A stretch of DNA of 64,000 bases from Rickettsiales bacterium (lineage in GTDB: Bacteria > Pseudomonadota > Alphaproteobacteria > Rickettsiales > SXRF01): contig JAOAUZ010000001.1 in assembly GCA_025464625.1 (NCBI GenBank), positions 398,848 through 462,847 of the forward strand, in the 5' to 3' direction. Numbering within the stretch: position 1 is the stretch's first letter; every line of letters starts with the position of its first letter. This document shows, piece by piece, positions 1 to 64,000 of the stretch. The translations under genes and the position numbers were made by a program. The notes beneath the pieces were generated by a model. That model was given only the letters and a program-made list of their open reading frames with translations, searched no databases and was not told the DNA's origin.

Positions 1-126
1 TTAAATCGCCACCATGGCGCGCTGGTTATTGAAAGTGAAGTTGGAGTTGGCAGTACATTTTCAGTTTATTTACCAATATATGAAGATATTACACCCACAC
101 AGTTTGATAAAAAAGAATTGTTATAG
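1..126 (+). CDS. Sensor histidine kinase, C-terminal fragment (5' end outside the window); PhoR-like by context
   Basis: Frame +1 is open from the window edge and reads LNRHHGALVIESEVGVGSTFSVYLPIYEDITPTQFDKKELL, with a stop at 124-126. The ESEVGVGSTFxxxLP string is the typical end of an HATPase_c domain. It lies directly upstream of pstCAB. Confidence 0.6.
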   Translation, partial: LNRHHGALVIESEVGVGSTFSVYLPIYEDITPTQFDKKELL

Positions 127-152
127 TTAGGCTAGGTGATATAAGCAGTTTC

Positions 153-1115
153 ATGAATGAAATGATTATAAAATCTCTTAAAGACCGCCCTATTTCTAGC
201 AGTGCCAAAACACTTGATAGAATAATTTGTGCTATATTGTGGTTGGCGGCGGCAACCTCGATTCTTATCACCATTGCTATTGTATTTTCAGTTTTGCTCG
301 AGGCGATACGTTTTTTCAGTATAGTTCCACTAAGTGATTTTTTGTTTGGTTTGCAATGGAGCCCGCAGATGGCTTTACGACCTGACCAAGCTGGCAGCAG
401 TGGTGCATTTGGTGCCGTACCTTTATTTTTAGGAACATTGCTTATAACATTGGTGGCTATGTTTGTTGCCATTCCTGTTGGGTTATTTTCTGCGATTTAT
501 TTATCTGAGTATGCTAAGAAAAATACTCGTAATTTTCTTAAGCCTGCGCTTGAGATTCTGGCTGGTATTCCGACGGTGGTTTACGGTTATTTTGCAATAG
601 TATTTGTTTCACCATGGCTGAAATCTATAGGTGAAATAATAGGGCTGGATGTTGCTTCTGAAAGTGCTCTGGCTGCTGGTTTGGTTATGGGAATTATGAT
701 TATTCCTTTTATCTCATCGCTTTCTGACGATATTATAACTTCTGTGCCGCGGGCGCTCCGCGATGGTGCTTATGCTCTTGGTGCAACAAAATCAGAAACT
801 ATTAAAAACATTGTTCTTCCCGCTGCGTTACCAGGGGTTGCAGGAGCTATTCTCTTAGCAATATCACGGGCGATTGGTGAAACTATGATTGTGGTTATGG
901 CGGCTGGTATGTCGGCAAATCTTACAGCAAACCCGCTTCAGGCGGTGACAACAGTTACTGTGCAAATCGTGGCATTGCTTGTGGGGGATCAGGAATTTGA
1001 CAGCCCAAAAACTATGGCAGCGTTTGCGCTGGGATTAACGTTATTCTGCGTCACACTTATGTTGAATATTGTTGCTCTTAAAGTAGTAAATAACTACAGG
1101 AAAAAATATGCGTAG
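153..1115 (+). CDS. pstC: Phosphate ABC transporter permease PstC
   Basis: 320-aa polytopic protein with the EAA-type permease loop (AISRAIGETMIVVMAAG). First gene of a permease-permease-ATPase trio. Confidence 0.9.
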   Translation: MNEMIIKSLKDRPISSSAKTLDRIICAILWLAAATSILITIAIVFSVLLEAIRFFSIVPLSDFLFGLQWSPQMALRPDQAGSSGAFGAVPLFLGTLLITLVAMFVAIPVGLFSAIYLSEYAKKNTRNFLKPALEILAGIPTVVYGYFAIVFVSPWLKSIGEIIGLDVASESALAAGLVMGIMIIPFISSLSDDIITSVPRALRDGAYALGATKSETIKNIVLPAALPGVAGAILLAISRAIGETMIVVMAAGMSANLTANPLQAVTTVTVQIVALLVGDQEFDSPKTMAAFALGLTLFCVTLMLNIVALKVVNNYRKKYA

Positions 1116-2379
1116 CATTGATAAAACAGCGTGGCATAAAAAACGCTTACGCAGCGAGGCTCGTTTTAAATTTTATGGACGTTTGGCACTTTCAATAGCA
1201 GTGTTTATGCTAGTCCTACTGATTGGCAGCCTTATTCAGCGCGGTATGTCTGGTTTTATACAGGCTCAGGTGCGCCTTACAGTTGTTTTTGATTCGTCAG
1301 TTCTGGCATTAGAAAAAGATGAATCATTGGAGGGGCTTTCAGCTTCACGCTACATGCCGTTGGTTCGCAATGCCCTTAAAAAGAAATTTCCTGATGTAAC
1401 AGATCAGAGGGATTTGCGGGATTTATATTCACTATTGGGCAGCAGTTCGGCTGTACAGTTAAAGAAAATTCTGGAAGCAGATAATAAATTGTTAGGGCAG
1501 TCAAAGGAGCTATGGCTACCACTTTCCAGCAGTGCTGATTTGTTTATAAAGAATAATGGTCTTGATAATTCTGCAAATGAAACTGGAAAAATAAGTGAAA
1601 AACAGGTTGCATGGTTGAAAAGTTTTTCTGAAAATGGTGATATACGAAAAGTTTTTAATAACGGATTCTTTACACAAGGTGACTCGCGCAATCCCGAGAG
1701 TGCAGGTTTTCTCGGAGCTATGGTTGGCTCTGCCTTTACCCTTATTATTTGTTTGCTTGTGGTTTTTCCGCTTGGTGTGGCAACCGCAGTATTTCTAGAA
1801 GAATTTGCAAAAAAAGGTCGCTGGGTAGATTTTATCGAGGTTAATATCAACAATCTTGCTGCCGTGCCTTCCATTGTTTTTGGTCTGCTCGGGCTTGCGG
1901 TTTATATAAATACACTTGGTATGCCACGCTCTGCCTCGTTAGTTGGGGGGATGACGCTTTCCCTTATGATCCTGCCTGTAATTATTATTGCTACTCGAAC
2001 ATCACTAAAATCTATTCCCAATTCCATCCGTGATGCTGCGCGCGCTCTTGGTGCAACCCCTGTGCAGATGGTGTGGCATCACACCTTGCCATTATCCATG
2101 CCAGGGATTATGACGGGAACTATTTTGGGTATGGCGCGCGCTATAGGCGAAACTGCGCCGTTGCTCATGATTGGTATGGTAGCGTTTGTTGCCGATATTC
2201 CCAGTGGGTTTACATCCCCAGCAACAGTTATGCCCGTGCAGATTTACCTTTGGGCAGGAAGCCCAGAAGCTGGCTTTGCTGAAAAAACCGCTGCTGGCAT
2301 TTTGCTTTTACTCGTGCTACTCATCGCCATGAATATGCTGGCGATAATCCTTCGCAAAAAATTTGAAGTACGGTGGTAG
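1108..2379 (+). CDS. pstA: Phosphate ABC transporter permease PstA
   Basis: 423 aa, long alpha-type PstA with the [15 protein letters not shown] loop. Overlaps the pstC stop by 8 nt. Confidence 0.9.
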
Positions 2380-2384
2380 GTTAT

Positions 2385-3146
2385 ATGAAAAATAGTAAAA
2401 TAACGACAAAAAACCTCAATGTTTTTTATGGCGCGAAACAGGCATTGTTTGACCTTAATATTGATATGCCAGAAAATAGTGTGACTGCGCTTATTGGTCC
2501 TTCTGGTTGTGGTAAATCAACGTTTCTGCGTTGTATCAACCGTATGAATGACACTATTGATGGCTGCCGTGTTGATGGCGAAATATTAGTGGAAGGGCGC
2601 AACATAAATGCTGCCGAGCAAGACGTAGTTCAGCTTCGCGCATGGATTGGTATGGTGTTTCAAAAGCCGAACCCGTTTCCAAAATCTATTTATGATAATG
2701 TGGCGTATGGCCCGCGTATTCATAATATGACAAAAAATAAAGCGGAACTTGATGCATTGGTTGAAACCAGCTTGCGTCGCGCTGGCTTGTTTGAGGAAGT
2801 TAAGGACAGGCTTTCTGATTCGGGAACTAGTCTCTCTGGTGGGCAGCAGCAGAGGCTTTGCATTGCACGCACGATTGCTGTGAATCCAGAAATTATACTT
2901 ATGGATGAGCCTTGTTCTGCGCTTGACCCAATCGCTACCGCCCGCATTGAAGAATTAATAGACGAGCTTAAAGAGCATTTTACCATCGTGATAGTTACCC
3001 ACTCTATGCAACAGGCGGCTCGCGTGTCAGAAAAAACTTGTTTCTTCCACATGGGAAAAATCATTGAATCAGGCGCAACCAGCCAGATTTTCACCGCACC
3101 AGTGCATCAGCAGACACAGGATTACATCACTGGCAGGTATGGTTGA
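2385..3146 (+). CDS. pstB: Phosphate import ATP-binding protein PstB
   Basis: Walker [10 protein letters not shown], signature LSGGQQQRL, Walker [13 protein letters not shown] chose the ATG at 2385 rather than the GTG at 2373 in the ORF track. Confidence 0.93.
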
Positions 3147-3150
3147 GTTT

Positions 3151-3229
3151 TTGTCATGACTTAAGCGCAAGCGAAGTATCTCATTAAATCCCTTACGGAG
3201 ATTCTTCGGCTATGCCTCAGAATTACAGG
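3151..3229. repeat. Palindromic repeat element, intergenic copy A (degenerate)
   Basis: ttgtcatgacttaagcgcaagcgaagtatctc ... gagattcttcggctatgcctcagaattacagg. The arms are imperfect reverse complements and clearly related to the copy at 7695-7769. It lies between the convergent 3' ends of pstB and truA. Confidence 0.7.
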
Positions 3230-3262
3230 TGTTGATACTTCACAATCCGCAGGATTATAGAT

Positions 3263-4117
3263 CTAATAATCCACACCCGTAAGGTATAAACCTTCTGGTG
3301 GGCAGGTTGGACCTCCAGCTCTGCGATCTTTAGCTTCTAGGGCTTTTTGTACATCTGCCACGCTCCATTTACCTTTGCCTACCAAGCTAAGTGTGCCAAC
3401 CATGTTGCGGACTTGATGGTGTAAAAATGACCGTGCGGAAGCGACTATATGTATCTCGTTATTTCTGCGAGTTACGTTGAATATTTCCAATGTTTTTTCG
3501 GCGGATTTTGATTGGCAGCGTGTGTCGCGGAATGTGCTAAAATCATGATGACCAATAAGCACATTTGCTGCCTGCTGCATGGCTTTTTCGTCTAAATCCT
3601 CAATTACATGCCAAGCCCGTCCAGCCTCTAACCCCAGCCGTGGGCGGCGGTTGATAATACGGTAGAGATAATGCCGCCTTTTGGCAGAAAAGCGGGCGTG
3701 AAAATCATCACCAACTCGCTGTGCATCTAAAATTGCAATGCGGTTTTCGGGCCAAAATTTGTCATCCCGAACATTTATGTGAGGGATCTTGTCAATATTA
3801 TTCTGCAAAGATCCCTCGACTTCGCTCGGGATGACAGAAAGGGTAGGAATGATGTTTGGCGGATTAAATAGGTAATAATTTATTCCCTGCATAACCTTAA
3901 AACCTTCAGTGTCCATGTCTATGTCAACATGCGCAACTTGAGCGGTGGCGTGAACACTGGCGTCAGTGCGCCCTGCACCCACCACATCCACTTTCTGTCC
4001 AGAAAAAAGAAAAACGGCATTCATTAATGCCTCCTGCACGGTTGGCTGGTCGGCTTGACGCTGCCAGCCAGCATAAGGCATTCCGTCATATTCAAGGATT
4101 AGTTTGTAGCGGGGCAT
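3263..4117 (-). CDS. truA: tRNA pseudouridine(38-40) synthase TruA, carrying an in-frame insertion of about 39 aa
   Basis: MPRYKLILEYDGxxYxGWQRQ N-terminus, catalytic GAGRTDAxVHA, and FHARFSAKxRxYxY. Confidence 0.9.
   Translation of the reverse strand: MPRYKLILEYDGMPYAGWQRQADQPTVQEALMNAVFLFSGQKVDVVGAGRTDASVHATAQVAHVDIDMDTEGFKVMQGINYYLFNPPNIIPTLSVIPSEVEGSLQNNIDKIPHINVRDDKFWPENRIAILDAQRVGDDFHARFSAKRRHYLYRIINRRPRLGLEAGRAWHVIEDLDEKAMQQAANVLIGHHDFSTFRDTRCQSKSAEKTLEIFNVTRRNNEIHIVASARSFLHHQVRNMVGTLSLVGKGKWSVADVQKALEAKDRRAGGPTCPPEGLYLTGVDY
3752..3868. repeat. Palindromic repeat element copy C, inserted in frame inside truA
   Basis: Core at 3759-3837: ttgtcatcccgaacatttatgtgagggatc ... gatccctcgacttcgctcgggatgacag (inverted arms). 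On the minus strand it encodes FNPPNIIPTLSVIPSEVEGSLQNNIDKIPHINVRDDKFW, placed between the conserved INxYL and PxxIxIL blocks of TruA. Confidence 0.6.
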
Positions 4118-4238
4118 TGACTCTGGATCTCATTATTAATTGTAATTAACTATTGTTGCCTTTTTAGGCAGATTATGATAATCTTACAAGCACATAAGGT
4201 GTGTATACAGAAAAATATAGCTGTTATTTGGAGTTTTT

Positions 4239-4721
4239 ATGGGTGATGAGATAATATCAAATGCTTTGAAGGATGCTAATGATAAGTTCATAGCTCAATA
4301 TAAAGAGGTAGCGGCAGCATACAGAGCAGAACTCGATGAAGGCAAAAACCCAGCCGTTCCATATATGAATGTTGCTGTTGGAGGTATGGTACTAAAAAAA
4401 GATGGATTATTAAACACTTTCTTAGATGCTACGATTGTTAAACACACTTTTGAATGTCCACCCAGCGAAGATATAAAAAAGTTGCCAGAGGATGTTGTAA
4501 GGTCGGAAATTTATAGGGATTCTTCAGAAAAATTGCAAGATGCCCAAAGCTTGGGGTTTATATTCAACAAATTTCCTCAAGTTGGAGTTCCTCCAGTCAC
4601 TATTCTTGAATATAAAGAGGCTACCACAGACGATGTATTTCATCAATGTGCTGATAATTACGAAAAAGCGAATGAAGAGTTGCCAAAGCGGTTGAATCCT
4701 AAAATGATTGCCCGTAGATGA
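4239..4721 (+). CDS. Hypothetical protein, 160 aa, no recognisable domain
   Basis: ATG preceded by GGAG. Only long ORF in this interval. Its stop abuts the fmt stop on the opposite strand. Confidence 0.5.
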   Translation: MGDEIISNALKDANDKFIAQYKEVAAAYRAELDEGKNPAVPYMNVAVGGMVLKKDGLLNTFLDATIVKHTFECPPSEDIKKLPEDVVRSEIYRDSSEKLQDAQSLGFIFNKFPQVGVPPVTILEYKEATTDDVFHQCADNYEKANEELPKRLNPKMIARR

Positions 4722-5636
4722 TTAGTTTAGAACTGTTCTTACTGAGATAGTAAATCCATGTAAGAATTCATCTACACCCATACGTTTTTTGTTAGGACGT
4801 TGTAGAATGAGTGGGTACAAAATACCATCGCCACACGCAATTCCCAATTTATCATCTATAATTGTTCCTGCATTTGCAGTTGTATAAAGCTTTTCAATTT
4901 TTGCATTAAATATTTTAATTATCTCATTGTTATAACTGAAATATGCTCCTTGTGCGGGAGATAGCCCAAGAATTTGATAATATATTTCTTCTGCCGACTT
5001 AGACCAATCAATCGTACAATCTTCTTTGCTGATTTTTTTTGCATAAGTAACACCAATTTCTGATTGTTTTTGAGGTGTTATAGACTTTATCTCATCTAAT
5101 ACTTTAATTATTAGAGGGGCTGCTTTTTGTGAAAGTAGACTGTGTAATTCTCCAGCATTCGTGCCATCTGGAATATCTATATGTTCGGTGAGCAACATAT
5201 CGCCAGTATCTAATCCTTCATCCATTTTCATTATCACAATTGCGGTTTTTTTATCACCTGCCATGATTGTACGTTGGATTGGTGCAGCACCGCGCCAGCG
5301 AGGAAGTAGTGATGGGTGAACATTTATACAACCAAGAGGATATGCTTCCAAAATAGCTTTTGGCAATAATAACCCATATGCCACCACTATTGCTATGTCT
5401 GCCTTATGACTCGCAAATTCGGCTTGAGCTTCTGTTGATTTTAAGCTGACTGGGGTATAAATTGGTAAATTATGCTCCAGCGCGAACATGTGAACTGGTG
5501 AAGGAGTTTCCTTTTGCCCGCGACCTGCTGGGCGTGGAGGCTGGGTATAAACAGCAACAATCTCATGCTTACTAGATTGCAGAGCAGCCAGAGTGGGAAC
5601 TGCAAATTCGGGAGTTCCCATGAAAACAACGCGCAT
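4722..5636 (-). CDS. fmt: Methionyl-tRNA formyltransferase
   Basis: MRVVFMGTPEFAVP N-terminus and the HPSLLPRWRGAAPIQ motif. I preferred the ATG at 5636 over the TTG at 5657. Confidence 0.9.
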   Translation of the reverse strand: MRVVFMGTPEFAVPTLAALQSSKHEIVAVYTQPPRPAGRGQKETPSPVHMFALEHNLPIYTPVSLKSTEAQAEFASHKADIAIVVAYGLLLPKAILEAYPLGCINVHPSLLPRWRGAAPIQRTIMAGDKKTAIVIMKMDEGLDTGDMLLTEHIDIPDGTNAGELHSLLSQKAAPLIIKVLDEIKSITPQKQSEIGVTYAKKISKEDCTIDWSKSAEEIYYQILGLSPAQGAYFSYNNEIIKIFNAKIEKLYTTANAGTIIDDKLGIACGDGILYPLILQRPNKKRMGVDEFLHGFTISVRTVLN

Positions 5637-5641
5637 TTTAT

Positions 5642-6244
5642 TTAACCGTGGTTGCAATGTTCGCCATGAACATGGTGATGATCGTGATCATGGTCAAAAG
5701 CACCAGCTTTTTTTAGTTTTACAAGTCTGCGGGTTATTATGTCACGCTTTACACTGGAAATATGGTCAACAAAAGTTATGCCGTTTAGGTGATCAATTTC
5801 ATGCTGGATACAGGTTGCAAGCAAGCCATCAAATTCTTTTTCTTGTTGTTTGCCTTCCAAGTCCATGAATTTTACACGCACAGATGATGGGCGAACAACT
5901 TCCGCAAACTGATCTGGAAATGATAGACAGCCTTCTTTATAGCTATGTTCATCTCCAGAATCTTTTACAATTTGGGGGTTGATTAGAACATGTTGTTTGC
6001 CAATGGTTATCTCTTCATCTGAGTTTTCATCAGCATAACGTGAACCGTTCCACTCTACATCAGCGACCAAAACTTGTTTGTGGACTCCAATTTGCACGGC
6101 AGCAAGCCCGATTCCACGTTCATAATACATGGTCTCAAACATGTCGCGTACCAATTCACGAATAGAATCATCAACCTTTTCTACAAGGAAAGATTTGGTT
6201 TTGAGGCGCGGGTCTGGCGCTATTATTATAGAGCGAATGGTCAT
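5642..6244 (-). CDS. def: Peptide deformylase with a His-rich C-terminal tail
   Basis: The three Def motifs are present: GIGLAAVQIG, EGCLSFP, QHEIDHLNG. The tail is AFDHDHDHHHVHGEHCNHG. Confidence 0.9.
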   Translation of the reverse strand: MTIRSIIIAPDPRLKTKSFLVEKVDDSIRELVRDMFETMYYERGIGLAAVQIGVHKQVLVADVEWNGSRYADENSDEEITIGKQHVLINPQIVKDSGDEHSYKEGCLSFPDQFAEVVRPSSVRVKFMDLEGKQQEKEFDGLLATCIQHEIDHLNGITFVDHISSVKRDIITRRLVKLKKAGAFDHDHDHHHVHGEHCNHG

Positions 6245-6280
6245 TTAATGTAATCCAAATTTGTTGAAATTAGAGAAATT

Positions 6281-7660
6281 TTAACACACATCTTTTAAGC
6301 GTCCAATGGTTTCTTCTTTTCCGAGTATCTCCATAACCTCGAACATACTGGGAGAGGTGGTTTTTCCAGCTATGGCAGCGCGCAGCGGTTGGGCGATATT
6401 GCCAAGTTTTTGACCAACTTCTTCGCTATATTCACGGCAAATTCTTTCTAATTCAATATGATTCCAATCAGTTAAGTCGCTTAACTTAGGTAGTAAGCCA
6501 GATATTATTTCACGTCCGCCTTTATCTATTATTGCTTTTGCCTTTTCATCTAATATTATTGGTCGGTTTGCAATATAAAAGGCAGCATTTTCAGCGAGTT
6601 CGACTATTGTTTTCGCGCGTTGCTTTAAGCCGTTCATTGCTTTTAGCAGGACAGAACGACACTCAATATTTCCTGTTGTTTGAGGGTAACAAATATTTGG
6701 AAATATTAAATCAACTAACCTTGCATCATCTGCCTCACGCATATAATGCCCATTGAGGTTTTCCAGTTTGGCAAAGTCAAAACGCGATGGTGATTTTCCA
6801 ACAGAATCTAGATTAAACCATTCAATCGCCTGTTTTGTGCTGATAATTTCATCATCACCGTGCGACCAGCCAAGACGCAGCAGGTAATTGCGGATTGCCT
6901 CTGGCAGATATCCCATTTTTTCATATTCACCAACGCCGAGTGCGCCGTGACGTTTGGAGAGTTTTGCACCGTCTGCGCCATGAATCAGCGGGATATGGGC
7001 AAAGTCAGGGGCTTTCCAGCCCATTGCCTGATATATAAGTAGTTGGCGGAAGCTGTTGGTGTGGTGGTCATCACCGCGGATAATCTGGGTGATTCCCATA
7101 TCATGATCGTCAACTACCACTGCCAGCATATAGGTTGGTGTGCCGTCGGAGCGCAGCAGAACCATATCATCCAGTTCGCTGTTTTTAACGCTTACCGTGC
7201 CTTGCACTTTATCATGAACAATAGTTTCACCATCTAAAGGAGCTTTCAGGCGAACAACTGGAGGAACGCCAGCAGGAGCAGGTTTATCACCATCACGGTA
7301 AGGACTACGGAATTTTGCATTAGGGTTTTTTGTACGAAATTCTTCCAGTTCTCCTTGTGCGGTATAGCAGTAAAATGCTTTGCCGTTTCTAACCAACTCA
7401 TGGGCGATTTCTGCGTGACGTGGCGTGCGGGCGAATTGATAAACAACCTCACCATCCCAGTCTAGTCCTAGCCATTTCATGCCATCAATAATAGCTTGCG
7501 TAGCTTCGGGTGTGGAGCGTGCGCGGTCAGTATCTTCTATCCGCAGTAGAAATTTGCCACCCGCATGCTTGGCGTAAAGCCAGTTAAACAGTGCGGTGCG
7601 CGCACCACCAATATGTAAAAATCCAGTGGGAGAGGGTGCAAATCGGGTTATTACGGTCAT
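6281..7660 (-). CDS. gltX: Glutamate--tRNA ligase
   Basis: Class I signatures: [15 protein letters not shown] (HIGH) and KLSKRHG (KMSKS). Confidence 0.93.
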
Positions 7661-7694
7661 AGATGGGCTTTAGCAGTTAGGGATTAGCTATAAA

Positions 7695-7769
7695 TTGTCA
7701 TACTGAGCGTAAGCGAAGTATCTCGCTATAAAACTACAAGTGGATTCTTCGCTATGCTCAGAATGACAA
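7695..7769. repeat. Palindromic repeat element, intergenic copy B (best preserved)
   Basis: The left arm ttgtcatactgagcgtaagcgaagtatc pairs with the right arm gattcttcgctatgctcagaatgacaa (its reverse complement is ttgtcattctgagcatagcgaagaatc). The loop is about 20 nt. It lies between the 3' end of the small-paralog operon and the gltX start. Confidence 0.75.
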
Positions 7770-7785
7770 CAAGATATAGGTATAT

Positions 7786-8049
7786 CTATAGCAGTGTATT
7801 TGCGTCAAATCCATAGTCATCGAGTAATTTCTTTTTTACTTCCTCAGTTGGAGTAAGACCATAGCCAGAGGCGAGTATTTTGCCATAATCATTGAGGTCA
7901 AACTGTCCGCTGGTTACTTGTTTTAGCATTTTGATTTTTTCAGTGGGCGCGAGCAGAAAATAATAGCAATCATATCCATTTAGATCCTTGCAGGTGACAA
8001 AATGGATCGGAGTGCTGCCAGAACCAACTATTTTATTTGCAAACGACAT
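7786..8049 (-). CDS. Hypothetical protein, 87 aa, last gene of the small-protein operon
   Basis: ORF starts 1 nt after the upstream gene's stop. I recognise no motif and it is unrelated to the four upstream paralogs. Confidence 0.55.
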   Translation of the reverse strand: MSFANKIVGSGSTPIHFVTCKDLNGYDCYYFLLAPTEKIKMLKQVTSGQFDLNDYGKILASGYGLTPTEEVKKKLLDDYGFDANTLL

Positions 8050-8050
8050 T

Positions 8051-8470
8051 TTATCTGTTTAATCCGAGTTCTTTTGGGCTTTTTATACTAACTCCCTTAA
8101 CACGACTCAGACCATTAGGTTTTATTTGCATATCTTCACTCATCCTAATTTTATTTGTTAGAATTCCATGTAATTTTTGATTATATTCTGGAATCTTTCC
8201 ATCAGCCCCCTTGGCATTGAGCTGTTCTTTAAGTTCATTAACAAGTTTTTCTTTTTGTTGTTTAATAGTGCCATCAGATTTTGTTACATCTAATGAAACA
8301 CCAGCTTCCTTGTGTAATATTTTAACTCGTTGTATAGAGGCATTTGACTCATTAACAGCTTCTACAGAATTAACAATTGCAGATAGTAGCTTAGTTAGTG
8401 TGATATCTGGCAATTTTCCAGTTATTGTGTAGCTATTATCAGATAAATCAAAATCAGATCCTAAATTCAT
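8051..8470 (-). CDS. Hypothetical small protein, paralog 4 (139 aa, most diverged, with an internal insertion)
   Basis: Shares SYTITGKLP, VKILHKE, an EKLVNELKEQL helix and the tail NGLSRVKGVSIKSP with the three upstream ORFs. Leader is TAAATAGAAAGG-N6-ATG. Confidence 0.55.
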   Translation of the reverse strand: MNLGSDFDLSDNSYTITGKLPDITLTKLLSAIVNSVEAVNESNASIQRVKILHKEAGVSLDVTKSDGTIKQQKEKLVNELKEQLNAKGADGKIPEYNQKLHGILTNKIRMSEDMQIKPNGLSRVKGVSIKSPKELGLNR

Positions 8471-8536
8471 TTACTGCCTTTCTATTTATTCGATTAAATT
8501 TACTGTTTATTATTCAACAAAAATAATTGTGTTTAC

Positions 8537-8875
8537 CTATAGAGTCTTTTCTTGCGCTGGCGGGCTTACCACTTCTGCTTTTCCATGAACAGTGCTGCTA
8601 GGAGTGGCTTGTTTAACTAGTTCTTCTTGGTATTTTTTGTGAACTTCATTAATATCAGATTTAGGAGGTATCTGTAATGAAACTTCCTTGCGTCCAGCTT
8701 CAGGGTTAGCTTCATGAACAAAATTTACAGTGGTGCGATCCACATCTGCATGCAGTGCAGCCTGCCTGATGAATGCCTTAATAATTTCTGGATCTTCCGA
8801 AGGAACGGCACTCGGCACTTTATAGGTTAAAGTTGCGCCTTCTGTTGTTGTAAAGTCAGCACTTGTAGCAGCCAT
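8537..8875 (-). CDS. Hypothetical small protein, paralog 3 (112 aa)
   Basis: Blocks TYKVPSAVP, VNFVHEA, KKYQEELVKQ and VHGKAEVVSPP. Leader is TAAACAGAAAGG-N7-ATG. Starts 2 nt after the stop of paralog 2. Confidence 0.6.
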   Translation of the reverse strand: MAATSADFTTTEGATLTYKVPSAVPSEDPEIIKAFIRQAALHADVDRTTVNFVHEANPEAGRKEVSLQIPPKSDINEVHKKYQEELVKQATPSSTVHGKAEVVSPPAQEKTL

Positions 8876-8877
8876 AA

Positions 8878-9165
8878 TTAAACCTTTCTGTTTATCTGTT
8901 GTGGGCTTGTTATTTCTATTTTTCCTTGTCCAATTCCGTCTAGTTTTCTTTTTGCTAATTCTTCTTGGTATTTATCCATAACCTCATCTTTAGTGCAATT
9001 AGTGCAGAGTGACAGTTTTATGCCATTGCCTTTATGCAAAAATGTTGTTTCCGTACCAGCTTTTTTTGTATGTCCTATAGCCTCCACGATAAATTTTTCA
9101 ACACCCCTCGCATCAGTGGGCGCACCCTCTGGCAAGGTATAGGTCTGTGTTTGTTCATCATACAT
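8878..9165 (-). CDS. Hypothetical small protein, paralog 2 (95 aa)
   Basis: Blocks YTLPEGAP, TTFLHKG, DKYQEELAKRK and DGIGQGKIEITSP. Confidence 0.6.
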   Translation of the reverse strand: MYDEQTQTYTLPEGAPTDARGVEKFIVEAIGHTKKAGTETTFLHKGNGIKLSLCTNCTKDEVMDKYQEELAKRKLDGIGQGKIEITSPQQINRKV

Positions 9166-9211
9166 AGATTTTATATTTTCTCTTCTTAAAATTAAAACAG
9201 TATCGAAAAAT

Positions 9212-9505
9212 TTAGCGAGTTTTTTTATGTTCTGGGTGGCTTGTTACTTCCACTCTTCCCTGACCAATTCCACTAGGTTTTTTTGATAATTTATCTTGAT
9301 ATATGTCTCTAATTTCCTTAGATCTTGCATTAGGAGAGACTACCATTCCGATTTCATTATGGACAAAAGTTACGCTTTTACCGCTTTCCTGAGCAAGTCT
9401 TATAGCGCGATCGATGGTATCATCAATTCTTTCAGCCTTTTGCGATACTGGAAATGGTATAGTATTTTCTCTTCCAGTTGGCTTCACATTATCTAACTCT
9501 TTCAT
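9212..9505 (-). CDS. Hypothetical small protein, paralog 1 (97 aa)
   Basis: Blocks TIPFPVS, VTFVHNE, DIYQDKLSKK and SGIGQGRVEVTSHP. Leader is TAAATAGAAAGG-N7-ATG. Confidence 0.6.
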   Translation of the reverse strand: MKELDNVKPTGRENTIPFPVSQKAERIDDTIDRAIRLAQESGKSVTFVHNEIGMVVSPNARSKEIRDIYQDKLSKKPSGIGQGRVEVTSHPEHKKTR

Positions 9506-9653
9506 AGATTAACCTTTCTATTTAGCTTTATACTGTGTGTATGCTGCCATTATCCATACATTAGTTAAAGTTAAAGTTTTGTGACGGCTATTAATTATAT
9601 TGGTTAATGTAAAAAATGCTGTGCTTAGTCATTGATTTTTGGTAATAAAAATC

Positions 9654-11714
9654 ATGACAAGTAAACTTCACAATTTACGCTCTGTTTTTCAAAATGAGCA
9701 TGATCGCCTCGTTTTGTGGCTGCCTGTGCTGCTGGGGGTAGGGATTGGGCTGTATTTCTCACTGTTAAATGAACCTGATATTAGGATTGTTGCTGGTGGA
9801 TGTGGTGTAATTTTCATACTTACGGCAATATTTTGGCGCAAATACGCTCTGCGCCTGTTTTTTATGGCTGTTTTATTCATAAATTTTGGGATGTTGCGGG
9901 CGGAAATAAGCACCATATTTGCCAAATCCCCGATTTTGCAGGAAGAAATATTTTACCGCCTTACCGAAGGGAATATCGCTGATATTCAGATTAAGGAAAA
10001 AGGCGAAAAGCTGATTCTCACTAATGTGCAGATTGATGGTTTGGATATGGAGGAAACGCCAAAACGCATCAGCGTTTCTTTGAAGCAACAGGCGGAAGGA
10101 TTAAGTGTTGGTGATAAGGTGCAGCTTAATGCCACACTTTTTCCGCCACCAACGCCTGTTATGCCACAGGCTTATGATTTTGCGCGGATGTTTTATTATG
10201 AACAGCTAGGAGCAGTTGGCTATACGCCGAAACAGCCAGTGATTTTAGAAAAAGCAGAAACAAGTAATTTTGAGCAGTGGCTAAATGCTCTGCGCTTATC
10301 ACTAACGCAGCGTATTATTTTTCCCATGACTTCTGAAAATGGCTGGGTAGCCGCTGCGATGATGGTTGGTGAACAATCGGGGGTAAGTAAAGAAGTTGCA
10401 GACGTGATGCGTGAATCAGGAATCTATCACGTTCTTTCAATATCAGGTCTGCACATGTCGCTGGCGGTTATGCTGGTGTTTTTCACTGTTCGGTTTTTAC
10501 TTTCACTATATCCACCGTTTGCACTGCGAGTTCCTACAAAAAAAATCGCAGCATTGGTGGCATTGTTCAGTGCCTTTGCTTATTTGCTTTTGGCTGGGTA
10601 TCCTGTGCCTGCGGTGCGATCATTTATCATGGTTGCGGTGGTGATGCTTGCTATATTATTTGATAGGTCAGGAATAAGCATATTTTCTCTGGCATGGGCA
10701 GCAATGATAACCTTGTTGTGGCAACCAGAATCTTTGCTTGGTGCGAGCTTTCAACTTTCATTCGCAGCGACTCTTGCTATTTTGGCCTTTTATGAACGTT
10801 TTAGCCATGTTTTATATAAAAATAATATCGGATTTTGGCATAAAATATGGCTGTATTTTTTAGGAATTATGCTCACTTCGCTAGTTGCCACGTTCGCCAC
10901 TACGCCGCTAGTTATCTATCATTTTAACCGTTTCACCTTGTGGGGGGTGGCAGCTAATATGCTGTTGCTACCACTTGTTTCAATGTGGATTATGCCAGCA
11001 GCAGTAATTGCCTTTTTGCTTATGCCTTTTGGCTTGGAATATTATCCTCTTGTTGCGCTGGATTATGGTATTTCATTAATGATGCATGGTGCGCGGTTTT
11101 TTGCTGATCTTCCTTATGCTTCCCTATCATTGCCATCACCAAGTTTTGCTGGGTTGATATTGGTTATATTTGGTGGGTTATGGTTATGTATCTGGCAACA
11201 GAAATGGCGGTTATTAGGTATTCCATTAGTTATAATAGGTGTGGCGACAATAGCACTGCATAAACCTTATGATTTATTGATTAGCTCTGATGCCAGCAAA
11301 GTTGCCATGCGTCTTGAAGATGGACGTTTTGTTTTTCTGCGCGGAAAAGAAGATAGTTTTGATGGTCAGGTTTGGCTTAGGGCAAACGGGCAAGAAAAAG
11401 CCCTATCAGTTGATGAATTGGACGAAAAAATTGGTGGTTGTGATAAGCATAAATGCACGGTAACTGCTTACGAAAAAAAGATAGTTGCAACAAAAGGAAA
11501 AAAAGAGATTGAAGCCAGTTGTGATGGGAATCCTGATATTGTCATTTCTCAGAATTATCTTGCGGATATTTCTACCTGCACAAAAATTCCATTGCTTATA
11601 GATGAATCATATTTACAAAAAAATGGAGCAACAGCTTTGCGTTTTAATAATGGAGCAACACAGATTGAAAACAGCAGGCAGCATCGTGGTGACAGACCGT
11701 GGGTTAGGCAATAA
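9654..11714 (+). CDS. comEC: ComEC/Rec2 family DNA internalisation channel protein; no metallo-beta-lactamase domain visible
   Basis: N-terminal membrane/OB region followed by a polytopic competence domain (GIYHVLSISGLHMS, QLSFAATLAI). The 150-aa C-terminus has no HxHxDH motif. ATG at 9654 chosen over the TTG at 9639. Confidence 0.85.
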   Translation: MTSKLHNLRSVFQNEHDRLVLWLPVLLGVGIGLYFSLLNEPDIRIVAGGCGVIFILTAIFWRKYALRLFFMAVLFINFGMLRAEISTIFAKSPILQEEIFYRLTEGNIADIQIKEKGEKLILTNVQIDGLDMEETPKRISVSLKQQAEGLSVGDKVQLNATLFPPPTPVMPQAYDFARMFYYEQLGAVGYTPKQPVILEKAETSNFEQWLNALRLSLTQRIIFPMTSENGWVAAAMMVGEQSGVSKEVADVMRESGIYHVLSISGLHMSLAVMLVFFTVRFLLSLYPPFALRVPTKKIAALVALFSAFAYLLLAGYPVPAVRSFIMVAVVMLAILFDRSGISIFSLAWAAMITLLWQPESLLGASFQLSFAATLAILAFYERFSHVLYKNNIGFWHKIWLYFLGIMLTSLVATFATTPLVIYHFNRFTLWGVAANMLLLPLVSMWIMPAAVIAFLLMPFGLEYYPLVALDYGISLMMHGARFFADLPYASLSLPSPSFAGLILVIFGGLWLCIWQQKWRLLGIPLVIIGVATIALHKPYDLLISSDASKVAMRLEDGRFVFLRGKEDSFDGQVWLRANGQEKALSVDELDEKIGGCDKHKCTVTAYEKKIVATKGKKEIEASCDGNPDIVISQNYLADISTCTKIPLLIDESYLQKNGATALRFNNGATQIENSRQHRGDRPWVRQ

Positions 11715-11716
11715 CT

Positions 11717-12091
11717 TTAGAATGGGATGCTTGCGCTAGTAGGTGATGCGCTTACTCTGGAAGCCATACTGGATTGTGCATCTGGAGTGTGGGCGATGCT
11801 AACGAATTTTCCTAATAAATAATCTTCAATATTATCTCTTTTTGCTCTAGTCAAACCATCGGTTTTTTGTATTGCAGATAGTATGCTGTTGACTGTAATT
11901 CCGCGCTCGGCAGATTCATTGGCTATATTTCTAATTTTCGCGATTACACTTATATAATCTTCATCAGGTGTCTGTTTATCTGTTCCTCTTGGCGCTTTAT
12001 CAAGAGATTGGCTGATAAAAGCGCTCATTTTTGCTCCTGTCAGCACCTTCATTTCTGAGGATTTTTTAGGAATTGTATCTGTAAAAGCCAT
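11717..12091 (-). CDS. Hypothetical protein, 124 aa
   Basis: Only long ORF in the interval. Lies tail to tail with comEC with a 2-nt gap. No motif recognised. Confidence 0.45.
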   Translation of the reverse strand: MAFTDTIPKKSSEMKVLTGAKMSAFISQSLDKAPRGTDKQTPDEDYISVIAKIRNIANESAERGITVNSILSAIQKTDGLTRAKRDNIEDYLLGKFVSIAHTPDAQSSMASRVSASPTSASIPF

Positions 12092-12269
12092 GTAAAACCT
12101 ATTCTCTAATTTAAATTCATTTTTTCAATCATATTGATAATAGTAAAAAAATGTTAATAAGTCAAAGTTATTATAATAAAATAGATATTCCGCGCTTCCC
12201 AAAATGAATAATGTGGTTATTATGCCGCCATATAATTCAATAAAGCACACTTCTGTCTGAAGGAAATCT

Positions 12270-12878
12270 ATGAAAAACCACCCATTACTCAAGGCTCGTC
12301 AGAATCATAGCCGAATATTTGCCGTAGTTTTAGTTATAGTTTTATTGGTTAGCAGACCAATGTTTGTGGAAGGATATTTCCTGCGCGAATGTCTAGCTTG
12401 GCTTGGATATGCCTTCGTTATCTTTGGTGCGTTCGGGCGGGTTTATTGTTCGGCTTTTATTGGTGGACGCAAGAATGATGAGGTGGTGCGTGCGGGTCCA
12501 TTTTCTGTGGTGCGTAATCCGCTTTATGTATTTTCTTTTATAGCAATGGTGGGGATTGGGTTGCAATCAGGGATGCTGCTGGTTACTGCGGTTTTGATTG
12601 TTTCCTTTGTTCTTTATTACCCGATGGTGGTTGCCAAAGAAGAAGCCTATCTTGAGAATAAATTTGGTGAGCCGTACACTAAATATAAACGGGAAGTGCC
12701 ACGCTGGATACCTAACTTGGCGTTGTGGAGCGAGCCAGAACAGATAGATGCCAAGCCACAATTTATCCGCAAAACAATGCTGGATGCATCTATATTTTTT
12801 CTGCCACTACTTTGCTTCGCCATTATTAACTCACTGCAAGCTGATAAGATACTGCCAGTATGGCTGACATTGCCTTAG
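12270..12878 (+). CDS. Membrane methyltransferase of the isoprenylcysteine carboxyl / phospholipid methyltransferase (ICMT/PEMT) family
   Basis: Four to five TM helices, GPFSVVRNPLYV and EEAYLENKFGEPYTKYKREVPRW, which are the characteristic C-terminal motifs of this family. Confidence 0.7.
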   Translation: MKNHPLLKARQNHSRIFAVVLVIVLLVSRPMFVEGYFLRECLAWLGYAFVIFGAFGRVYCSAFIGGRKNDEVVRAGPFSVVRNPLYVFSFIAMVGIGLQSGMLLVTAVLIVSFVLYYPMVVAKEEAYLENKFGEPYTKYKREVPRWIPNLALWSEPEQIDAKPQFIRKTMLDASIFFLPLLCFAIINSLQADKILPVWLTLP

Positions 12879-15121
12879 ACGTTATATCATCTGAAAATCC
12901 ACTAACTTCTGCACTCAATAATGAGCAGCGTGAGGCGGTGGAGGCAACGCAGGGTGCGGTGTTGGTTCTGGCTGGTGCTGGTACTGGTAAAACGCGGGTG
13001 CTTACCACGCGCATAGCCTATATTCTCACCAACCGCCTTGCCTATGCTGGTGAAATTCTGGCGGTAACTTTTACCAATAAGGCTGCCAAAGAAATGGCAG
13101 AACGTGTGAACAATCTTACAGGTTCATCACAGTCTTTATGGCAAGGAACTTTTCATTCTATTGGTGCGCGGATTGTTCGTCGTCACGCTGAAAAATTAGG
13201 GCTTACTTCTAGCTTTACAATTCTTGATACTGACGATCAATTACGCTTACTTAAAACAATCCTCGCCGAGCAAAAAATTGATGATAAATCACTTCCGCCT
13301 AAATTATTTTTAAGCATTATCCAACAATGGAAAGATCAAGGTCTAACTCCAGAAAAAGTTACCAATGTAGCTGATTCAAACAATGCTGGTGGTCATGCAC
13401 TTAATGTTTATAAATTATATCAGGCGCGGTTGCGTAGCTTAAATGCCACCGATTTTGGTGATTTGATTTTGCACATGCTCACGCTTTTTACCAATTTTCC
13501 AGAAGTGCTACGCGAGTTTGCCAGCCGTTTCAAATATATTCTGGTTGATGAATATCAAGATACCAACGTGGCGCAATATCTGTGGCTACGCTTGCTTGCC
13601 AGCTACCATAAAAATATTTGCTGTGTGGGTGATGACGACCAATCTATCTATAGCTGGCGCGGTGCAGAAGTTGGTAATATTTTGCGTTTTGAGAAAGATT
13701 ATCCCGATGCGAAAGTCATCCGCCTTGAGTGTAATTATCGTTCTACGCCACATATTTTAGCGGCAGCAAGCGCGGTAATTGCTAATAACAAAGGTAGGCT
13801 GGGAAAGACTTTATGGACACCTGTAAAAGACGGTGAAAAGATTCGCCTTAAATCAGTTTGGGATGAAAATGAAGAGGCGCGGTTTGTCGGTGAAGAAGTA
13901 GAAACTATGCAACGTCAAAAAATTAGCCTTAAAGATATGGCGATTTTGGTGCGTGCTGGCTTTCAGACCAGAGCTTTTGAAGAACGATTTTTAACTTTAG
14001 GTGTGCCATACCGCGTGATTGGCGGGCTTCGTTTTTATGAACGTGCGGAAATTCGCGATGCTGTTGCTTATCTGCGTGTTCTTGCTGTTCCGCAGGATGA
14101 CCTTGCCTTTGAGCGTATTATAAACACACCAAAACGTGGCATTGGGCAGGCGACAATGCAGCAACTCCATACAACTGCCCGCTCGCTGAATAGCTCGCTT
14201 TATAATGCAACTATCCACCTGCTAAAAACTGGAGCAATTAAGGGAAAGCTAGGGCAGTCACTGGATAAATTTATTTCTTCATGTGAACGCTGGCGGGCGC
14301 AGCTTACGACTTTAACATTAGGTGAAGTTACCGAATTAATGCTGGAGGAAAGCGGCTACCTGCAAATGTGGAAGCAGGAAAAAACACCAGAAGCGCAGGG
14401 AAGGATAGAAAACTTAAAGGAGTTGACGCGCGCTATTGGTGAGTTTGAGAGCATAAATGCCTTTTTGGAGCATGTAAGCCTTGTGACCGAAGCTGCCAAT
14501 CCTGACAATAACACAGATATGATAAGCCTTATGACGCTGCACGCCGCTAAAGGCTTAGAGTTTGATGTAGTATTTTTAACAGGTTGGGAAGAGGGGGTAT
14601 TCCCTCATCAGCGAGCGATTGATGAATCTGGCGCGAAAGGCTTGGAGGAAGAACGTCGTCTGGCCTATGTGGGCATCACCCGCGCGCGCAAAAAACTTTA
14701 TATTTCGCATGCTGCCAACCGTAGAATCTATAATCAATGGCAAAGCAGCATCCCATCGCGATTTATCGGCGAGATTCCTAGTGAGAATATCGAGCAACTT
14801 GGCGGTGGAGCGGTTAATATGGCGCGTCAGACAGCTAAAAACTGGGATGATGAGGTGGCGGGTATTCTTGCAAGTGCCAATTCGTCATTGCGAGGAGGCA
14901 ACGCCGACGTGGCAATCCAGAAAACAGCTAACAAGGACTGGATTGCTTCGCCTTCGGCTCGCAATGACGAACAGGAAGGAAAATTCAAGAAAGGTCAGCG
15001 CATTTTCCACCAAAAATTCGGTTATGGCTATATTTTGACCATAAGTGGCAATACGCTGGAAATAAGCTTTGATAAGGCAGGAAAAAAGAAGCTGCTGGCT
15101 GATTTTGTAGAAACTATCTAA
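12860..15121 (+). CDS. uvrD: ATP-dependent DNA helicase, UvrD/PcrA/Rep superfamily 1
   Basis: Motifs AGAGTGKT (I), ILVDEYQDTN (II), NYRST (IV), TLHAAKGLEF and VGITRA (VI), plus the C-terminal Tudor-like GQRIFHQKFGYG. Confidence 0.9.
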   Translation: MADIALDVISSENPLTSALNNEQREAVEATQGAVLVLAGAGTGKTRVLTTRIAYILTNRLAYAGEILAVTFTNKAAKEMAERVNNLTGSSQSLWQGTFHSIGARIVRRHAEKLGLTSSFTILDTDDQLRLLKTILAEQKIDDKSLPPKLFLSIIQQWKDQGLTPEKVTNVADSNNAGGHALNVYKLYQARLRSLNATDFGDLILHMLTLFTNFPEVLREFASRFKYILVDEYQDTNVAQYLWLRLLASYHKNICCVGDDDQSIYSWRGAEVGNILRFEKDYPDAKVIRLECNYRSTPHILAAASAVIANNKGRLGKTLWTPVKDGEKIRLKSVWDENEEARFVGEEVETMQRQKISLKDMAILVRAGFQTRAFEERFLTLGVPYRVIGGLRFYERAEIRDAVAYLRVLAVPQDDLAFERIINTPKRGIGQATMQQLHTTARSLNSSLYNATIHLLKTGAIKGKLGQSLDKFISSCERWRAQLTTLTLGEVTELMLEESGYLQMWKQEKTPEAQGRIENLKELTRAIGEFESINAFLEHVSLVTEAANPDNNTDMISLMTLHAAKGLEFDVVFLTGWEEGVFPHQRAIDESGAKGLEEERRLAYVGITRARKKLYISHAANRRIYNQWQSSIPSRFIGEIPSENIEQLGGGAVNMARQTAKNWDDEVAGILASANSSLRGGNADVAIQKTANKDWIASPSARNDEQEGKFKKGQRIFHQKFGYGYILTISGNTLEISFDKAGKKKLLADFVETI
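14882..14970. repeat. Palindromic repeat element copy D, inserted in frame inside uvrD
   Basis: The left arm tcgtcattgcgaggaggcaacgccgacgtggcaatccag pairs with the right arm ctggattgcttcgccttcggctcgcaatgacga. It is translated as SSLRGGNADVAIQKTANKDWIASPSARNDE, in the linker before the C-terminal domain. Confidence 0.6.
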
Positions 15122-15151
15122 TTTTTGGTAATTTCTTTTTAATTATTATTA

Positions 15152-15200
15152 TGTTACAGTGATACGCAGAATTGTAACAATTGGGAGTGAAGCTGTAACA
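15152..15200. promoter_or_regulatory. Candidate operator: three heptamers TGTTACA / TGTAACA / TGTAACA phased at exactly 21 bp
   Basis: Heptamers at 15152-15158, 15173-15179 and 15194-15200. The first is the reverse complement of the other two. They lie 83-131 bp upstream of the ATG at 15283. Confidence 0.35.
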
Positions 15201-15282
15201 AAACCTTCACTTGAGAAATATTCAGTATTTATATACCTTTAAGCTAGGATAGTTGAATCTTATAGGTTTAATAGGAAACTTT

Positions 15283-16488
15283 ATGGCAGAAAATCAAAAA
15301 CCACTTACTCTTGATGAGCTTAATGAGAGGGTAAGAAGTAGTGTTGGATCTAATTTGAATAAGTGGAATGAGGATTATACACGCTCTATCATGAAAATTA
15401 AAGGGGCGCGACCAGACCTTCCCCCACAAATTTTTGATGATATGATAGAGGCGCGTAAGGCTAACCTGCCTGAACTTGTAGATAAAATTGCTACATTGAG
15501 TAGATATAGGGAAGAAACCGTCGGTGGTGTGGTGATGCAAAGTCAGCTAGATGGAAAATTTCTTGAGCGTGAAAGTGCCAATCTTTATGCCGAATTTTCA
15601 GGTAAAGTTTTTGAGGAAGTTAAAGGCAAAAATATCGCGCGTGGTGTAGATAAAGAACTAAGTGATTCTCAAGTTAAAGCTGCCTTTTTGGATGTTAATA
15701 AAGATAATGGTAGTTTGCTAAAACAAGCATTTAAAGGTGTATATGACGAAGACAAAGGCGGAGCGCAGTGGGGCGGTTTACTCGGTGGCATAGGCGGGTT
15801 ACTTCTTGGCATGAGCATTGGCGGTGGCTTTGAAGGCGGGCTGATGGGCATTATCACTGCAGTGGTTGTCGCGATGATCGGTGTTTGGGCAGGTAACAAG
15901 CTTTCTGAAACATTTTTTCCAGCTAAAGCGTCTTCTGTTGAACCTAGCGTTGAAAAAGGTTTGGAGAGAAAGAGGGAAGGTGAAGCTCAGGGACAACAGC
16001 AGGAGAAGGCGCAGGACAAAACCCCTGCGGGAATTCCCATTACAATAGACGGTAAGGAAATCAAGCCTGATGGCGATGTTAAGGTTTTTTCTGTTAATAA
16101 AGCAGGCGAATCTGTTGCTTTGGATAAAGTTGGAGAAGGTGATATGGTTGTCACCGTTGATTCAAAAGGAAAAGTTACCAACTTCGCCGTTGCTAATAAA
16201 GATGGAAAGTTAGAATATCCAAATTTAAAGGAAATTAAGTTAGAAAAAGAGGTGGTTTTCGGAAAGGACGATATTCAGTTTGGCGGTTCTAAAAAGGTTG
16301 CCACTATTTCTGAAGATGCTAAGCAGAAATTGGGTGGGTTGCGTGACGAATGGACAAAAGCCCTACTTGAAAAAGGAACATCAATGTCTCAACCGCAGCC
16401 ACAAGGAGCTAATGTTAAGATTGATCAGATTGCTGTAGCACGAAATATTCCATCTGTTCCTCAAGCTGCACAAAACACGATTGGGTAG
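15283..16488 (+). CDS. Hypothetical glycine-zipper membrane protein, paralog A (401 aa)
   Basis: AGGAAA RBS then ATG at 15283. Gly-rich hydrophobic segment GGLLGGIGGLLLGMSIGGGFEGGLMGIITAVVVAMIGVWAG. The C-terminal domain is shared with the next ORF. Confidence 0.6.
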   Translation: MAENQKPLTLDELNERVRSSVGSNLNKWNEDYTRSIMKIKGARPDLPPQIFDDMIEARKANLPELVDKIATLSRYREETVGGVVMQSQLDGKFLERESANLYAEFSGKVFEEVKGKNIARGVDKELSDSQVKAAFLDVNKDNGSLLKQAFKGVYDEDKGGAQWGGLLGGIGGLLLGMSIGGGFEGGLMGIITAVVVAMIGVWAGNKLSETFFPAKASSVEPSVEKGLERKREGEAQGQQQEKAQDKTPAGIPITIDGKEIKPDGDVKVFSVNKAGESVALDKVGEGDMVVTVDSKGKVTNFAVANKDGKLEYPNLKEIKLEKEVVFGKDDIQFGGSKKVATISEDAKQKLGGLRDEWTKALLEKGTSMSQPQPQGANVKIDQIAVARNIPSVPQAAQNTIG

Positions 16489-16508
16489 ACTAACTAGAAA
16501 GATGAACT

Positions 16509-17408
16509 ATGTCTAATCCTGAAAAACCTAGCAGTTCTACCAACGATTCTGGTGACGGAAGTTTTTTCAAGAATAATGGCGGATTGCTGATTGGCGGTGC
16601 GATGGCGATGTTCGCACTTTTTGGCATGGAAGGTTCATTCTTGCCCAGTTTGATTGCTGGTGCCGCTTTGATTATGGGTTTTTTAGCCGATAAAGACAGT
16701 GGTGTTTTCGGTGGTGTTTATAGCAAAATATTTGGAAAAGAGGAAGCCTCCCAACCATCAACTGAAATTTCTAAGTCTCAAGCTAAAACAACTGGTGTTG
16801 GGACTAATGAGCATACTGTTGCAAAACCTGCTCCAACAGTTGAGTCAACCCCTTCTATTGCGGTACCTCCTACTGCCCCAGAACCAGCCGCGCAATCACA
16901 GGGTGATGGCAGTAAAATAAAAAGTGTAAATAATCCTTCAAAGAATAGCTTCTCATTAGGAGTGGGCGAAACCCCTGTTTATTTTAATAATAATGGTGAA
17001 AAGGTATACAACATAAAAGGTATTCCTAGTGCAATGGAAATTAAGGTTGATAAAGAAGGAAAAGCGACTGGCGTTGCGGTAGCTAATGAAAAAGGTCATT
17101 TTGATAGGGATGGTAAAGGGGAAATTATACTAACTAAACCCCAAGAAGAAGTTACCTTCAACTTAACGCAGGATAACAAAGGTGTTAAGCATGTTGACTT
17201 GGCAGACAAAGAAAATAAAGAAAAGTTAGGTAAGCTCAGGGAAATAGGAATAGATGAACTCAATAAAAGAGTAATGCAGAAGCAATATGAGAAGGGGTCA
17301 TCATTGCCTACTGATGCTGGTGTTGCAACAAGCGATCTCGGTGTTATTTCGCCTTCAAGTCAGGTGGTGGCTAAAAATGTTGGAGATAAAACGAGTTATA
17401 TTGGATAG
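16509..17408 (+). CDS. Hypothetical glycine-zipper membrane protein, paralog B (299 aa)
   Basis: Segment GGLLIGGAMAMFALFGMEGSFLPSLIAGAALIMGF, a P/T/S-rich linker, then blocks VDKEGKATGVAVANEKG and KENKEKLGKLREI that match paralog A. Confidence 0.6.
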   Translation: MSNPEKPSSSTNDSGDGSFFKNNGGLLIGGAMAMFALFGMEGSFLPSLIAGAALIMGFLADKDSGVFGGVYSKIFGKEEASQPSTEISKSQAKTTGVGTNEHTVAKPAPTVESTPSIAVPPTAPEPAAQSQGDGSKIKSVNNPSKNSFSLGVGETPVYFNNNGEKVYNIKGIPSAMEIKVDKEGKATGVAVANEKGHFDRDGKGEIILTKPQEEVTFNLTQDNKGVKHVDLADKENKEKLGKLREIGIDELNKRVMQKQYEKGSSLPTDAGVATSDLGVISPSSQVVAKNVGDKTSYIG

Positions 17409-17412
17409 AGCG

Positions 17413-17712
17413 TCACTCATCCTCACCAAAGCGATTTTCTATTAAATCACGCAGTGCCGTTATCACACTTTCAGCTTGTTCGCCTTGCGCGCTGATATGA
17501 AGCTTTGATGTTTTATCTGCTCCCAGCATCATAAGCCCGAGAATAGAGGAGCCATCAACAGGTATAGAATCTTCTTCATTATTTGGGTTATTAGATTTTT
17601 TGATTACCATTACTTTTGCTGGGTAAGTAGCTACGGCTTTTACAAATTTGGCAGCAGCACGGGCGTGCAATCCTTTTTTATTGATAATCTCAACAATTAC
17701 CTCAACCACCAC
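17413..17712 (-). CDS. ptsH: HPr-family phosphocarrier protein (HPr/NPr)
   Basis: Active-site GLHARAAAKFV (His15 equivalent) and a regulatory Ser region VDGSSILGLMMLG. Confidence 0.85.
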   Translation of the reverse strand: MVVEVIVEIINKKGLHARAAAKFVKAVATYPAKVMVIKKSNNPNNEEDSIPVDGSSILGLMMLGADKTSKLHISAQGEQAESVITALRDLIENRFGEDE

Positions 17713-18121
17713 TCTTTGCTACCTTTCCAGTGAGCATGTTGCCAGCAACATTTATATATTTTCTTGCTGCTTCTTGTGCCTGTTCCACCGCCTCTTTCAT
17801 TGAAACTTTTCCGCGTGCGCTGGTGAGTTTAATCATCATCGGCAGATTAACGCCTGCGATAACCTCTATATTATCGGTATCCATAACTGATATTGCGAGG
17901 TTGGAAGGAGTGCCACCAAACATATCGGTGAGAATGACAATGCCACCGCCATTATTAACTTTTTTTATAGCGTTTAAAATTCGTTCGCGTGCATCGTTCG
18001 AGTCGTCATTGGGGGCTATTCCAACAGCTGCAATTTGCTCCTGATGTCCAACCACATGTTCTGTGACTGATATAAATTCATCTGCTAGTTTTCCATGGGC
18101 AACGATGACAATTCCAAACAT
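17702..18121 (-). CDS. PTS EIIA component, mannose/fructose family
   Basis: MFGIVIVAHGKLADEF N-terminus with the phospho-His, and LTDMFGGTPSN. Confidence 0.8.
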   Translation of the reverse strand: MFGIVIVAHGKLADEFISVTEHVVGHQEQIAAVGIAPNDDSNDARERILNAIKKVNNGGGIVILTDMFGGTPSNLAISVMDTDNIEVIAGVNLPMMIKLTSARGKVSMKEAVEQAQEAARKYINVAGNMLTGKVAKSGG

Positions 18122-18126
18122 CGGCT

Positions 18127-18966
18127 TTACTCCAAATCTCTGTGACGAAGAGTAACATTATATCCTGTTTGCTGCAAAAAGCCACCGAGCTTTTGCACTA
18201 AATATACAGAACGATGGCGACCACCAGTGCAGCCAATAGCTATTGTTAAATAATTTTTTCCTTCCTCCAAATAGCGAGGAAACAAAGGTGATATAAGTGC
18301 GGTAATATTTTTAAAAAAATCAGCAAAGCCAGCGTCAGATTCAATATATTTACCGACTTCAGAATCTAAACCAGAGAGAGGACGCAAAACAGTATCGTAG
18401 TGAGGGTTTTTCAGGAAGCGAACGTCAAACACCATGTCAGCTTCGCGTGGCAGCCCGTTCTTAAAAGAAAATGAGGTTAGAACTACTGAAAGTGTACGTT
18501 CTTTTTGTGCAAAATTGTTGATGATTATTTTGCGCAGGTCTGCTGCTTCAGTTTCACTGGTATCAACAACTAAATCCGCAACATCGCGGAGTTTACTGAT
18601 AAGGGCGCGTTCGTGATGTATTCCATCAAGGACTGGTCTATCGAGTGCAAGTGGGTGGCGACGGCGTGTTTCAGTGAAACGACGTCGTAGTGTCTCATCA
18701 TCGGAATCAAGAAATAAAATCTTTAATTCAATTTTTGGATTGTTTTTTAGTGTGTCTATTACGTTGATAAAATGTTCGATAGAAAAATCTCGGCTGCGTA
18801 TGTCATTTCCTATTGCAAGGTTACGAGCGCTTGCGCCAGAATTTACGACTGATGGCAAAAATGCCAGTGGCAAATTATCAATCGCTTCAAATCCAGAATC
18901 TTCCAGTGTTTTGAGAGCAACGCTTTTTCCAGCTCCTGACATTCCAGTGACGAGGATTAATTTCAT
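18127..18966 (-). CDS. rapZ: RNase adapter / nucleotide-binding protein RapZ (YhbJ)
   Basis: LVTGMSGAGKS Walker A, the DxRF region, and the C-terminal GCTGGRHRSV motif. Confidence 0.88.
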   Translation of the reverse strand: MKLILVTGMSGAGKSVALKTLEDSGFEAIDNLPLAFLPSVVNSGASARNLAIGNDIRSRDFSIEHFINVIDTLKNNPKIELKILFLDSDDETLRRRFTETRRRHPLALDRPVLDGIHHERALISKLRDVADLVVDTSETEAADLRKIIINNFAQKERTLSVVLTSFSFKNGLPREADMVFDVRFLKNPHYDTVLRPLSGLDSEVGKYIESDAGFADFFKNITALISPLFPRYLEEGKNYLTIAIGCTGGRHRSVYLVQKLGGFLQQTGYNVTLRHRDLE

Positions 18967-19397
18967 ATATTAAACTCTATTTTATCTATAAAAAATCGGA
19001 TTTTGGCTGGTGTTGAAGAATCAAACGCGTGGAGTGATAATAGTGGTAATTTATGTTCAAGGCAATCAAAGAACTGCGCTTCAGGCAGCCGTTCCACTGC
19101 ATCGCGTGACACTAGATTTATGGCAAGTTTTAACTCTATATCACGAATAAACGGCAAGGTTAAAATGCCAATTCCACGAGCCTCCATCATCCCTTCCAGT
19201 TGTTTTGGCGGAGAGGCTGTAAGAATATTATTTTGCGAACTTATTTCAACGTAATCATCGGCAACTAGCTGCGCTCCGTTATCTATCATACGCAGGGCTA
19301 TGTCGGATTTTCCGCTTCCAGAATCGCCAAGCAACAATATCGCTTTATTGTTGACGCTTACACAGCTAGCGTGGATTATAGTGTTTTTAGATGACAT
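18963..19397 (-). CDS. hprK: HPr kinase/phosphorylase, short alphaproteobacterial form (C-terminal domain only)
   Basis: 144 aa with GDSGSGKSD P-loop and ARGIGIL. This length is typical of the truncated alpha-type HprK. Confidence 0.8.
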   Translation of the reverse strand: MSSKNTIIHASCVSVNNKAILLLGDSGSGKSDIALRMIDNGAQLVADDYVEISSQNNILTASPPKQLEGMMEARGIGILTLPFIRDIELKLAINLVSRDAVERLPEAQFFDCLEHKLPLLSLHAFDSSTPAKIRFFIDKIEFNI

Positions 19398-19428
19398 AGA
19401 GTTTATTTTTAAGGTAATAAAAGCAAAA

Positions 19429-20553
19429 ATGCCAGCATTAGACGAAATATTAACGCAGAAATTGCAGATATTAGAGGCAAAGCAGCAGAAGCGTGTGCTT
19501 ATTCCCAGCGTGCGTCATGATGGCGCGTATATTTCGCGTGGCGGGAAAGATTTTATATCTTTTAGCTGCAATGATTATCTTGGGCTGTCGTATCATCCCA
19601 AAGTTATAGCTGCTGCCAGTGAAGCATTGCAGAAATATGGGGCAGGGGCAGGGGCATCGCGCCTTGTTACTGGCGAATGCCAGCTTTATGGTGAACTGGA
19701 GAGTTTGCTTGCTAAGTATAATGGCGCAGAATCGGCGTGCGTGTTTGGTAGTGGATATTTGGCTAATATAGGCACTATTCCAGCACTGGTTGGAAAAAAC
19801 GATCTTATTCTTGCGGATAAATTGTCCCATGCTTGCATAATTGACGCAGCGAAACTTTCAGGTGCTACCATGCTGCGTTTTGCTCACAATAACTCGGCAC
19901 ATCTGCGGATGTTATTGGAAGCCAATCGTGCGGAATATCAGAATTGCCTGATTGTTACTGAAACAGTTTTCAGTATGGATGGTGACACAGCACCTCTTGT
20001 AGAATTGGCAGAATTAGCAAAGGAATTTGCTGCTTGGCTGATGACAGACTCAGCGCATTATTTTTTACCAACAACCAGCCACAAGCAACCAGCAACCATC
20101 AAGATGGGAACTCTCTCCAAAGCAGCGGGAAGTTACGGCGGGTATGTTTGTGGTTCAAATACTTTAATTGAATATTTGAAAAATGCAGCGCGCAGCGTAG
20201 TTTTCTCTACTGGTTTGCCACCTGCAAGTTTGGCAGCCTCAATAGAAGCTCTAAAAATTATGCGAAGTGAACCAGAGCGATTACAAAAACCACTGGAAAA
20301 CGCAAAATTATTTACAAGTATATTGGGTATTCCAGAAGCGGGGAGCGCAATTGTTCCGCTTATTCTTGGCGAAAATGATAAGGCAGTGACAGCCTCTGCT
20401 TTACTGGCAGAAAATGGATTTTTAGTGGCGGCAATCCGTCCGCCAACTGTTCCAGAAAATACAGCGAGGCTACGCTTTACATTTTCTGCCTTGCATATGA
20501 AGGAACAAATTGAAAAACTATGCTCCATTATCAAAAAGCAGGGTTGGGTATGA
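19429..20553 (+). CDS. bioF: 8-amino-7-oxononanoate synthase
   Basis: PLP-dependent fold with FSMDGD and TLSKAAGSYGG (Lys). ATG at 19429 chosen because the longer ORF from 19300 would overlap hprK. Confidence 0.88.
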   Translation: MPALDEILTQKLQILEAKQQKRVLIPSVRHDGAYISRGGKDFISFSCNDYLGLSYHPKVIAAASEALQKYGAGAGASRLVTGECQLYGELESLLAKYNGAESACVFGSGYLANIGTIPALVGKNDLILADKLSHACIIDAAKLSGATMLRFAHNNSAHLRMLLEANRAEYQNCLIVTETVFSMDGDTAPLVELAELAKEFAAWLMTDSAHYFLPTTSHKQPATIKMGTLSKAAGSYGGYVCGSNTLIEYLKNAARSVVFSTGLPPASLAASIEALKIMRSEPERLQKPLENAKLFTSILGIPEAGSAIVPLILGENDKAVTASALLAENGFLVAAIRPPTVPENTARLRFTFSALHMKEQIEKLCSIIKKQGWV

Positions 20554-21233
20554 AAATTCTTGCTTTGAGTGGTTGGGGTCAGCCACATAGCACACTTGCT
20601 GACATCGTGCCGAATGCCACACATTTTGATTATGCTGATTACAAAACCATAGATGATGCTCTTGCAGGAATTGCACAGGAAGCAAAAAAACATGATACTA
20701 TAATCGGCTGGTCACTGGGTGGGCAACTTGCTGTGCGGGCGGTTGCAAAAGGTTTGATGCAACCAAAAAAACTGGTGCTAATTGGCGTTCCATTTCAATT
20801 TGTACATTCGGGAGAAATTAAAATCGGAATGCCACGCGATAAATTCCAGAAATTTCGTGATAATTATGAAAAAAATGCAGCGCGGACTTTGGCAAAGGCG
20901 TGGGAGCTTATTATTTTGAATGATAAAAACCCAGAACATGTGCGGGCGCGATTGGAACAATATAACCAAGCTTCTATGCTAGAGAAAAACTGGCTGCACT
21001 GGCTTGATATGCTTGATGGGTTTAGCTGCAAAGATCTGGATTTTAGCAAATTTCCGCCAAGTTTGCTGCTGCATGGTGCGCAGGATGCAGTGGTGGAACA
21101 CACGCAGGCGCATGAATTTATAAAACATATTCCGCAGGCAAAACATATTATTATGCCTGATGCTGGTCATGCTCCGCATTGGCATGATACGCATGTTGTT
21201 AAACGTCATATCGAGGAATATCTGCATGTTTGA
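20550..21233 (+). CDS. bioH: Alpha/beta hydrolase, BioH-like pimeloyl-ACP methyl ester esterase (function inferred from context)
   Basis: GWSLGG nucleophile elbow, with Asp (GAQD) and His (GHAPH) later in the sequence. ATGA overlap with the bioF stop. Sits between bioF and bioC. Confidence 0.65.
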   Translation: MKILALSGWGQPHSTLADIVPNATHFDYADYKTIDDALAGIAQEAKKHDTIIGWSLGGQLAVRAVAKGLMQPKKLVLIGVPFQFVHSGEIKIGMPRDKFQKFRDNYEKNAARTLAKAWELIILNDKNPEHVRARLEQYNQASMLEKNWLHWLDMLDGFSCKDLDFSKFPPSLLLHGAQDAVVEHTQAHEFIKHIPQAKHIIMPDAGHAPHWHDTHVVKRHIEEYLHV

Positions 21234-21981
21234 CAAAAGTGCCATTAAGAAAAATTTTAGCCGTGCTTCTGCTGATTATGACAGGCATGCTAAATTACAA
21301 GAATCTATCCGCAAAAAGGCTAATAAACTTGCTTCTGATTATTTTCCACGCAAAACAAAACTTCTTGATCTCGGCTGTGGCACTGGTGAATTTTCCAAGG
21401 ATAATAGCGATAAATGGGATATAGTTGGAGCGGATATATCTTATGGAATGTGCGCCGTAGCAAAAGAAAAAAACACCAAAGTCATAAATGCTGACGCTAC
21501 TTTGCTGCCGTTTAATGATGATAGTTTTGATTGTGTGTTTTCATCATTACTTTTGCAATGGGCAGAAAATCCAGAAACTATAATTAAGGAAATTTTGCGC
21601 GTGTTAAAACCAGATGGAACTGCGGTTGTAACCACATTTGTGCATGGCACTCTAAACGAACTGGAAGATGCTTTTAAGGTTCTAGATTCGGCGACATATA
21701 TCAGTAAATTTGTAGAGCCTAGCTGGTTATTGATGCGCATAGCGCATATTGGTGGCTTGGTGATGGATGTGGATGAATACGAACATAAAGAATATTATGA
21801 TGATGTTCTCTCACTAATGCGTTCAATAAAAAATATTGGTGCGAGCAATAAAATAAATACTCGTCGCAGGGGGCTTATGACACCAACGCAACTGAGGAGA
21901 GTTGAGCAAAATTATAAAGCAGAAGGTAGAAAAATTTCTGCTACTTGGAATGTTCTTATAATGGTTATAGGTAAGCCCTAG
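21226..21981 (+). CDS. bioC: Malonyl-ACP O-methyltransferase BioC (class I SAM methyltransferase)
   Basis: FSRASADYDRHAKLQ start typical of BioC, and SAM motif LLDLGCGTG. Overlaps the bioH end. Confidence 0.75.
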   Translation: MFDKSAIKKNFSRASADYDRHAKLQESIRKKANKLASDYFPRKTKLLDLGCGTGEFSKDNSDKWDIVGADISYGMCAVAKEKNTKVINADATLLPFNDDSFDCVFSSLLLQWAENPETIIKEILRVLKPDGTAVVTTFVHGTLNELEDAFKVLDSATYISKFVEPSWLLMRIAHIGGLVMDVDEYEHKEYYDDVLSLMRSIKNIGASNKINTRRRGLMTPTQLRRVEQNYKAEGRKISATWNVLIMVIGKP

Positions 21982-21990
21982 AAGGTTCTT

Positions 21991-22659
21991 ATGAATAAAT
22001 TTTTTATCACAGCAACTGGCACAGATATTGGTAAAACATTTGTTACCACCACACTTTGCAGGCAGCTAATAGAAGCTGGAAAAAAGATATTGGCGTTAAA
22101 GCCAGTGATAAGTGGGTATAATCCTGATGATTTGCAAAGCGACACAGCACTTATTCTTGAGAGTTGCAGTTTGCCAATTACACAAGAAAACATAGAAAAA
22201 ATCTCACCATGGAGGTTTACAGTTCCTCTTTCTCCAAATATGGCAGCAGAAAAAGAAGGGAAAAATATAGTTTTTGATGAGCTGATAAAATTCTGCCAAG
22301 AGCAGGAAAAAATTGGTGCTGATATATTGCTGGTGGAGGGTGTTGGTGGGGTTTGTGTTCCGCTAAATGATAGATATACCGTGTTGGATTGGATGTCTGC
22401 TCTGCCAGATTATAAAATAATATTGGTTTCTGGCAGTTATCTTGGCTCTATTAGCCATACACTCACCGCTATTCACGCTCTTGCAGCGCGCAACTTAAAA
22501 CTTCACGCGCTTATAGTTAGCGAATCAGAAAATAATTCTGTATCTTTGGTTGAAACTGCTAAAACATTAGAAAATTTTATACCTAAATCAGTACACATTA
22601 TTACTGTGCCACGACAACATAAAACTAATATACCATCGTTAAAAGAGGTGTGTTTATGA
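21991..22659 (+). CDS. bioD: Dethiobiotin synthase
   Basis: FITATGTDIGKT P-loop and LVEGVGG. Confidence 0.85.
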   Translation: MNKFFITATGTDIGKTFVTTTLCRQLIEAGKKILALKPVISGYNPDDLQSDTALILESCSLPITQENIEKISPWRFTVPLSPNMAAEKEGKNIVFDELIKFCQEQEKIGADILLVEGVGGVCVPLNDRYTVLDWMSALPDYKIILVSGSYLGSISHTLTAIHALAARNLKLHALIVSESENNSVSLVETAKTLENFIPKSVHIITVPRQHKTNIPSLKEVCL

Positions 22660-23333
22660 CAGCAGACAAAAAACCAGAAGTAAGGAAAGTTGAGAATTCG
22701 AAGATATTTACGGTATTTAGATATCTTGGTCTGCGTCCTAGAAAAATTGATCCCAAATACAAAAAATATGTAAGGTTAAACCATAGAATGATAGCGGCAA
22801 CCATTGATACTTTAATCGCAATGGTTACTATTGGATTTATTACTGGTTTGATACTCGACCAATTCTCTCATTCTCGCCCAATTACTTTTGAAGAAATCGA
22901 AGCAATAAAAGCCAACCCAAAAACGGAAACACTGGAATTGATTAAATTATTGAGGGAATCTGGTAAACTTGCGGAGTTATTGTTTAATACAACTGTGCAG
23001 ATGACGGTGTTGCTAATTTCTTCTGCAATTTGCTGGAAGTTTTGGTCGGCAACACCAGGTAAAATACTAATGGGAATGAAAATAGTTGATGCTGAAACAG
23101 AAAAACCGATGACCAATAGGCAAATTATACTCAGAACTCTTGGATATATTCCCTCATGCGGGATGTTTTTTCTGGGAATTTTTTGGATTTCATTTAATAA
23201 ACGCTGTCAGGGTTGGCATGATAAAATAGCTGGAACGGTGGTTATTTATCCTCCAAAAATTAAGGTTGAAGATACCACTTCTTCTGATGTAGTTGTAGAA
23301 AAATCAGCCGAAATAGCAACGCAGGTAAGCTAA
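22656..23333 (+). CDS. RDD-family membrane protein
   Basis: RMIAATIDTLIAMV and a later R..D pairing within a three-TM architecture. ATGA overlap with the bioD stop. Confidence 0.65.
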   Translation: MTADKKPEVRKVENSKIFTVFRYLGLRPRKIDPKYKKYVRLNHRMIAATIDTLIAMVTIGFITGLILDQFSHSRPITFEEIEAIKANPKTETLELIKLLRESGKLAELLFNTTVQMTVLLISSAICWKFWSATPGKILMGMKIVDAETEKPMTNRQIILRTLGYIPSCGMFFLGIFWISFNKRCQGWHDKIAGTVVIYPPKIKVEDTTSSDVVVEKSAEIATQVS

Positions 23334-23388
23334 TGGTTGTTATTTTCCAAGGAAATGCCTTAGCTAGTCGTCTAATAAGTGAGATGTA

Positions 23389-23922
23389 ATGAATAATGAG
23401 CTAACAATAATTGAACTGGCGAAAAAAGGCGATTCTTCCGCCTTTCAGCAATTATTGGAAGGGCATTATAACATGATGTATCGTGTTGCTTACCGTTTTA
23501 CAGGACAGGCGCAGGATGCAGAGGATATAGCGCAGGAGGTATGTGTGGGACTTACACATAAATTGCAGAGTTTTAACGGTAAAAGCAGTTTTTCCACATG
23601 GCTTTATCGTGTGGTGGTGAATTCCTGTCGTGATTATCAGAAAAAGCGTAGCGCACACCGTAGGCTAGAAGGTGGCTATGTGGATTTTGAGCAAAATTTA
23701 CAAAGTGATAAAAATGATTCTAACAAAAAATTATTGTGGCTTTATCGGACAATTGCGAATCTGGAGCAGTCATTAAAGGAAACGGCTTTGCTGGTGCTTA
23801 CAGAAGAATTAAGCCATGCTGAGGCTGGGAAAATATTGGGTTGCGCTGAATCAACAATTTCGTGGCGAATGCATGAAGTACGCAAACATTTGAAAAATGT
23901 AATAGGTAGTTATCATGACTGA
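23389..23922 (+). CDS. ECF (sigma-70 family) RNA polymerase sigma factor
   Basis: Region 2 (YRVAYRFTG..DAEDIAQEV, FSTWLYRVVVN) and region 4 HTH (LSHAEAGKILGCAESTISWRMHEVRKHL). Confidence 0.85.
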   Translation: MNNELTIIELAKKGDSSAFQQLLEGHYNMMYRVAYRFTGQAQDAEDIAQEVCVGLTHKLQSFNGKSSFSTWLYRVVVNSCRDYQKKRSAHRRLEGGYVDFEQNLQSDKNDSNKKLLWLYRTIANLEQSLKETALLVLTEELSHAEAGKILGCAESTISWRMHEVRKHLKNVIGSYHD

Positions 23923-26176
23923 TAATTGGGATGAAATAGAAAATCTGCTGAAAAATAGCAAGCCACCGATACCATCGGAATCGGCTAAAAACCTTGCTAT
24001 TTCTAAGGCTATGGCGGAATTTGAGAAAAAACATTCAAAATCTCACCAAGGAATTTCATTTGTGACTCGTCTTATGGATACAGTGCAAACTGTTTTCGAA
24101 ACTATAAGAGGAGAATTAACCATGAAAAAAGCATATATAGTGGCAGGCGGTATTTGCGTGAGCCTACTTGCTGTTACATTGATGAACAGCACTTATTTAT
24201 CACGCGACTTATTACCTAATCCAACAAGTGAAGAAGCATTCAAAGGAGCTGATCAAAAAGACTTTTCTTTGGCAAAGGAAAATTATGTTGGAGAAAAAGT
24301 ATCTGCTAATAAAAAGTCGGTATGGTCTTCAGAGGGAGCTGCGCCAGCTCCACAGGTTTCAGCACTCTCTGCTCCTGCTTCACCACCTATTCCTATGAAA
24401 ATGGCTGAAGGAAAGGTTGCAATGCAAGAAGCCAACAAGCCAGCCAGATTGATGGAAATGGAAGCCGCACGCGCACCGAAACAAGAAATAGCAAAAATGA
24501 AAGCATTGGCTCACCCTGCGGAAAGTTCTGCTGATGCAGTATCATCAAATATGGTTATGGGTGGTGCGGTTGGTAGTGCGCCAGCAGCCAGCATGATTGC
24601 TCCTTATCCAGATTATGATCAACAGCATAATTATTATCAGGATGAAGGGCGCGATAAATTTCAGGATGTAAAAGAAAACCCAACCAAGCTGGTGAAAGAA
24701 GAACCAGTTTCTACATTCTCGGTTGATGTTGATACTTCGTCTTATTCATTCATGCGTGCATCGTTGAATAATAATGTATTGCCACAGAAAGATGCGGTGC
24801 GGATTGAGGAAATGGTCAATTATTTTCCGTATGATTATGATGTGCCAAAAGATAAATCCGAGCCATTCAAAGCTAATGTTTCTGTGTTCCCGACACCTTG
24901 GAATGCTGATACCAAGCTGATGCATATAGGAATTAAAGGCTATCAGATGGAACAAAAAGAAAAGTCACATTCTAATCTGGTGTTCTTGATTGATACTTCT
25001 GGCTCAATGAATGAACCAAACAAACTGCCATTACTTAAAAATTCTTTCAAACTGCTGCTGGACAGTTTACGGGCGGATGACACAGTAGCAATAGTAACTT
25101 ATGCAGGCAGTGCAGGCGTTGCTTTAGAGCCAACAAAGGTTAGTGATAAATCAAAAATAACCAATGTCATAGACCGTCTGGGAGCTGGTGGCTCAACCGC
25201 TGGAGCGCAAGGAATAAAAACGGCTTATGATATTGCAGAGAGTCACTTTGATAAAAACGGTGTCAACCGTGTGATACTGGCGACTGATGGTGATTTCAAT
25301 GTAGGAATTACCAATCAAGAAGAGCTAAAAAGTTTTATCGAACGCAAGCGTGCTACAGGGATTTTCCTATCTGTTCTTGGTTTTGGCAGAGGTAATTATA
25401 ATGATTCTCTGATGCAGACTCTGGCACAAAATGGTAATGGTAATGCTGCCTATATTGATAATCTCAGTGAGGCACGCAAAGCATTGGTGGAAGAAGCAAA
25501 CTCAACTTTGTTTACCATAGCAAAAGACGTAAAAATTCAGGTTGAGTTTAATCCTGAACAAGTAGCTGAGTATCGCTTGATTGGTTATGAAACCAGAATG
25601 TTAAACCGCGAAGATTTTAATAATGATAAGGTTGATGCGGGTGATATTGGCTCTGGTCATGCTGTAACTGCTATTTATGAAATAACTCCAGTTGGCAGCA
25701 AAGCAAGATTGATTGATGAATCACGTTATCAAAAATCAGCAGAAAAATCTGACAAGAAGGATAAAGACAAAAGTGATGAATATGCTTTCGTAAAAATCCG
25801 TTATAAACTGCCTGATAGCGATACCAGCAAACTTATAACCACTCCTGTTGATGGCAAGGTTGAGTATAAGCAAATCTCTGAAGTGCCAGTTGATGCAAAA
25901 TTTGCAACTTCTGTAGCAGCATTTGCTCAAATACTGCGCGGTGATTCATACATAAAATCATATAGCTATGATGATGTGATTAATCTGGCGCAATCGGCAA
26001 AAGGTGAGGATAAGTTTGGTTATCGTGCAGAGTTTATAAATATGGTGCGTTTGGCAAAAAGCGCGCCAGTGATGAAAAATGAACCACAACCAGCACCGCC
26101 ACCGATAGAATATCCAACCCCTCTACCTATGGATATTCAGATTCAACCGCATCCATATAATAATCCTGCTACTTGA
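23915..26176 (+). CDS. Single-pass membrane protein with a YfbK-like vWA_N / von Willebrand A / DUF3520-type ectodomain; putative anti-sigma factor by position
   Basis: Overlaps the sigma gene by 8 nt. TM segment AYIVAGGICVSLLAVTLM at about aa 72-90. STFSVDVDTSSYS...EEMVNYF, then MIDAS LIDTSGSM, then EFNPxxVAEYRLIGYE. Confidence 0.8.
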   Translation: MTDNWDEIENLLKNSKPPIPSESAKNLAISKAMAEFEKKHSKSHQGISFVTRLMDTVQTVFETIRGELTMKKAYIVAGGICVSLLAVTLMNSTYLSRDLLPNPTSEEAFKGADQKDFSLAKENYVGEKVSANKKSVWSSEGAAPAPQVSALSAPASPPIPMKMAEGKVAMQEANKPARLMEMEAARAPKQEIAKMKALAHPAESSADAVSSNMVMGGAVGSAPAASMIAPYPDYDQQHNYYQDEGRDKFQDVKENPTKLVKEEPVSTFSVDVDTSSYSFMRASLNNNVLPQKDAVRIEEMVNYFPYDYDVPKDKSEPFKANVSVFPTPWNADTKLMHIGIKGYQMEQKEKSHSNLVFLIDTSGSMNEPNKLPLLKNSFKLLLDSLRADDTVAIVTYAGSAGVALEPTKVSDKSKITNVIDRLGAGGSTAGAQGIKTAYDIAESHFDKNGVNRVILATDGDFNVGITNQEELKSFIERKRATGIFLSVLGFGRGNYNDSLMQTLAQNGNGNAAYIDNLSEARKALVEEANSTLFTIAKDVKIQVEFNPEQVAEYRLIGYETRMLNREDFNNDKVDAGDIGSGHAVTAIYEITPVGSKARLIDESRYQKSAEKSDKKDKDKSDEYAFVKIRYKLPDSDTSKLITTPVDGKVEYKQISEVPVDAKFATSVAAFAQILRGDSYIKSYSYDDVINLAQSAKGEDKFGYRAEFINMVRLAKSAPVMKNEPQPAPPPIEYPTPLPMDIQIQPHPYNNPAT

Positions 26177-26230
26177 TTTACCTATAATACCCTCTTCCTC
26201 TGGGAGAGGGTTAGGGTGAGGGATGGTAAA

Positions 26231-27238
26231 ATGCTAAAATTTCATTTCTTGCGTGATAGGCAATTCGATAGTTGGTTTATATTATTGCCAATGTTTTTAG
26301 GGATCATTTCTGCTTCGATATGTATATGGCAACCAAAATTGTTTTTTCCTATTCTAATGCTAGATTTTTGGCTGCTTGCCTATCACCATGTTATTGCCTC
26401 TTACACACGAATAGCCTTTGATATAGAGAATATAAAATCAAATCGATTTTTGGTATTTGGTCTGCCGATTTTTGTTTTTGCGGGTGTTGTTGGATTTTAT
26501 AGTTCACTGGGAATATGGATACTTGTTACTATTTCTTTTTATTGGCAGTGGTATCATTATACTCGGCAAAGTTATGGTATTGCCTGTTACTATATAGCAC
26601 AAGAAAAAAAAGATAATAACCCACTACTCCACCATATTAATACACTAGCATTATATTCTTTGCCTGTTACGGGAATTCTCTATCGCTCATGGCAAGCACC
26701 AGAAACTTTTATATTCCTAAAATTATGGGTTATTCCTGTTGCGTATGAGATAGTTACAATATCAGCTCTCTTGTCAGTTGTTTTTATTACTATGCAGATA
26801 TACAGCTGGAGTAAATTATATCTTAGCAAAGAATTGAATGGTGGTTATGTGATGTATATGCTGTCGCATTACTCAATGTTTATATTCGGACATTTTCTGA
26901 TTGATGACATAAATTTTGGTTGGTTGGCTATGAATGTTTGGCACAATATGCAATATATTATATTTGTGTGGCTGAAAAATAATCAAGCATATAGCAGTGG
27001 CGTTGATTATAAGCACTGGTTGATTTCTAAGATAAGTCAGAATGGTAAAATCTTTTCATACATCATAGTTTGTTTGGCGATTACATTATGTATCTACGCC
27101 CCATTATATTATCTGACAGAGAAGGCTCAGGAAGGAACGAGCATTGCCGTAGCTTTCATAGTATTTATCACCATTAATTTTCACCACTATATTGTGGATT
27201 CGGTGATATGGAAACGTAAGGTAGTGAAAGTGAAATAA
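26231..27238 (+). CDS. Polytopic membrane protein with four His-containing motifs, family not recognised
   Basis: About 9-10 hydrophobic helices. Motifs AYHHVIASYTR, WQWYHYTRQSYG, NVWHNMQY and NFHHYIVDSVIWK. GAGGGA RBS before the ATG at 26231. Confidence 0.55.
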   Translation: MLKFHFLRDRQFDSWFILLPMFLGIISASICIWQPKLFFPILMLDFWLLAYHHVIASYTRIAFDIENIKSNRFLVFGLPIFVFAGVVGFYSSLGIWILVTISFYWQWYHYTRQSYGIACYYIAQEKKDNNPLLHHINTLALYSLPVTGILYRSWQAPETFIFLKLWVIPVAYEIVTISALLSVVFITMQIYSWSKLYLSKELNGGYVMYMLSHYSMFIFGHFLIDDINFGWLAMNVWHNMQYIIFVWLKNNQAYSSGVDYKHWLISKISQNGKIFSYIIVCLAITLCIYAPLYYLTEKAQEGTSIAVAFIVFITINFHHYIVDSVIWKRKVVKVK

Positions 27239-27242
27239 TCTA

Positions 27243-28250
27243 TCAGTAAGCTCTGCTGGCACAAAAATCAACAAGCTCAAACAGTGCAGTTCGGGCAAGC
27301 GAAGGCGGGAATTTATGAAGTGCCTGCCTTGCTCTTTCGCAATAAGCTTCCGCCATGTTAATAGTCTGGGTAATTGCCTGTTGTTTTTTGAGTATGGTAA
27401 CCGCTTGTGATAAGTCTTCATCTGTTTGGTCAAGATCTCCTAGTGTACGCATCCAGAAAGATCTTTCTTCAATATTACCTGCTGCATATGCCAAAATAAC
27501 TGGTAATGTTACTTTCCCTTCACGAAAATCATCTCCCACAGTCTTTCCCAGAGTTATTTCATCGGCAACATAATCAAGGGCATCATCAATAAGCTGAAAG
27601 GCAATGCCAATATCCATGCCGAATTCGCGTAACGTCGATTCACATGCGGTTTTTCCAGAAACAACGGCACCAAGTTCACAGGCCGAGGCGAATAGAACAG
27701 CCGTTTTTGCAGTTATTACCTCAAGATAATTCTGAATACTGGTTTGTGGCTCGCCTTCGGTCATTAACTGCATTACTTCACCTTTAGCAATTATTGCAGA
27801 AGCATCGGACAATATTTTTAGTACCTTCAGAGAACCATCACTGACCATAAATTGGAATGCTTGACTTAGTAAAAAATCACCAACCAACACGCTGGCTTTG
27901 TTGCCGAACACCTCATTAGCAGTAGCTAAACCACGCCGTAGCTTGCTTTCATCTACTACGTCATCATGTAATAATGTGGCGGTATGAATGAATTCAACGG
28001 CTGCAGCCAATGAGATATGTCGATTCTCATCATAATTACACAGTTTTGAGCAAGCAAGGGTAAGGGCAGGGCGGATGCGCTTGCCACCAGAAGCAACAAT
28101 ATGGGTAACAATATCATTAATAAGGGGAATTTCGTTTTTTACGCGCGTTAGAATTAATGAATTAACCTTACCCAAATCATCTCCAATAAGGGAGTATAAT
28201 TTGTCCAGCGATGCTGGATTTGCAGATAAAATAGGTGATTTTTTTGTCAT
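27243..28250 (-). CDS. ispB: Polyprenyl (octaprenyl-type) diphosphate synthase
   Basis: First and second DDxxD motifs: LLHDDVVDES and FQLIDDALDY. Confidence 0.88.
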   Translation of the reverse strand: MTKKSPILSANPASLDKLYSLIGDDLGKVNSLILTRVKNEIPLINDIVTHIVASGGKRIRPALTLACSKLCNYDENRHISLAAAVEFIHTATLLHDDVVDESKLRRGLATANEVFGNKASVLVGDFLLSQAFQFMVSDGSLKVLKILSDASAIIAKGEVMQLMTEGEPQTSIQNYLEVITAKTAVLFASACELGAVVSGKTACESTLREFGMDIGIAFQLIDDALDYVADEITLGKTVGDDFREGKVTLPVILAYAAGNIEERSFWMRTLGDLDQTDEDLSQAVTILKKQQAITQTINMAEAYCERARQALHKFPPSLARTALFELVDFCASRAY

Positions 28251-28469
28251 ATCACTAGTATCTAAGGTATTTTTTATAAAAAACCAGAAGAAATATCTTA
28301 TTGTATAGGTTTGTACATATAATATTAACTTTATTCTATTAGCTTTGTATGTGTAAAAATAAAATAATATAATGTATAATTTTCATTGTTTTGATACATT
28401 TGTTTTGTTAGTTGGTTGCTACTTAGTTTTTGATTTCTCAGATTTTTTGTATTATTTGCGTGGGCGTTG

Positions 28470-29207
28470 ATGGATAGTAGAGAACAAGATTCCGAAGAAT
28501 ACGTTGAAATTGCTAATAAAATTCGTAGTGGCGAATATTTTCGTGATGCGCGGGCGATGGTTGATATCGACATACATGAGCCAATGTCTGATCGTTATTG
28601 GTTTTTATTCATTACCATTATGTCTTTTCTTACAACTGGCGTTGCTGTTATCGCGTGGTTGGGGTTTTATCCCTTGAAACCAAGGGTAGCATTTATTTTT
28701 GCCACTAATGATGTACTTGAAGATTATCCTAGGGTAAAGCCCCTACAATCTTTCCGAGGTGAAGATCCTAACGCCGCATTACAACGTCATCTTGTGAAGC
28801 ATTATACCAAGCTCCGTGAAGAATATAACGCGGATTATTTCGATCGCAACCATAACGCTGTTGGACAAATTAGCAGCCCTGATGTGTTAGATGAATATGA
28901 AAGATTTGTATCGCCGCTGAACCATAAAAGCCCAGTTGCTCTGTATCAACGTCATACGGAACGTAAAATAAATATTATCTCTATGGAAAATATAGAGAAT
29001 AACTATAAAAAAGAGGATGGTGTAAAGGAATACCATGCAATTATTGTATATGAGGAAATATTAAAAATTGGAGAAACAGAAAATAGGCATGGTAAGTTTC
29101 AAGTAGATATTGCTTTTCTGTATAAAGATATTAAGTTAGACAAAACAACTGGCAAGATTGAGCCATATCGTTTTTATGTAACATCTTACAAAGTTAAGAA
29201 TTTATAG
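28470..29207 (+). CDS. virB8: VirB8-family type IV secretion protein
   Basis: YFRDARAM... N-terminus, one TM (YWFLFITIMSFLTTGVAVIAWL), a periplasmic domain ending PYRFYVTSYKV (cf. NPxGFxVTxY). Followed by virB9. Confidence 0.65.
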   Translation: MDSREQDSEEYVEIANKIRSGEYFRDARAMVDIDIHEPMSDRYWFLFITIMSFLTTGVAVIAWLGFYPLKPRVAFIFATNDVLEDYPRVKPLQSFRGEDPNAALQRHLVKHYTKLREEYNADYFDRNHNAVGQISSPDVLDEYERFVSPLNHKSPVALYQRHTERKINIISMENIENNYKKEDGVKEYHAIIVYEEILKIGETENRHGKFQVDIAFLYKDIKLDKTTGKIEPYRFYVTSYKVKNL

Positions 29208-29219
29208 GGCATTGTTTAT

Positions 29220-30005
29220 ATGAAATATTTGAAAATTGATGTTAGATTTTTGGTGGCTTTTATTACATTAGTAGTTGTAACAGTGGTTTCTGGTGCGGCG
29301 AATGCCACGAGCAGTTCACGTTCTCTGCCTGTTGATCATCGTGTACATGTTATACCTTATCAAGTGGATCAGGTGTATAAGATGGATGGGCATTACCGCT
29401 ACCAGTCAGCTATTGAATTTGAGCAGGATGAAGAAATAAAAACAATTTCTATGGGGGATTCTACCTCTTGGATGATAAATCCGTCAGCGCATAGATTATT
29501 TCTTAAGCCTGTCGAGCAAGATGCTACTACCAACATGACTCTGCTTACCAATAAGAGAGTTTACTTGTTTGAGCTTCATGCTCATGAAACGACTGATATT
29601 GATGACCCAAACATGGTGTTCATCATGCGCTTTACATACAATAAAAACAATGAGGCTCCTGGTGCAAAGGGATATCTTGATTCTGTTCCTGAGCCAGATG
29701 TTGTTGGTAATGAAGCTAAATATAATACTAACTATACCATTTCTGGCAGTGATGAAGTTGCTCCACTTCGTATATTTGATGATGGCGAATTCACCTATTT
29801 CCAATTTGCTGATAAAAATGCAGAAGTCCCAGCGTTTTATTGGGTAGATGATCATAATAATGAAGCGGTAATAAACTATCGTACTCGTGGTGATTATATA
29901 GTTGTCGAGCGAGTCAGTAGTAGGTTTACTCTTCGCCATGGTGAAGATGTTGTGTGCGTATTTAATGAAAAAAGGTTGGCTGAAAAAGAAAATAATAAAC
30001 GTTAA
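29220..30005 (+). CDS. virB9: VirB9/TrbG/CagX-family type IV secretion outer-membrane core protein
   Basis: Signal peptide ending in AANA. N-domain IEFEQDEEIKTISMGDSTSWMINPSAHRLFLKP...TNMTLLTNKRVYLFEL. C-domain RIFDDGEFTYFQF...PAFYWVDD...NYR. Confidence 0.8.
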   Translation: MKYLKIDVRFLVAFITLVVVTVVSGAANATSSSRSLPVDHRVHVIPYQVDQVYKMDGHYRYQSAIEFEQDEEIKTISMGDSTSWMINPSAHRLFLKPVEQDATTNMTLLTNKRVYLFELHAHETTDIDDPNMVFIMRFTYNKNNEAPGAKGYLDSVPEPDVVGNEAKYNTNYTISGSDEVAPLRIFDDGEFTYFQFADKNAEVPAFYWVDDHNNEAVINYRTRGDYIVVERVSSRFTLRHGEDVVCVFNEKRLAEKENNKR

Positions 30006-30031
30006 AAGTTAGTCCAAAACCAGTTTTTTGC

Positions 30032-31036
30032 ATGCAAAATAGCTATCGTGTAGGTGTCATTGGCGGTGGTGCTTGGGGAACAGCCCTTAGTATCGTCGCC
30101 AATCGCGCTGGCAGCAAAGTTACAATTGGCACTCGCAATAATAATGTTATTTCCTCTATTCGTCAGAGACGAATGAACGATGTTTATCTTCCATCGGTAT
30201 TTATAGATCCCAGCATTGAAGTTACCGACCAATTTATTGATGTCTGTCGAGGTGATGTGCTGATTCTTGCTACGCCTTCTTATTGTTTGCGTACGATGTG
30301 CATATCTATATCCGACGTTATTTCACCTGATGTAATAATTTTAATTGCCAGCAAAGGTGTTGAGCGTGGCAGCCTTATGTTTATGAGTGATGTGGTTAAG
30401 GCCATATTGCCACATAACCCAGTAGCAATCATTTCTGGACCTAATTTTGCCGATGAGGCAGCGAGAGGTTTGCCAACTGCTACAACCATAGCCTGTGCTG
30501 ATAATAGTTTATGGGATACTTTGATGTATGCTGTTGGTGGTCGTTTGTTTCGCCCATATATGACAGATGATATAATTGGAACACAAGTTGGCGGTGTAGT
30601 TAAAAACATAATTGCCATAGCTTGCGGAATAGCTATGGGCAAAGAAATGGGTGAAAACGCCCGTGCAGCTTTGGTGACACGCGGTTTTGCCGAGATGAGC
30701 CGTTTTACATTAGCTAATGGCGGAAAATATGAAACTTTGATGGGGCTTTCTGGTCTCGGTGATTTAATACTTACCTGCGGTAGCCAAAAATCAAGGAACA
30801 TGTCTTTCGGTTTTGAAATTGGTCAAGGAAAAGCTAAGGATGAACTACTCAGTAATCGTGGAAGGACTGCCCTTGAAGGAGTTATTTCTTCAGAATCAAT
30901 AAGCAAATTAGCTAGAAAATATAATGTTTCCATGCCTATTTGCGAAGCAGTTTACCGTATAGTGCATGAAAATGCCCCAGTAGATCAGGTTATAGAAACC
31001 TTATTGGAGCGTCCTTTTGTTAGCGAAACCATTTAA
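30032..31036 (+). CDS. gpsA: NAD(P)H-dependent glycerol-3-phosphate dehydrogenase
   Basis: VIGGGAWGTAL dinucleotide fold and GVVKNIIAIACG. Confidence 0.9.
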   Translation: MQNSYRVGVIGGGAWGTALSIVANRAGSKVTIGTRNNNVISSIRQRRMNDVYLPSVFIDPSIEVTDQFIDVCRGDVLILATPSYCLRTMCISISDVISPDVIILIASKGVERGSLMFMSDVVKAILPHNPVAIISGPNFADEAARGLPTATTIACADNSLWDTLMYAVGGRLFRPYMTDDIIGTQVGGVVKNIIAIACGIAMGKEMGENARAALVTRGFAEMSRFTLANGGKYETLMGLSGLGDLILTCGSQKSRNMSFGFEIGQGKAKDELLSNRGRTALEGVISSESISKLARKYNVSMPICEAVYRIVHENAPVDQVIETLLERPFVSETI

Positions 31037-31069
31037 AAGTTTATTTATTTACGCTATTATCCAAGCATT

Positions 31070-32047
31070 ATGAATTTACCAGCACAGATACAGAATGTAG
31101 ATTTCGAGGCAGAGATAAACCGACTTCGTCGAGAGATGAATGCCGTGATACTTGCTCATTATTATCAGGATGATGAGATTCAAGACCTAGCAGATTTTGT
31201 TGGCGATTCTTTGGAACTAGCGCGCAGAGCTGCTACAACAACGGCAGATGTAATTGTCTTTTGTGGCGTTCGCTTCATGGCAGAAGGTGCAAAAATATTA
31301 AATCCAGATAAATTAGTTTTGATTCCTGATATGAAGGCTGGTTGTTCATTAGAGGATTCTTGCCCACCAAAAGAATTTTCTGCATTTAAGGCACAACATC
31401 CTGAACATATAGTAATCACTTACATTAATTGTTCGGCAGAAATTAAGGCTCTTTCAGATATTATAGTCACTTCCAGCAATGCGGAAATGATAATCAATCA
31501 ATTGCCGAAGGAACAAAAAATTATATTTGCACCAGATAAATATTTGGGGGCGTATCTCAATAAAAAAACTGGTCGTGATATGGTTCTGTGGAATGGAACA
31601 TGTATGGTGCATGAAAGATTTTCTGAGCAGGAGCTTATTAAACTAAAGACCCGTCATCCTGAGGCGCATGTTATCGCCCATCCTGAATGTCCTGAACATC
31701 TGCTGCGTCATGCACGGCATATTGGTTCAACCTCGTCACTGCTGCGTTATACGCAGGAAAATTCTGGGCAGAGTTTTATTGTGCTGACGGAGATGGGTAT
31801 TCTTCATCAGATGAAAAAACTTTCTCCAAATAGCACTTTTTATGATGTGCCGAGTGTGGCTGGTGAATCAGCTGGGGCTTGTGTTTCCTGTAATCAATGC
31901 CCATATATGAAACTCAATACATTGGAAAAAATCTATAACTGCATGAAAAACCGCAGCCCAGCTTTAGAATTATCACCAGACCTAATCACCCGCGCCCACA
32001 AACCACTGGAGATAATGTTGGAAATGAGTAGGGTTGTAAAACAATAG
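31070..32047 (+). CDS. nadA: Quinolinate synthase
   Basis: ILAHYYQ..EIQDLADFVGDS, FCGVRFMAE and HPEC motifs. Confidence 0.9.
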   Translation: MNLPAQIQNVDFEAEINRLRREMNAVILAHYYQDDEIQDLADFVGDSLELARRAATTTADVIVFCGVRFMAEGAKILNPDKLVLIPDMKAGCSLEDSCPPKEFSAFKAQHPEHIVITYINCSAEIKALSDIIVTSSNAEMIINQLPKEQKIIFAPDKYLGAYLNKKTGRDMVLWNGTCMVHERFSEQELIKLKTRHPEAHVIAHPECPEHLLRHARHIGSTSSLLRYTQENSGQSFIVLTEMGILHQMKKLSPNSTFYDVPSVAGESAGACVSCNQCPYMKLNTLEKIYNCMKNRSPALELSPDLITRAHKPLEIMLEMSRVVKQ

Positions 32048-32054
32048 ATATTTC

Positions 32055-32612
32055 CTAATGCTTCATAGCGCAGCAGCTACCGCCGCTTTTGGTAGCTTGA
32101 TTCCATGGCATTTTGGCAATAAGCATTGCCATCCCACAAGTTCCAGTTAATCCTGCAAAAGTTAGACCAGCGCCAAAAAATCCAGTTAGCAGAAAGAATG
32201 AGGAGCTGACAAAATAGCCGAGCAAACTTGCGCTTATAAGGCATATCCCAATGGTAAGTTGAACTTGCCTGTCCAGTGGTAGAAAGAATTTACCAGAACT
32301 GCTTATAGGATACCCAGCTTCTGCCCATGCAGATATTCCGCCTTCAAGATTGTAAATTTCGAGATTAGGATCTTTGGCAAGCAGTTTTTCGCAGGCTGAA
32401 CCGCCACGCCCACCTTTGCGACAATGAATAACCAGTTTTTTCCCTGAACAATTCGGCAATGATGATTTATTTATACCAGAAAGTGGCAACAGCACTGCAC
32501 CTTTAATACTTTCAGCTTGGTTTTCTGCTGGTTCACGAACATCAACCAGCATAGCCTCACCGTTGTCCAGCCATTGTTTTAAGGTTTTTGCATCAACAGT
32601 TTTTAGTGACAT
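32055..32612 (-). CDS. Rhodanese-domain sulfurtransferase with a C-terminal DUF2892-type membrane anchor (YgaP-like)
   Basis: Active-site loop HCRKGGRG. Two C-terminal TM helices and a Cys-rich end. ATG at 32612 is preceded by AGGAG. Confidence 0.75.
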   Translation of the reverse strand: MSLKTVDAKTLKQWLDNGEAMLVDVREPAENQAESIKGAVLLPLSGINKSSLPNCSGKKLVIHCRKGGRGGSACEKLLAKDPNLEIYNLEGGISAWAEAGYPISSSGKFFLPLDRQVQLTIGICLISASLLGYFVSSSFFLLTGFFGAGLTFAGLTGTCGMAMLIAKMPWNQATKSGGSCCAMKH

Positions 32613-32683
32613 ATAATGCTCCTGATAACTTGTTACATTGTACAATATATAATCCAGATATTAGTACATACAAGGCATATACA

Positions 32684-33145
32684 TTATTTCAGCGAGGGTG
32701 AACTGGTAGAAAATTTTGATTTTGTTGTTGGGGTATAGCTTCTGAGTGGCTGTGCTGGAGCTGGTTCAGCATAAACTTTTTCCCATTGATAAGTGACTAA
32801 TATTGGTGGTTGGCTACGGTCTGGGTAATTATTTCTATATTCTTCACTGACATTTTTATAATCAAATAAATCATTTTTTATTAACCTAATGCAGGTTACT
32901 GGGCTGCTTATAATTTGCTCTGAACGAGGGATTACCCAGTAACCAGTTCCATTTGGATATAATTTTGTAAAATAATCATCTATCAAACTGATATACTCCT
33001 TAGGACCAGGAGCTATGGTTTCCTCGCATGATTTAGAAGTTATATATACGTTGGAAATGCTTTTGGTGAATTTACCTAAAATTGCATCATCAGCATAGCC
33101 GTTGATGGGGATAAATATGAATATAATTATCAATATTAACTTCAT
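32684..33145 (-). CDS. Hypothetical secreted protein
   Basis: Signal-peptide-like MKLILIIIFIFIPINGYA. AGGTGG RBS before the ATG at 33145. No domain recognised. Confidence 0.5.
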   Translation of the reverse strand: MKLILIIIFIFIPINGYADDAILGKFTKSISNVYITSKSCEETIAPGPKEYISLIDDYFTKLYPNGTGYWVIPRSEQIISSPVTCIRLIKNDLFDYKNVSEEYRNNYPDRSQPPILVTYQWEKVYAEPAPAQPLRSYTPTTKSKFSTSSPSLK

Positions 33146-33171
33146 ATATGCCACCTAGTTAGTTATAAAAA

Positions 33172-34302
33172 TTAAAGCAATTCCTGATAAACTCTGATTG
33201 TTTGCTCGCACATTTTATCCAGTGAAAAATTTTGTGCATTAGCCATAGTATCACGTTCAATTTGCTTTTGTAAATCCGCTGGCATAGCAAGAACATTTTC
33301 CATCGCTTCTGCCAGAGCATCCACATCATTAGGAGCAATAAGCAAGCCAGTTTCTTTATCAATCACAGTTTCCTGAGGGCCACCATGATTGGTAGCTATA
33401 ACAGGTTTACCCATCGCCTGTGCTTCCAACACCACGCGCCCGAACGCTTCTGGTTGAATTGAAGTTGCCACAACTAATTTAGAAAGCATATAGGCTTCAG
33501 TTATATAATGCGTATGTTTTGCAATACGAACGTGACCAGAAAGTCCCAAGTCTATAATTAGTTTTTCTATTTCCTCGCGATATGCTTCATGTCCTTTATC
33601 ATCACCAAGCAGCACAGCAAAGAAATTACGGTGAGACATTCTGGCAAGAGCCTTTACAAAAACTTCTTGTCCTTTCCACCGTGCAAAACGCCCTGGGAAA
33701 AGAATTAGCGGAAATTCTTCTGGTAAACGCCATTCATTGGTTAGTTCAATCATGTGCTGCATTGAGTGTCTTTGTGGATTAAATAATTGCAAATCCACTC
33801 CTCGATGAATAATGCGTATTTTTTGAGGGTCTATTTCATAATTTTCCTGAATATGATTGGCAATAAAATGCGAGATAGCAATTACGCGATCGCCCCTTGT
33901 CATAATGCTGTTATATTTTTTCTTATATTCATTTTGTATTCCATAAGTGCCGTGAAATGTTGTTACAAAATGGCAGCCAGTTTTTTTTGCGGCAAGCCAC
34001 GCGCTCCAAGCTGGTGCGCGTGAGCGGGCGTGGATGATATCTACATTATGTTTACGGATAATTTGAGCAAGTCGCAGAGAATTAATCCATATAATCAGAG
34101 GATTTTTGCTGGCAAGCGGCAAAGTTATATGAGTTGCCCCAACTTTTTGCAAGTGAGTAACCATAGGTCCACCGCTTGATGCCACGATTGATTGCCCACC
34201 AGCTTGAACAATAGCGCGGGCGATTTCGATAGTTCCGCGCTCAACTCCACCACTGCGGAGTTCTGGTAAAACTTGTAATATGACAGGTGGCTTGTAATTC
34301 AT
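33172..34302 (-). CDS. Glycosyltransferase family 4 (GT-B fold)
   Basis: N-terminal GGVERG, and the C-terminal EAFGRVVLEAQAMGKPVIAT E-x7-E type motif. Confidence 0.85.
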   Translation of the reverse strand: MNYKPPVILQVLPELRSGGVERGTIEIARAIVQAGGQSIVASSGGPMVTHLQKVGATHITLPLASKNPLIIWINSLRLAQIIRKHNVDIIHARSRAPAWSAWLAAKKTGCHFVTTFHGTYGIQNEYKKKYNSIMTRGDRVIAISHFIANHIQENYEIDPQKIRIIHRGVDLQLFNPQRHSMQHMIELTNEWRLPEEFPLILFPGRFARWKGQEVFVKALARMSHRNFFAVLLGDDKGHEAYREEIEKLIIDLGLSGHVRIAKHTHYITEAYMLSKLVVATSIQPEAFGRVVLEAQAMGKPVIATNHGGPQETVIDKETGLLIAPNDVDALAEAMENVLAMPADLQKQIERDTMANAQNFSLDKMCEQTIRVYQELL

Positions 34303-34373
34303 TAGTTCGTTTTATATGGATATAAGTGAATAAAAACTATAATTTACCGCATAAAACATATAAATAGGGCTAT

Positions 34374-35120
34374 ATGCAACCATCTTTTCTTGAATTATCA
34401 GATAATCATCAAATTGCTTATGTTTTAAGCGAAGGAAATTTGCCGTGCGTTATATTTTTGGGCGGGTTTAAATCTGATATGACAGGCACAAAAGCAACTG
34501 CCCTTGAAGCAAGTTGTAAGGCACGCGGTCAACGTTTCATACGTTTTGATTACACAGGGCATGGAAAATCTAGTGGTAGGTTTGAAGATGGAACAATTGG
34601 GGCATGGAAAAATGATGCTCTGGCTATTATTGATAATCTTGGTGCAAAGAAAAATATATTGGTTGGCTCAAGTATGGGGGCTTGGATTTCTTTGCTTTGT
34701 GCGTTGGAAAGGCGTGATAAGTTGGCTGGGTTGGTGGGGCTTGCATCTGCGCCAGATTTTACAGAAAAACTGATATGGGAACAGTTGGGTAGCGAACAAA
34801 AAGAAATATTGCGTAGAGATGGCGTGTATTATGCGCCATCGTGTTATGGCGAAGAACCTTATGCTATCACCATGAAATTAATAGAAGAAGCGCGTGGTCA
34901 TCTGTTATTGGATAGTAAAATAAATATAGATGCCCCAATCCGTCTGCTACACGGCACTTTAGACGAAGATGTTCCATGGCAAATTTCATCTACTCTTTTA
35001 CAGCTTATATCCTCAGAAAATGCCTCTCTTACACTCATCAAGGGCGGTAATCACCGCCTGTCAGAGCCAGCGCAGTTAAATATGATGTGTGAAGCAGTAA
35101 AAACCCTTTGCCAGCCGTAA
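34374..35120 (+). CDS. Alpha/beta-fold hydrolase
   Basis: GSSMGAW nucleophile elbow, HG oxyanion region (FLGGF), late Asp and His (GGNHRL). Confidence 0.75.
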   Translation: MQPSFLELSDNHQIAYVLSEGNLPCVIFLGGFKSDMTGTKATALEASCKARGQRFIRFDYTGHGKSSGRFEDGTIGAWKNDALAIIDNLGAKKNILVGSSMGAWISLLCALERRDKLAGLVGLASAPDFTEKLIWEQLGSEQKEILRRDGVYYAPSCYGEEPYAITMKLIEEARGHLLLDSKINIDAPIRLLHGTLDEDVPWQISSTLLQLISSENASLTLIKGGNHRLSEPAQLNMMCEAVKTLCQP

Positions 35121-35167
35121 AAAATATCGCTAGATATAGCGCATCCAAAACATAAGGAATCCTACTC

Positions 35168-36331
35168 ATGAAACCAACGTCTAAACCGTTAAACCCTTGT
35201 TTTTCCTCTGGTCCTTGCGCTAAACGCCCAAACTGGTCGCTGGATGCTCTGAAGGATGCTGCGCTTGGTCGCTCGCACCGTGCAAAACTAGGTAAAAACA
35301 AACTAGCCGAAGTTATTGATCGCAGCAAAAAAATATTGGGAATGCCTGATAATTACCTACTCGGTATTGTTCCTGCCTCTGATACTGGGGCGATTGAAAT
35401 GGCGATGTGGTCGCTACTGGGCGCACGCGGGGTCGATGTTCTGGCATGGGAAAGTTTTGGTTCTGGTTGGGGTGCAGATTGCAAAAATCAACTAAAACTT
35501 ACTGACCTGAATATTTACAAAGCTGACTACGGCAAACTTCCCGATTTAAGTAAAGTTGATTGGAAGCGCGATGTGATATTCACATGGAACGGTACAACTT
35601 CTGGTGTGCGTGTTCCAAATGGTGATTGGATTCCTACGAATCACGAAGGACTTGTTATATGCGATGCAACTTCGGCAGTGTTTGCTATGGATATGCCATG
35701 GGATAAGCTGGATGTGGTGACATGGTCGTGGCAGAAGGTGCTTGGTGGTGAGGCGGCGCATGGGATGATTGCACTTTCACCGCGTGCGGTGGAGCGTCTG
35801 CAAAGCTACACACCAGCTTGGCCACTTCCAAAAATTTTCCAGATGACTAAGGGCGGAAAATTGATTGATGGAATCTTCAAAGGCGAAACAATCAACACCC
35901 CTTCTATGCTCTGCGTGGAAGACCAAATTGATGCCCTTAAATGGAGTGAATCAGTTGGTGGAATTTCTGGGCTTATCAAACGCTCGGAAGCAAATCTGGC
36001 AGCCATTGCAGCTTGGGTTTTGAAATCAAATTGGGCAGCGTTTTTAGCGGAAGATAAAAAGACTATTTCCTGCACTTCAATTTGCTTAAAAATAACTGAT
36101 AGTTGGTTTACATCGTTAAGCGCAGATGCTCAGGCAGAAGTTACTAAAAAAATCGCTTCAATTCTTGAAAAAGAAGGTGTTGCATATGATATTGGTGCGT
36201 ATCGTGATGCTCCTGCTGGAATCCGCATTTGGGGTGGCGCAACGGTGGAAACACCTGATATTGAAAAACTGCTGCCATGGCTTGATTACGCGTGGAATGA
36301 AGTGAAAAATTCTGCTGCAAAAGCTGCATAA
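35168..36331 (+). CDS. serC: Phosphoserine aminotransferase (long alpha-type)
   Basis: About 387 aa. Has a SWQKVLGGE lysine region. Immediately upstream of serA. Confidence 0.85.
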
Positions 36332-36362
36332 AATATTATCAAACTAAGAAAGACAAAATAAA

Positions 36363-37937
36363 ATGCCAAAAGTTCTGATTGCCGATAAATTATCTCCACA
36401 AGCTATTGATGTATTCAAGCAGCGCGGTGTGGAGGCTGATGTTAAGACTGGGCTTACACCTGAAGAAATCATCAAGATAATTGGTGATTATGATGGTCTG
36501 GCGGTGCGTTCAGCAACTAAGGCTACTGCGGAGCTTATCAAAGCTAGCAAAAAATTAAAAGTTATTGGTCGCGCTGGCATTGGCGTGGATAATGTTGATA
36601 TTCCAGCGGCAACTGCAAGCGGTGTGGTGGTGATGAATACGCCGTTTGGTAATTCGGTAACGACTGCTGAACACACAATTTCGCTGATGATGTCGCTAGC
36701 TCGGCAAATTCCACAAGCGAATACCTCAACCCATGCTGGTAAATGGGAGAAGAACGGTTTTATGGGGGTTGAATTAGCGGGTAAAACTCTGGGGTTGATT
36801 GGTGCGGGAAATATTGGTTCAATCGTTGCTGACCGTGCGCAGGGGCTTAAAATGCGTGTGGTGGCGTATGATCCATTTCTTTCGGGGGAACGTGCAGAAG
36901 CACTAAACATTGAAAAAGTAGAGCTTGATGAATTGTTCAAACGTGCAGATTTCATCACTCTACACACGCCACTTACTGAAGGCACAAAAAATATTCTGAA
37001 TAAAGATTCTCTCGCTAAATGCAAAAAAGGCGTGCGTATTATAAATTGTGCGCGCGGCGGATTGGTAAATGAGGCGGATATTAAAGCTGCGATTGAAAGC
37101 GGGCAGGTGGCTGGTGCTGCCTTTGACGTGTTTGAAGTTGAGCCAGCCAAAGAAAATATTTTATTTGGAATGCCACAGGTTATATGCACACCGCATCTTG
37201 GCGCATCAACCACTGAAGCGCAGGAAAATGTTGCAGTTCAGGTTGCTGAACAGATGGCTGATTATCTCACAACTGGTGCGGTTACCAACGCTCTGAACAT
37301 TCCTTCAATGTCAGCGGAAGATGCTGCGAAGCTGAAGCCATATCTTCAGTTAGTTGACCAACTTGGTAGTTTTGCAGGGCAGCTTACGGAAACTGGCTTA
37401 AAGCAGGTGAAGATTGATTATGAAGGCAAGGCTGGAAAGCTGAACACTAAACCACTCACCGCCGTTGCTCTTAAAGGTTTGCTCTCACCACTCATTGAAG
37501 GCGTGAATATGGTAAACGCGCCTGTGATAGCCAAAGAGCGCGGAATTGAAGTTAGCGCCACCAGCCATGATCGTGTTGGTGACTATCAAACACTTATCCG
37601 CATAACTGTTGTTACTGAAAAACGCACGCGCACAGTGGCGGGAACATTGTTCGCTGACAAGCCTCGCATCGTAGAGGTAAACGGCATCAAACTGGAAGCT
37701 GGTTTGGGTGCAAAAACTCTGTATGTAAATAATGACGACAAACCAGGGTTTATTGGAAGTTTAGGTACACTTCTTGGTAAAAATGGAATCAACATTGCTT
37801 ATTTCCATTTGGGTCGTAATGAAGCTGGCAGCGAGGCAATCGCGTTGGTTGAGGTGGATCAAACGGTTTCTCCAGAAGTTCTGGCAGAAATTGCCAAACT
37901 CCCAAGTGTAAAACAGGTGAAATTGCTGGAGTTTTAG
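36363..37937 (+). CDS. serA: D-3-phosphoglycerate dehydrogenase (long form with ASB and ACT domains)
   Basis: GLIGAGNIGS NAD fold, the catalytic region with CTPHLGAST, and a C-terminal ACT-like segment. Confidence 0.92.
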   Translation: MPKVLIADKLSPQAIDVFKQRGVEADVKTGLTPEEIIKIIGDYDGLAVRSATKATAELIKASKKLKVIGRAGIGVDNVDIPAATASGVVVMNTPFGNSVTTAEHTISLMMSLARQIPQANTSTHAGKWEKNGFMGVELAGKTLGLIGAGNIGSIVADRAQGLKMRVVAYDPFLSGERAEALNIEKVELDELFKRADFITLHTPLTEGTKNILNKDSLAKCKKGVRIINCARGGLVNEADIKAAIESGQVAGAAFDVFEVEPAKENILFGMPQVICTPHLGASTTEAQENVAVQVAEQMADYLTTGAVTNALNIPSMSAEDAAKLKPYLQLVDQLGSFAGQLTETGLKQVKIDYEGKAGKLNTKPLTAVALKGLLSPLIEGVNMVNAPVIAKERGIEVSATSHDRVGDYQTLIRITVVTEKRTRTVAGTLFADKPRIVEVNGIKLEAGLGAKTLYVNNDDKPGFIGSLGTLLGKNGINIAYFHLGRNEAGSEAIALVEVDQTVSPEVLAEIAKLPSVKQVKLLEF

Positions 37938-37939
37938 CA

Positions 37940-38539
37940 ATGAAACTCTTCTTCTCACCTAACTCTCCTTATGCCCGAAAATGTCGGGTGGTTATTCTTG
38001 AAAAAGGATTGCAGGATAGGGTGGAGCTAGTTTCAGTTATGCCGTCGGATAATCCGCCAGAGTTGATTTCTGCCAATCCGCTTGGCACTGTTCCGACACT
38101 CGTTATGGATAACAGAAAATCGCTTTGCGAAAGCCCAGTGATTTGTGAATATCTGGATTCATTATCAGATAAAAACCCATTATTCCCAACTGATAAATCA
38201 GCACGTTTTGACGCACTTGCGCTTGCTGCTCTTGCTGACGGAATTATGGATGCAGCCGTTGCCTGTGTTATGGAAGGCAGACGACCAGAAGAAAAGCGTT
38301 ATCAAGAATGGGTTGAACGTAAAGAAAATGCTGTAAAACGAACTATTGCAAAAATTTCTGAACTTAATCTTGATACAAAAAACTGGAATATTGGAGCAAT
38401 AAATACAGCTATTGCATTATCTTATGTTGATTTCCGACTACCGCACCTTAACTGGCGCGATGCCAATAAAAATCTGTCTAACTGGCTTGATTTTAATAAC
38501 AAAAAACAATCTATGCTTGCCACCGCGCCTGTCGCTTAA
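37940..38539 (+). CDS. Glutathione S-transferase family protein
   Basis: Thioredoxin-like N-domain (SPYARKCRV, GTVPTL, ESPVICEYL) followed by a helical C-domain. Confidence 0.8.
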   Translation: MKLFFSPNSPYARKCRVVILEKGLQDRVELVSVMPSDNPPELISANPLGTVPTLVMDNRKSLCESPVICEYLDSLSDKNPLFPTDKSARFDALALAALADGIMDAAVACVMEGRRPEEKRYQEWVERKENAVKRTIAKISELNLDTKNWNIGAINTAIALSYVDFRLPHLNWRDANKNLSNWLDFNNKKQSMLATAPVA

Positions 38540-38675
38540 TGCTTAAAATATATTAATATATGGATTAATATATAGATTTTGAGGGATTTTTTTTACAAAA
38601 ATTATCCAAATTAGGGGTTTGTTAAGTCTTTAGATGTAAAAATCATCTATTGGGCTCATTCCACTAATATGCGAT

Positions 38676-39056
38676 ATGAAAAAAAGAATATTAATTGTCG
38701 AAGATAACGACCTGAATCTTAAGTTGTTTCGTGACTTACTCATGGCTCATGGTTATGAGACTATGGAAACGAAGGATGGTCTTGAAGCGATTACTATTAC
38801 TCGCAATGAGCATCCAGATTTAATTTTGATGGATATTCAATTACCAGAAATTTCTGGGTTGGATGTTACGCGTCGCCTTAAGGCTGATGGTGCTATAAGC
38901 AATATTCCGATTATCGCTGTAACGGCATTTGCGATGAAAGATGATGAAGAAAAAATTTTGGCAGCTGGTTGCGAGGCTTATATTTCCAAACCAATCTCAA
39001 TTTTGCCTTTTCTTAACACGGTACGGAGATTCCTTGGAGAAGAGGAAGTGTTGTAA
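38676..39056 (+). CDS. divK: Single-domain response regulator, DivK-like
   Basis: Receiver domain (VEDN, MDIQLP phospho-Asp, KP) with nothing else, immediately upstream of pleD as in Caulobacter. Confidence 0.8.
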
Positions 39057-39062
39057 TTTTTT

Positions 39063-40454
39063 ATGACAGCGCAAATTCTAGTAGTCGATGATGTTCCAGC
39101 CAATATTAAGTTATTGGAAGCGAAGCTTGTAAGTGATTATTACGATGTAATAACCGCTGTTGATGGTTTTGATGCGATTGAAAAAGCCATAAAATACAAG
39201 CCAGATTTAATATTACTTGATGTGATGATGCCGGGTATGGACGGGTTTGAAACCTGTCACAAATTAAAACTGGATCCAGAACTTGCACATATTCCAGTCG
39301 TGATGGTTACGGCGCTTTCCGAGAAAGCTGATCGCCTTAAAGGATTGGAGGCAGGGGCAGATGATTTTATTACCAAGCCAATCAATGACATGTCGTTGAT
39401 TGCGCGTGTAAAATCCCTGATACGCATAAAGACACTGCTTGATGAACTGCGGCTGCGTGATAAAACTGGGATACAGATGGGTGTTAATACTGATGAATCT
39501 AATAGTTTCGTTGCCGATGTAGCTGGTGCCAAAATCCTTTTGGTGGATGATGATTCTGTACAGGCAAAACAGGTTATCTCTAAGTTAGGCGAAACTTACA
39601 ATACCCATCTGATTGAAGATCCCGAATTAGCCGTGGCAGCAGCAAAAGAGGGAAACTTTGATATAATTATTATCAGCACGCTACTTACTGATATGGATGG
39701 TTTGCGTCTAGCATCGCATATGAAAAGCCAAGAAGAAACCCGCAATGTTCCGTTGTTAGTTTTTGTAGATGAGGATGACAAGCAGGTTATGCTCAAGGCA
39801 CTTGAGATGGGCATCAATGATTATGTGACAGTACCAGTTGATAAGAATGAAATGGCGGTGCGGGTTCGTACCCAGCTTCGCCGTAAACGCTATCAGGATG
39901 CACTTAAATCGCAATATCAAAAAAGTGTGTCAATGGCTCTCACTGATGGTCTTACTGGTTTATATAACCGCCATTATCTTAATACCCATTTGGGAAATAT
40001 GGTCAAAATATCAACCAAAAACGGAAAGAAACTTGCTCTCATGATTATGGATATGGATCATTTCAAAAAAGTGAATGACACTTATGGTCATGATGTTGGT
40101 GATATGGTGTTGAAACAACTATCTTCAATAATAACTCGTACCGCCCGCTCTACTGATTTGGCAGCTCGTTTTGGTGGTGAAGAATTCGTTGTTCTTATGC
40201 CAGAGACAGACCCTAATTCTGCTCTTGGTGCAGCAAATCGCATGCGTGAACTTGTTGAATCCACCCCATTCATTATAGGTGAAGATGGCAAGTCTATTAA
40301 TCTTACAGTCAGTATTGGAATTGCCAATTTATTTGAAGAAGGTGATAGCCCAGAAGGCTTGCTAAAACGTGCTGACGAAGCCCTGTATATTGCTAAAAAT
40401 AGCGGTCGTAATAACGTAAAAGTTTCTGTTAAAAAAGTGCAGAATGGTTGGTAG
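39063..40454 (+). CDS. pleD: Response regulator diguanylate cyclase PleD (REC-REC-GGDEF)
   Basis: Two receiver domains, the active site RFGGEEF, and an RSTD I-site five residues upstream. Confidence 0.88.
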   Translation: MTAQILVVDDVPANIKLLEAKLVSDYYDVITAVDGFDAIEKAIKYKPDLILLDVMMPGMDGFETCHKLKLDPELAHIPVVMVTALSEKADRLKGLEAGADDFITKPINDMSLIARVKSLIRIKTLLDELRLRDKTGIQMGVNTDESNSFVADVAGAKILLVDDDSVQAKQVISKLGETYNTHLIEDPELAVAAAKEGNFDIIIISTLLTDMDGLRLASHMKSQEETRNVPLLVFVDEDDKQVMLKALEMGINDYVTVPVDKNEMAVRVRTQLRRKRYQDALKSQYQKSVSMALTDGLTGLYNRHYLNTHLGNMVKISTKNGKKLALMIMDMDHFKKVNDTYGHDVGDMVLKQLSSIITRTARSTDLAARFGGEEFVVLMPETDPNSALGAANRMRELVESTPFIIGEDGKSINLTVSIGIANLFEEGDSPEGLLKRADEALYIAKNSGRNNVKVSVKKVQNGW

Positions 40455-40456
40455 GT

Positions 40457-41245
40457 TTATTTAAAACCAATCACCACTGGGGCGTGGTCAGAAGCTTTTT
40501 CTAATTCTCTCAATTCTTTTTTGACATTATATTCGGTGAGTCTATCTGCTGCTTGTGGTGAAAGAAGAAGATGGTCAATCCTAAGACCATTATCTGAGGC
40601 GAGAGCATTTCCACGATAATCCCACCAGCTATATTCAGTATTACCTTCTGGTTGTAACACTCGACAGGCATCATATATTCCAAGATTTATTATTTTACGG
40701 AAGCGGTAGCGCACCTCATCATGAGTAAGGACACTGCCCGCCCATAATTTTGGATCATGCACATCACTATCATCTGGCGCGATATTATAATCACCGCCGA
40801 TAACCAAAATTTCCTCATAAGTAAGCAGATTTTTTATGTGTTCGTATAGCCTATCTAAAAATCGTAATTTATAGGAAAATTTATCCGATGGAACTTCCTG
40901 ACCGTTAGGTACGTAAACAGAAACAACCCTTATCGCTGTTTTTGGTAGATTTACGACGGCTTCAATATATCTGGCGTGTTTATCTTCATCATCACCAGAC
41001 AGACCGCGCGTGATATCATTAAGCGGAAATTTTGAGAGAATAGCAACACCGTTATAAGTTTTTTCGCCATAAATAGCGATATTGTATCCCAGTTCTTCAA
41101 TTTCCATGGCAGGAAAAACATCATCAGTACATTTTAGCTCTTGAAGCAATACTATGTCTGGTTTGTCAGTGCGCAGCCAATCAAGCAAATGTGGTAGGCG
41201 CGAACGTATGGAGTTCACATTCCATGTGGCGATTGAAATGCCCAT
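40457..41245 (-). CDS. xthA: Exodeoxyribonuclease III
   Basis: WNVNSIR, LQELK, GDYNIAP and IDHLLLS motifs. Confidence 0.9.
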   Translation of the reverse strand: MGISIATWNVNSIRSRLPHLLDWLRTDKPDIVLLQELKCTDDVFPAMEIEELGYNIAIYGEKTYNGVAILSKFPLNDITRGLSGDDEDKHARYIEAVVNLPKTAIRVVSVYVPNGQEVPSDKFSYKLRFLDRLYEHIKNLLTYEEILVIGGDYNIAPDDSDVHDPKLWAGSVLTHDEVRYRFRKIINLGIYDACRVLQPEGNTEYSWWDYRGNALASDNGLRIDHLLLSPQAADRLTEYNVKKELRELEKASDHAPVVIGFK

Positions 41246-41253
41246 AAATCAGC

Positions 41254-41613
41254 TCATAAATTGACTGAAAAACTGTTACCACACCCGCATTTAGCGGTAG
41301 CATTTGGATTTTTTATTTCAAATCCTGCATGTGCCAAATCCTCTGTATAATCCAGAACTGAGCCAGAAACCATGCCGAGTGACACCTCATCAATCACAGC
41401 TTCTGCACCTGAGTTAGCGATTATAGTATCGGATATGTCGGGCTGTTTTTCATCAAGCGTAAATTCATATTGGAAACCAGAGCAGCCACCACCCTTTACA
41501 GTTATACGAAAACGTAAGTGAGGTTTTTTTTCCTTAGATTTAAGCAGGTTTATACGTTCTGCGGCACTCGGTGTCAGAGAAAAGGCATGGTAATTTTGTG
41601 AAGTGTTTTCCAT
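41254..41613 (-). CDS. erpA: Iron-sulfur cluster insertion protein (ErpA/IscA, HesB family)
   Basis: GGGCSGFQY and the C-terminal CGCGNSF. Confidence 0.85.
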   Translation of the reverse strand: MENTSQNYHAFSLTPSAAERINLLKSKEKKPHLRFRITVKGGGCSGFQYEFTLDEKQPDISDTIIANSGAEAVIDEVSLGMVSGSVLDYTEDLAHAGFEIKNPNATAKCGCGNSFSVNL

Positions 41614-41716
41614 AGAGATAATATGGGATAAAAACTAGCTAATTACAAGGATATTGCTAAAAACGGCTACTTTCTATCTTGCTATATATCGTGAAATTCT
41701 TTAGTTTCAAGAGCCT

Positions 41717-42892
41717 ATGACAAATCATGTGATTAATTTAGCAACTTATGCCTGTAATCCTGATGCCAGCCGTGGACGGCTGTATAAGGAGGATGAGAGC
41801 AATTCGCGTTCACCTTTTCAGCGCGATAGGGATCGCATCATTCATTCTACAGCATTTCGTAGATTGGAGTATAAAACTCAGGTTTTTGTCAATCACGAGG
41901 GAGATCACTACCGCACGCGACTGACTCATAGCCTTGAAGTTTCGCAATTGGCGCGTTCCATGAGTCGTTCACTGGGGCTTAATGAAGACTTGGCAGAGGC
42001 ACTTGCACTTGCCCATGATTTGGGACATACGCCATTCGGACATGCTGGTGAAGATGCTCTTGGTGAGGTGATGAAGCCTTATGGCGGGTTTGACCATAAT
42101 GCTCATACCATCAAGATTTTAACTAGCCTTGAACATCGCTATGCCGAGTTTGATGGTTTAAACCTAACGTGGGAAACTCTGGAGGGAATTGCTAAACACA
42201 ATGGTCCAGTTGCGAAGCCACCGCGTGAACTTGCGGAATATAACAAAAAGCACGATTTGGAATTGGGAAGTTATGCCAGCGGTGAAGCACAGGTTGCCTC
42301 TTTGGCTGATGATATTGCTTATAATAACCATGATATTGATGATGGATTGCGTGCAGGGCTTCTATCCATCAAACAGTTAGAGGAAGTAGAGGAGGTAGCT
42401 AAAATTTTTCATGAAGTGCAGAAAAAACATCCTAATATTGATGAGCCACGACTCACGCATGAAGCCATCCGCCGTCTGATTAACCGTATGGTGACAGATC
42501 TGATTACCCAAACAAGAAAAAACATAGCAGAATATAATATCAAAAATGTTGAGGATATTCGTAAACTTGGCAAACCGCTGGTATTTTTTTCGCCAAAGAT
42601 GCAGGAAATCAACCGTGCGTTACAGGCGTTTTTGATGAAAAACATGTATCGTCATTACAAGGTAAACCGTATGGCGAGCAAGGCGGGTAGGGTGGTAAAA
42701 GAGTTATTTGAATTTTTCTTGAATGAACCAGAATGTCTGCCAGATGCTTGGCGTAATATAACTGATGGCAAGGGGACAAGTAAAACCGCAACGGTGGTTG
42801 CTGATTTTATTGCGGGAATGACAGATCGTTTTGCTCTCGATGAATATCGGCGGGTGTTTGATGTGCAGGCGCGAAGCTGGCTTGGTCGGTGA
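41717..42892 (+). CDS. dgt: dGTP triphosphohydrolase-like HD-domain protein
   Basis: FQRDRDRIIHSxAFRRL, RLTHSLEV and HDLGHTPFGH. Confidence 0.88.
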   Translation: MTNHVINLATYACNPDASRGRLYKEDESNSRSPFQRDRDRIIHSTAFRRLEYKTQVFVNHEGDHYRTRLTHSLEVSQLARSMSRSLGLNEDLAEALALAHDLGHTPFGHAGEDALGEVMKPYGGFDHNAHTIKILTSLEHRYAEFDGLNLTWETLEGIAKHNGPVAKPPRELAEYNKKHDLELGSYASGEAQVASLADDIAYNNHDIDDGLRAGLLSIKQLEEVEEVAKIFHEVQKKHPNIDEPRLTHEAIRRLINRMVTDLITQTRKNIAEYNIKNVEDIRKLGKPLVFFSPKMQEINRALQAFLMKNMYRHYKVNRMASKAGRVVKELFEFFLNEPECLPDAWRNITDGKGTSKTATVVADFIAGMTDRFALDEYRRVFDVQARSWLGR

Positions 42893-42904
42893 TTGTGTGA
42901 GCCT

Positions 42905-43381
42905 ATGAAATATAACGAAAAAACCAATTATAAAGATAAAAAGAAGATGAAACTAAGCCTACGTCAATATTATATTTTGGCGTTATTCTTACCGATTATT
43001 TTGTCACCGTTTTTGTTTGTTTATCCATTGCATGATTCTGGCGCAACAAAATTTTCTATTGGTTTTTATTCTGTGATATTTGGCATGGCTCAATATGTGG
43101 TTTTTGCATTGTGGTCTATTTTTAAATATCGTAGGGCGACCGCTAAGGAACTAAAGGAGTTTAGCCTTAAAGCTCCAATTTCTTTTATACCGTTTTATGC
43201 CTCTGGTTTTATTGTTGGTAATATGCTTTCAACCATTAGTTTGCCTAGCTTTGATTCTATTCTTATCCTCTTGGTTTTAAGCCTTCTTTGTGTTCCGATT
43301 GGTTATTTTTATGTAGCATTAGCCCACCTCATTGGAAGAATTTTAAAAAAAATTGGTTTTATTGAAGAAGAATATCTATAA
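42905..43381 (+). CDS. Hypothetical membrane protein (about 4 TM)
   Basis: Hydrophobic ORF filling the dgt-argS gap. The start is uncertain (ATG at 42905 or 42947). Confidence 0.45.
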
Positions 43382-43418
43382 ACTTCCCTTCAATTCACAA
43401 ATAAATATCGGAACAAGA

Positions 43419-45173
43419 ATGAATATATTTAAGAAAATAGAAAATGATGTAAAGAGTATAGCTTTTAAGCTACAGGGCGAGGGCGTTCTTCCTGAATCAT
43501 TGAATGTTGATAAGGTTGAAGCCACCCCAACTCGTGATGCATCGCATGGTGATGTTGCCACTAATGTTGCCATGGTTCTTGCGGCACAGATTGGCAAAAA
43601 CCCAAAGGAAATAGCCTCATTATTCGCTGATAAATTGCAGGAATTAGCTGGGATTGATAAGGTAGAAATAGCAGGTGCTGGATTTATAAATATGACACTT
43701 TCGCCGAGTGTGTGGCAGGAGGCTGTACTGGATATAATTTCCGAAGGGCGAGGATACGGAAATTCTGATATTGGAACTGGTAAGCGCGTTAATATAGAAT
43801 ATGTATCTGCAAATCCAACTGGTCCAATGCATGTTGGGCATGGTCGTGGTGCAGTGTTCGGCGACGCTCTGGCGAATCTTTTAATTAAAGCTGGTTATGA
43901 TGTCACTCGTGAATATTATATCAATGATGCTGGCGCGCAGGTTGATAAGCTGGCTGATTCTGTATTTCTGCGTTATCGTGAATCATGCGGAGAAAAAATT
44001 TCTGGAATACCTGAAGGGCTATATCCAGGTGAATATTTGATTCCTATTGCTGATGCCTTACACCGTATTCACGGCACATCACTACTGCAACGTGAGCGTG
44101 AAGAATGGCTGCCAATAGTTCGTGAATACACCATCGAAGCAGTTATGGTGATGGTAAAAGACGATCTTTCTATAATTGGAATTTCTCATGATGTTTTTAC
44201 TTCCGAACGCTCAATAACAGAGGCTGGAGAAGTAGAAGATGCCATGCATATTTTGGAGCATAAAGGGTTGCTTTATGAAGGTATATTAGAACCACCAAAA
44301 GGCAAAACCCCAGACGATTGGGAGCCACGTCCGCAAACATTATTTAAATCAACCGAGTTTGGAGATGATTGCGACCGTCCAGTAAAAAAATCAGACGGTA
44401 GCTGGACATATTTTGCACCAGACATTGCTTATCATTATGATAAATGCAAACGTGGATTTGACTGGATTATAAATGTATTTGGTGCGGATCATGGAGGCTA
44501 CGTCAAGCGGCTGAAAGCTGCTGTTGGCGCACTTTCTGATAATAAAGTCATGATTGATATAAAGCTCTGTCAGTTGGTAAAATTTTTACGCAATGGTGAG
44601 CCAGCAAAAATGTCGAAACGTGCGGGAACATTTGTGACAGTGCGTGAAGTTGTAGAAGAAGTTGGAAAAGATGTATTTCGTTTTATAATGCTCACTCGCA
44701 AGAATGATGCGCCATTGGATTTTGATTTTGCTAAAGTAACAGAACAATCAAAAGACAACCCAGTTTTTTATGTGCAGTATGCTCATGCTCGTGCGCGATC
44801 CATTCGCCGCAATGTTGCTGCGGAATTACCAGCAGCAATGAAGCTTGCACAAGCTCCATCGGCACAACTTCTATCACGCCTTTCACATCCACAGGAAATC
44901 GCGCTTATCCGCATGATGTGCAGTTGGCCGAGAATGGTTGAATCAGCGGCTATTTCGCTTGAGCCACACCGTATAGCTTTTTACCTGCATGATTTGGCAG
45001 CGGCTTTTCATAGTCTGTGGAATCAGGGAAATGGTGACGCTGGATTACGTTTTATTGTAAAAGACGATATTGAATTAACGGCAGCGCGTGTTGCACTTGC
45101 CCATGCGTTATCATTTGTGATAGCGTCTGGACTTATGGTGCTTGGAGTAGAACCAGTTGAGGAGATGCGGTAA
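43419..45173 (+). CDS. argS: Arginine--tRNA ligase
   Basis: [13 protein letters not shown] (HIGH) and KMSKRAG. The C-terminal anticodon-binding domain ends in EEMR. Confidence 0.92.
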
Positions 45174-45976
45174 TGAGTAATGATGATAACGTGGTGAACG
45201 ATAGTAGAATGATGAAATGGATGCCTACCATTGTTTTACTCAGTGTTGTGACTGGCTTTGTGATGCTTTCATGGTATGCATATAATGTTGGCAAACAATC
45301 GGTAAAAGAGGATGACTTATTGGTTATTGAAGCAGAAAAAACACCAATGAAAGAAAAGCCTTTAGATCCGGGTGGAATGAAGTTCCCTAATCAGGACAAA
45401 ACAATTTTTGAAACGTTTTCTAGCAGCCAGCAGCCAGCAAAAGTCGAGCGTGTATTGCCTGCTTCTGAAGAACCAGTAACTAAACATGATGCTTTGGAGG
45501 CTATCGCTGAAAAGAAATCTGGAAAACAAATTATTAGCTTTAACGATGAAAATGGGGTCAATACAGAATCGCCACCTACTGAAGTACAAAAAATAGAAGC
45601 AGTTGGTATTAATGATAAAAAGGCAGAGGCGGTAAAAGTTATTGATTCAAAAATTAGTGGAACAAAAATTATTGAGGCGAAGCCACTTGAAAAAGCGATT
45701 GAGAAGCCTATTGAGAAGCCTGTTGTAAAATCTGGTGGCTCAAAGATTCAGTTAGGAGCGTTTGGTTCTGAAAAAGAGGCTAATGAAAACTGGCATAAAT
45801 TCCAGAATAAACATCCCATTCTTGCTGATAAATCTCCTATTATCGTTCGAGCTGAGGTAAAAGGAAAAATATTTTACCGCCTGCGTGTAGTTGGTTTTAA
45901 TGATATTAGTGATGCCAAATCAACCTGCAAAACACTGTCTGCTAAAGGTCAGGCATGTATTTTAGCTGCTGAATAA
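45173..45976 (+). CDS. SPOR-domain protein (septal peptidoglycan binding)
   Basis: N-terminal TM, a low-complexity linker, and a C-terminal SPOR domain (KIQLGAFGSEKEANENW...FYRLRVVGF). Confidence 0.75.
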   Translation: MSNDDNVVNDSRMMKWMPTIVLLSVVTGFVMLSWYAYNVGKQSVKEDDLLVIEAEKTPMKEKPLDPGGMKFPNQDKTIFETFSSSQQPAKVERVLPASEEPVTKHDALEAIAEKKSGKQIISFNDENGVNTESPPTEVQKIEAVGINDKKAEAVKVIDSKISGTKIIEAKPLEKAIEKPIEKPVVKSGGSKIQLGAFGSEKEANENWHKFQNKHPILADKSPIIVRAEVKGKIFYRLRVVGFNDISDAKSTCKTLSAKGQACILAAE

Positions 45977-45981
45977 AAACG

Positions 45982-46989
45982 ATGGATTTATCACCAGTAA
46001 TTTTTGGTATGGATGGAACAAGCCTAACAGCTGAAGAAATAAGTTTTTTTTCAGGTGTTAAGCCGTTTGGTTTTATTTTATTTGCCCGCAATTGTGAGTC
46101 ACCAGAGCAGATAAAATCTCTGGTTGGACAATTAAAAGAGGTCTCTGGGCGTAATAAATTACCTATTTTGATAGATCAGGAAGGTGGGCGAGTGGCGCGG
46201 TTGAAACCACCACATTTTCCAGTCTTTCCACCAGCAGGAGCGTTTGCAGAGTTAGCAATTAATGATTTGGAAGCTGCAAAACAAGCTACTTATCTTAATG
46301 CACGGTTGATTGCCCATGAACTACATAATTTAGGGATAACAGTAAACTGTGCGCCACTTGCTGATGTTCCTATTGAGGGCGCGCATGATATTATTGGCGA
46401 TCGTGCCTTTGGCAAATCAATAAAACAGGTTAGTGAGTTAGCTAACTCATTCGCGCAAGGCCTTGCTGACGGTGGTATTGTTTCAGTTCTGAAGCATATA
46501 CCAGGGCATGGCCGTGCCTTTGCCGATAGTCACCTTGAACTGCCTGTGGTGGATACTCCTCTGGAAATACTGCGTCATACTGATTTCGTTCCTTTTAAGG
46601 AACTATCTCATCTCCCTATGGCGATGACAGCACATGTTTTATACACTGCAATTGATGCTGAAAGAATGGCAACTGTTTCACCAACTGCCATCTCGCTAAT
46701 TCGCAATGAATTGGGTTTTGACGGTTTGCTGATGTCTGATGATTTATCAATGAAGGCGATGCAGGGGGATTTTACCCAGCGTACACGCGATGTTCTGGCT
46801 GCTGGGTGTGATATAGTTCTGCATTGCAATGGGGATATGGCAGAAATGCAGGCAATTGAGCGTGGATTAACTGGCCTTTCTGGTAAATCATTGGAACGGG
46901 CGGAGAAATCCATGCTCGGCGCAGGAAAAGCAAAAGGGTTTGATGTTGCTGATGCTAGAATAAGTGTAAATAATCTACTAAATACATAA
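45982..46989 (+). CDS. nagZ: Beta-N-acetylhexosaminidase (GH3)
   Basis: IDQEGGRVARL, KHIPGHG and LMSDDLSM motifs. Confidence 0.85.
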   Translation: MDLSPVIFGMDGTSLTAEEISFFSGVKPFGFILFARNCESPEQIKSLVGQLKEVSGRNKLPILIDQEGGRVARLKPPHFPVFPPAGAFAELAINDLEAAKQATYLNARLIAHELHNLGITVNCAPLADVPIEGAHDIIGDRAFGKSIKQVSELANSFAQGLADGGIVSVLKHIPGHGRAFADSHLELPVVDTPLEILRHTDFVPFKELSHLPMAMTAHVLYTAIDAERMATVSPTAISLIRNELGFDGLLMSDDLSMKAMQGDFTQRTRDVLAAGCDIVLHCNGDMAEMQAIERGLTGLSGKSLERAEKSMLGAGKAKGFDVADARISVNNLLNT

Positions 46990-47013
46990 TATCTAATTGA
47001 TTGCGGAAGTTAT

Positions 47014-47673
47014 ATGCAATGGCTAGTTGATGCTTCAGTATGGATTTTTCCTGTAATGTCGGCAATAATTTTGCACGAAATAGCTCATGGCTGGGCAGCA
47101 CTTTATTTTGGTGATGATACGGCAAAACGCGCAGGAAGGTTGACGCTCAATCCGTTATCTCACATTGATAGAACTGGCACAATTTTGCTACCAGCAATGT
47201 TAGTTTTTATTAAATCACCAGTAGTGTTTGGTTATGCAAAGCCAGTGCCAGTAGATTTTTCTCGTCTTTCTCCACTGCGTTTAGGGACAATCTGTGTGGC
47301 ACTTGCTGGACCATTTACCAATCTTCTGCTGGCAATTCTAGCTGGTTTGTTGTTGCATCTTGATTATTTTGTAACTCCAGAAGAGGCTCCATGGCTATTT
47401 AATAATCTAATCAATATGCTAGGTGTAAACGGTGTTTTGATGGTATTCAATTTAATACCAGTTATACCGCTTGATGGCGGTCGGGTTTTGGCTGCATTAC
47501 TTACAAAGAATCCACGCGCATGGTTTGACAAATTGGATAATGTAGGGATGCTTATAGTTCTTGCTGTAATATTTATTCCCAGTCTTTTTGGTTATAATAT
47601 TGTTTCGATTGTCATAGGAACACCAACTTTCTGGGTTTTGGAGAAAGTTCTGTGGATTACAGGCAATGCTTAA
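47014..47673 (+). CDS. Site-2 protease family (peptidase M50) membrane metalloprotease
   Basis: HEIAHG zinc motif in TM1 and the later NLIPVIPLDGG motif. Confidence 0.75.
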   Translation: MQWLVDASVWIFPVMSAIILHEIAHGWAALYFGDDTAKRAGRLTLNPLSHIDRTGTILLPAMLVFIKSPVVFGYAKPVPVDFSRLSPLRLGTICVALAGPFTNLLLAILAGLLLHLDYFVTPEEAPWLFNNLINMLGVNGVLMVFNLIPVIPLDGGRVLAALLTKNPRAWFDKLDNVGMLIVLAVIFIPSLFGYNIVSIVIGTPTFWVLEKVLWITGNA

Positions 47674-47734
47674 GTGACAAAGGCGAAAATTCAGCTATTA
47701 TAGGCACGTTTTTAATATTAAAGAGGTATGGAAT

Positions 47735-47917
47735 ATGCTTAGTTTGCCACATCTGCTGTTAGTTTTAGCGATTGTATTGCTTGTTTTTGGAACGAGGCTT
47801 CCAAAAGTTATGGGCGACATTGGTAAGGGAATCCGCTCGTTTCGTGAGGGGTTAAAGGGTGATGATGCCTCCAAAATCGAAGATAAAAATAAAGATCAAG
47901 ATAAGCGTGATAGCTAG
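47735..47917 (+). CDS. tatA: Sec-independent translocase TatA
   Basis: 60 aa. TM helix then FG..LP.....G..IR.F amphipathic helix. Confidence 0.85.
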   Translation: MLSLPHLLLVLAIVLLVFGTRLPKVMGDIGKGIRSFREGLKGDDASKIEDKNKDQDKRDS

Positions 47918-47925
47918 TCGTATAT

Positions 47926-48231
47926 ATGTTTGATCTTTCTCTTGCTGAAATTCTATTGGTTATTGTGGTAATCGTCGTGTTTATCCAACCGAAAGACTTG
48001 CCTGTGGTGGTGCGGGCAATAGCAAAATTCATCAAGACAATCCGCGATTTTAGTAATGACATCAGGAAAGCATTTGATGATATAGCCAAAGAAGCTGGGA
48101 TTGATGACGTTAAGGAAACTTTAGATGCGGAAATTAGGCTTATCAAAGGTGATGATGGAAAAATGTACGAGTCCTATCACATATCTCCACCAGAAAAAAA
48201 TGTGAAGAAACATGACGACGCAGAAGAATGA
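47926..48231 (+). CDS. tatB: Sec-independent translocase TatB
   Basis: MFDLSLAEILLVIVVIVVFIQPKDLP TatA/B-type N-terminus. Lies between tatA and tatC. Confidence 0.8.
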   Translation: MFDLSLAEILLVIVVIVVFIQPKDLPVVVRAIAKFIKTIRDFSNDIRKAFDDIAKEAGIDDVKETLDAEIRLIKGDDGKMYESYHISPPEKNVKKHDDAEE

Positions 48232-48985
48232 ACTTCACTCCCAGCCTCTGATTGAGCATTTGCGCGAGCTTAAAAAACGGCTTATTTATTGTCTGCTGGC
48301 ATTCTTTTTGGCGACAGGCATCAGCTATTATTTTGCAGAGGATATTTATAGCTTTCTGGTGCAGCCACTTGCTGATGCGTTTCCTGATTTAGAAAATCGT
48401 CGTTTGATTTACACCAGCCTTACTGAGGCTTTCCTGACTTATCTAAAACTCGCTGTTTTTGCTGGCTTTTTTGCTTCATTCCCTATTATCGCTACGCAGC
48501 TTTATCTATTCCTTGCTCCAGGTTTATATAAAAACGAACGGCGTACGCTAGTGCCATATCTTGTTGCTGCTCCAACATTATTTTTAATAGGGGCAGCCTT
48601 TGTGTATTACCTGATTTTTCCTGCGGCATGGCGGTTTTTCCTTGGCTTTGAATCGGCTGGTTTTGGCGGCGGTTTGCCAATTCAACTAGAACCAAAAGTC
48701 AGTGATTATTTGAGTCTTGTAATGCACCTTATGGTGGCTTTCGGGTTATCTTTTCAACTTCCTGTAGTGCTAATTTTATTGGTGCGTTCTGGCATAGTGG
48801 AACTGACAACCTTAAAAAACGGAAGGCGATACGCAATTGTGATGATTGTAACGGTTGCGGCTTTTATAACTCCGCCAGATATTTTTAGCCAGATAGCTCT
48901 TTCTGTCCCGCTTTATATGCTTTATGAAATTTCAATTTTATTCTGTAAAAACACAAGCAAAATAGAAGAAAAAGAAGAGGAATAA
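48212..48985 (+). CDS. tatC: Sec-independent translocase TatC
   Basis: PLIEHLRELKKRL start and a six-TM protein. Overlaps tatB by 20 nt. Confidence 0.9.
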   Translation: MTTQKNELHSQPLIEHLRELKKRLIYCLLAFFLATGISYYFAEDIYSFLVQPLADAFPDLENRRLIYTSLTEAFLTYLKLAVFAGFFASFPIIATQLYLFLAPGLYKNERRTLVPYLVAAPTLFLIGAAFVYYLIFPAAWRFFLGFESAGFGGGLPIQLEPKVSDYLSLVMHLMVAFGLSFQLPVVLILLVRSGIVELTTLKNGRRYAIVMIVTVAAFITPPDIFSQIALSVPLYMLYEISILFCKNTSKIEEKEEE

Positions 48986-48990
48986 ATTTT

Positions 48991-49779
48991 ATGCGTCTTT
49001 TTATCAGTTTATTGTTTATATCGGTTGTTTTTTCATACCAAGTTTTTGCGGATAATGGTTGCAGCTCTATTGTTGATAAAAAATGTGATTGGGAAAAATA
49101 CTTGATAATAGCCAATGATGTTGAGGTTAAAATTACTGTTCCTGAGAAACAGATTATTGATTATTCCATAAGAAAAACTTTGACCAATACAGCTTCCGAT
49201 TGTCCGCAAGGGAAGTGTATATGTGAGGAAATCGTTGGCTCTGTAGAGCTTATTGGAAAAGCTGATGGTTTGGAATTGATTAATGAACAAGAGAAGAACC
49301 GCTCAGAAGATTATCGTTGCAATATCACAAAAGTATACGGGCGACATAGACCACAATTTGTCTATGCTACACCTCAAATAGTTAGCATTGTATCCTACAA
49401 TCTAAATTATATTCGTGACGTTACAGAATCATGTCATGGTGAGCATCCATTTATTACCTATGACGCGCTGTTTGCTGGGAGATACCTACTAAAAGATATA
49501 ATTGCAGGAAATATATCGGCACTCAGTGATGCGTTAGTGGATGATTTTATTGTTCGTTATGCTAAACAAGATAGCGGAGATGTAGAGAATATAAGACAAT
49601 CTGTACAAAAATATATAAAAGAAAACCCACCAGAAAATTCTGGATTCGTCGTTGAAAATGGCAAAATATATGTAAACATTGGGGCTTTTATATTTGGTTG
49701 TTCTTCTGGTTCATTTTATCCTGTAGAAGTCCCAGAAAAATTTATTAATAAAGAGTTTTTGAGTAAGATAAAGAAGTAA
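48991..49779 (+). CDS. Hypothetical secreted Cys-rich protein
   Basis: Signal peptide [20 protein letters not shown] and ten cysteines. No family confidently recognised. Confidence 0.5.
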
Positions 49780-49784
49780 AAAAT

Positions 49785-51050
49785 ATGCACGATATTAAGT
49801 TTATAAGAAATAATCCTGAAGCGTTTGATGCTGGTTTGATTAGGCGAGGGCTTACACCTCTTTCTGCCGAAATTTTGAAGTTGGACGAAGAAAAGCGCAA
49901 AAGCCAAACCGCGTTGCAGGATCTTCTCGCTAAGCGCAACGGTTTTGCCAAAGCTATTGGTGAAGCAAAAAAAACAGGGGCAGATACTACCGCTATTATG
50001 GCGGAAGCCAAACAGGTGAATGATGAAATTGCTAGGTTGGAAGGCTCACTTGCTGGGCGTGGCGCGCTGGAAGAGATGTTGGAAACTATTCCAAACTTGC
50101 CTGCTGCTGATGTTCCTGATGGTGAGGATGAAAAAGGCAATGTGGTAGTTCGTGTTGTTGGAGATAAACCGCAAATTAATTTTATACCTAAGGCTCATGA
50201 TGAACTTGGTGTTAATCTTGGGCTGATGGATTTTGACGCTGCTGCCAAACTTTCTGGCGCACGTTTTGTGGTGCTGAAAGGCGCGCTGGCAAAAATGGAG
50301 AGGGCGTTAGCAAACTTCATGCTGGATATTCACACCAATGAATTTGGCTATACCGAACATGTGCCGCCGTTTCTGGTGAAAGACAATGCAATGTATGGCA
50401 CTGGGCAATTGCCGAAGTTTGCTGAAGATTTATTCAAAACGGAAAATGGATTCTGGCTAATTCCCACTGCCGAAGTTCCACTTACCAACCTAGTTGCGGA
50501 TAGCATTATTGATGCGGAAAAACTGCCAATTCGTATGACGGCTTATACACCTTGCTTCCGCTCAGAAGCTGGGGCTGCTGGCAAAGATACACGGGGCATG
50601 GTTCGCCAGCATCAATTCTCTAAAGTGGAGCTGGTTAGCGTTGTGGCTGCTGATAAATCTGGGGAAGAACATGAACGGATGACAGCATGTGCAGAAGAGA
50701 TTCTAAAACGCTTAGGGCTTCATTACCGTGTGATGTTGCTCTGCACTGGAGATATGGGGTTTGGCGCGCAGAAGACTTATGATCTGGAAGTGTGGCTGCC
50801 TGCACAAAATACCTTCCGCGAGATTTCTAGCTGCTCCAATTGCGGAGCGTTCCAAGCTCGGCGTATGAAAGCCCGAAGCAAGGCGAAAGGTGCTAAGGAA
50901 ACTGAATTTGTACATACTCTCAACGGCTCTGGTCTTGCCATTGGTCGCACTATGGTGGCGATATTGGAGAATTACCAGAATGCAGACGGTAGTATAACTG
51001 TTCCTGAAGCACTGCGACCTTATATGAATGGCTTAAGGCTTGTGGCTTAG
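49785..51050 (+). CDS. serS: Serine--tRNA ligase
   Basis: N-terminal coiled-coil arm and class II motifs ([15 protein letters not shown]). The last 7 codons lie inside the left inverted repeat. Confidence 0.93.
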
Positions 51051-51475
51051 GGCTTAAGGAGATTAGAATGGAAGTGCAAAGCTACAAAGATTTAAGGGTA
51101 TGGAAGCAGGCTCGTGTTTTTGTAAAAACAGTTTATTTAATAACCAAAAAATTTTCTAAAGAAGAAATGTTTTCATTAACTTCGCAAATCAGAAGGTCAG
51201 CTATCTCTATCCCCTCCAACATAGCTGAAGGATATTCTAGGCACGGGTTAAAAGATTATATAAATTTTGTATCTATTGCTTTTGGCTCCGCTGCGGAATT
51301 GGAGACACAATTATTACTAGCTTCTGATCTCGGCTACATCACTATAGAAGAATGCGATGATTTATTGCAAGAATTATTACATATACAAAAAATGATCTAT
51401 AAATTACATGATTCTCTGAAAGCAAAATTATAATTATGTCATCTAACTTAAGCCCTAAGCCACAAGCCATAAGCC
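51030..51475. mobile_element. Candidate inserted cassette: four-helix-bundle gene bracketed by a 29-bp inverted repeat
   Basis: Left arm 51030-51058 is ggcttaaggcttgtggcttagggcttaag. Right arm 51447-51475 is cttaagccctaagccacaagccataagcc. 28 of 29 positions are complementary. It interrupts the serS-surE junction. Confidence 0.45.
51068..51433 (+). CDS. Four-helix-bundle protein (23S rRNA intervening-sequence protein / Avd-like family)
   Basis: YKDLRVWKxA, SQIRRSAISIPSNIAEGYSR and GSAAELETQL are the hallmark blocks of this family. Confidence 0.85.
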   Translation: MEVQSYKDLRVWKQARVFVKTVYLITKKFSKEEMFSLTSQIRRSAISIPSNIAEGYSRHGLKDYINFVSIAFGSAAELETQLLLASDLGYITIEECDDLLQELLHIQKMIYKLHDSLKAKL

Positions 51476-52239
51476 ATAATTCGCCTAGAATTTTAATCAC
51501 TAACGATGACGGCATAAACGCCGAAGGGCTAAAAGTGTTGGAGCGTATTGCGCGTGCTATTTCTGACGATGTATGGGTTGTTGCACCTGAAACTGAGCAG
51601 AGTGGCGCGGCACATTCGCTTACCTTGCATCTTCCAGTGCGTGTAAGGAAAATTGATGCCAAGCGTTATGCCGTAAGTGGAACGCCGACAGATTGTGTTC
51701 TGCTTGCGCTTAAAGAAATAATACCAGTCAAGAAAAAGCCTGTAACTCTTGTTCTTTCTGGGGTTAATTATGGCTCCAACGTTGGCGATGATGTCACCTA
51801 TTCAGGAACAATTGCAGCAGCTATGGAAGGAACTATTCTTAATGTGCCGTCAATTGCCATTAGTTTGCTTTGCAATGGCTCGGAAAAACTTCATTGGGAC
51901 ATGGCAGAGAAAAAAGCACCAGCATTAATAAAAAAACTTGTTGAAATTGGATGGGCTGATAACACCCTTATAAATATGAATTTTCCTGATTGTGCTGCAA
52001 GCAAAGTGCGTGGGGTCAAAGTCTGCTCGCAAGGAAAGCGCATTGTAAATATCAAGCTTAGTGAAAGAGCAGACCCAAAAGGGCGACCATATTTCTGGCT
52101 GGGTGGTGAGCGTGATAACACCCCTGAAAAAACAGGTGTGGATATTGATTATCTGCATAATAACTATATCACCATCACTCCTATTGGTATGGATCTCACC
52201 GACTATAAATCCATGAAAAAAATTGCTGAAGTTTTTTAA
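51436..52239 (+). CDS. surE: 5'/3'-nucleotidase SurE, with a 16-aa N-terminal extension encoded by the right inverted repeat
   Basis: RILITNDDGINAEG and SGVNYGSNVGDDVTYSGT. No in-frame ATG, GTG or TTG lies between 51436 and the conserved RILITNDDG. Confidence 0.9.
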   Translation: MSSNLSPKPQAISHNSPRILITNDDGINAEGLKVLERIARAISDDVWVVAPETEQSGAAHSLTLHLPVRVRKIDAKRYAVSGTPTDCVLLALKEIIPVKKKPVTLVLSGVNYGSNVGDDVTYSGTIAAAMEGTILNVPSIAISLLCNGSEKLHWDMAEKKAPALIKKLVEIGWADNTLINMNFPDCAASKVRGVKVCSQGKRIVNIKLSERADPKGRPYFWLGGERDNTPEKTGVDIDYLHNNYITITPIGMDLTDYKSMKKIAEVF

Positions 52240-52262
52240 TTAAGAATTAATTATTTTTTGCT

Positions 52263-52967
52263 ATGTCATATTGTGTGAATAAGACAAAAAAATCTCGTGA
52301 AGTTTTTCATTCTACGCCAACCATTCCAGTGGCGGTTGATGATGTTTCTGACCGTATACGCCTGCTTATGAAGCTCCGTAATTGTGGCATCCATGATCGG
52401 GCGGTTCTTTCCGCCATGGAGGCTATTCCTCGTGAATTGTTTGTCGAAGAAATTTTCCGTGAACATGCTTATGATGACACCGCTTTGCCGATTGCTCTAG
52501 GGCAAACAATTAGTCAGCCGACAATAGTGGCAAAGATGACGGTAGCACTAGACGTTCATCCGAGAATGAGTGTATTGGAAATTGGAACTGGTTCTGGTTA
52601 TCAGGCGGCAGTGCTTGCAAAATTAGCACGCAGGGTATACACTATCGAGCGTCACCGCGACTTATTGGCTTCTGCCGAACAAAGGTTTTTGCAGTTACGC
52701 CTTACTAATATAGTTACCAAGCGTGGTGATGGTTCAAAAGGTTGGAAAGAAGCAGCACCTTTCGAGCGCATTATAGTTACCGCTGCTGCGAATGATATTC
52801 CAGCAATATTGGTTGATCAGTTGGCTGCTGGTGGTGTAATGGTGTTGCCAGTTGGTGATAATATTGCAGAACAAAAATTATTGCGCATCACTAAAGATGC
52901 GGATGGAAAAGTTACGACAGAATCTTTGATGGGAGTGCGCTTTGTTCCGCTTGTCGAAGAAAAATAG
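52263..52967 (+). CDS. pcm: Protein-L-isoaspartate O-methyltransferase
   Basis: TISQPTIVAKM and EIGTGSGYQAAVLA motifs. Confidence 0.88.
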   Translation: MSYCVNKTKKSREVFHSTPTIPVAVDDVSDRIRLLMKLRNCGIHDRAVLSAMEAIPRELFVEEIFREHAYDDTALPIALGQTISQPTIVAKMTVALDVHPRMSVLEIGTGSGYQAAVLAKLARRVYTIERHRDLLASAEQRFLQLRLTNIVTKRGDGSKGWKEAAPFERIIVTAAANDIPAILVDQLAAGGVMVLPVGDNIAEQKLLRITKDADGKVTTESLMGVRFVPLVEEK

Positions 52968-52984
52968 AATATTAGAGGTTAGAT

Positions 52985-53902
52985 ATGTTAAAAAATAATC
53001 AGAGTATCGGCATATTTGCCTTGTTTTTTGTTTCAGCTTGCACCCAACCGCCAGCACAGATTGAGATGAAAGGGCAACAGAGTTTCTCACGCGGCAGCCA
53101 GTCTTCTTATAGCTCGCCTAGCTCAAGCTATAGCTCTTCTGGTTCGAGTTATGGCTCGTCGTCCTCATATAGTGATTCGTCTTATAGCGCGCCTGTATCA
53201 CAGGCTACGGAGCAGAACGCATCTGTTAGCTCCATAGGCATTAGCGATTTAGCACCACCAACAGAATCACCAAAACCACTAATTAAACCCGCGCCAGCTC
53301 ATTCTGATTCAGATTCTAATGTTATAGGCAAACAAAAAACAACGGTGAATCCATGGACGAATAGACCGCGCAGTGCCAACGAACCAAAGGACTTAGAGGT
53401 AAAACAAAAAGCAATGGTTGCTAAAACCGAAGAGAAAGTTAAACCAGAGAAAGTTGAAGAAACTGCACAAGTCGAACATAAAACTGAACCAGCGAAAACT
53501 AAAAACTCTGCGGAGCTTAAATGGCCAGTTGCCAGCAAAAGAGTGCTTTCTTCCTTTGGCTCAAAGGGTGAGGGAAAGGCAAATGACGGAATTAATATTG
53601 CAGCCAGCAATGGTGACCCAGTGTGGGCAGCAGCCGATGGGCAGGTGGTGTATGTCAGCAATGAGATGAGAGGGTTTGGCAATATGGTGTTTATCAAACA
53701 TAGTGGCAGCAGAACCACGAGCTATGCCCATTTGAGCCATGTTAATGTTGATAAATATGACAGGGTAAAAAAAGGTGATGTTATTGGCTATGTTGGTTCA
53801 ACTGGTAATGTTAAAACTCCGCAGCTTTTCTTCTCACTTCACAAAGGTAAGGAAGCAATAGATCCACAAAAATATATAAATAGTGAAATGGCTGGATTGT
53901 AG
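52985..53902 (+). CDS. nlpD: M23-family peptidase lipoprotein (NlpD/LppB-like) with a Ser/Tyr-rich linker
   Basis: Lipobox FVSAC. C-terminal M23 domain (GINIAA..GDPVWAAADGQVVY, SYAHLS, GSTGNVKTPQLFFSLH). Confidence 0.8.
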   Translation: MLKNNQSIGIFALFFVSACTQPPAQIEMKGQQSFSRGSQSSYSSPSSSYSSSGSSYGSSSSYSDSSYSAPVSQATEQNASVSSIGISDLAPPTESPKPLIKPAPAHSDSDSNVIGKQKTTVNPWTNRPRSANEPKDLEVKQKAMVAKTEEKVKPEKVEETAQVEHKTEPAKTKNSAELKWPVASKRVLSSFGSKGEGKANDGINIAASNGDPVWAAADGQVVYVSNEMRGFGNMVFIKHSGSRTTSYAHLSHVNVDKYDRVKKGDVIGYVGSTGNVKTPQLFFSLHKGKEAIDPQKYINSEMAGL

Positions 53903-53910
53903 AATAAATA

Positions 53911-54411
53911 TCAAACCAATGTAGAAAGCTGCTGATCTGTTAAATTACCTGGCACCATTAATATTGGAATATGTAGAGTGTTGTTTAATTGGCTAGTTAG
54001 CCATGCAGAGAGTTTTCCGATCCCAGCATGCTGATGTTGGGTAATGCCCAGAACCAGTATGATTATGTTTGGGTCGTTCATAGCGGTTTCAACAATTTTA
54101 TCACCAGCCGAACCTTCCAATAATAACAATGTCGGAGTTATACCAAAATTTTCCTGCGCTTCTTTACTTAAGCTCTCCAGTAATTCCTCTCCTTCACGCA
54201 TACGTTCAGCACGCATACGCTCAGAAATAGAGCCAAGTGTTTGGAAATCAACAGGCGGGACAACATGCAATAATGTTATATGCCCTGTTCTAGCCTGCAC
54301 CTTCATACATGCCAGACGCAAGGCAACACGACATTCTTTTCGTCCGTCAACGCATACTAAATATCTTCGGTTACTTGCTGCTTGTGCTGTAGTTGGCGCA
54401 TTATCAATCAT
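53911..54411 (-). CDS. Universal stress protein family
   Basis: Usp-like alpha/beta pattern: YLVCVDG...LLHV...VLG...PILMVP. Confidence 0.7.
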   Translation of the reverse strand: MIDNAPTTAQAASNRRYLVCVDGRKECRVALRLACMKVQARTGHITLLHVVPPVDFQTLGSISERMRAERMREGEELLESLSKEAQENFGITPTLLLLEGSAGDKIVETAMNDPNIIILVLGITQHQHAGIGKLSAWLTSQLNNTLHIPILMVPGNLTDQQLSTLV

Positions 54412-54437
54412 ATATATAACTCCTTTTATGTAACACT

Positions 54438-55169
54438 TTAAGCTCTGGCTTCAAACAGTCGCCCAGCTAACCAGCCAGCCGATAGCGCTAAAATAACTGC
54501 TGACAAACCATAAAGTGCTGGTGATTCATGTGCATAATTATAGATAAAAGCATCAATCCCGCTTTTTACCACACTTATAGGTGTTGACTGCATTCCAACT
54601 ATTTCACCATCACTTATAAGATATATTTCTGCTGTATATTCACCAGACGGAATATTATCAGAAAATTCTATAACGGTTTTAAATAATGTTTCACCCATAA
54701 AACTGATATTATCAGGCGTTGTGTTGTAGAGACGATTACTGCGCTGATAATCTAAAAAAGCAGTTCCGAATTCATTTATCTTTTCTGGCGTGCCGCCGCT
54801 TGATGAGTTTATCAGAAGGTTATTCTCACCAATACCGAGCTGAGAAAAAAGTGCTTTCTGGTTTATTTCGGATAATGGCTTACTGCTGGCTATAGTATAA
54901 AAATTTGGCACATCATAAAATTTCATGCGTTCGCGGTTTATCCAGACACCAGCGAATTTTTCTCTTTTGCGAACGATATAGTTTTTGTTCGCTCCACGAA
55001 CTACCACAACAACATCACCGCTATCGTTGCGTACCCCAAACAGGAATAAACGTGTGCCGTTAAATCCAGAGTCCATTGCAATACGATAATTAGATAAATC
55101 AGCGACAAGGGGTGCCGCCTGCGCTGGAATAGATATAAGCAATAAACAAAAAAGCAGTATTTTATTCAT
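54438..55169 (-). CDS. Alph_Pro_TM / TIGR02186-like protein (signal peptide plus C-terminal TM)
   Basis: Architecture and position immediately downstream of a TauE/SafE permease match my memory of this alphaproteobacterial family. Not verified by search. Confidence 0.5.
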   Translation of the reverse strand: MNKILLFCLLLISIPAQAAPLVADLSNYRIAMDSGFNGTRLFLFGVRNDSGDVVVVVRGANKNYIVRKREKFAGVWINRERMKFYDVPNFYTIASSKPLSEINQKALFSQLGIGENNLLINSSSGGTPEKINEFGTAFLDYQRSNRLYNTTPDNISFMGETLFKTVIEFSDNIPSGEYTAEIYLISDGEIVGMQSTPISVVKSGIDAFIYNYAHESPALYGLSAVILALSAGWLAGRLFEARA

Positions 55170-56070
55170 CCAATATACTCACACTGTAAATATTATCTGG
55201 CGGAGTAAATAAAACAAATGCAAGTTTAATAGCCACTCCCAGCACAATGGTGGCGAGCATAGCCCGCAAGTAATCGGCTGGTAATTTATCACCTATGCGA
55301 ATACCGATTTGTACACCAAAAACAGAGCCAGTAAGTAGTAATAGAGCAAGAAGAACATCCACTGTTTGTGTTGTTATAGCCTGCAAGATTGTAACATTAG
55401 CGGTAATAAAAATAATTTGTAACAGAGACGTTCCAATAACAATATTAGTTGGCATACCCAGCAAATAGATCATCGCGGGAATAAGAAAAAAACCTCCGCC
55501 TATTCCCATGAGTGATACCATAACTCCCACAAATAAACCTATGAGCAATGGCATTATGATGCTTAAATCTCGTTTGGAACGAGGAAAATGAACTTTAAAT
55601 GGCAGGCGTTCAGCAAGTGGGGGGCGAATATCAGGTGTATATTTTTTAGAAATTTTTAGTATAGAACGGATGCTTTCAGCAGCCATCATTGACCCAATAA
55701 TTCCTAGAAAAGTTACATATGAAATAGAAATAATAAGATCTATATGACCAATTTGTTTAAGCCAGCGAAACATTATAACGCCAAGGGTAGAGCCAACAAT
55801 ACCACCCGCGAGCAAATATCCACCCATCTTAAAATCAACATTTTCACGTCGCCAATGGGCGAGGAATCCAGATACTGATGAAGCTATAATCTGATTAGCA
55901 ACGGTAGATACGGATACACTAGGTGGGACTCCCATAAAAATTAGTAGCGGTGTCATTAAAAAACCCCCACCAACGCCAAACAGACCAGATAATATTCCCG
56001 TAACTCCTCCCAGAGCGAGTATTACAAAGATGTTTACAGATATTTCAGCAATTGGTAGGTAAATATTCAT
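55162..56070 (-). CDS. TauE/SafE family anion exporter
   Basis: Eight TM helices with a duplicated GxGGG(F)xxxP motif (GVGGGFLMTPLL and GIGGGFFLIPAM). Confidence 0.8.
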   Translation of the reverse strand: MNIYLPIAEISVNIFVILALGGVTGILSGLFGVGGGFLMTPLLIFMGVPPSVSVSTVANQIIASSVSGFLAHWRRENVDFKMGGYLLAGGIVGSTLGVIMFRWLKQIGHIDLIISISYVTFLGIIGSMMAAESIRSILKISKKYTPDIRPPLAERLPFKVHFPRSKRDLSIIMPLLIGLFVGVMVSLMGIGGGFFLIPAMIYLLGMPTNIVIGTSLLQIIFITANVTILQAITTQTVDVLLALLLLTGSVFGVQIGIRIGDKLPADYLRAMLATIVLGVAIKLAFVLFTPPDNIYSVSILDE

Positions 56071-56666
56071 TATCTATTTGTAAAGTTAACGTAATTTCCC
56101 ATGTAACTCAGCATGTTCTGTTCTAGCTTATCATTCATCATTTTCATCATATCCTGAATCATCTGAACATAAGCCGCTTTACGAGAATCAGCACTAGCAT
56201 TTTCAGGAATGGTAATACTGCGTGTTACTATAACAGATGTATCTGCTTCTGATAATGCCGCACCACCATAAATCTTCATTTCCACTTCAAGGCGGGCATC
56301 GTATTTTTTATCCTGATCCACGGTGAACAAGCCTTTTACCCCTTTTGTTTTTGGCAAATCGCTGACGGTTACAGGGGCATCAACAATGGTAATTTGCAGT
56401 AATTTATCTGAACCAACAGCACGCAACCTATCCTTCACCCATATATTCATCGCATCAGCAGGTGAATATGGCATCAAATGCTCAATATTCGGGGTTCTAA
56501 ATGGAGATTTATAAGACTCAACCACTTCAATACTGGCAACATTAACATTAATCACAGGTGCTTTGGTAAAGTTTATTTCCTGAAGCTGTGGTGGCGTTAC
56601 GGCAGCGCAGGCGGAAATGCACACTAGAGCAGCGAAAGAAAAAAATAAATTTTTAAGTTTAGTCAT
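56070..56666 (-). CDS. Hypothetical lipoprotein
   Basis: Lipobox LVCISAC. The stop overlaps the tauE-like start by 1 nt. Confidence 0.5.
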   Translation of the reverse strand: MTKLKNLFFSFAALVCISACAAVTPPQLQEINFTKAPVINVNVASIEVVESYKSPFRTPNIEHLMPYSPADAMNIWVKDRLRAVGSDKLLQITIVDAPVTVSDLPKTKGVKGLFTVDQDKKYDARLEVEMKIYGGAALSEADTSVIVTRSITIPENASADSRKAAYVQMIQDMMKMMNDKLEQNMLSYMGNYVNFTNR

Positions 56667-56685
56667 TTTATTTTTCCTACAAATT

Positions 56686-57672
56686 TTAATTTTTGTTTGT
56701 CAAAATAGATGGATATTCCGTGCGCCCCCCACGAATTTCTTCTGCAAAATAGAGTGGGCGGTGTTTGCTTTCGCGCAAGATGCGGCTGATATATTCAGAA
56801 ATAACTGCTAGAAAGGCAAACAATAGACAAAACAGGGTGCTTATTAACACGACAAGCGATGTCCAACCATTAGCAATTGAGGCTGTATTGCCAGCTATTA
56901 TTTTATAAATTATTACAAATATAGTTAGCAAAAACGCTGATGCAGATATTCCTAGGCACATAAGTGAAATATAGCGTAACGGTTTATCCGAAAAAGATAT
57001 AATTGCATCAAATGCCGCTTCTATCAGGCGCGGATAATTATATTTCGTTTCACCAGCAAAACGTGGCTCACGTTCATATAGCACGGTGGCGTTTCTAAAC
57101 CCAACATAAGCATAAATCATTTTCATATAGCGTACATTGTCTTTTACACTGATAACAGCATCAACAACTTTTCTACGCATGGCACGATAATCCCCAACGG
57201 TGTCAGGTATATGGAAACCCGTCATGTGTGATGCTAATCTATAAAATAGTTTTGAGGTGGATTTTTTAATCCAAGTTTCTTTTTTGCGAACTGTATGTTG
57301 TGCAGACACAATATCATAGCCAGCGTCCAATTTTTCTAAAAGTAATGGAATTAGGGAAGGTGGATCCTGTAAATCAGAATCAAGCATTACAACAATCTCA
57401 CCTTTTGATTGTTCAAGACCAGCGGTAACTGCTGCTTCTTTACCAAAATTTCTAGAGAAACGAATAAGCCTAATGCTTGGGTTTTTGCGTTGATATTCTG
57501 CAATTTTTTCTACTGTCGCATCTTTAGAGCCATCATCGACCAGCAGCAATTCATAATTCTGAAAATGTTTTTCCAAAACTTCTACAGTGCGGTTAATGAA
57601 TTCACCAATAACAGCCTCTTCATTATAACAAGGGGCCACGACAGAAAGTAGAATATCTTTATGTATCGTCAT
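56686..57672 (-). CDS. Family 2 glycosyltransferase of the polyprenyl-phosphate type (ArnC/GtrB/DPM1-like)
   Basis: VVAPCYNEE, LVDDGSKD and DSDLQDPP motifs, plus two C-terminal TM helices. Confidence 0.85.
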   Translation of the reverse strand: MTIHKDILLSVVAPCYNEEAVIGEFINRTVEVLEKHFQNYELLLVDDGSKDATVEKIAEYQRKNPSIRLIRFSRNFGKEAAVTAGLEQSKGEIVVMLDSDLQDPPSLIPLLLEKLDAGYDIVSAQHTVRKKETWIKKSTSKLFYRLASHMTGFHIPDTVGDYRAMRRKVVDAVISVKDNVRYMKMIYAYVGFRNATVLYEREPRFAGETKYNYPRLIEAAFDAIISFSDKPLRYISLMCLGISASAFLLTIFVIIYKIIAGNTASIANGWTSLVVLISTLFCLLFAFLAVISEYISRILRESKHRPLYFAEEIRGGRTEYPSILTNKN

Positions 57673-57689
57673 TAAAAACCTATCTAAGT

Positions 57690-58355
57690 TTATTTTAGTA
57701 GTACAGGTTGAGTTTCAGCAGTATTTTCCTTAGGATTTCCGAGTATTAACGGTGGTTTTTTAAATAATGAATATTGAACATCATCGCCAACATTAATAGA
57801 AAGATCTGTGCATGATCCACCTTTCAAAAACAGAAAAGCTAATATCGGCGAAGATGGATAAATATCTTCTTCAAGTTCAGATAGCATTATACTAGGTGCT
57901 ATTTGCGTTATTTTACCCTGTTTATCAATAAAAAGTATGTCAACAGGTGCGTATTGTGTAGAGCGAATAATAGGCTTGGTATCAGGCTTGTTGAACGCCA
58001 TCATCACACCAGTTTTTTCAGAATAGCTGGTTAGATTGAACCAGCCATTTTGATTATACAAAGACATTCCATCGCGTATTTCCACATCCAAAACCAAAGC
58101 TGGATCCTGAGCAATCTCTGGAATAGGTTCTGGTGTAATTATTTTTTCTTTCCAAGGCAACGGCTCTGGTGCTGGCAATTTTGGCAAAGATTTTCTCATT
58201 ATAATTATATTAGTGCGGACATAATCAATTGGTGCGTTCGTATCACCATAGATCATTTTACTGGAGTTACTATTTTTCTTGGCAGCAAAAGAATCAGTCG
58301 CCTGTAAAATAAACGCTACAGAGAATACTAAGACCGCAAAAATAAAATTTTTCAT
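57690..58355 (-). CDS. DUF192-like periplasmic protein with an N-terminal extension
   Basis: Signal peptide. PVDILFIDKQGKITQIAP parallels the DUF192 core of the upstream gene. Confidence 0.55.
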   Translation of the reverse strand: MKNFIFAVLVFSVAFILQATDSFAAKKNSNSSKMIYGDTNAPIDYVRTNIIIMRKSLPKLPAPEPLPWKEKIITPEPIPEIAQDPALVLDVEIRDGMSLYNQNGWFNLTSYSEKTGVMMAFNKPDTKPIIRSTQYAPVDILFIDKQGKITQIAPSIMLSELEEDIYPSSPILAFLFLKGGSCTDLSINVGDDVQYSLFKKPPLILGNPKENTAETQPVLLK

Positions 58356-58828
58356 TATTCAAAAACCTCAGAAATTATTTTGTCACCAACGGCTATGTTG
58401 TACTTTTTTACCATACCACCGTTCATTTCAAGAACGGCAAAAACCTGTGCTTCTCCCGCGCTTATAACATCAAGCGAATTAGGCTTTGCATTCTCAGCAA
58501 TGTAAACGATTTTTCCCGTCTTGTCGATGAATAGGATATCTAGTGGAATGAGTGTGTTTTTCATCCACATATTTACTCTTTGCTTTCCTCCAAAAACAAA
58601 TAACATAACATCTTTTTCAGCGAGCTTATCTCTGTACATTAATCCTAACTCTAACTGCTCTTCATCCTTGGCGATTTCAGCCATGAATTCCTGTTCACCT
58701 TTTGCGGTTTGTATTTTTATGGGTTCACGTTCAAATGTAACGGACATTTCTATCGCAGTTGCGAAAGGAACATGGCAAAAACCGAAGGTTATTAAGGCTA
58801 TAAAAGCGCATACATACGTCTTTTTCAT
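58355..58828 (-). CDS. DUF192 domain protein
   Basis: Signal peptide, MWMKNTLIPLDILFIDKTGKIV and AVLEMNGG, matching COG1430/DUF192 as I remember it. Confidence 0.7.
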   Translation of the reverse strand: MKKTYVCAFIALITFGFCHVPFATAIEMSVTFEREPIKIQTAKGEQEFMAEIAKDEEQLELGLMYRDKLAEKDVMLFVFGGKQRVNMWMKNTLIPLDILFIDKTGKIVYIAENAKPNSLDVISAGEAQVFAVLEMNGGMVKKYNIAVGDKIISEVFE

Positions 58829-58951
58829 AATTTTCCTTATAATTTATGACAGTTTGATGAATTTATGTAGTTGTTGCTGGATATTACCCTGAAAATTAGG
58901 TAGAATACAAGGTGTGTGTATAAAGAAATAAATTTATTGGAGACAAGAATT

Positions 58952-59674
58952 ATGGCAAGAAGTTTTACTGGCTCGCGAGATGGCTCTACTTCTACATCGA
59001 ATGTTTCACTTCGAATTGTGCGAGAAACACTTAGCAAAGGTGGAAGAATCAATGAGGATACGTTTAAGAAAATCGTAAAAGCCAAATTGATGGAAGCGCG
59101 GATGAACATGGCTAATAAGCCAGCAGTTAAGAATTCAATGTTTGGCAGCGGTGGCACAGTGAAACGCTCTGAAAAAGCTCAAAAAGCTGTGGACATGATG
59201 AATCAGGCTAGAAGAGCAAAGGAATTACGCAGGGCGAATAAGGAAGTGGTGATATTAGCTAGGCGTTTCACCAACGGAAAAATTGACCAAAAAGGCAGAA
59301 TTTATGATGTCGCTGGCAATATTGTTGCCAAAGTAAATATAAAAAATGGCGCTATATCTGATATTAACGGTCAACATATTGGTATTTATAAAGCCAAATC
59401 GCAGGCAGTGGTTAATTCAATTCAGGATGCGATAAATAGAGTTAGCCCATATTTTGCTAATCAGCGTGCTGCTATTTTGCAGCAAAGAAAATTTGAAGCG
59501 GAAAGTGCAGAAAATTCTGGTGCGCAACTCGATGTGTGGAGCAGAACGCCAACTGACGCTTGGGGAAGGGTGGCTACTGACATATGGGGACGTCCAAAAT
59601 CTGATATATGGGGACGAACACAGCGCGACATGTGGGGCAACCAGCAGGTTGATGCTTGGGGTAACCAAATCTAA
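58952..59674 (+). CDS. Hypothetical protein with six C-terminal DxWG octapeptide repeats
   Basis: GGAGA RBS then ATG at 58952. Basic N-terminal half. The C-terminus is LDVWSRTP TDAWGRVA TDIWGRPK SDIWGRTQ RDMWGNQQ VDAWGNQI. Confidence 0.55.
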   Translation: MARSFTGSRDGSTSTSNVSLRIVRETLSKGGRINEDTFKKIVKAKLMEARMNMANKPAVKNSMFGSGGTVKRSEKAQKAVDMMNQARRAKELRRANKEVVILARRFTNGKIDQKGRIYDVAGNIVAKVNIKNGAISDINGQHIGIYKAKSQAVVNSIQDAINRVSPYFANQRAAILQQRKFEAESAENSGAQLDVWSRTPTDAWGRVATDIWGRPKSDIWGRTQRDMWGNQQVDAWGNQI

Positions 59675-59681
59675 CGAATAT

Positions 59682-60440
59682 TTACGCCTTACGACTTACA
59701 GCAAATGGTGAAAATGCTTGGGCTGTCGGCATAATTTCCACGCGATTTATGTTCACATGGGCAGGGCGACACAGAGTCCATAATATTGTTTCTGCTATAT
59801 CCTGCGCGGTTAGTGGCTGCATCCCAGCGTAGATATTGTAGGCTTTGTTTTTATCGCCCTTAAATCGTACAATAGAAAATTCAGTATCACACATACCAGG
59901 TTCAATATTGGTAATGCGTATATTTTTCCCTAAAACATCAGCCCGCAGATTGAGTGAAAATTGAGTCACAAAAGCCTTCGTTGCGCCATAAACATTTCCA
60001 CCTGGATATGGATATGTTCCAGCTATAGAACTCAAATTTACAATATGTCCGTTATTGCGTTTAATCATTTCAGGCAGCAATGCGTGAGTACAGTGTAGCA
60101 CTCCCATGATATTGGTTTGCACCATTTGTTCCAAATCATCTTCCGACTGCTGATCAAATGAGGATAAACCGAGAGCCAAACCAGCATTATTTATCAGTGT
60201 ATCAACTTGTGAAAATTTTTCTGGCAAATTTGCGATGGCTTTTTTTACAGCTGTTTTGTTACGAACATCCAACGTAATTATATGAATATTGTCAGCGAAT
60301 TCTTTTTTTAATTCCTCGAGCCTGTCTGCTCTGCGTCCAGTAGCAATTACTTTTGCACCATTTTGTATGAATAATTTTACACATGCCAAGCCAAAACCAG
60401 CCGTTGCACCTGTGATAAAAATTATTTTATTTGAGAGCAT
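59682..60440 (-). CDS. Short-chain dehydrogenase/reductase (YdfG-like NADP-dependent)
   Basis: TGATAGFG cofactor motif, NNAG, and the YGATK catalytic pair. Confidence 0.88.
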   Translation of the reverse strand: MLSNKIIFITGATAGFGLACVKLFIQNGAKVIATGRRADRLEELKKEFADNIHIITLDVRNKTAVKKAIANLPEKFSQVDTLINNAGLALGLSSFDQQSEDDLEQMVQTNIMGVLHCTHALLPEMIKRNNGHIVNLSSIAGTYPYPGGNVYGATKAFVTQFSLNLRADVLGKNIRITNIEPGMCDTEFSIVRFKGDKNKAYNIYAGMQPLTAQDIAETILWTLCRPAHVNINRVEIMPTAQAFSPFAVSRKA

Positions 60441-60447
60441 ATTTTTT

Positions 60448-60570
60448 AGTTGTTGGCGTTTAGCTATTAGCTGTTAGTTTTTATAGTCAGTTAATTGTTG
60501 ATGTTGTATATATTTATCTGTTACCTATCAACTTTAATTTCTAGTCGCTAACCGCTAACCGCTGACAACT
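60448..60570. repeat. Imperfect 30-bp inverted repeat with no ORF between the arms
   Basis: Left arm agttgttggcgtttagctattagctgttag (60448-60477) against right arm ctagtcgctaaccgctaaccgctgacaact (60541-60570). 22 of 30 positions are Watson-Crick complementary, with several further G:U-compatible positions. Confidence 0.4.
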
Positions 60571-60574
60571 TAAC

Positions 60575-61285
60575 ATGCACCGCTTCGCCAACCCAGCCAA
60601 CTTCATTCGGATCGCTGACAAGCTTCTTCCATTCATGATTGTGCTTACAATCTTGTTGCTTATTTTTGGATTGGTGGAGGCTCTATATATTTCTCCTCCA
60701 GATTACCAGCAGGGCGATAGTGTTCGCATTATGTATGTGCATGTGCCGTCAGCGTGGATGTCGATGATGGTATACACAGTAATGGCGGGCGCTTCTGCGA
60801 GTTTTTTAATATGGCGACATCCTTTGGCGGATATTGCTTCCCGTGCCAGCGCTCCACTGGGGGCAGGCTTTACACTCATCACACTAATAACAGGCTCTCT
60901 ATGGGGTAAGCCAATGTGGGGGGCATGGTGGGTGTGGGACGCTCGCCTTACCTCGGTTCTTGTATTATTTTTTATGTATATCGGTTATATTGCTCTTTCT
61001 GACAGTTATGCGGCGCAGGAGCGTGGCAAAAAAATCTGTGCGATAATGGCGTTGGTAGGCTTTGTTAATATTCCTATTATCCGTTTTTCAGTAGAATGGT
61101 GGAATACTCTCCACCAGCCAGCCAGCATTATCCGCAGCGGTGGTGTGGCGATTGATGGTGCAATGCTTATCCCGCTCCTTTCAATGGGTGTTGCTTTTAC
61201 ACTAATTTATTTAACTCTGCTTGTAATACGCATCAAAACCATGCTCATTCAGCAAAAAATTAAACGTTTGCAATTCAATTTATAA
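60575..61285 (+). CDS. ccmC: Heme exporter protein CcmC
   Basis: WWD motif: WGKPMWGAWWVWDARL. Confidence 0.9.
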   Translation: MHRFANPANFIRIADKLLPFMIVLTILLLIFGLVEALYISPPDYQQGDSVRIMYVHVPSAWMSMMVYTVMAGASASFLIWRHPLADIASRASAPLGAGFTLITLITGSLWGKPMWGAWWVWDARLTSVLVLFFMYIGYIALSDSYAAQERGKKICAIMALVGFVNIPIIRFSVEWWNTLHQPASIIRSGGVAIDGAMLIPLLSMGVAFTLIYLTLLVIRIKTMLIQQKIKRLQFNL

Positions 61286-61370
61286 TTACATTCTGTTCAA
61301 TAAGAGGCTAGACAAATAGTCAATTTCTGGCTAATAACGTCACAATTAATATAAATCCACTGGAGATAAT

Positions 61371-61709
61371 ATGACTTTCGTTGTTACTGATGCCTGCATT
61401 AAATGCAAATATACTGATTGTGTAGAGGTTTGCCCTGTCGATTGCTTCTATGAAGGCGAGAACATGTTGGTTATCAATCCTGATGAATGTATTGATTGCG
61501 GTGTTTGCGAGCCAGAATGCCCAGCGGAAGCGATATTGCCCGAATCTGATGAGTTATTAAAATGGGTTGAAGTAAATCGTGAATACGCTGCGAAGTGGCC
61601 TAACCTTACCACCAAGAAAAATCCTCCCGCGGACGCTGATAGCTTCAAAGGCGTGGCTGGTAAATTTGAGCAGTTTTTTAGCCCGAACCCAGCTAAAGAC
61701 GGAAAATAG
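61371..61709 (+). CDS. fdxA: 7Fe ferredoxin ([3Fe-4S][4Fe-4S], FdxA type)
   Basis: [18 protein letters not shown] and [12 protein letters not shown] cluster motifs. Confidence 0.9.
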
Positions 61710-61911
61710 CTCAACTTTTTTATAATATACTTCCTCTGGCACCAGATTAATAATAAATCCTTTCTTTTTTATTAATTATGTGTTACATTGCTGCTTGTTT
61801 TTTAGTCAGCACTCATTTTATGGTGGGTTATGATTTTAAATCATACTATATATAGTTTGAAATAATTTAAACCATGCAGCCAACTGCAACAACATTGCGT
61901 TAGGAAAGTCT

Positions 61912-62655
61912 ATGCCAAAGAAAAACCTAAAAAAGAAACCAGTTAATAATAAAGTAAAAGCAACGCAAACTGTTAAAACAACATCTAAGAAAGCTGTTAA
62001 AGCTGCACCGACAAAGCGTAGTACGGCGAGAGTTATCTCCGCACCAGTAGTTGTAAAAAAAGAGGTTGCTAAAGCAGTTTCTGCAAAACCAATTGATAAG
62101 AAAACTGCTGTTGCCAAGGTGGCATCACTTAAATCTCTATACAAAGTTGGTAATTATGTAGTTTATCCAACTCATGGCGTTGGCAAAATTATGGCTGAAG
62201 AAACCCAGATGATTGGTGATATTGAGCTTCGCATGTTGGTTATTTCTTTTGAGAAGGATAAAATGACATTGCGTGTTCCGTTGTCGCGTGCTTCTGCTGC
62301 TGGGCTTCGTCCTGTAAGTTCTACAGAGCAGATGAGAAAAGTGTTCCTTACCCTTAAGAGTCGCGCGCGTACCAGCCGTGGTATGTGGAGTCGTCGTGCT
62401 CAGGAATATGAAACAAAAATCAACTCTGGCAATATTCATTTTATTGCAGAAGTTGTTCGTGACCTACATCAGAATGTTGATCAATCTGAACGTTCATACA
62501 GCGAGCGTATGATTTATGAATCAGCTCTTGCGCGCCTAGTTGGCGAGCTTGCTGCTTGCGAAGGTACTGACTACAAAACCGCAACTGATAAACTGATGAA
62601 GCTGCTGCGCGCTAAAGTTGCTGCCGCTGCGGAAGCTCTCAAAGAAGCTGCATAG
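61912..62655 (+). CDS. carD: CarD/CdnL-family RNA-polymerase-binding regulator with a Lys/Ala-rich N-terminal extension
   Basis: Core GNYVVYPTHGVGKI...ISF...MTLRVP, then a helical C-domain. AGGAAAG RBS 4 nt before the ATG at 61912. Confidence 0.85.
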   Translation: MPKKNLKKKPVNNKVKATQTVKTTSKKAVKAAPTKRSTARVISAPVVVKKEVAKAVSAKPIDKKTAVAKVASLKSLYKVGNYVVYPTHGVGKIMAEETQMIGDIELRMLVISFEKDKMTLRVPLSRASAAGLRPVSSTEQMRKVFLTLKSRARTSRGMWSRRAQEYETKINSGNIHFIAEVVRDLHQNVDQSERSYSERMIYESALARLVGELAACEGTDYKTATDKLMKLLRAKVAAAAEALKEAA

Positions 62656-62675
62656 AGAATATAAATCTACCTAAG

Positions 62676-62708
62676 AACGGCTTTCTGGAAACAGGAAGCC
62701 GTTTTTTT
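62676..62708 (+). terminator. Rho-independent terminator downstream of carD
   Basis: aacggctttctg-gaaa-caggaagccgtt: a 12-bp stem with one mismatch, followed by a run of seven T residues. Confidence 0.7.
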
Positions 62709-62769
62709 ATTTGTAGTTTTTATTTGTTATGGCGGTTGCTTTTTTCTGTAAACCTGTTTCAATACTGGC

Positions 62770-63840
62770 ATGACATTCAATACATTCGGGCATTTATTTC
62801 GTTTTACAACTTGGGGGGAAAGCCACGGCGAGGCTATTGGCTGTGTGGTTGATGGTGTTCCGCCACTGATTGATTTATGTGAAGCAGATATTCAAGTTTG
62901 GCTGGATAAACGCAGACCAGCCCAATCACGTTACACCACACAGCGTCAAGAAAGCGATACTGTAAAAATTCTCTCTGGTGTTTTTGAAGGAAAAACTACG
63001 GGGACTCCAATTTCTCTGATTATTCAAAATGAAGACCAAAAATCGAGAGATTATTCAGAGATAAAAGATAAATTCCGTCCCGCACATGCTGATTACACTT
63101 ATTTCCAAAAATATGGGATTCGTGATTATCGTGGCGGTGGTCGTTCTTCGGCACGGGAAACGGCAATGCGCGTTGCAGCAGGTGCAATCGCCCGCAAAAT
63201 ATTGGGAAATGACATTTCCATTCGTGGCTCGATGGTACAGATGGGTGATGATAGGATAGATAATAAACTATACAGTGCAGCGGAAATTGAAAATAATCCA
63301 TTCTGGTGTGCGGACGCGAAGGCAGCAGCGCGTTGGGCAGAAAAATTGGATGCTATTCGTAAAAACGGTTCGTCTATTGGCGCAGTGATTGAAGTTGTGG
63401 CAGAAGGTGTGCCAGTTGGGTTTGGCGCACCGATTTACAAAAAACTGGATGCTGATATTGCCACCGCCATGATGAGTATCAATGCAGTAAAAGGCGTAGA
63501 AATCGGTGATGGATTTGCGAGTGCCGCATTAAGTGGGGAACAGAATGCAGACTCAATGCGTTCAAAAAATGGCAAAGTTATTTTTGAATCAAACCATGCT
63601 GGTGGAATATTGGGTGGAATTTCTAGTGGACAGCCTATAGTGGTACGCTTTGCTGTAAAACCAACCAGTTCTATCTTGCAGGAGGTGGATACTATTGATG
63701 TTCACGGCAACAACACCACCATCCAAACCAAAGGCAGGCATGACCCATGCGTGGGCATCCGCGCTGTGCCAGTGGGTGAGGCGATGCTCGCCTGTGTTCT
63801 GGCTGATCATTATTTGATGTATAAAGCGTTCGGGAAGTAG
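62770..63840 (+). CDS. aroC: Chorismate synthase
   Basis: [22 protein letters not shown] and GRHDPCV motifs. Confidence 0.93.
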
Positions 63841-64000
63841 CTAAGTAATTACAGAGCCATTGAGACCATCAGGTTTTTTGCCGACACTCATAGCCGGAGC
63901 TTGAGGTGCTGCTTCCACACCAGAAGCAAGAACTCCGCTTTCTCGTAATTTACCAGCGAGAACGTCAATCTTCTGCTGTATGTTATCATTAAGTTCAGTG
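63841..64000 (-). CDS. 3' end of an unidentified ORF running off the window
   Basis: Minus-strand frame is open to the window edge: ...TELNDNIQQKIDVLAGKLRESGVLASGVEAAPQAPAMSVGKKPDGLNGSVIT, with a stop at 63841-63843. Too short to classify. Confidence 0.3.
   Translation of the reverse strand, partial: TELNDNIQQKIDVLAGKLRESGVLASGVEAAPQAPAMSVGKKPDGLNGSVIT

Follow-up and report, generated by a model that had tools for sequence, protein, structure and literature searches.

To our knowledge, neither a function nor an origin has been established in more than 30 years for the intervening sequences (IVSs) of 23S rRNA and the S23p genes, and bacterial heptamer arrays are, as far as we know, a separate unexplained oddity. 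ORF-bearing 23S rRNA IVSs have been described in Coxiella burnetii, where the IVS lies in helix 45 and carries S23p, and also in Leptospira (PMC4990558). The Coxiella IVS has GACAGAT tandem heptamers beside the start of its ORF; its excision by RNase III has been shown, and its ORF is decaying and probably unexpressed (PMC4990558). The protein XCC0516 of Xanthomonas campestris (2GSC) is presented in PMC4990558, citing Lin 2006, as a four-helix-bundle protein assembling into a toroidal homopentamer. Heptamer arrays with G-rich units (GGGNATC and similar) were described in Xanthomonas and Nostoc by Rehm et al. 2015 (PMC4692102). The serS-surE locus analysed here, located in a 64-kb stretch of DNA (referred to as the window), joins the IVS/S23p genes and the heptamer arrays outside rRNA.

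Between serS and surE, the window carries a hairpin cassette in which a four-helix-bundle gene (referred to as IVP) is enclosed by two arms built of tandem heptamers (Table 1). A first-pass annotation, made from the letters of the window, had pointed out a near-perfect inverted repeat of 29 bp at this position; the repeat in fact extends to 31 nt, with 30/31 positions complementary (97%) and a spacing of 388 nt. Specifically, the left arm consists of the units GGCTTAA, GGCTTGT, GGCTTAG and GGCTTAA, and the right arm of TTAAGCC, CTAAGCC, ACAAGCC and ATAAGCC, while the left array ends 9 nt before the ATG of IVP. The proposed assignment of the enclosed gene to the 23S-IVS family was borne out well above the cut-offs, with 135.8 bits for PF05635 (cut-off 33.8; residues 7-111 against profile positions 1-105 of 106) and 131.2 bits for TIGR02436 (cut-off 24). 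No Rfam family reached its threshold anywhere in the window, and the cassette does not lie within a 23S rRNA helix. The cassette is not an assembly artefact, since a 15.4-kb contig from DNA run X1 spans the region with zero differences and the boundary between left arm and IVP was matched exactly in the independent sample X3. No form skipping the cassette was seen in the DNA runs examined, and the stretch turned up in no RNA run.

Table 1. Features of the cassette and its neighbouring genes, with positions in the window.
Feature	Position	Strand	Remarks
serS	49785-51050	+	Pfam Seryl_tRNA_N and tRNA-synt_2b; TAG at 51048-51050 within left arm
Left (5′) arm	51028-51058	+	four tandem GGCTTNN heptamers; serS TAG inside
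IVP Shine-Dalgarno AAGGAG	51056-51061	+	overlaps inner end of left arm, 6 nt 5′ of ATG
IVP gene, 121 aa, 23S-rRNA-IVS / S23p family	51068-51433	+	PF05635, TIGR02436; in hairpin loop
SurE N-terminal extension, 16 codons (MSSNLSPKPQAISHNS)	51436-51483	+	traverses right arm
Right (3′) arm	51447-51477	+	four tandem NNAAGCC heptamers, read in surE frame
In-frame CAA	51463-51465	+	only right-arm unit where TAA would be in frame
surE conserved body, 5′/3′-nucleotidase	51484-52239	+	PF01975, NF001490, 333 bits

Judged by the reading frames, both arms are translated by the neighbouring genes, in agreement with the earlier claim that these had absorbed the repeat. The last ~7 codons of serS (NGLRLVA-stop) come from the left arm, the SerS C-terminus of relatives reading GG[LI]K[VM]I[GA]. 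On the other side, the surE ORF opens at 51436, 2 nt past the IVP stop, and reads MSSNLSPKPQAISHNSPRILITNDDG through the right arm. From this position to the conserved RILITNDDG no ATG, GTG or TTG was found besides the one at 51436, and the SurE profiles match from residue 18 onward. Where a stop would otherwise have fallen in the surE frame, the right arm has CAA, and the matching change is present in the opposite left-arm unit (GGCTTGT). The in-frame triplet was CAA, never TAA, in all loci of type A and type B that were read (L005, L007, L011, L010 and L096).

The gene order of the locus is serS-surE-pcm-M23 peptidase, and the adjacency of serS and surE is widespread among relatives, in line with the synteny of serS-surE-pcm-nlpD that the first-pass annotation had named. 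Another neighbour is an ORF of 262 aa with no Pfam match, and tatC, called in the loci of relatives, lies further upstream. That the cassette interrupts the serS-surE junction was supported by the empty site of the relatives L003 and L004, which reads GCCTAATGCCTAGAATA and in which SurE begins with MPRILITNDDG. The cassette occupies the position at which the empty-site relatives overlap the serS stop with the surE start (TAATG). At the level of codons, TAATGCC comprises the serS stop and the surE start, and the encoded residues are V-I-G for GTGATTGG and G-L-K for GGCTTxAAGG.

A second empty site was found in a more distant relative (L098), ORF-less heptamer hairpins in five loci (L009, L174, L095, L097 and L121), and a lone right arm in L001 and L012. 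The hairpin loop of L095 matched the 3′ end of an IVP cassette (p = 0.002), and the loops of L097, L174 and L009 resembled IVP 3′ ends no better than shuffles did. Across the SurE tree, the cassette, hairpin and empty states are scattered, with SurE N-termini typed approximately by peptide pattern and the typing of P0007 and P0020 doubtful. The gene-less states are probably decay products of cassettes, the direction from cassette to hairpin to empty site being drawn from the monophyly of the IVP clade together with the one significant loop match.

The version of the cassette that a host carried did not follow host relatedness (r = 0.00). For example, the hosts of L011 and L177 are 90/88% identical and their IVPs just 59%, and the hosts of L010 and L096 are 75/68% identical and their IVPs 82%. 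As judged from these comparisons, diverged versions of the cassette are found at this one site with no dependence on how closely the hosts are related. Identity breaks at the junction, clearly so in one pair. L173 and L174 are 97.3% identical downstream of the junction, and L174 and L010 are 87.5% identical on the serS side and 95.2% downstream. We infer that homologous recombination in the flanking genes might have swapped versions of the cassette; ancient polymorphism would be expected to leave the same pattern, and the two cannot be told apart.

These data are probably best explained by an IVS-type hairpin cassette that resides within an operon and not in rRNA, at the former TAATG-coupled point between serS and surE. 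According to this explanation, serS, IVP and surE would be read from a single transcript, and ribosomes that end serS translation within the left arm would melt the stem and expose the Shine-Dalgarno sequence of IVP. Two nucleotides past the IVP stop, surE translation would then re-initiate and read the right arm as a leader of 16 residues. When folded as free RNA, as the first-pass annotation had proposed to check, the cassette did form the stem, with 29.6/31 stem pairs expected in the ensemble and -54.9 kcal/mol. The IVP Shine-Dalgarno was paired with a probability of 0.99 in this fold, and the serS stop was likewise buried. It is a guess, and a slightly doubtful one, that the stem would form only on ribosome-free RNA, hiding the start signals of IVP and creating an RNase III substrate. 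The fate of the operon mRNA and the expression of IVP would in that case track ribosome traffic. Simple excision as in rRNA would harm both genes, because an RNase III cut would remove the serS stop and the surE start. As to where the arms came from, the arrays could have been seeded from the native junction sequence, or the stem could equally have grown into a poorly constrained serS tail.

Three unit types (GGCTTNN, GGCATTN and GGCATGA) were found in the arms, and of 19 pairs 10 had changed on both sides. Paired cells amounted to 90.8%, against 72.8% in shuffles (0/500), and the covariation score was 0.44 against 0.16, with every slid register collapsing; these values reflect few independent lineage contrasts, chiefly type A against type B. 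The comparison shows, as far as alignments can, that the arms remain complementary while their unit sequence drifts. This covariation could equally stem from DNA-level homogenisation of both arms, and the arms might be a by-product without RNA function, in which replication slippage builds the units and template switching within a quasi-palindrome makes one arm a copy of the other. Complementarity would thereby be kept without selection, and the gene would simply lie between the arms. Slippage is suggested by the tandem units, the break in identity described above is located at the hairpin, and the number of units differs between strains of Coxiella (PMC4990558). Moreover, the window arms match at 30/31 positions against several mismatches at variable positions in L005 and L007, which resembles episodic homogenisation.

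The by-product reading nonetheless appears unlikely in view of what it leaves unexplained across the PF05635 family. In a sample of 84 PF05635 loci from many phyla, most of which have inverted arrays of 7 or 8 nt, periodic flanks were detected on the left in 52/83 and on the right in 58/83 loci, compared with 9/305 control segments. Periodicity was scored over 18 nt with controls, the arms, at 25-35 nt, being too short for a threshold of 74% self-match over 35 nt. The period was 7 or 8 nt and equal on both sides in 44/44 loci, and the G-rich array was located upstream on the sense strand in 79/82. The window cassette follows this layout, with a period of 7 on both sides and a G-rich left arm. 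Neither the restriction to equal periods of 7 or 8 nt nor the strand preference is accounted for by slippage and template switching, nor is the use of the inner unit as a Shine-Dalgarno or the persistence of the layout in many phyla around a gene under purifying selection. In Flavobacterium, contigs of a metatranscriptome span both arm boundaries of a homologous cassette (L092), at a contig level that gives no resolution of cleavage sites, and a separate contig carries the empty allele. We found no published description of a PF05635 hairpin cassette with heptamer or octamer arms; the cassette type is widespread and barely described.

The IVP protein itself has homologues of solved four-helix-bundle structure in 2GSC_A (XCC0516; E=2.2e-21) and 2RLD_A (BT_0352-type; E=1e-06). 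Its dN/dS of 0.075-0.092 (about 0.08) indicates, from the codons compared, that purifying selection maintains the protein. A role in defence was considered and rejected, the sole PADLOC match (GajB) being insignificant (E=0.004). The arrays might alternatively be binding sites, in RNA or DNA, for a toroidal pentamer of the cassette's own protein, serving self-regulation or the persistence and spread of the cassette. Gene and array are tightly associated across phyla, and the related Avd family includes an accessory protein that handles nucleic acid. Each arm also has about four units, and PMC4990558 gives the homologue XCC0516 as a homopentamer. Against this, the unit sequence varies between loci and between the versions found here while the protein motifs are conserved, and ORF-less hairpins survive without the protein. 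IVP is moreover not basic but nearly neutral (pI 7.8), and its charge thus does not obviously point to nucleic-acid binding. Altogether, we consider such binding sites improbable.

We regard as very unlikely that the cassette is a recently mobile selfish element, whether transposon- or MITE-like or homing, in the serS-surE spacer. Such an element would fit the terminal inverted repeats, the occurrence of filled and empty sites, the differing arm types in near-identical backgrounds, and the AT-richness of the IVP gene relative to its neighbours (32.5% GC against 42-47% in serS, surE, pcm and nlpD); the rRNA IVSs were also deemed mobile in older hypotheses (PMC4990558). However, no transposase, integrase or endonuclease was found among the neighbouring genes, and neither a target-site duplication nor a direct-repeat family was found around the cassette. 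A 29-mer of the arm, searched with up to 3 mismatches, occurred at two sites only in the window (0 expected from 100 shuffles), with no further copy in the 64 kb. At 82% likeness only its own two arms were recovered from the source-metagenome contigs (runs X1 and X2), a search that gives evidence of presence, absence not being provable from contigs. Within one version, IVP is as diverged as the host genes, with dS saturated and dN values of 0.108/0.112/0.284 for IVP, 0.141/0.105/0.243 for SurE and 0.112/0.114/0.213 for SerS. All 8/8 sampled members of the 38-row IVP clade (support 100/92*) were located at the serS-surE junction.

The first-pass annotation had treated the cassette as an insertion and had suggested looking for other copies of its arm; with a gene as diverged as serS and surE, all sampled clade members at one junction and no further arm copy found, a fresh or mobile event is not what emerged. 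That annotation had named as telling against its account a gene present in all related genomes with neither repeat nor empty sites, an arm unique in the genome with no sign of mobility or RNA processing, and a SurE start downstream of the repeat. None of these was found outright, and the uniqueness of the arm and the lack of evidence for mobility do oppose its mobile aspect. As far as the compared loci show, the cassette has long been resident at this specific site in a group of uncultured freshwater alphaproteobacteria. Its apparent history is one of a long stay, of versions exchanged at a fixed site and of decay, and not of hopping.

That the stem terminates or attenuates transcription from serS into surE, as its great stability and its position between two genes might hint, is scarcely credible: no terminator-like site was found on the + strand from 50260 to 52400 and no T-run follows the right arm, the presumed loop of 388 nt contains a conserved, translated gene, and surE, for which no promoter-like site was called at the junction, has no promoter of its own and is translationally coupled in relatives. 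The attenuation envisaged by the first-pass annotation is unlikely, because there is no terminator-like site at the junction. Its link to the Avd accessory protein of diversity-generating retroelements (DGRs) is effectively refuted, because the matches, although present (PF22296 bAvd, 23.6 bits; NF033474, 23.9 bits; PHROG 3206, E=1e-10), missed both curated cut-offs (40 and 80 bits, respectively) and the gene context is wrong, the neighbouring genes scanned including no reverse transcriptase and all relatives sharing the serS-surE context without a retroelement.

Returning to the IVS-type cassette in an operon, the locus offers an allelic series at one orthologous site: the gene is present in two diverged versions, the arms come in several types, and other loci keep a hairpin without the gene, a single relic arm or a clean empty site. 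Since the site is empty, otherwise filled or reduced to hairpin remnants in relatives, it provides a good natural series for studying this cassette type. A small cloned fragment would suffice to ask about RNA-level selection, RNase III targeting of the untranslated stem, upstream coupling and the origin of the arrays. The locus also exemplifies how a housekeeping operon absorbs an element, in which the arms have become protein tails, stop codons have been edited away and the opposite arm carries the mirrored change. More tentatively, and with considerable doubt, PF05635 cassettes could be an ancient, bacteria-wide class at transcribed junctions, of which the 23S IVSs are merely the rRNA-borne members. 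The four-unit heptamer arrays and heptamer hairpins between genes and in-frame within genes of many bacteria would then be products of its decay, and serS-surE would display the whole life cycle, from the full cassette over swapped versions, the hairpin without ORF and one translated arm to the empty site, with the stem as a ribosome-gated RNase III target that is possibly read by the pentamer.

Compared with known systems, the cassette resembles the Rickettsia palindromic elements in having a palindromic repeat in-frame within alphaproteobacterial coding genes. The Rickettsia elements occur in many copies of 100-150 bp, are conserved in sequence and contain no gene, whereas the window arm is single-copy (in the window and in metagenome contigs) and has a gene in its loop. 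The Avd proteins of DGRs belong to a distantly related four-helix-bundle fold family, for which IVP falls below the cut-offs, and unlike in DGRs there are no reverse transcriptase or template/variable repeats near IVP. XCC0516 and the BT_0352-type protein are, by their sequences, homologues of IVP, the pentamer being described for XCC0516; we know of no function for either.

The arrays of Xanthomonas and Nostoc likewise have units of 7 nt, with four preferred, and lie transcribed between co-directional ORFs (PMC4692102). They differ in being described as single, with no attached gene family and no emphasis on inverted pairs (PMC4692102). The window units have GG where those of Xanthomonas and Nostoc have GGG and should thus be poor G-quadruplex formers. 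Some heptamer arrays of the Xanthomonas/Nostoc type may be remnants of such cassettes.

The IVS of Coxiella and the window cassette both encode a member of one protein family in their loop. Both also have terminal inverted repeats that pair over about 28-31 bp, tandem heptamers at the ORF start, an AG-rich ribosome-binding region in the stem and an overall size of about 430-450 nt. In contrast to that IVS, the window cassette is hosted by an mRNA cistron boundary and not by an rRNA helix, its arms are read as protein by both neighbours, and its ORF is under purifying selection and has a good Shine-Dalgarno. RNase III excision, by analogy with Coxiella, would here be hypothetical and would cut coding sequence. 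With these likenesses and differences, the ORF-bearing 23S rRNA IVS of Coxiella is the closest described relative of the serS-surE cassette.

The inverted repeat between serS and surE was built of four tandem heptamers per arm, mirrored around a gene of the four-helix-bundle, 23S-rRNA-IVS type (referred to as IVP). The first-pass annotation had assigned the gene to this family, and profile searches confirmed this with both cut-offs far exceeded (PF05635, 135.8 bits; TIGR02436, 131.2 bits), the nearest solved structure being XCC0516 (PDB 2GSC, E=2e-21). The 29-mer it had described occurred within the window (at up to three mismatches) only at the two arms, and not at all in shuffles. The cassette is preceded by serS and followed by surE, pcm and an M23 peptidase gene. 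The serS stop codon (TAG, 51048-51050) lies within the left arm, while the surE ORF starts at 51436, 2 bases past the IVP stop, and crosses the right arm before reaching the conserved RILITNDDG motif, with SurE profile matches starting at residue 18. The assembly was supported by a 15.4-kb contig from one metagenome run, spanning the region with zero differences, and the boundary between left arm and IVP was found exactly in a run from an independent sample.

Repeat elements and junction states in the window and in loci of relatives (L-numbers)
Feature	Location	Description
Inverted repeat	window 51028-51058 / 51447-51477	31 nt, 30/31 complementary, arms 388 nt apart
Left arm units	window	GGCTTAA GGCTTGT GGCTTAG GGCTTAA
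Right arm units	window	TTAAGCC CTAAGCC ACAAGCC ATAAGCC
IVP ORF	window 51068-51433	121 codons, between the arms
Empty site	L003/L004 (SurE 88%)	...GTGATAGCCTAATGCCTAGAATA...; serS TAA overlaps surE ATG
Empty site, more distant	L098	
Type A cassette	window, L005/L006/L013, L007/L008, L011	GGCTTNN arms; relatives' IVP shares 66-82% identity with that of the window
Type B cassette	L010/L094, L173, L096, L177	GGCATTN arms; IVP just 53-55% identical to the window's
Type B cassette, GGCATGA arm variant	L176	IVP 64% identical
ORF-less hairpins	L009, L174	GTCATCC-type units
ORF-less hairpins	L095, L097, L121	GTGATTG-type units
Right arm only	L001/L002 (closest relative, SurE 96%)	TAATTCC CCATCCC CCATCCC after ATG; no gene
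Right arm only	L012	surE relocated from serS, yet start still ...SSHKPQT...
GC-rich palindromic elements at serS-surE	L099 2050-2200; L107 2060-2200; L116 1770-1975; L118 1270-1420; L119 975-1155	
ORF-less period-7 hairpin	window 60448-60570	divergent spacer before + strand gene at 60575
Solo C/A-rich array, five heptamers	window 20067-20102	ACCAACA ACCAGCC ACAAGCA ACCAGCA ACCATCA

SurE homologues (64-96% identity) sorted into classes by their N-terminus, some without extension (MPRIL... or MRIL...) and others with recurring extensions of 7-20 residues, and these classes were explained by the DNA state of the junction behind them. Adjacency of serS and surE was kept down to approximately 45% SurE identity, and the empty sites bear out the earlier view that the cassette is an insertion relative to an ancestral serS-surE junction. 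In all five ORF-less hairpins the surE ATG lies in or next to the loop. In more distant alphaproteobacteria the spacer is occupied by unrelated palindromes, GC-rich and 130-220 nt long (e.g. GTCATTCCGGGGCGCGGGCGAAGCC...), and the junction seems tolerant of hairpin insertions in general. Directly 3′ of the right arm of the ORF-less (type C) hairpins in L174 (1365-1380) and L009 (735-750) stands a perfect small hairpin, GCGGAT-AAA-ATCCGC, which is read as ...ADKIR... in SurE and is common to both loci, whose SurE proteins are otherwise 77-88% identical to that of the window. The SurE of L011 (2432-3289; P0070, 285 aa) contains an internal insert of approximately 25 residues (...GKGQEALGKSGKKMSGTRASGLMPQAC...) that is missing in relatives. 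The tatC-serS slot is also variable (window 48991-49779; L007 1472-1798; L176 343-1712), holding a 262-aa ORF without Pfam match (GC 34%) in the window and L001, an HTH_17 gene in L007, a ParD/ParE pair plus a 288-aa ORF in L176, and nothing in L003.

The states without a gene seem to have arisen from the cassette by decay. In L095 the hairpin loop (GAAAG-AAAATTATGAATA) matched the 3′ end of the cassette (GAAAGCAAAATTATAAATA in L005) better than 499/500 shuffles; the L121 loop was borderline in this test (p = 0.05), and the three other loops gave no significant match to the cassette end. The right-arm remnant in L001 and the right arm of type B are homologous (MPNSPSPIP vs MPNAQSLIP). Together with the placement of the genes in a single clade at one site, the loop match and this remnant favour an order from cassette to hairpin or single arm to empty site, a direction that is inferred.

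In a tree of 122 IVP sequences, type-A and type-B genes shared one 38-row clade (support 100/92*), apart from 84 IVPs of other phyla, and all eight clade members with readable context were located between serS and surE. The IVP gene is under purifying selection (dN/dS 0.075-0.092, with dS saturated). Within type A, its dN (0.108, 0.112 and 0.284) tracked that of SurE (0.141, 0.105 and 0.243) and SerS (0.112, 0.114 and 0.213). No transposase or target duplication was found in the neighbouring genes or around the element, and no second arm copy in the window or in approximately 3.4 Gb of source-sample contigs. These data argue against recent mobility, and indicate that the cassette is an old resident of the serS-surE junction and not a recent arrival.

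Across all eight cassette loci, IVP and host identity were uncorrelated (r = 0.00). The hosts of L011 and L177 were 90/88% identical (SerS/SurE) and their IVPs 59%; for the window and L010 these values were 87/87% and 53%, and for L010 and L096 75/68% and 82%. Junction states were scattered over the SurE tree, requiring 10 changes for 10 rows of type A, 12 for 14 of type B, 8 for 9 of type C and 4 for 4 of type D, approximate counts that rest on peptide-based typing. L173 (gene-bearing, type B) and L174 (a type-C hairpin lacking the gene) form a very recent pair, verified at the DNA level. From the first surE-body codon onward they were 97.3% identical, and L174 was 87.5% identical to L010 on the serS side and 95.2% downstream. 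We take this to mean that homologous recombination via the genes on either side swaps diverged cassette versions, hairpins and empty sites at one fixed position, a reading that draws on few independent contrasts; ancient polymorphism could conceivably also underlie the scatter.

That the arms form a stem, as first supposed, was upheld by RNA folding: in the free RNA approximately 29.6 of 31 pairs were expected, the arm duplex alone yielded -54.9 kcal/mol, and the whole-element fold had a z-score of -4.9. Pairing probabilities in the predicted stem were 1.00 for the serS stop and 0.99 for the IVP Shine-Dalgarno sequence, both of which it buries. From an alignment of the arms across the eight loci that carry the gene, RNAalifold predicted 19 pairs, and in 10 of these both partners have changed with pairing preserved. 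Paired cells amounted to 90.8% vs 72.8% in shuffles and the covariation score to 0.44 vs 0.16 (0/500 shuffles reaching the observed value in either case), while sliding the partner by 1-3 columns made pairing collapse to 18-59%. The stem appears to be maintained across these loci, the contrasts lying mostly between types A and B and representing few independent events. The same signal would arise if one arm were rewritten from the other at the DNA level, and that the arms originated solely at that level is an unlikely alternative to a functional stem. That the arrays are binding sites of the encoded protein itself seems less probable still.

Both arms appear to be translated, in line with the first-pass annotation. 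No ATG, GTG or TTG lies between 51436 and RILITNDDG, and the original surE ATG, retained in L177 as ...CTAATGCCTAGAAT..., is TCG in the window. The 7-nt period puts the TAA of NTAAGCC in frame every third unit, and this in-frame unit reads CAA in the window, L005, L007 and L011, yielding ...SPKPQA...; the in-frame unit of L010 and L096 is CAA as well. The left arm of the window is altered in mirror fashion (GGCTTGT). In L007 serS has an intact stop, with the left arm located 3′ of it. In the window and L005 the arm has taken the place of the final serS codons, and SerS there reads NGLRLVA and NGLERLGA, respectively, where GG[LI]K[VM]I[GA] is usual.

The junction had no + strand promoter-like site. 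It also had no terminator-like site, which speaks against the stem acting in attenuation. The empty site couples serS and surE through TAATG. In the cassette, AAGGAG (51056-51061) stands 6 nt ahead of the IVP ATG, and all versions place the surE ATG 0-5 nt after the IVP stop (TAATG, TAATATG, TAATTATG or TGAATTATG). The cassette would in this way keep a coupling chain from the serS stop in the left arm via IVP to surE. A ribosome finishing serS would have to open the stem, thereby exposing the IVP start and freeing the right arm for surE translation. RNase III-type cleavage here would strip serS of its stop and surE of its start; any such cleavage should hit untranslated RNA. We put forward such translational gating tentatively, as a possibility somewhat short of an even chance.

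The design was found to extend across phyla, in a sample of 80 loci from named genomes carrying relatives of the IVP protein (42-82% identity). In 38/84 loci the inverted complementarity of the flanks was above the 99th percentile of controls with mismatched flanks, and flanks were periodic on the left in 52/83 and on the right in 58/83 loci, vs 9/305 control segments. The period was 7 or 8 in every periodic right flank and all but two left ones, and equal on both sides in 44/44 loci. Unit sequences varied from locus to locus, and the upstream flank was G-rich on the sense strand in 79/82 loci. The innermost G-rich unit frequently stands a few bases ahead of the ATG, which fits a role as ribosome-binding site; such a role would explain the strand asymmetry. 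At L092 (2946-3430; Flavobacterium psychrophilum MAG), low-depth metatranscriptome contigs crossed the filled allele at the boundaries of both arms. In metatranscriptome X15 a high-depth contig linked the genes on either side, with 15 different letters (TTAAAATTATGTCTT) replacing the 483-nt cassette, so that a second phylum, Bacteroidota, also has an empty allele. The cassette arms of L023 (2979-3001 / 3353-3375; Rickettsiales MAG) are AGGGTTT / AAACCCT arrays, the plant-type telomere repeat unit; they are one among several GGG-containing arm types that could form G-quadruplexes.

Two further arrays were seen in the window. The hairpin before the gene at 60575 has the design of the cassette arms without a gene (left GCGTTTA GCTATTA GCTGTTA; right CTAACCG CTAACCG CTGACAA; 63-nt AT-rich loop), and folded better than 200/200 shuffles (z = -3.7). 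The solo array lies in frame within a 417-aa class I/II aminotransferase ORF (19300-20553), where it is read as ...TTSHKQPATI... and resembles a translated right arm.

The observation itself is confirmed and the first interpretation partly supported: the family, the insertion relative to the ancestral junction, the translated arms and the stem hold good, recent mobility and attenuation find no support, and excision in the rRNA manner would be conjecture. The element is a cassette of the IVS type situated between genes of an operon, and its particular value lies in the series of alleles and apparent decay stages that a single orthologous site displays. The literature searched contained no description of a gene-plus-inverted-array cassette outside rRNA, and the conserved 23S motifs searched for were absent from all sampled family loci. 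IVP genes wedged in cas operons have been noted, with arms not mentioned (PMC3936711), and heptamer arrays between co-directional genes, with four units preferred and no link to a gene family, are described from Xanthomonas and Nostoc (PMC4692102). The nearest described likeness is the ORF-bearing 23S rRNA IVS: that of Coxiella has a 28-bp stem, GACAGAT heptamers in tandem ahead of the start of S23p, and is cleaved by RNase III, its S23p ORF decaying and probably silent (PMC4990558).
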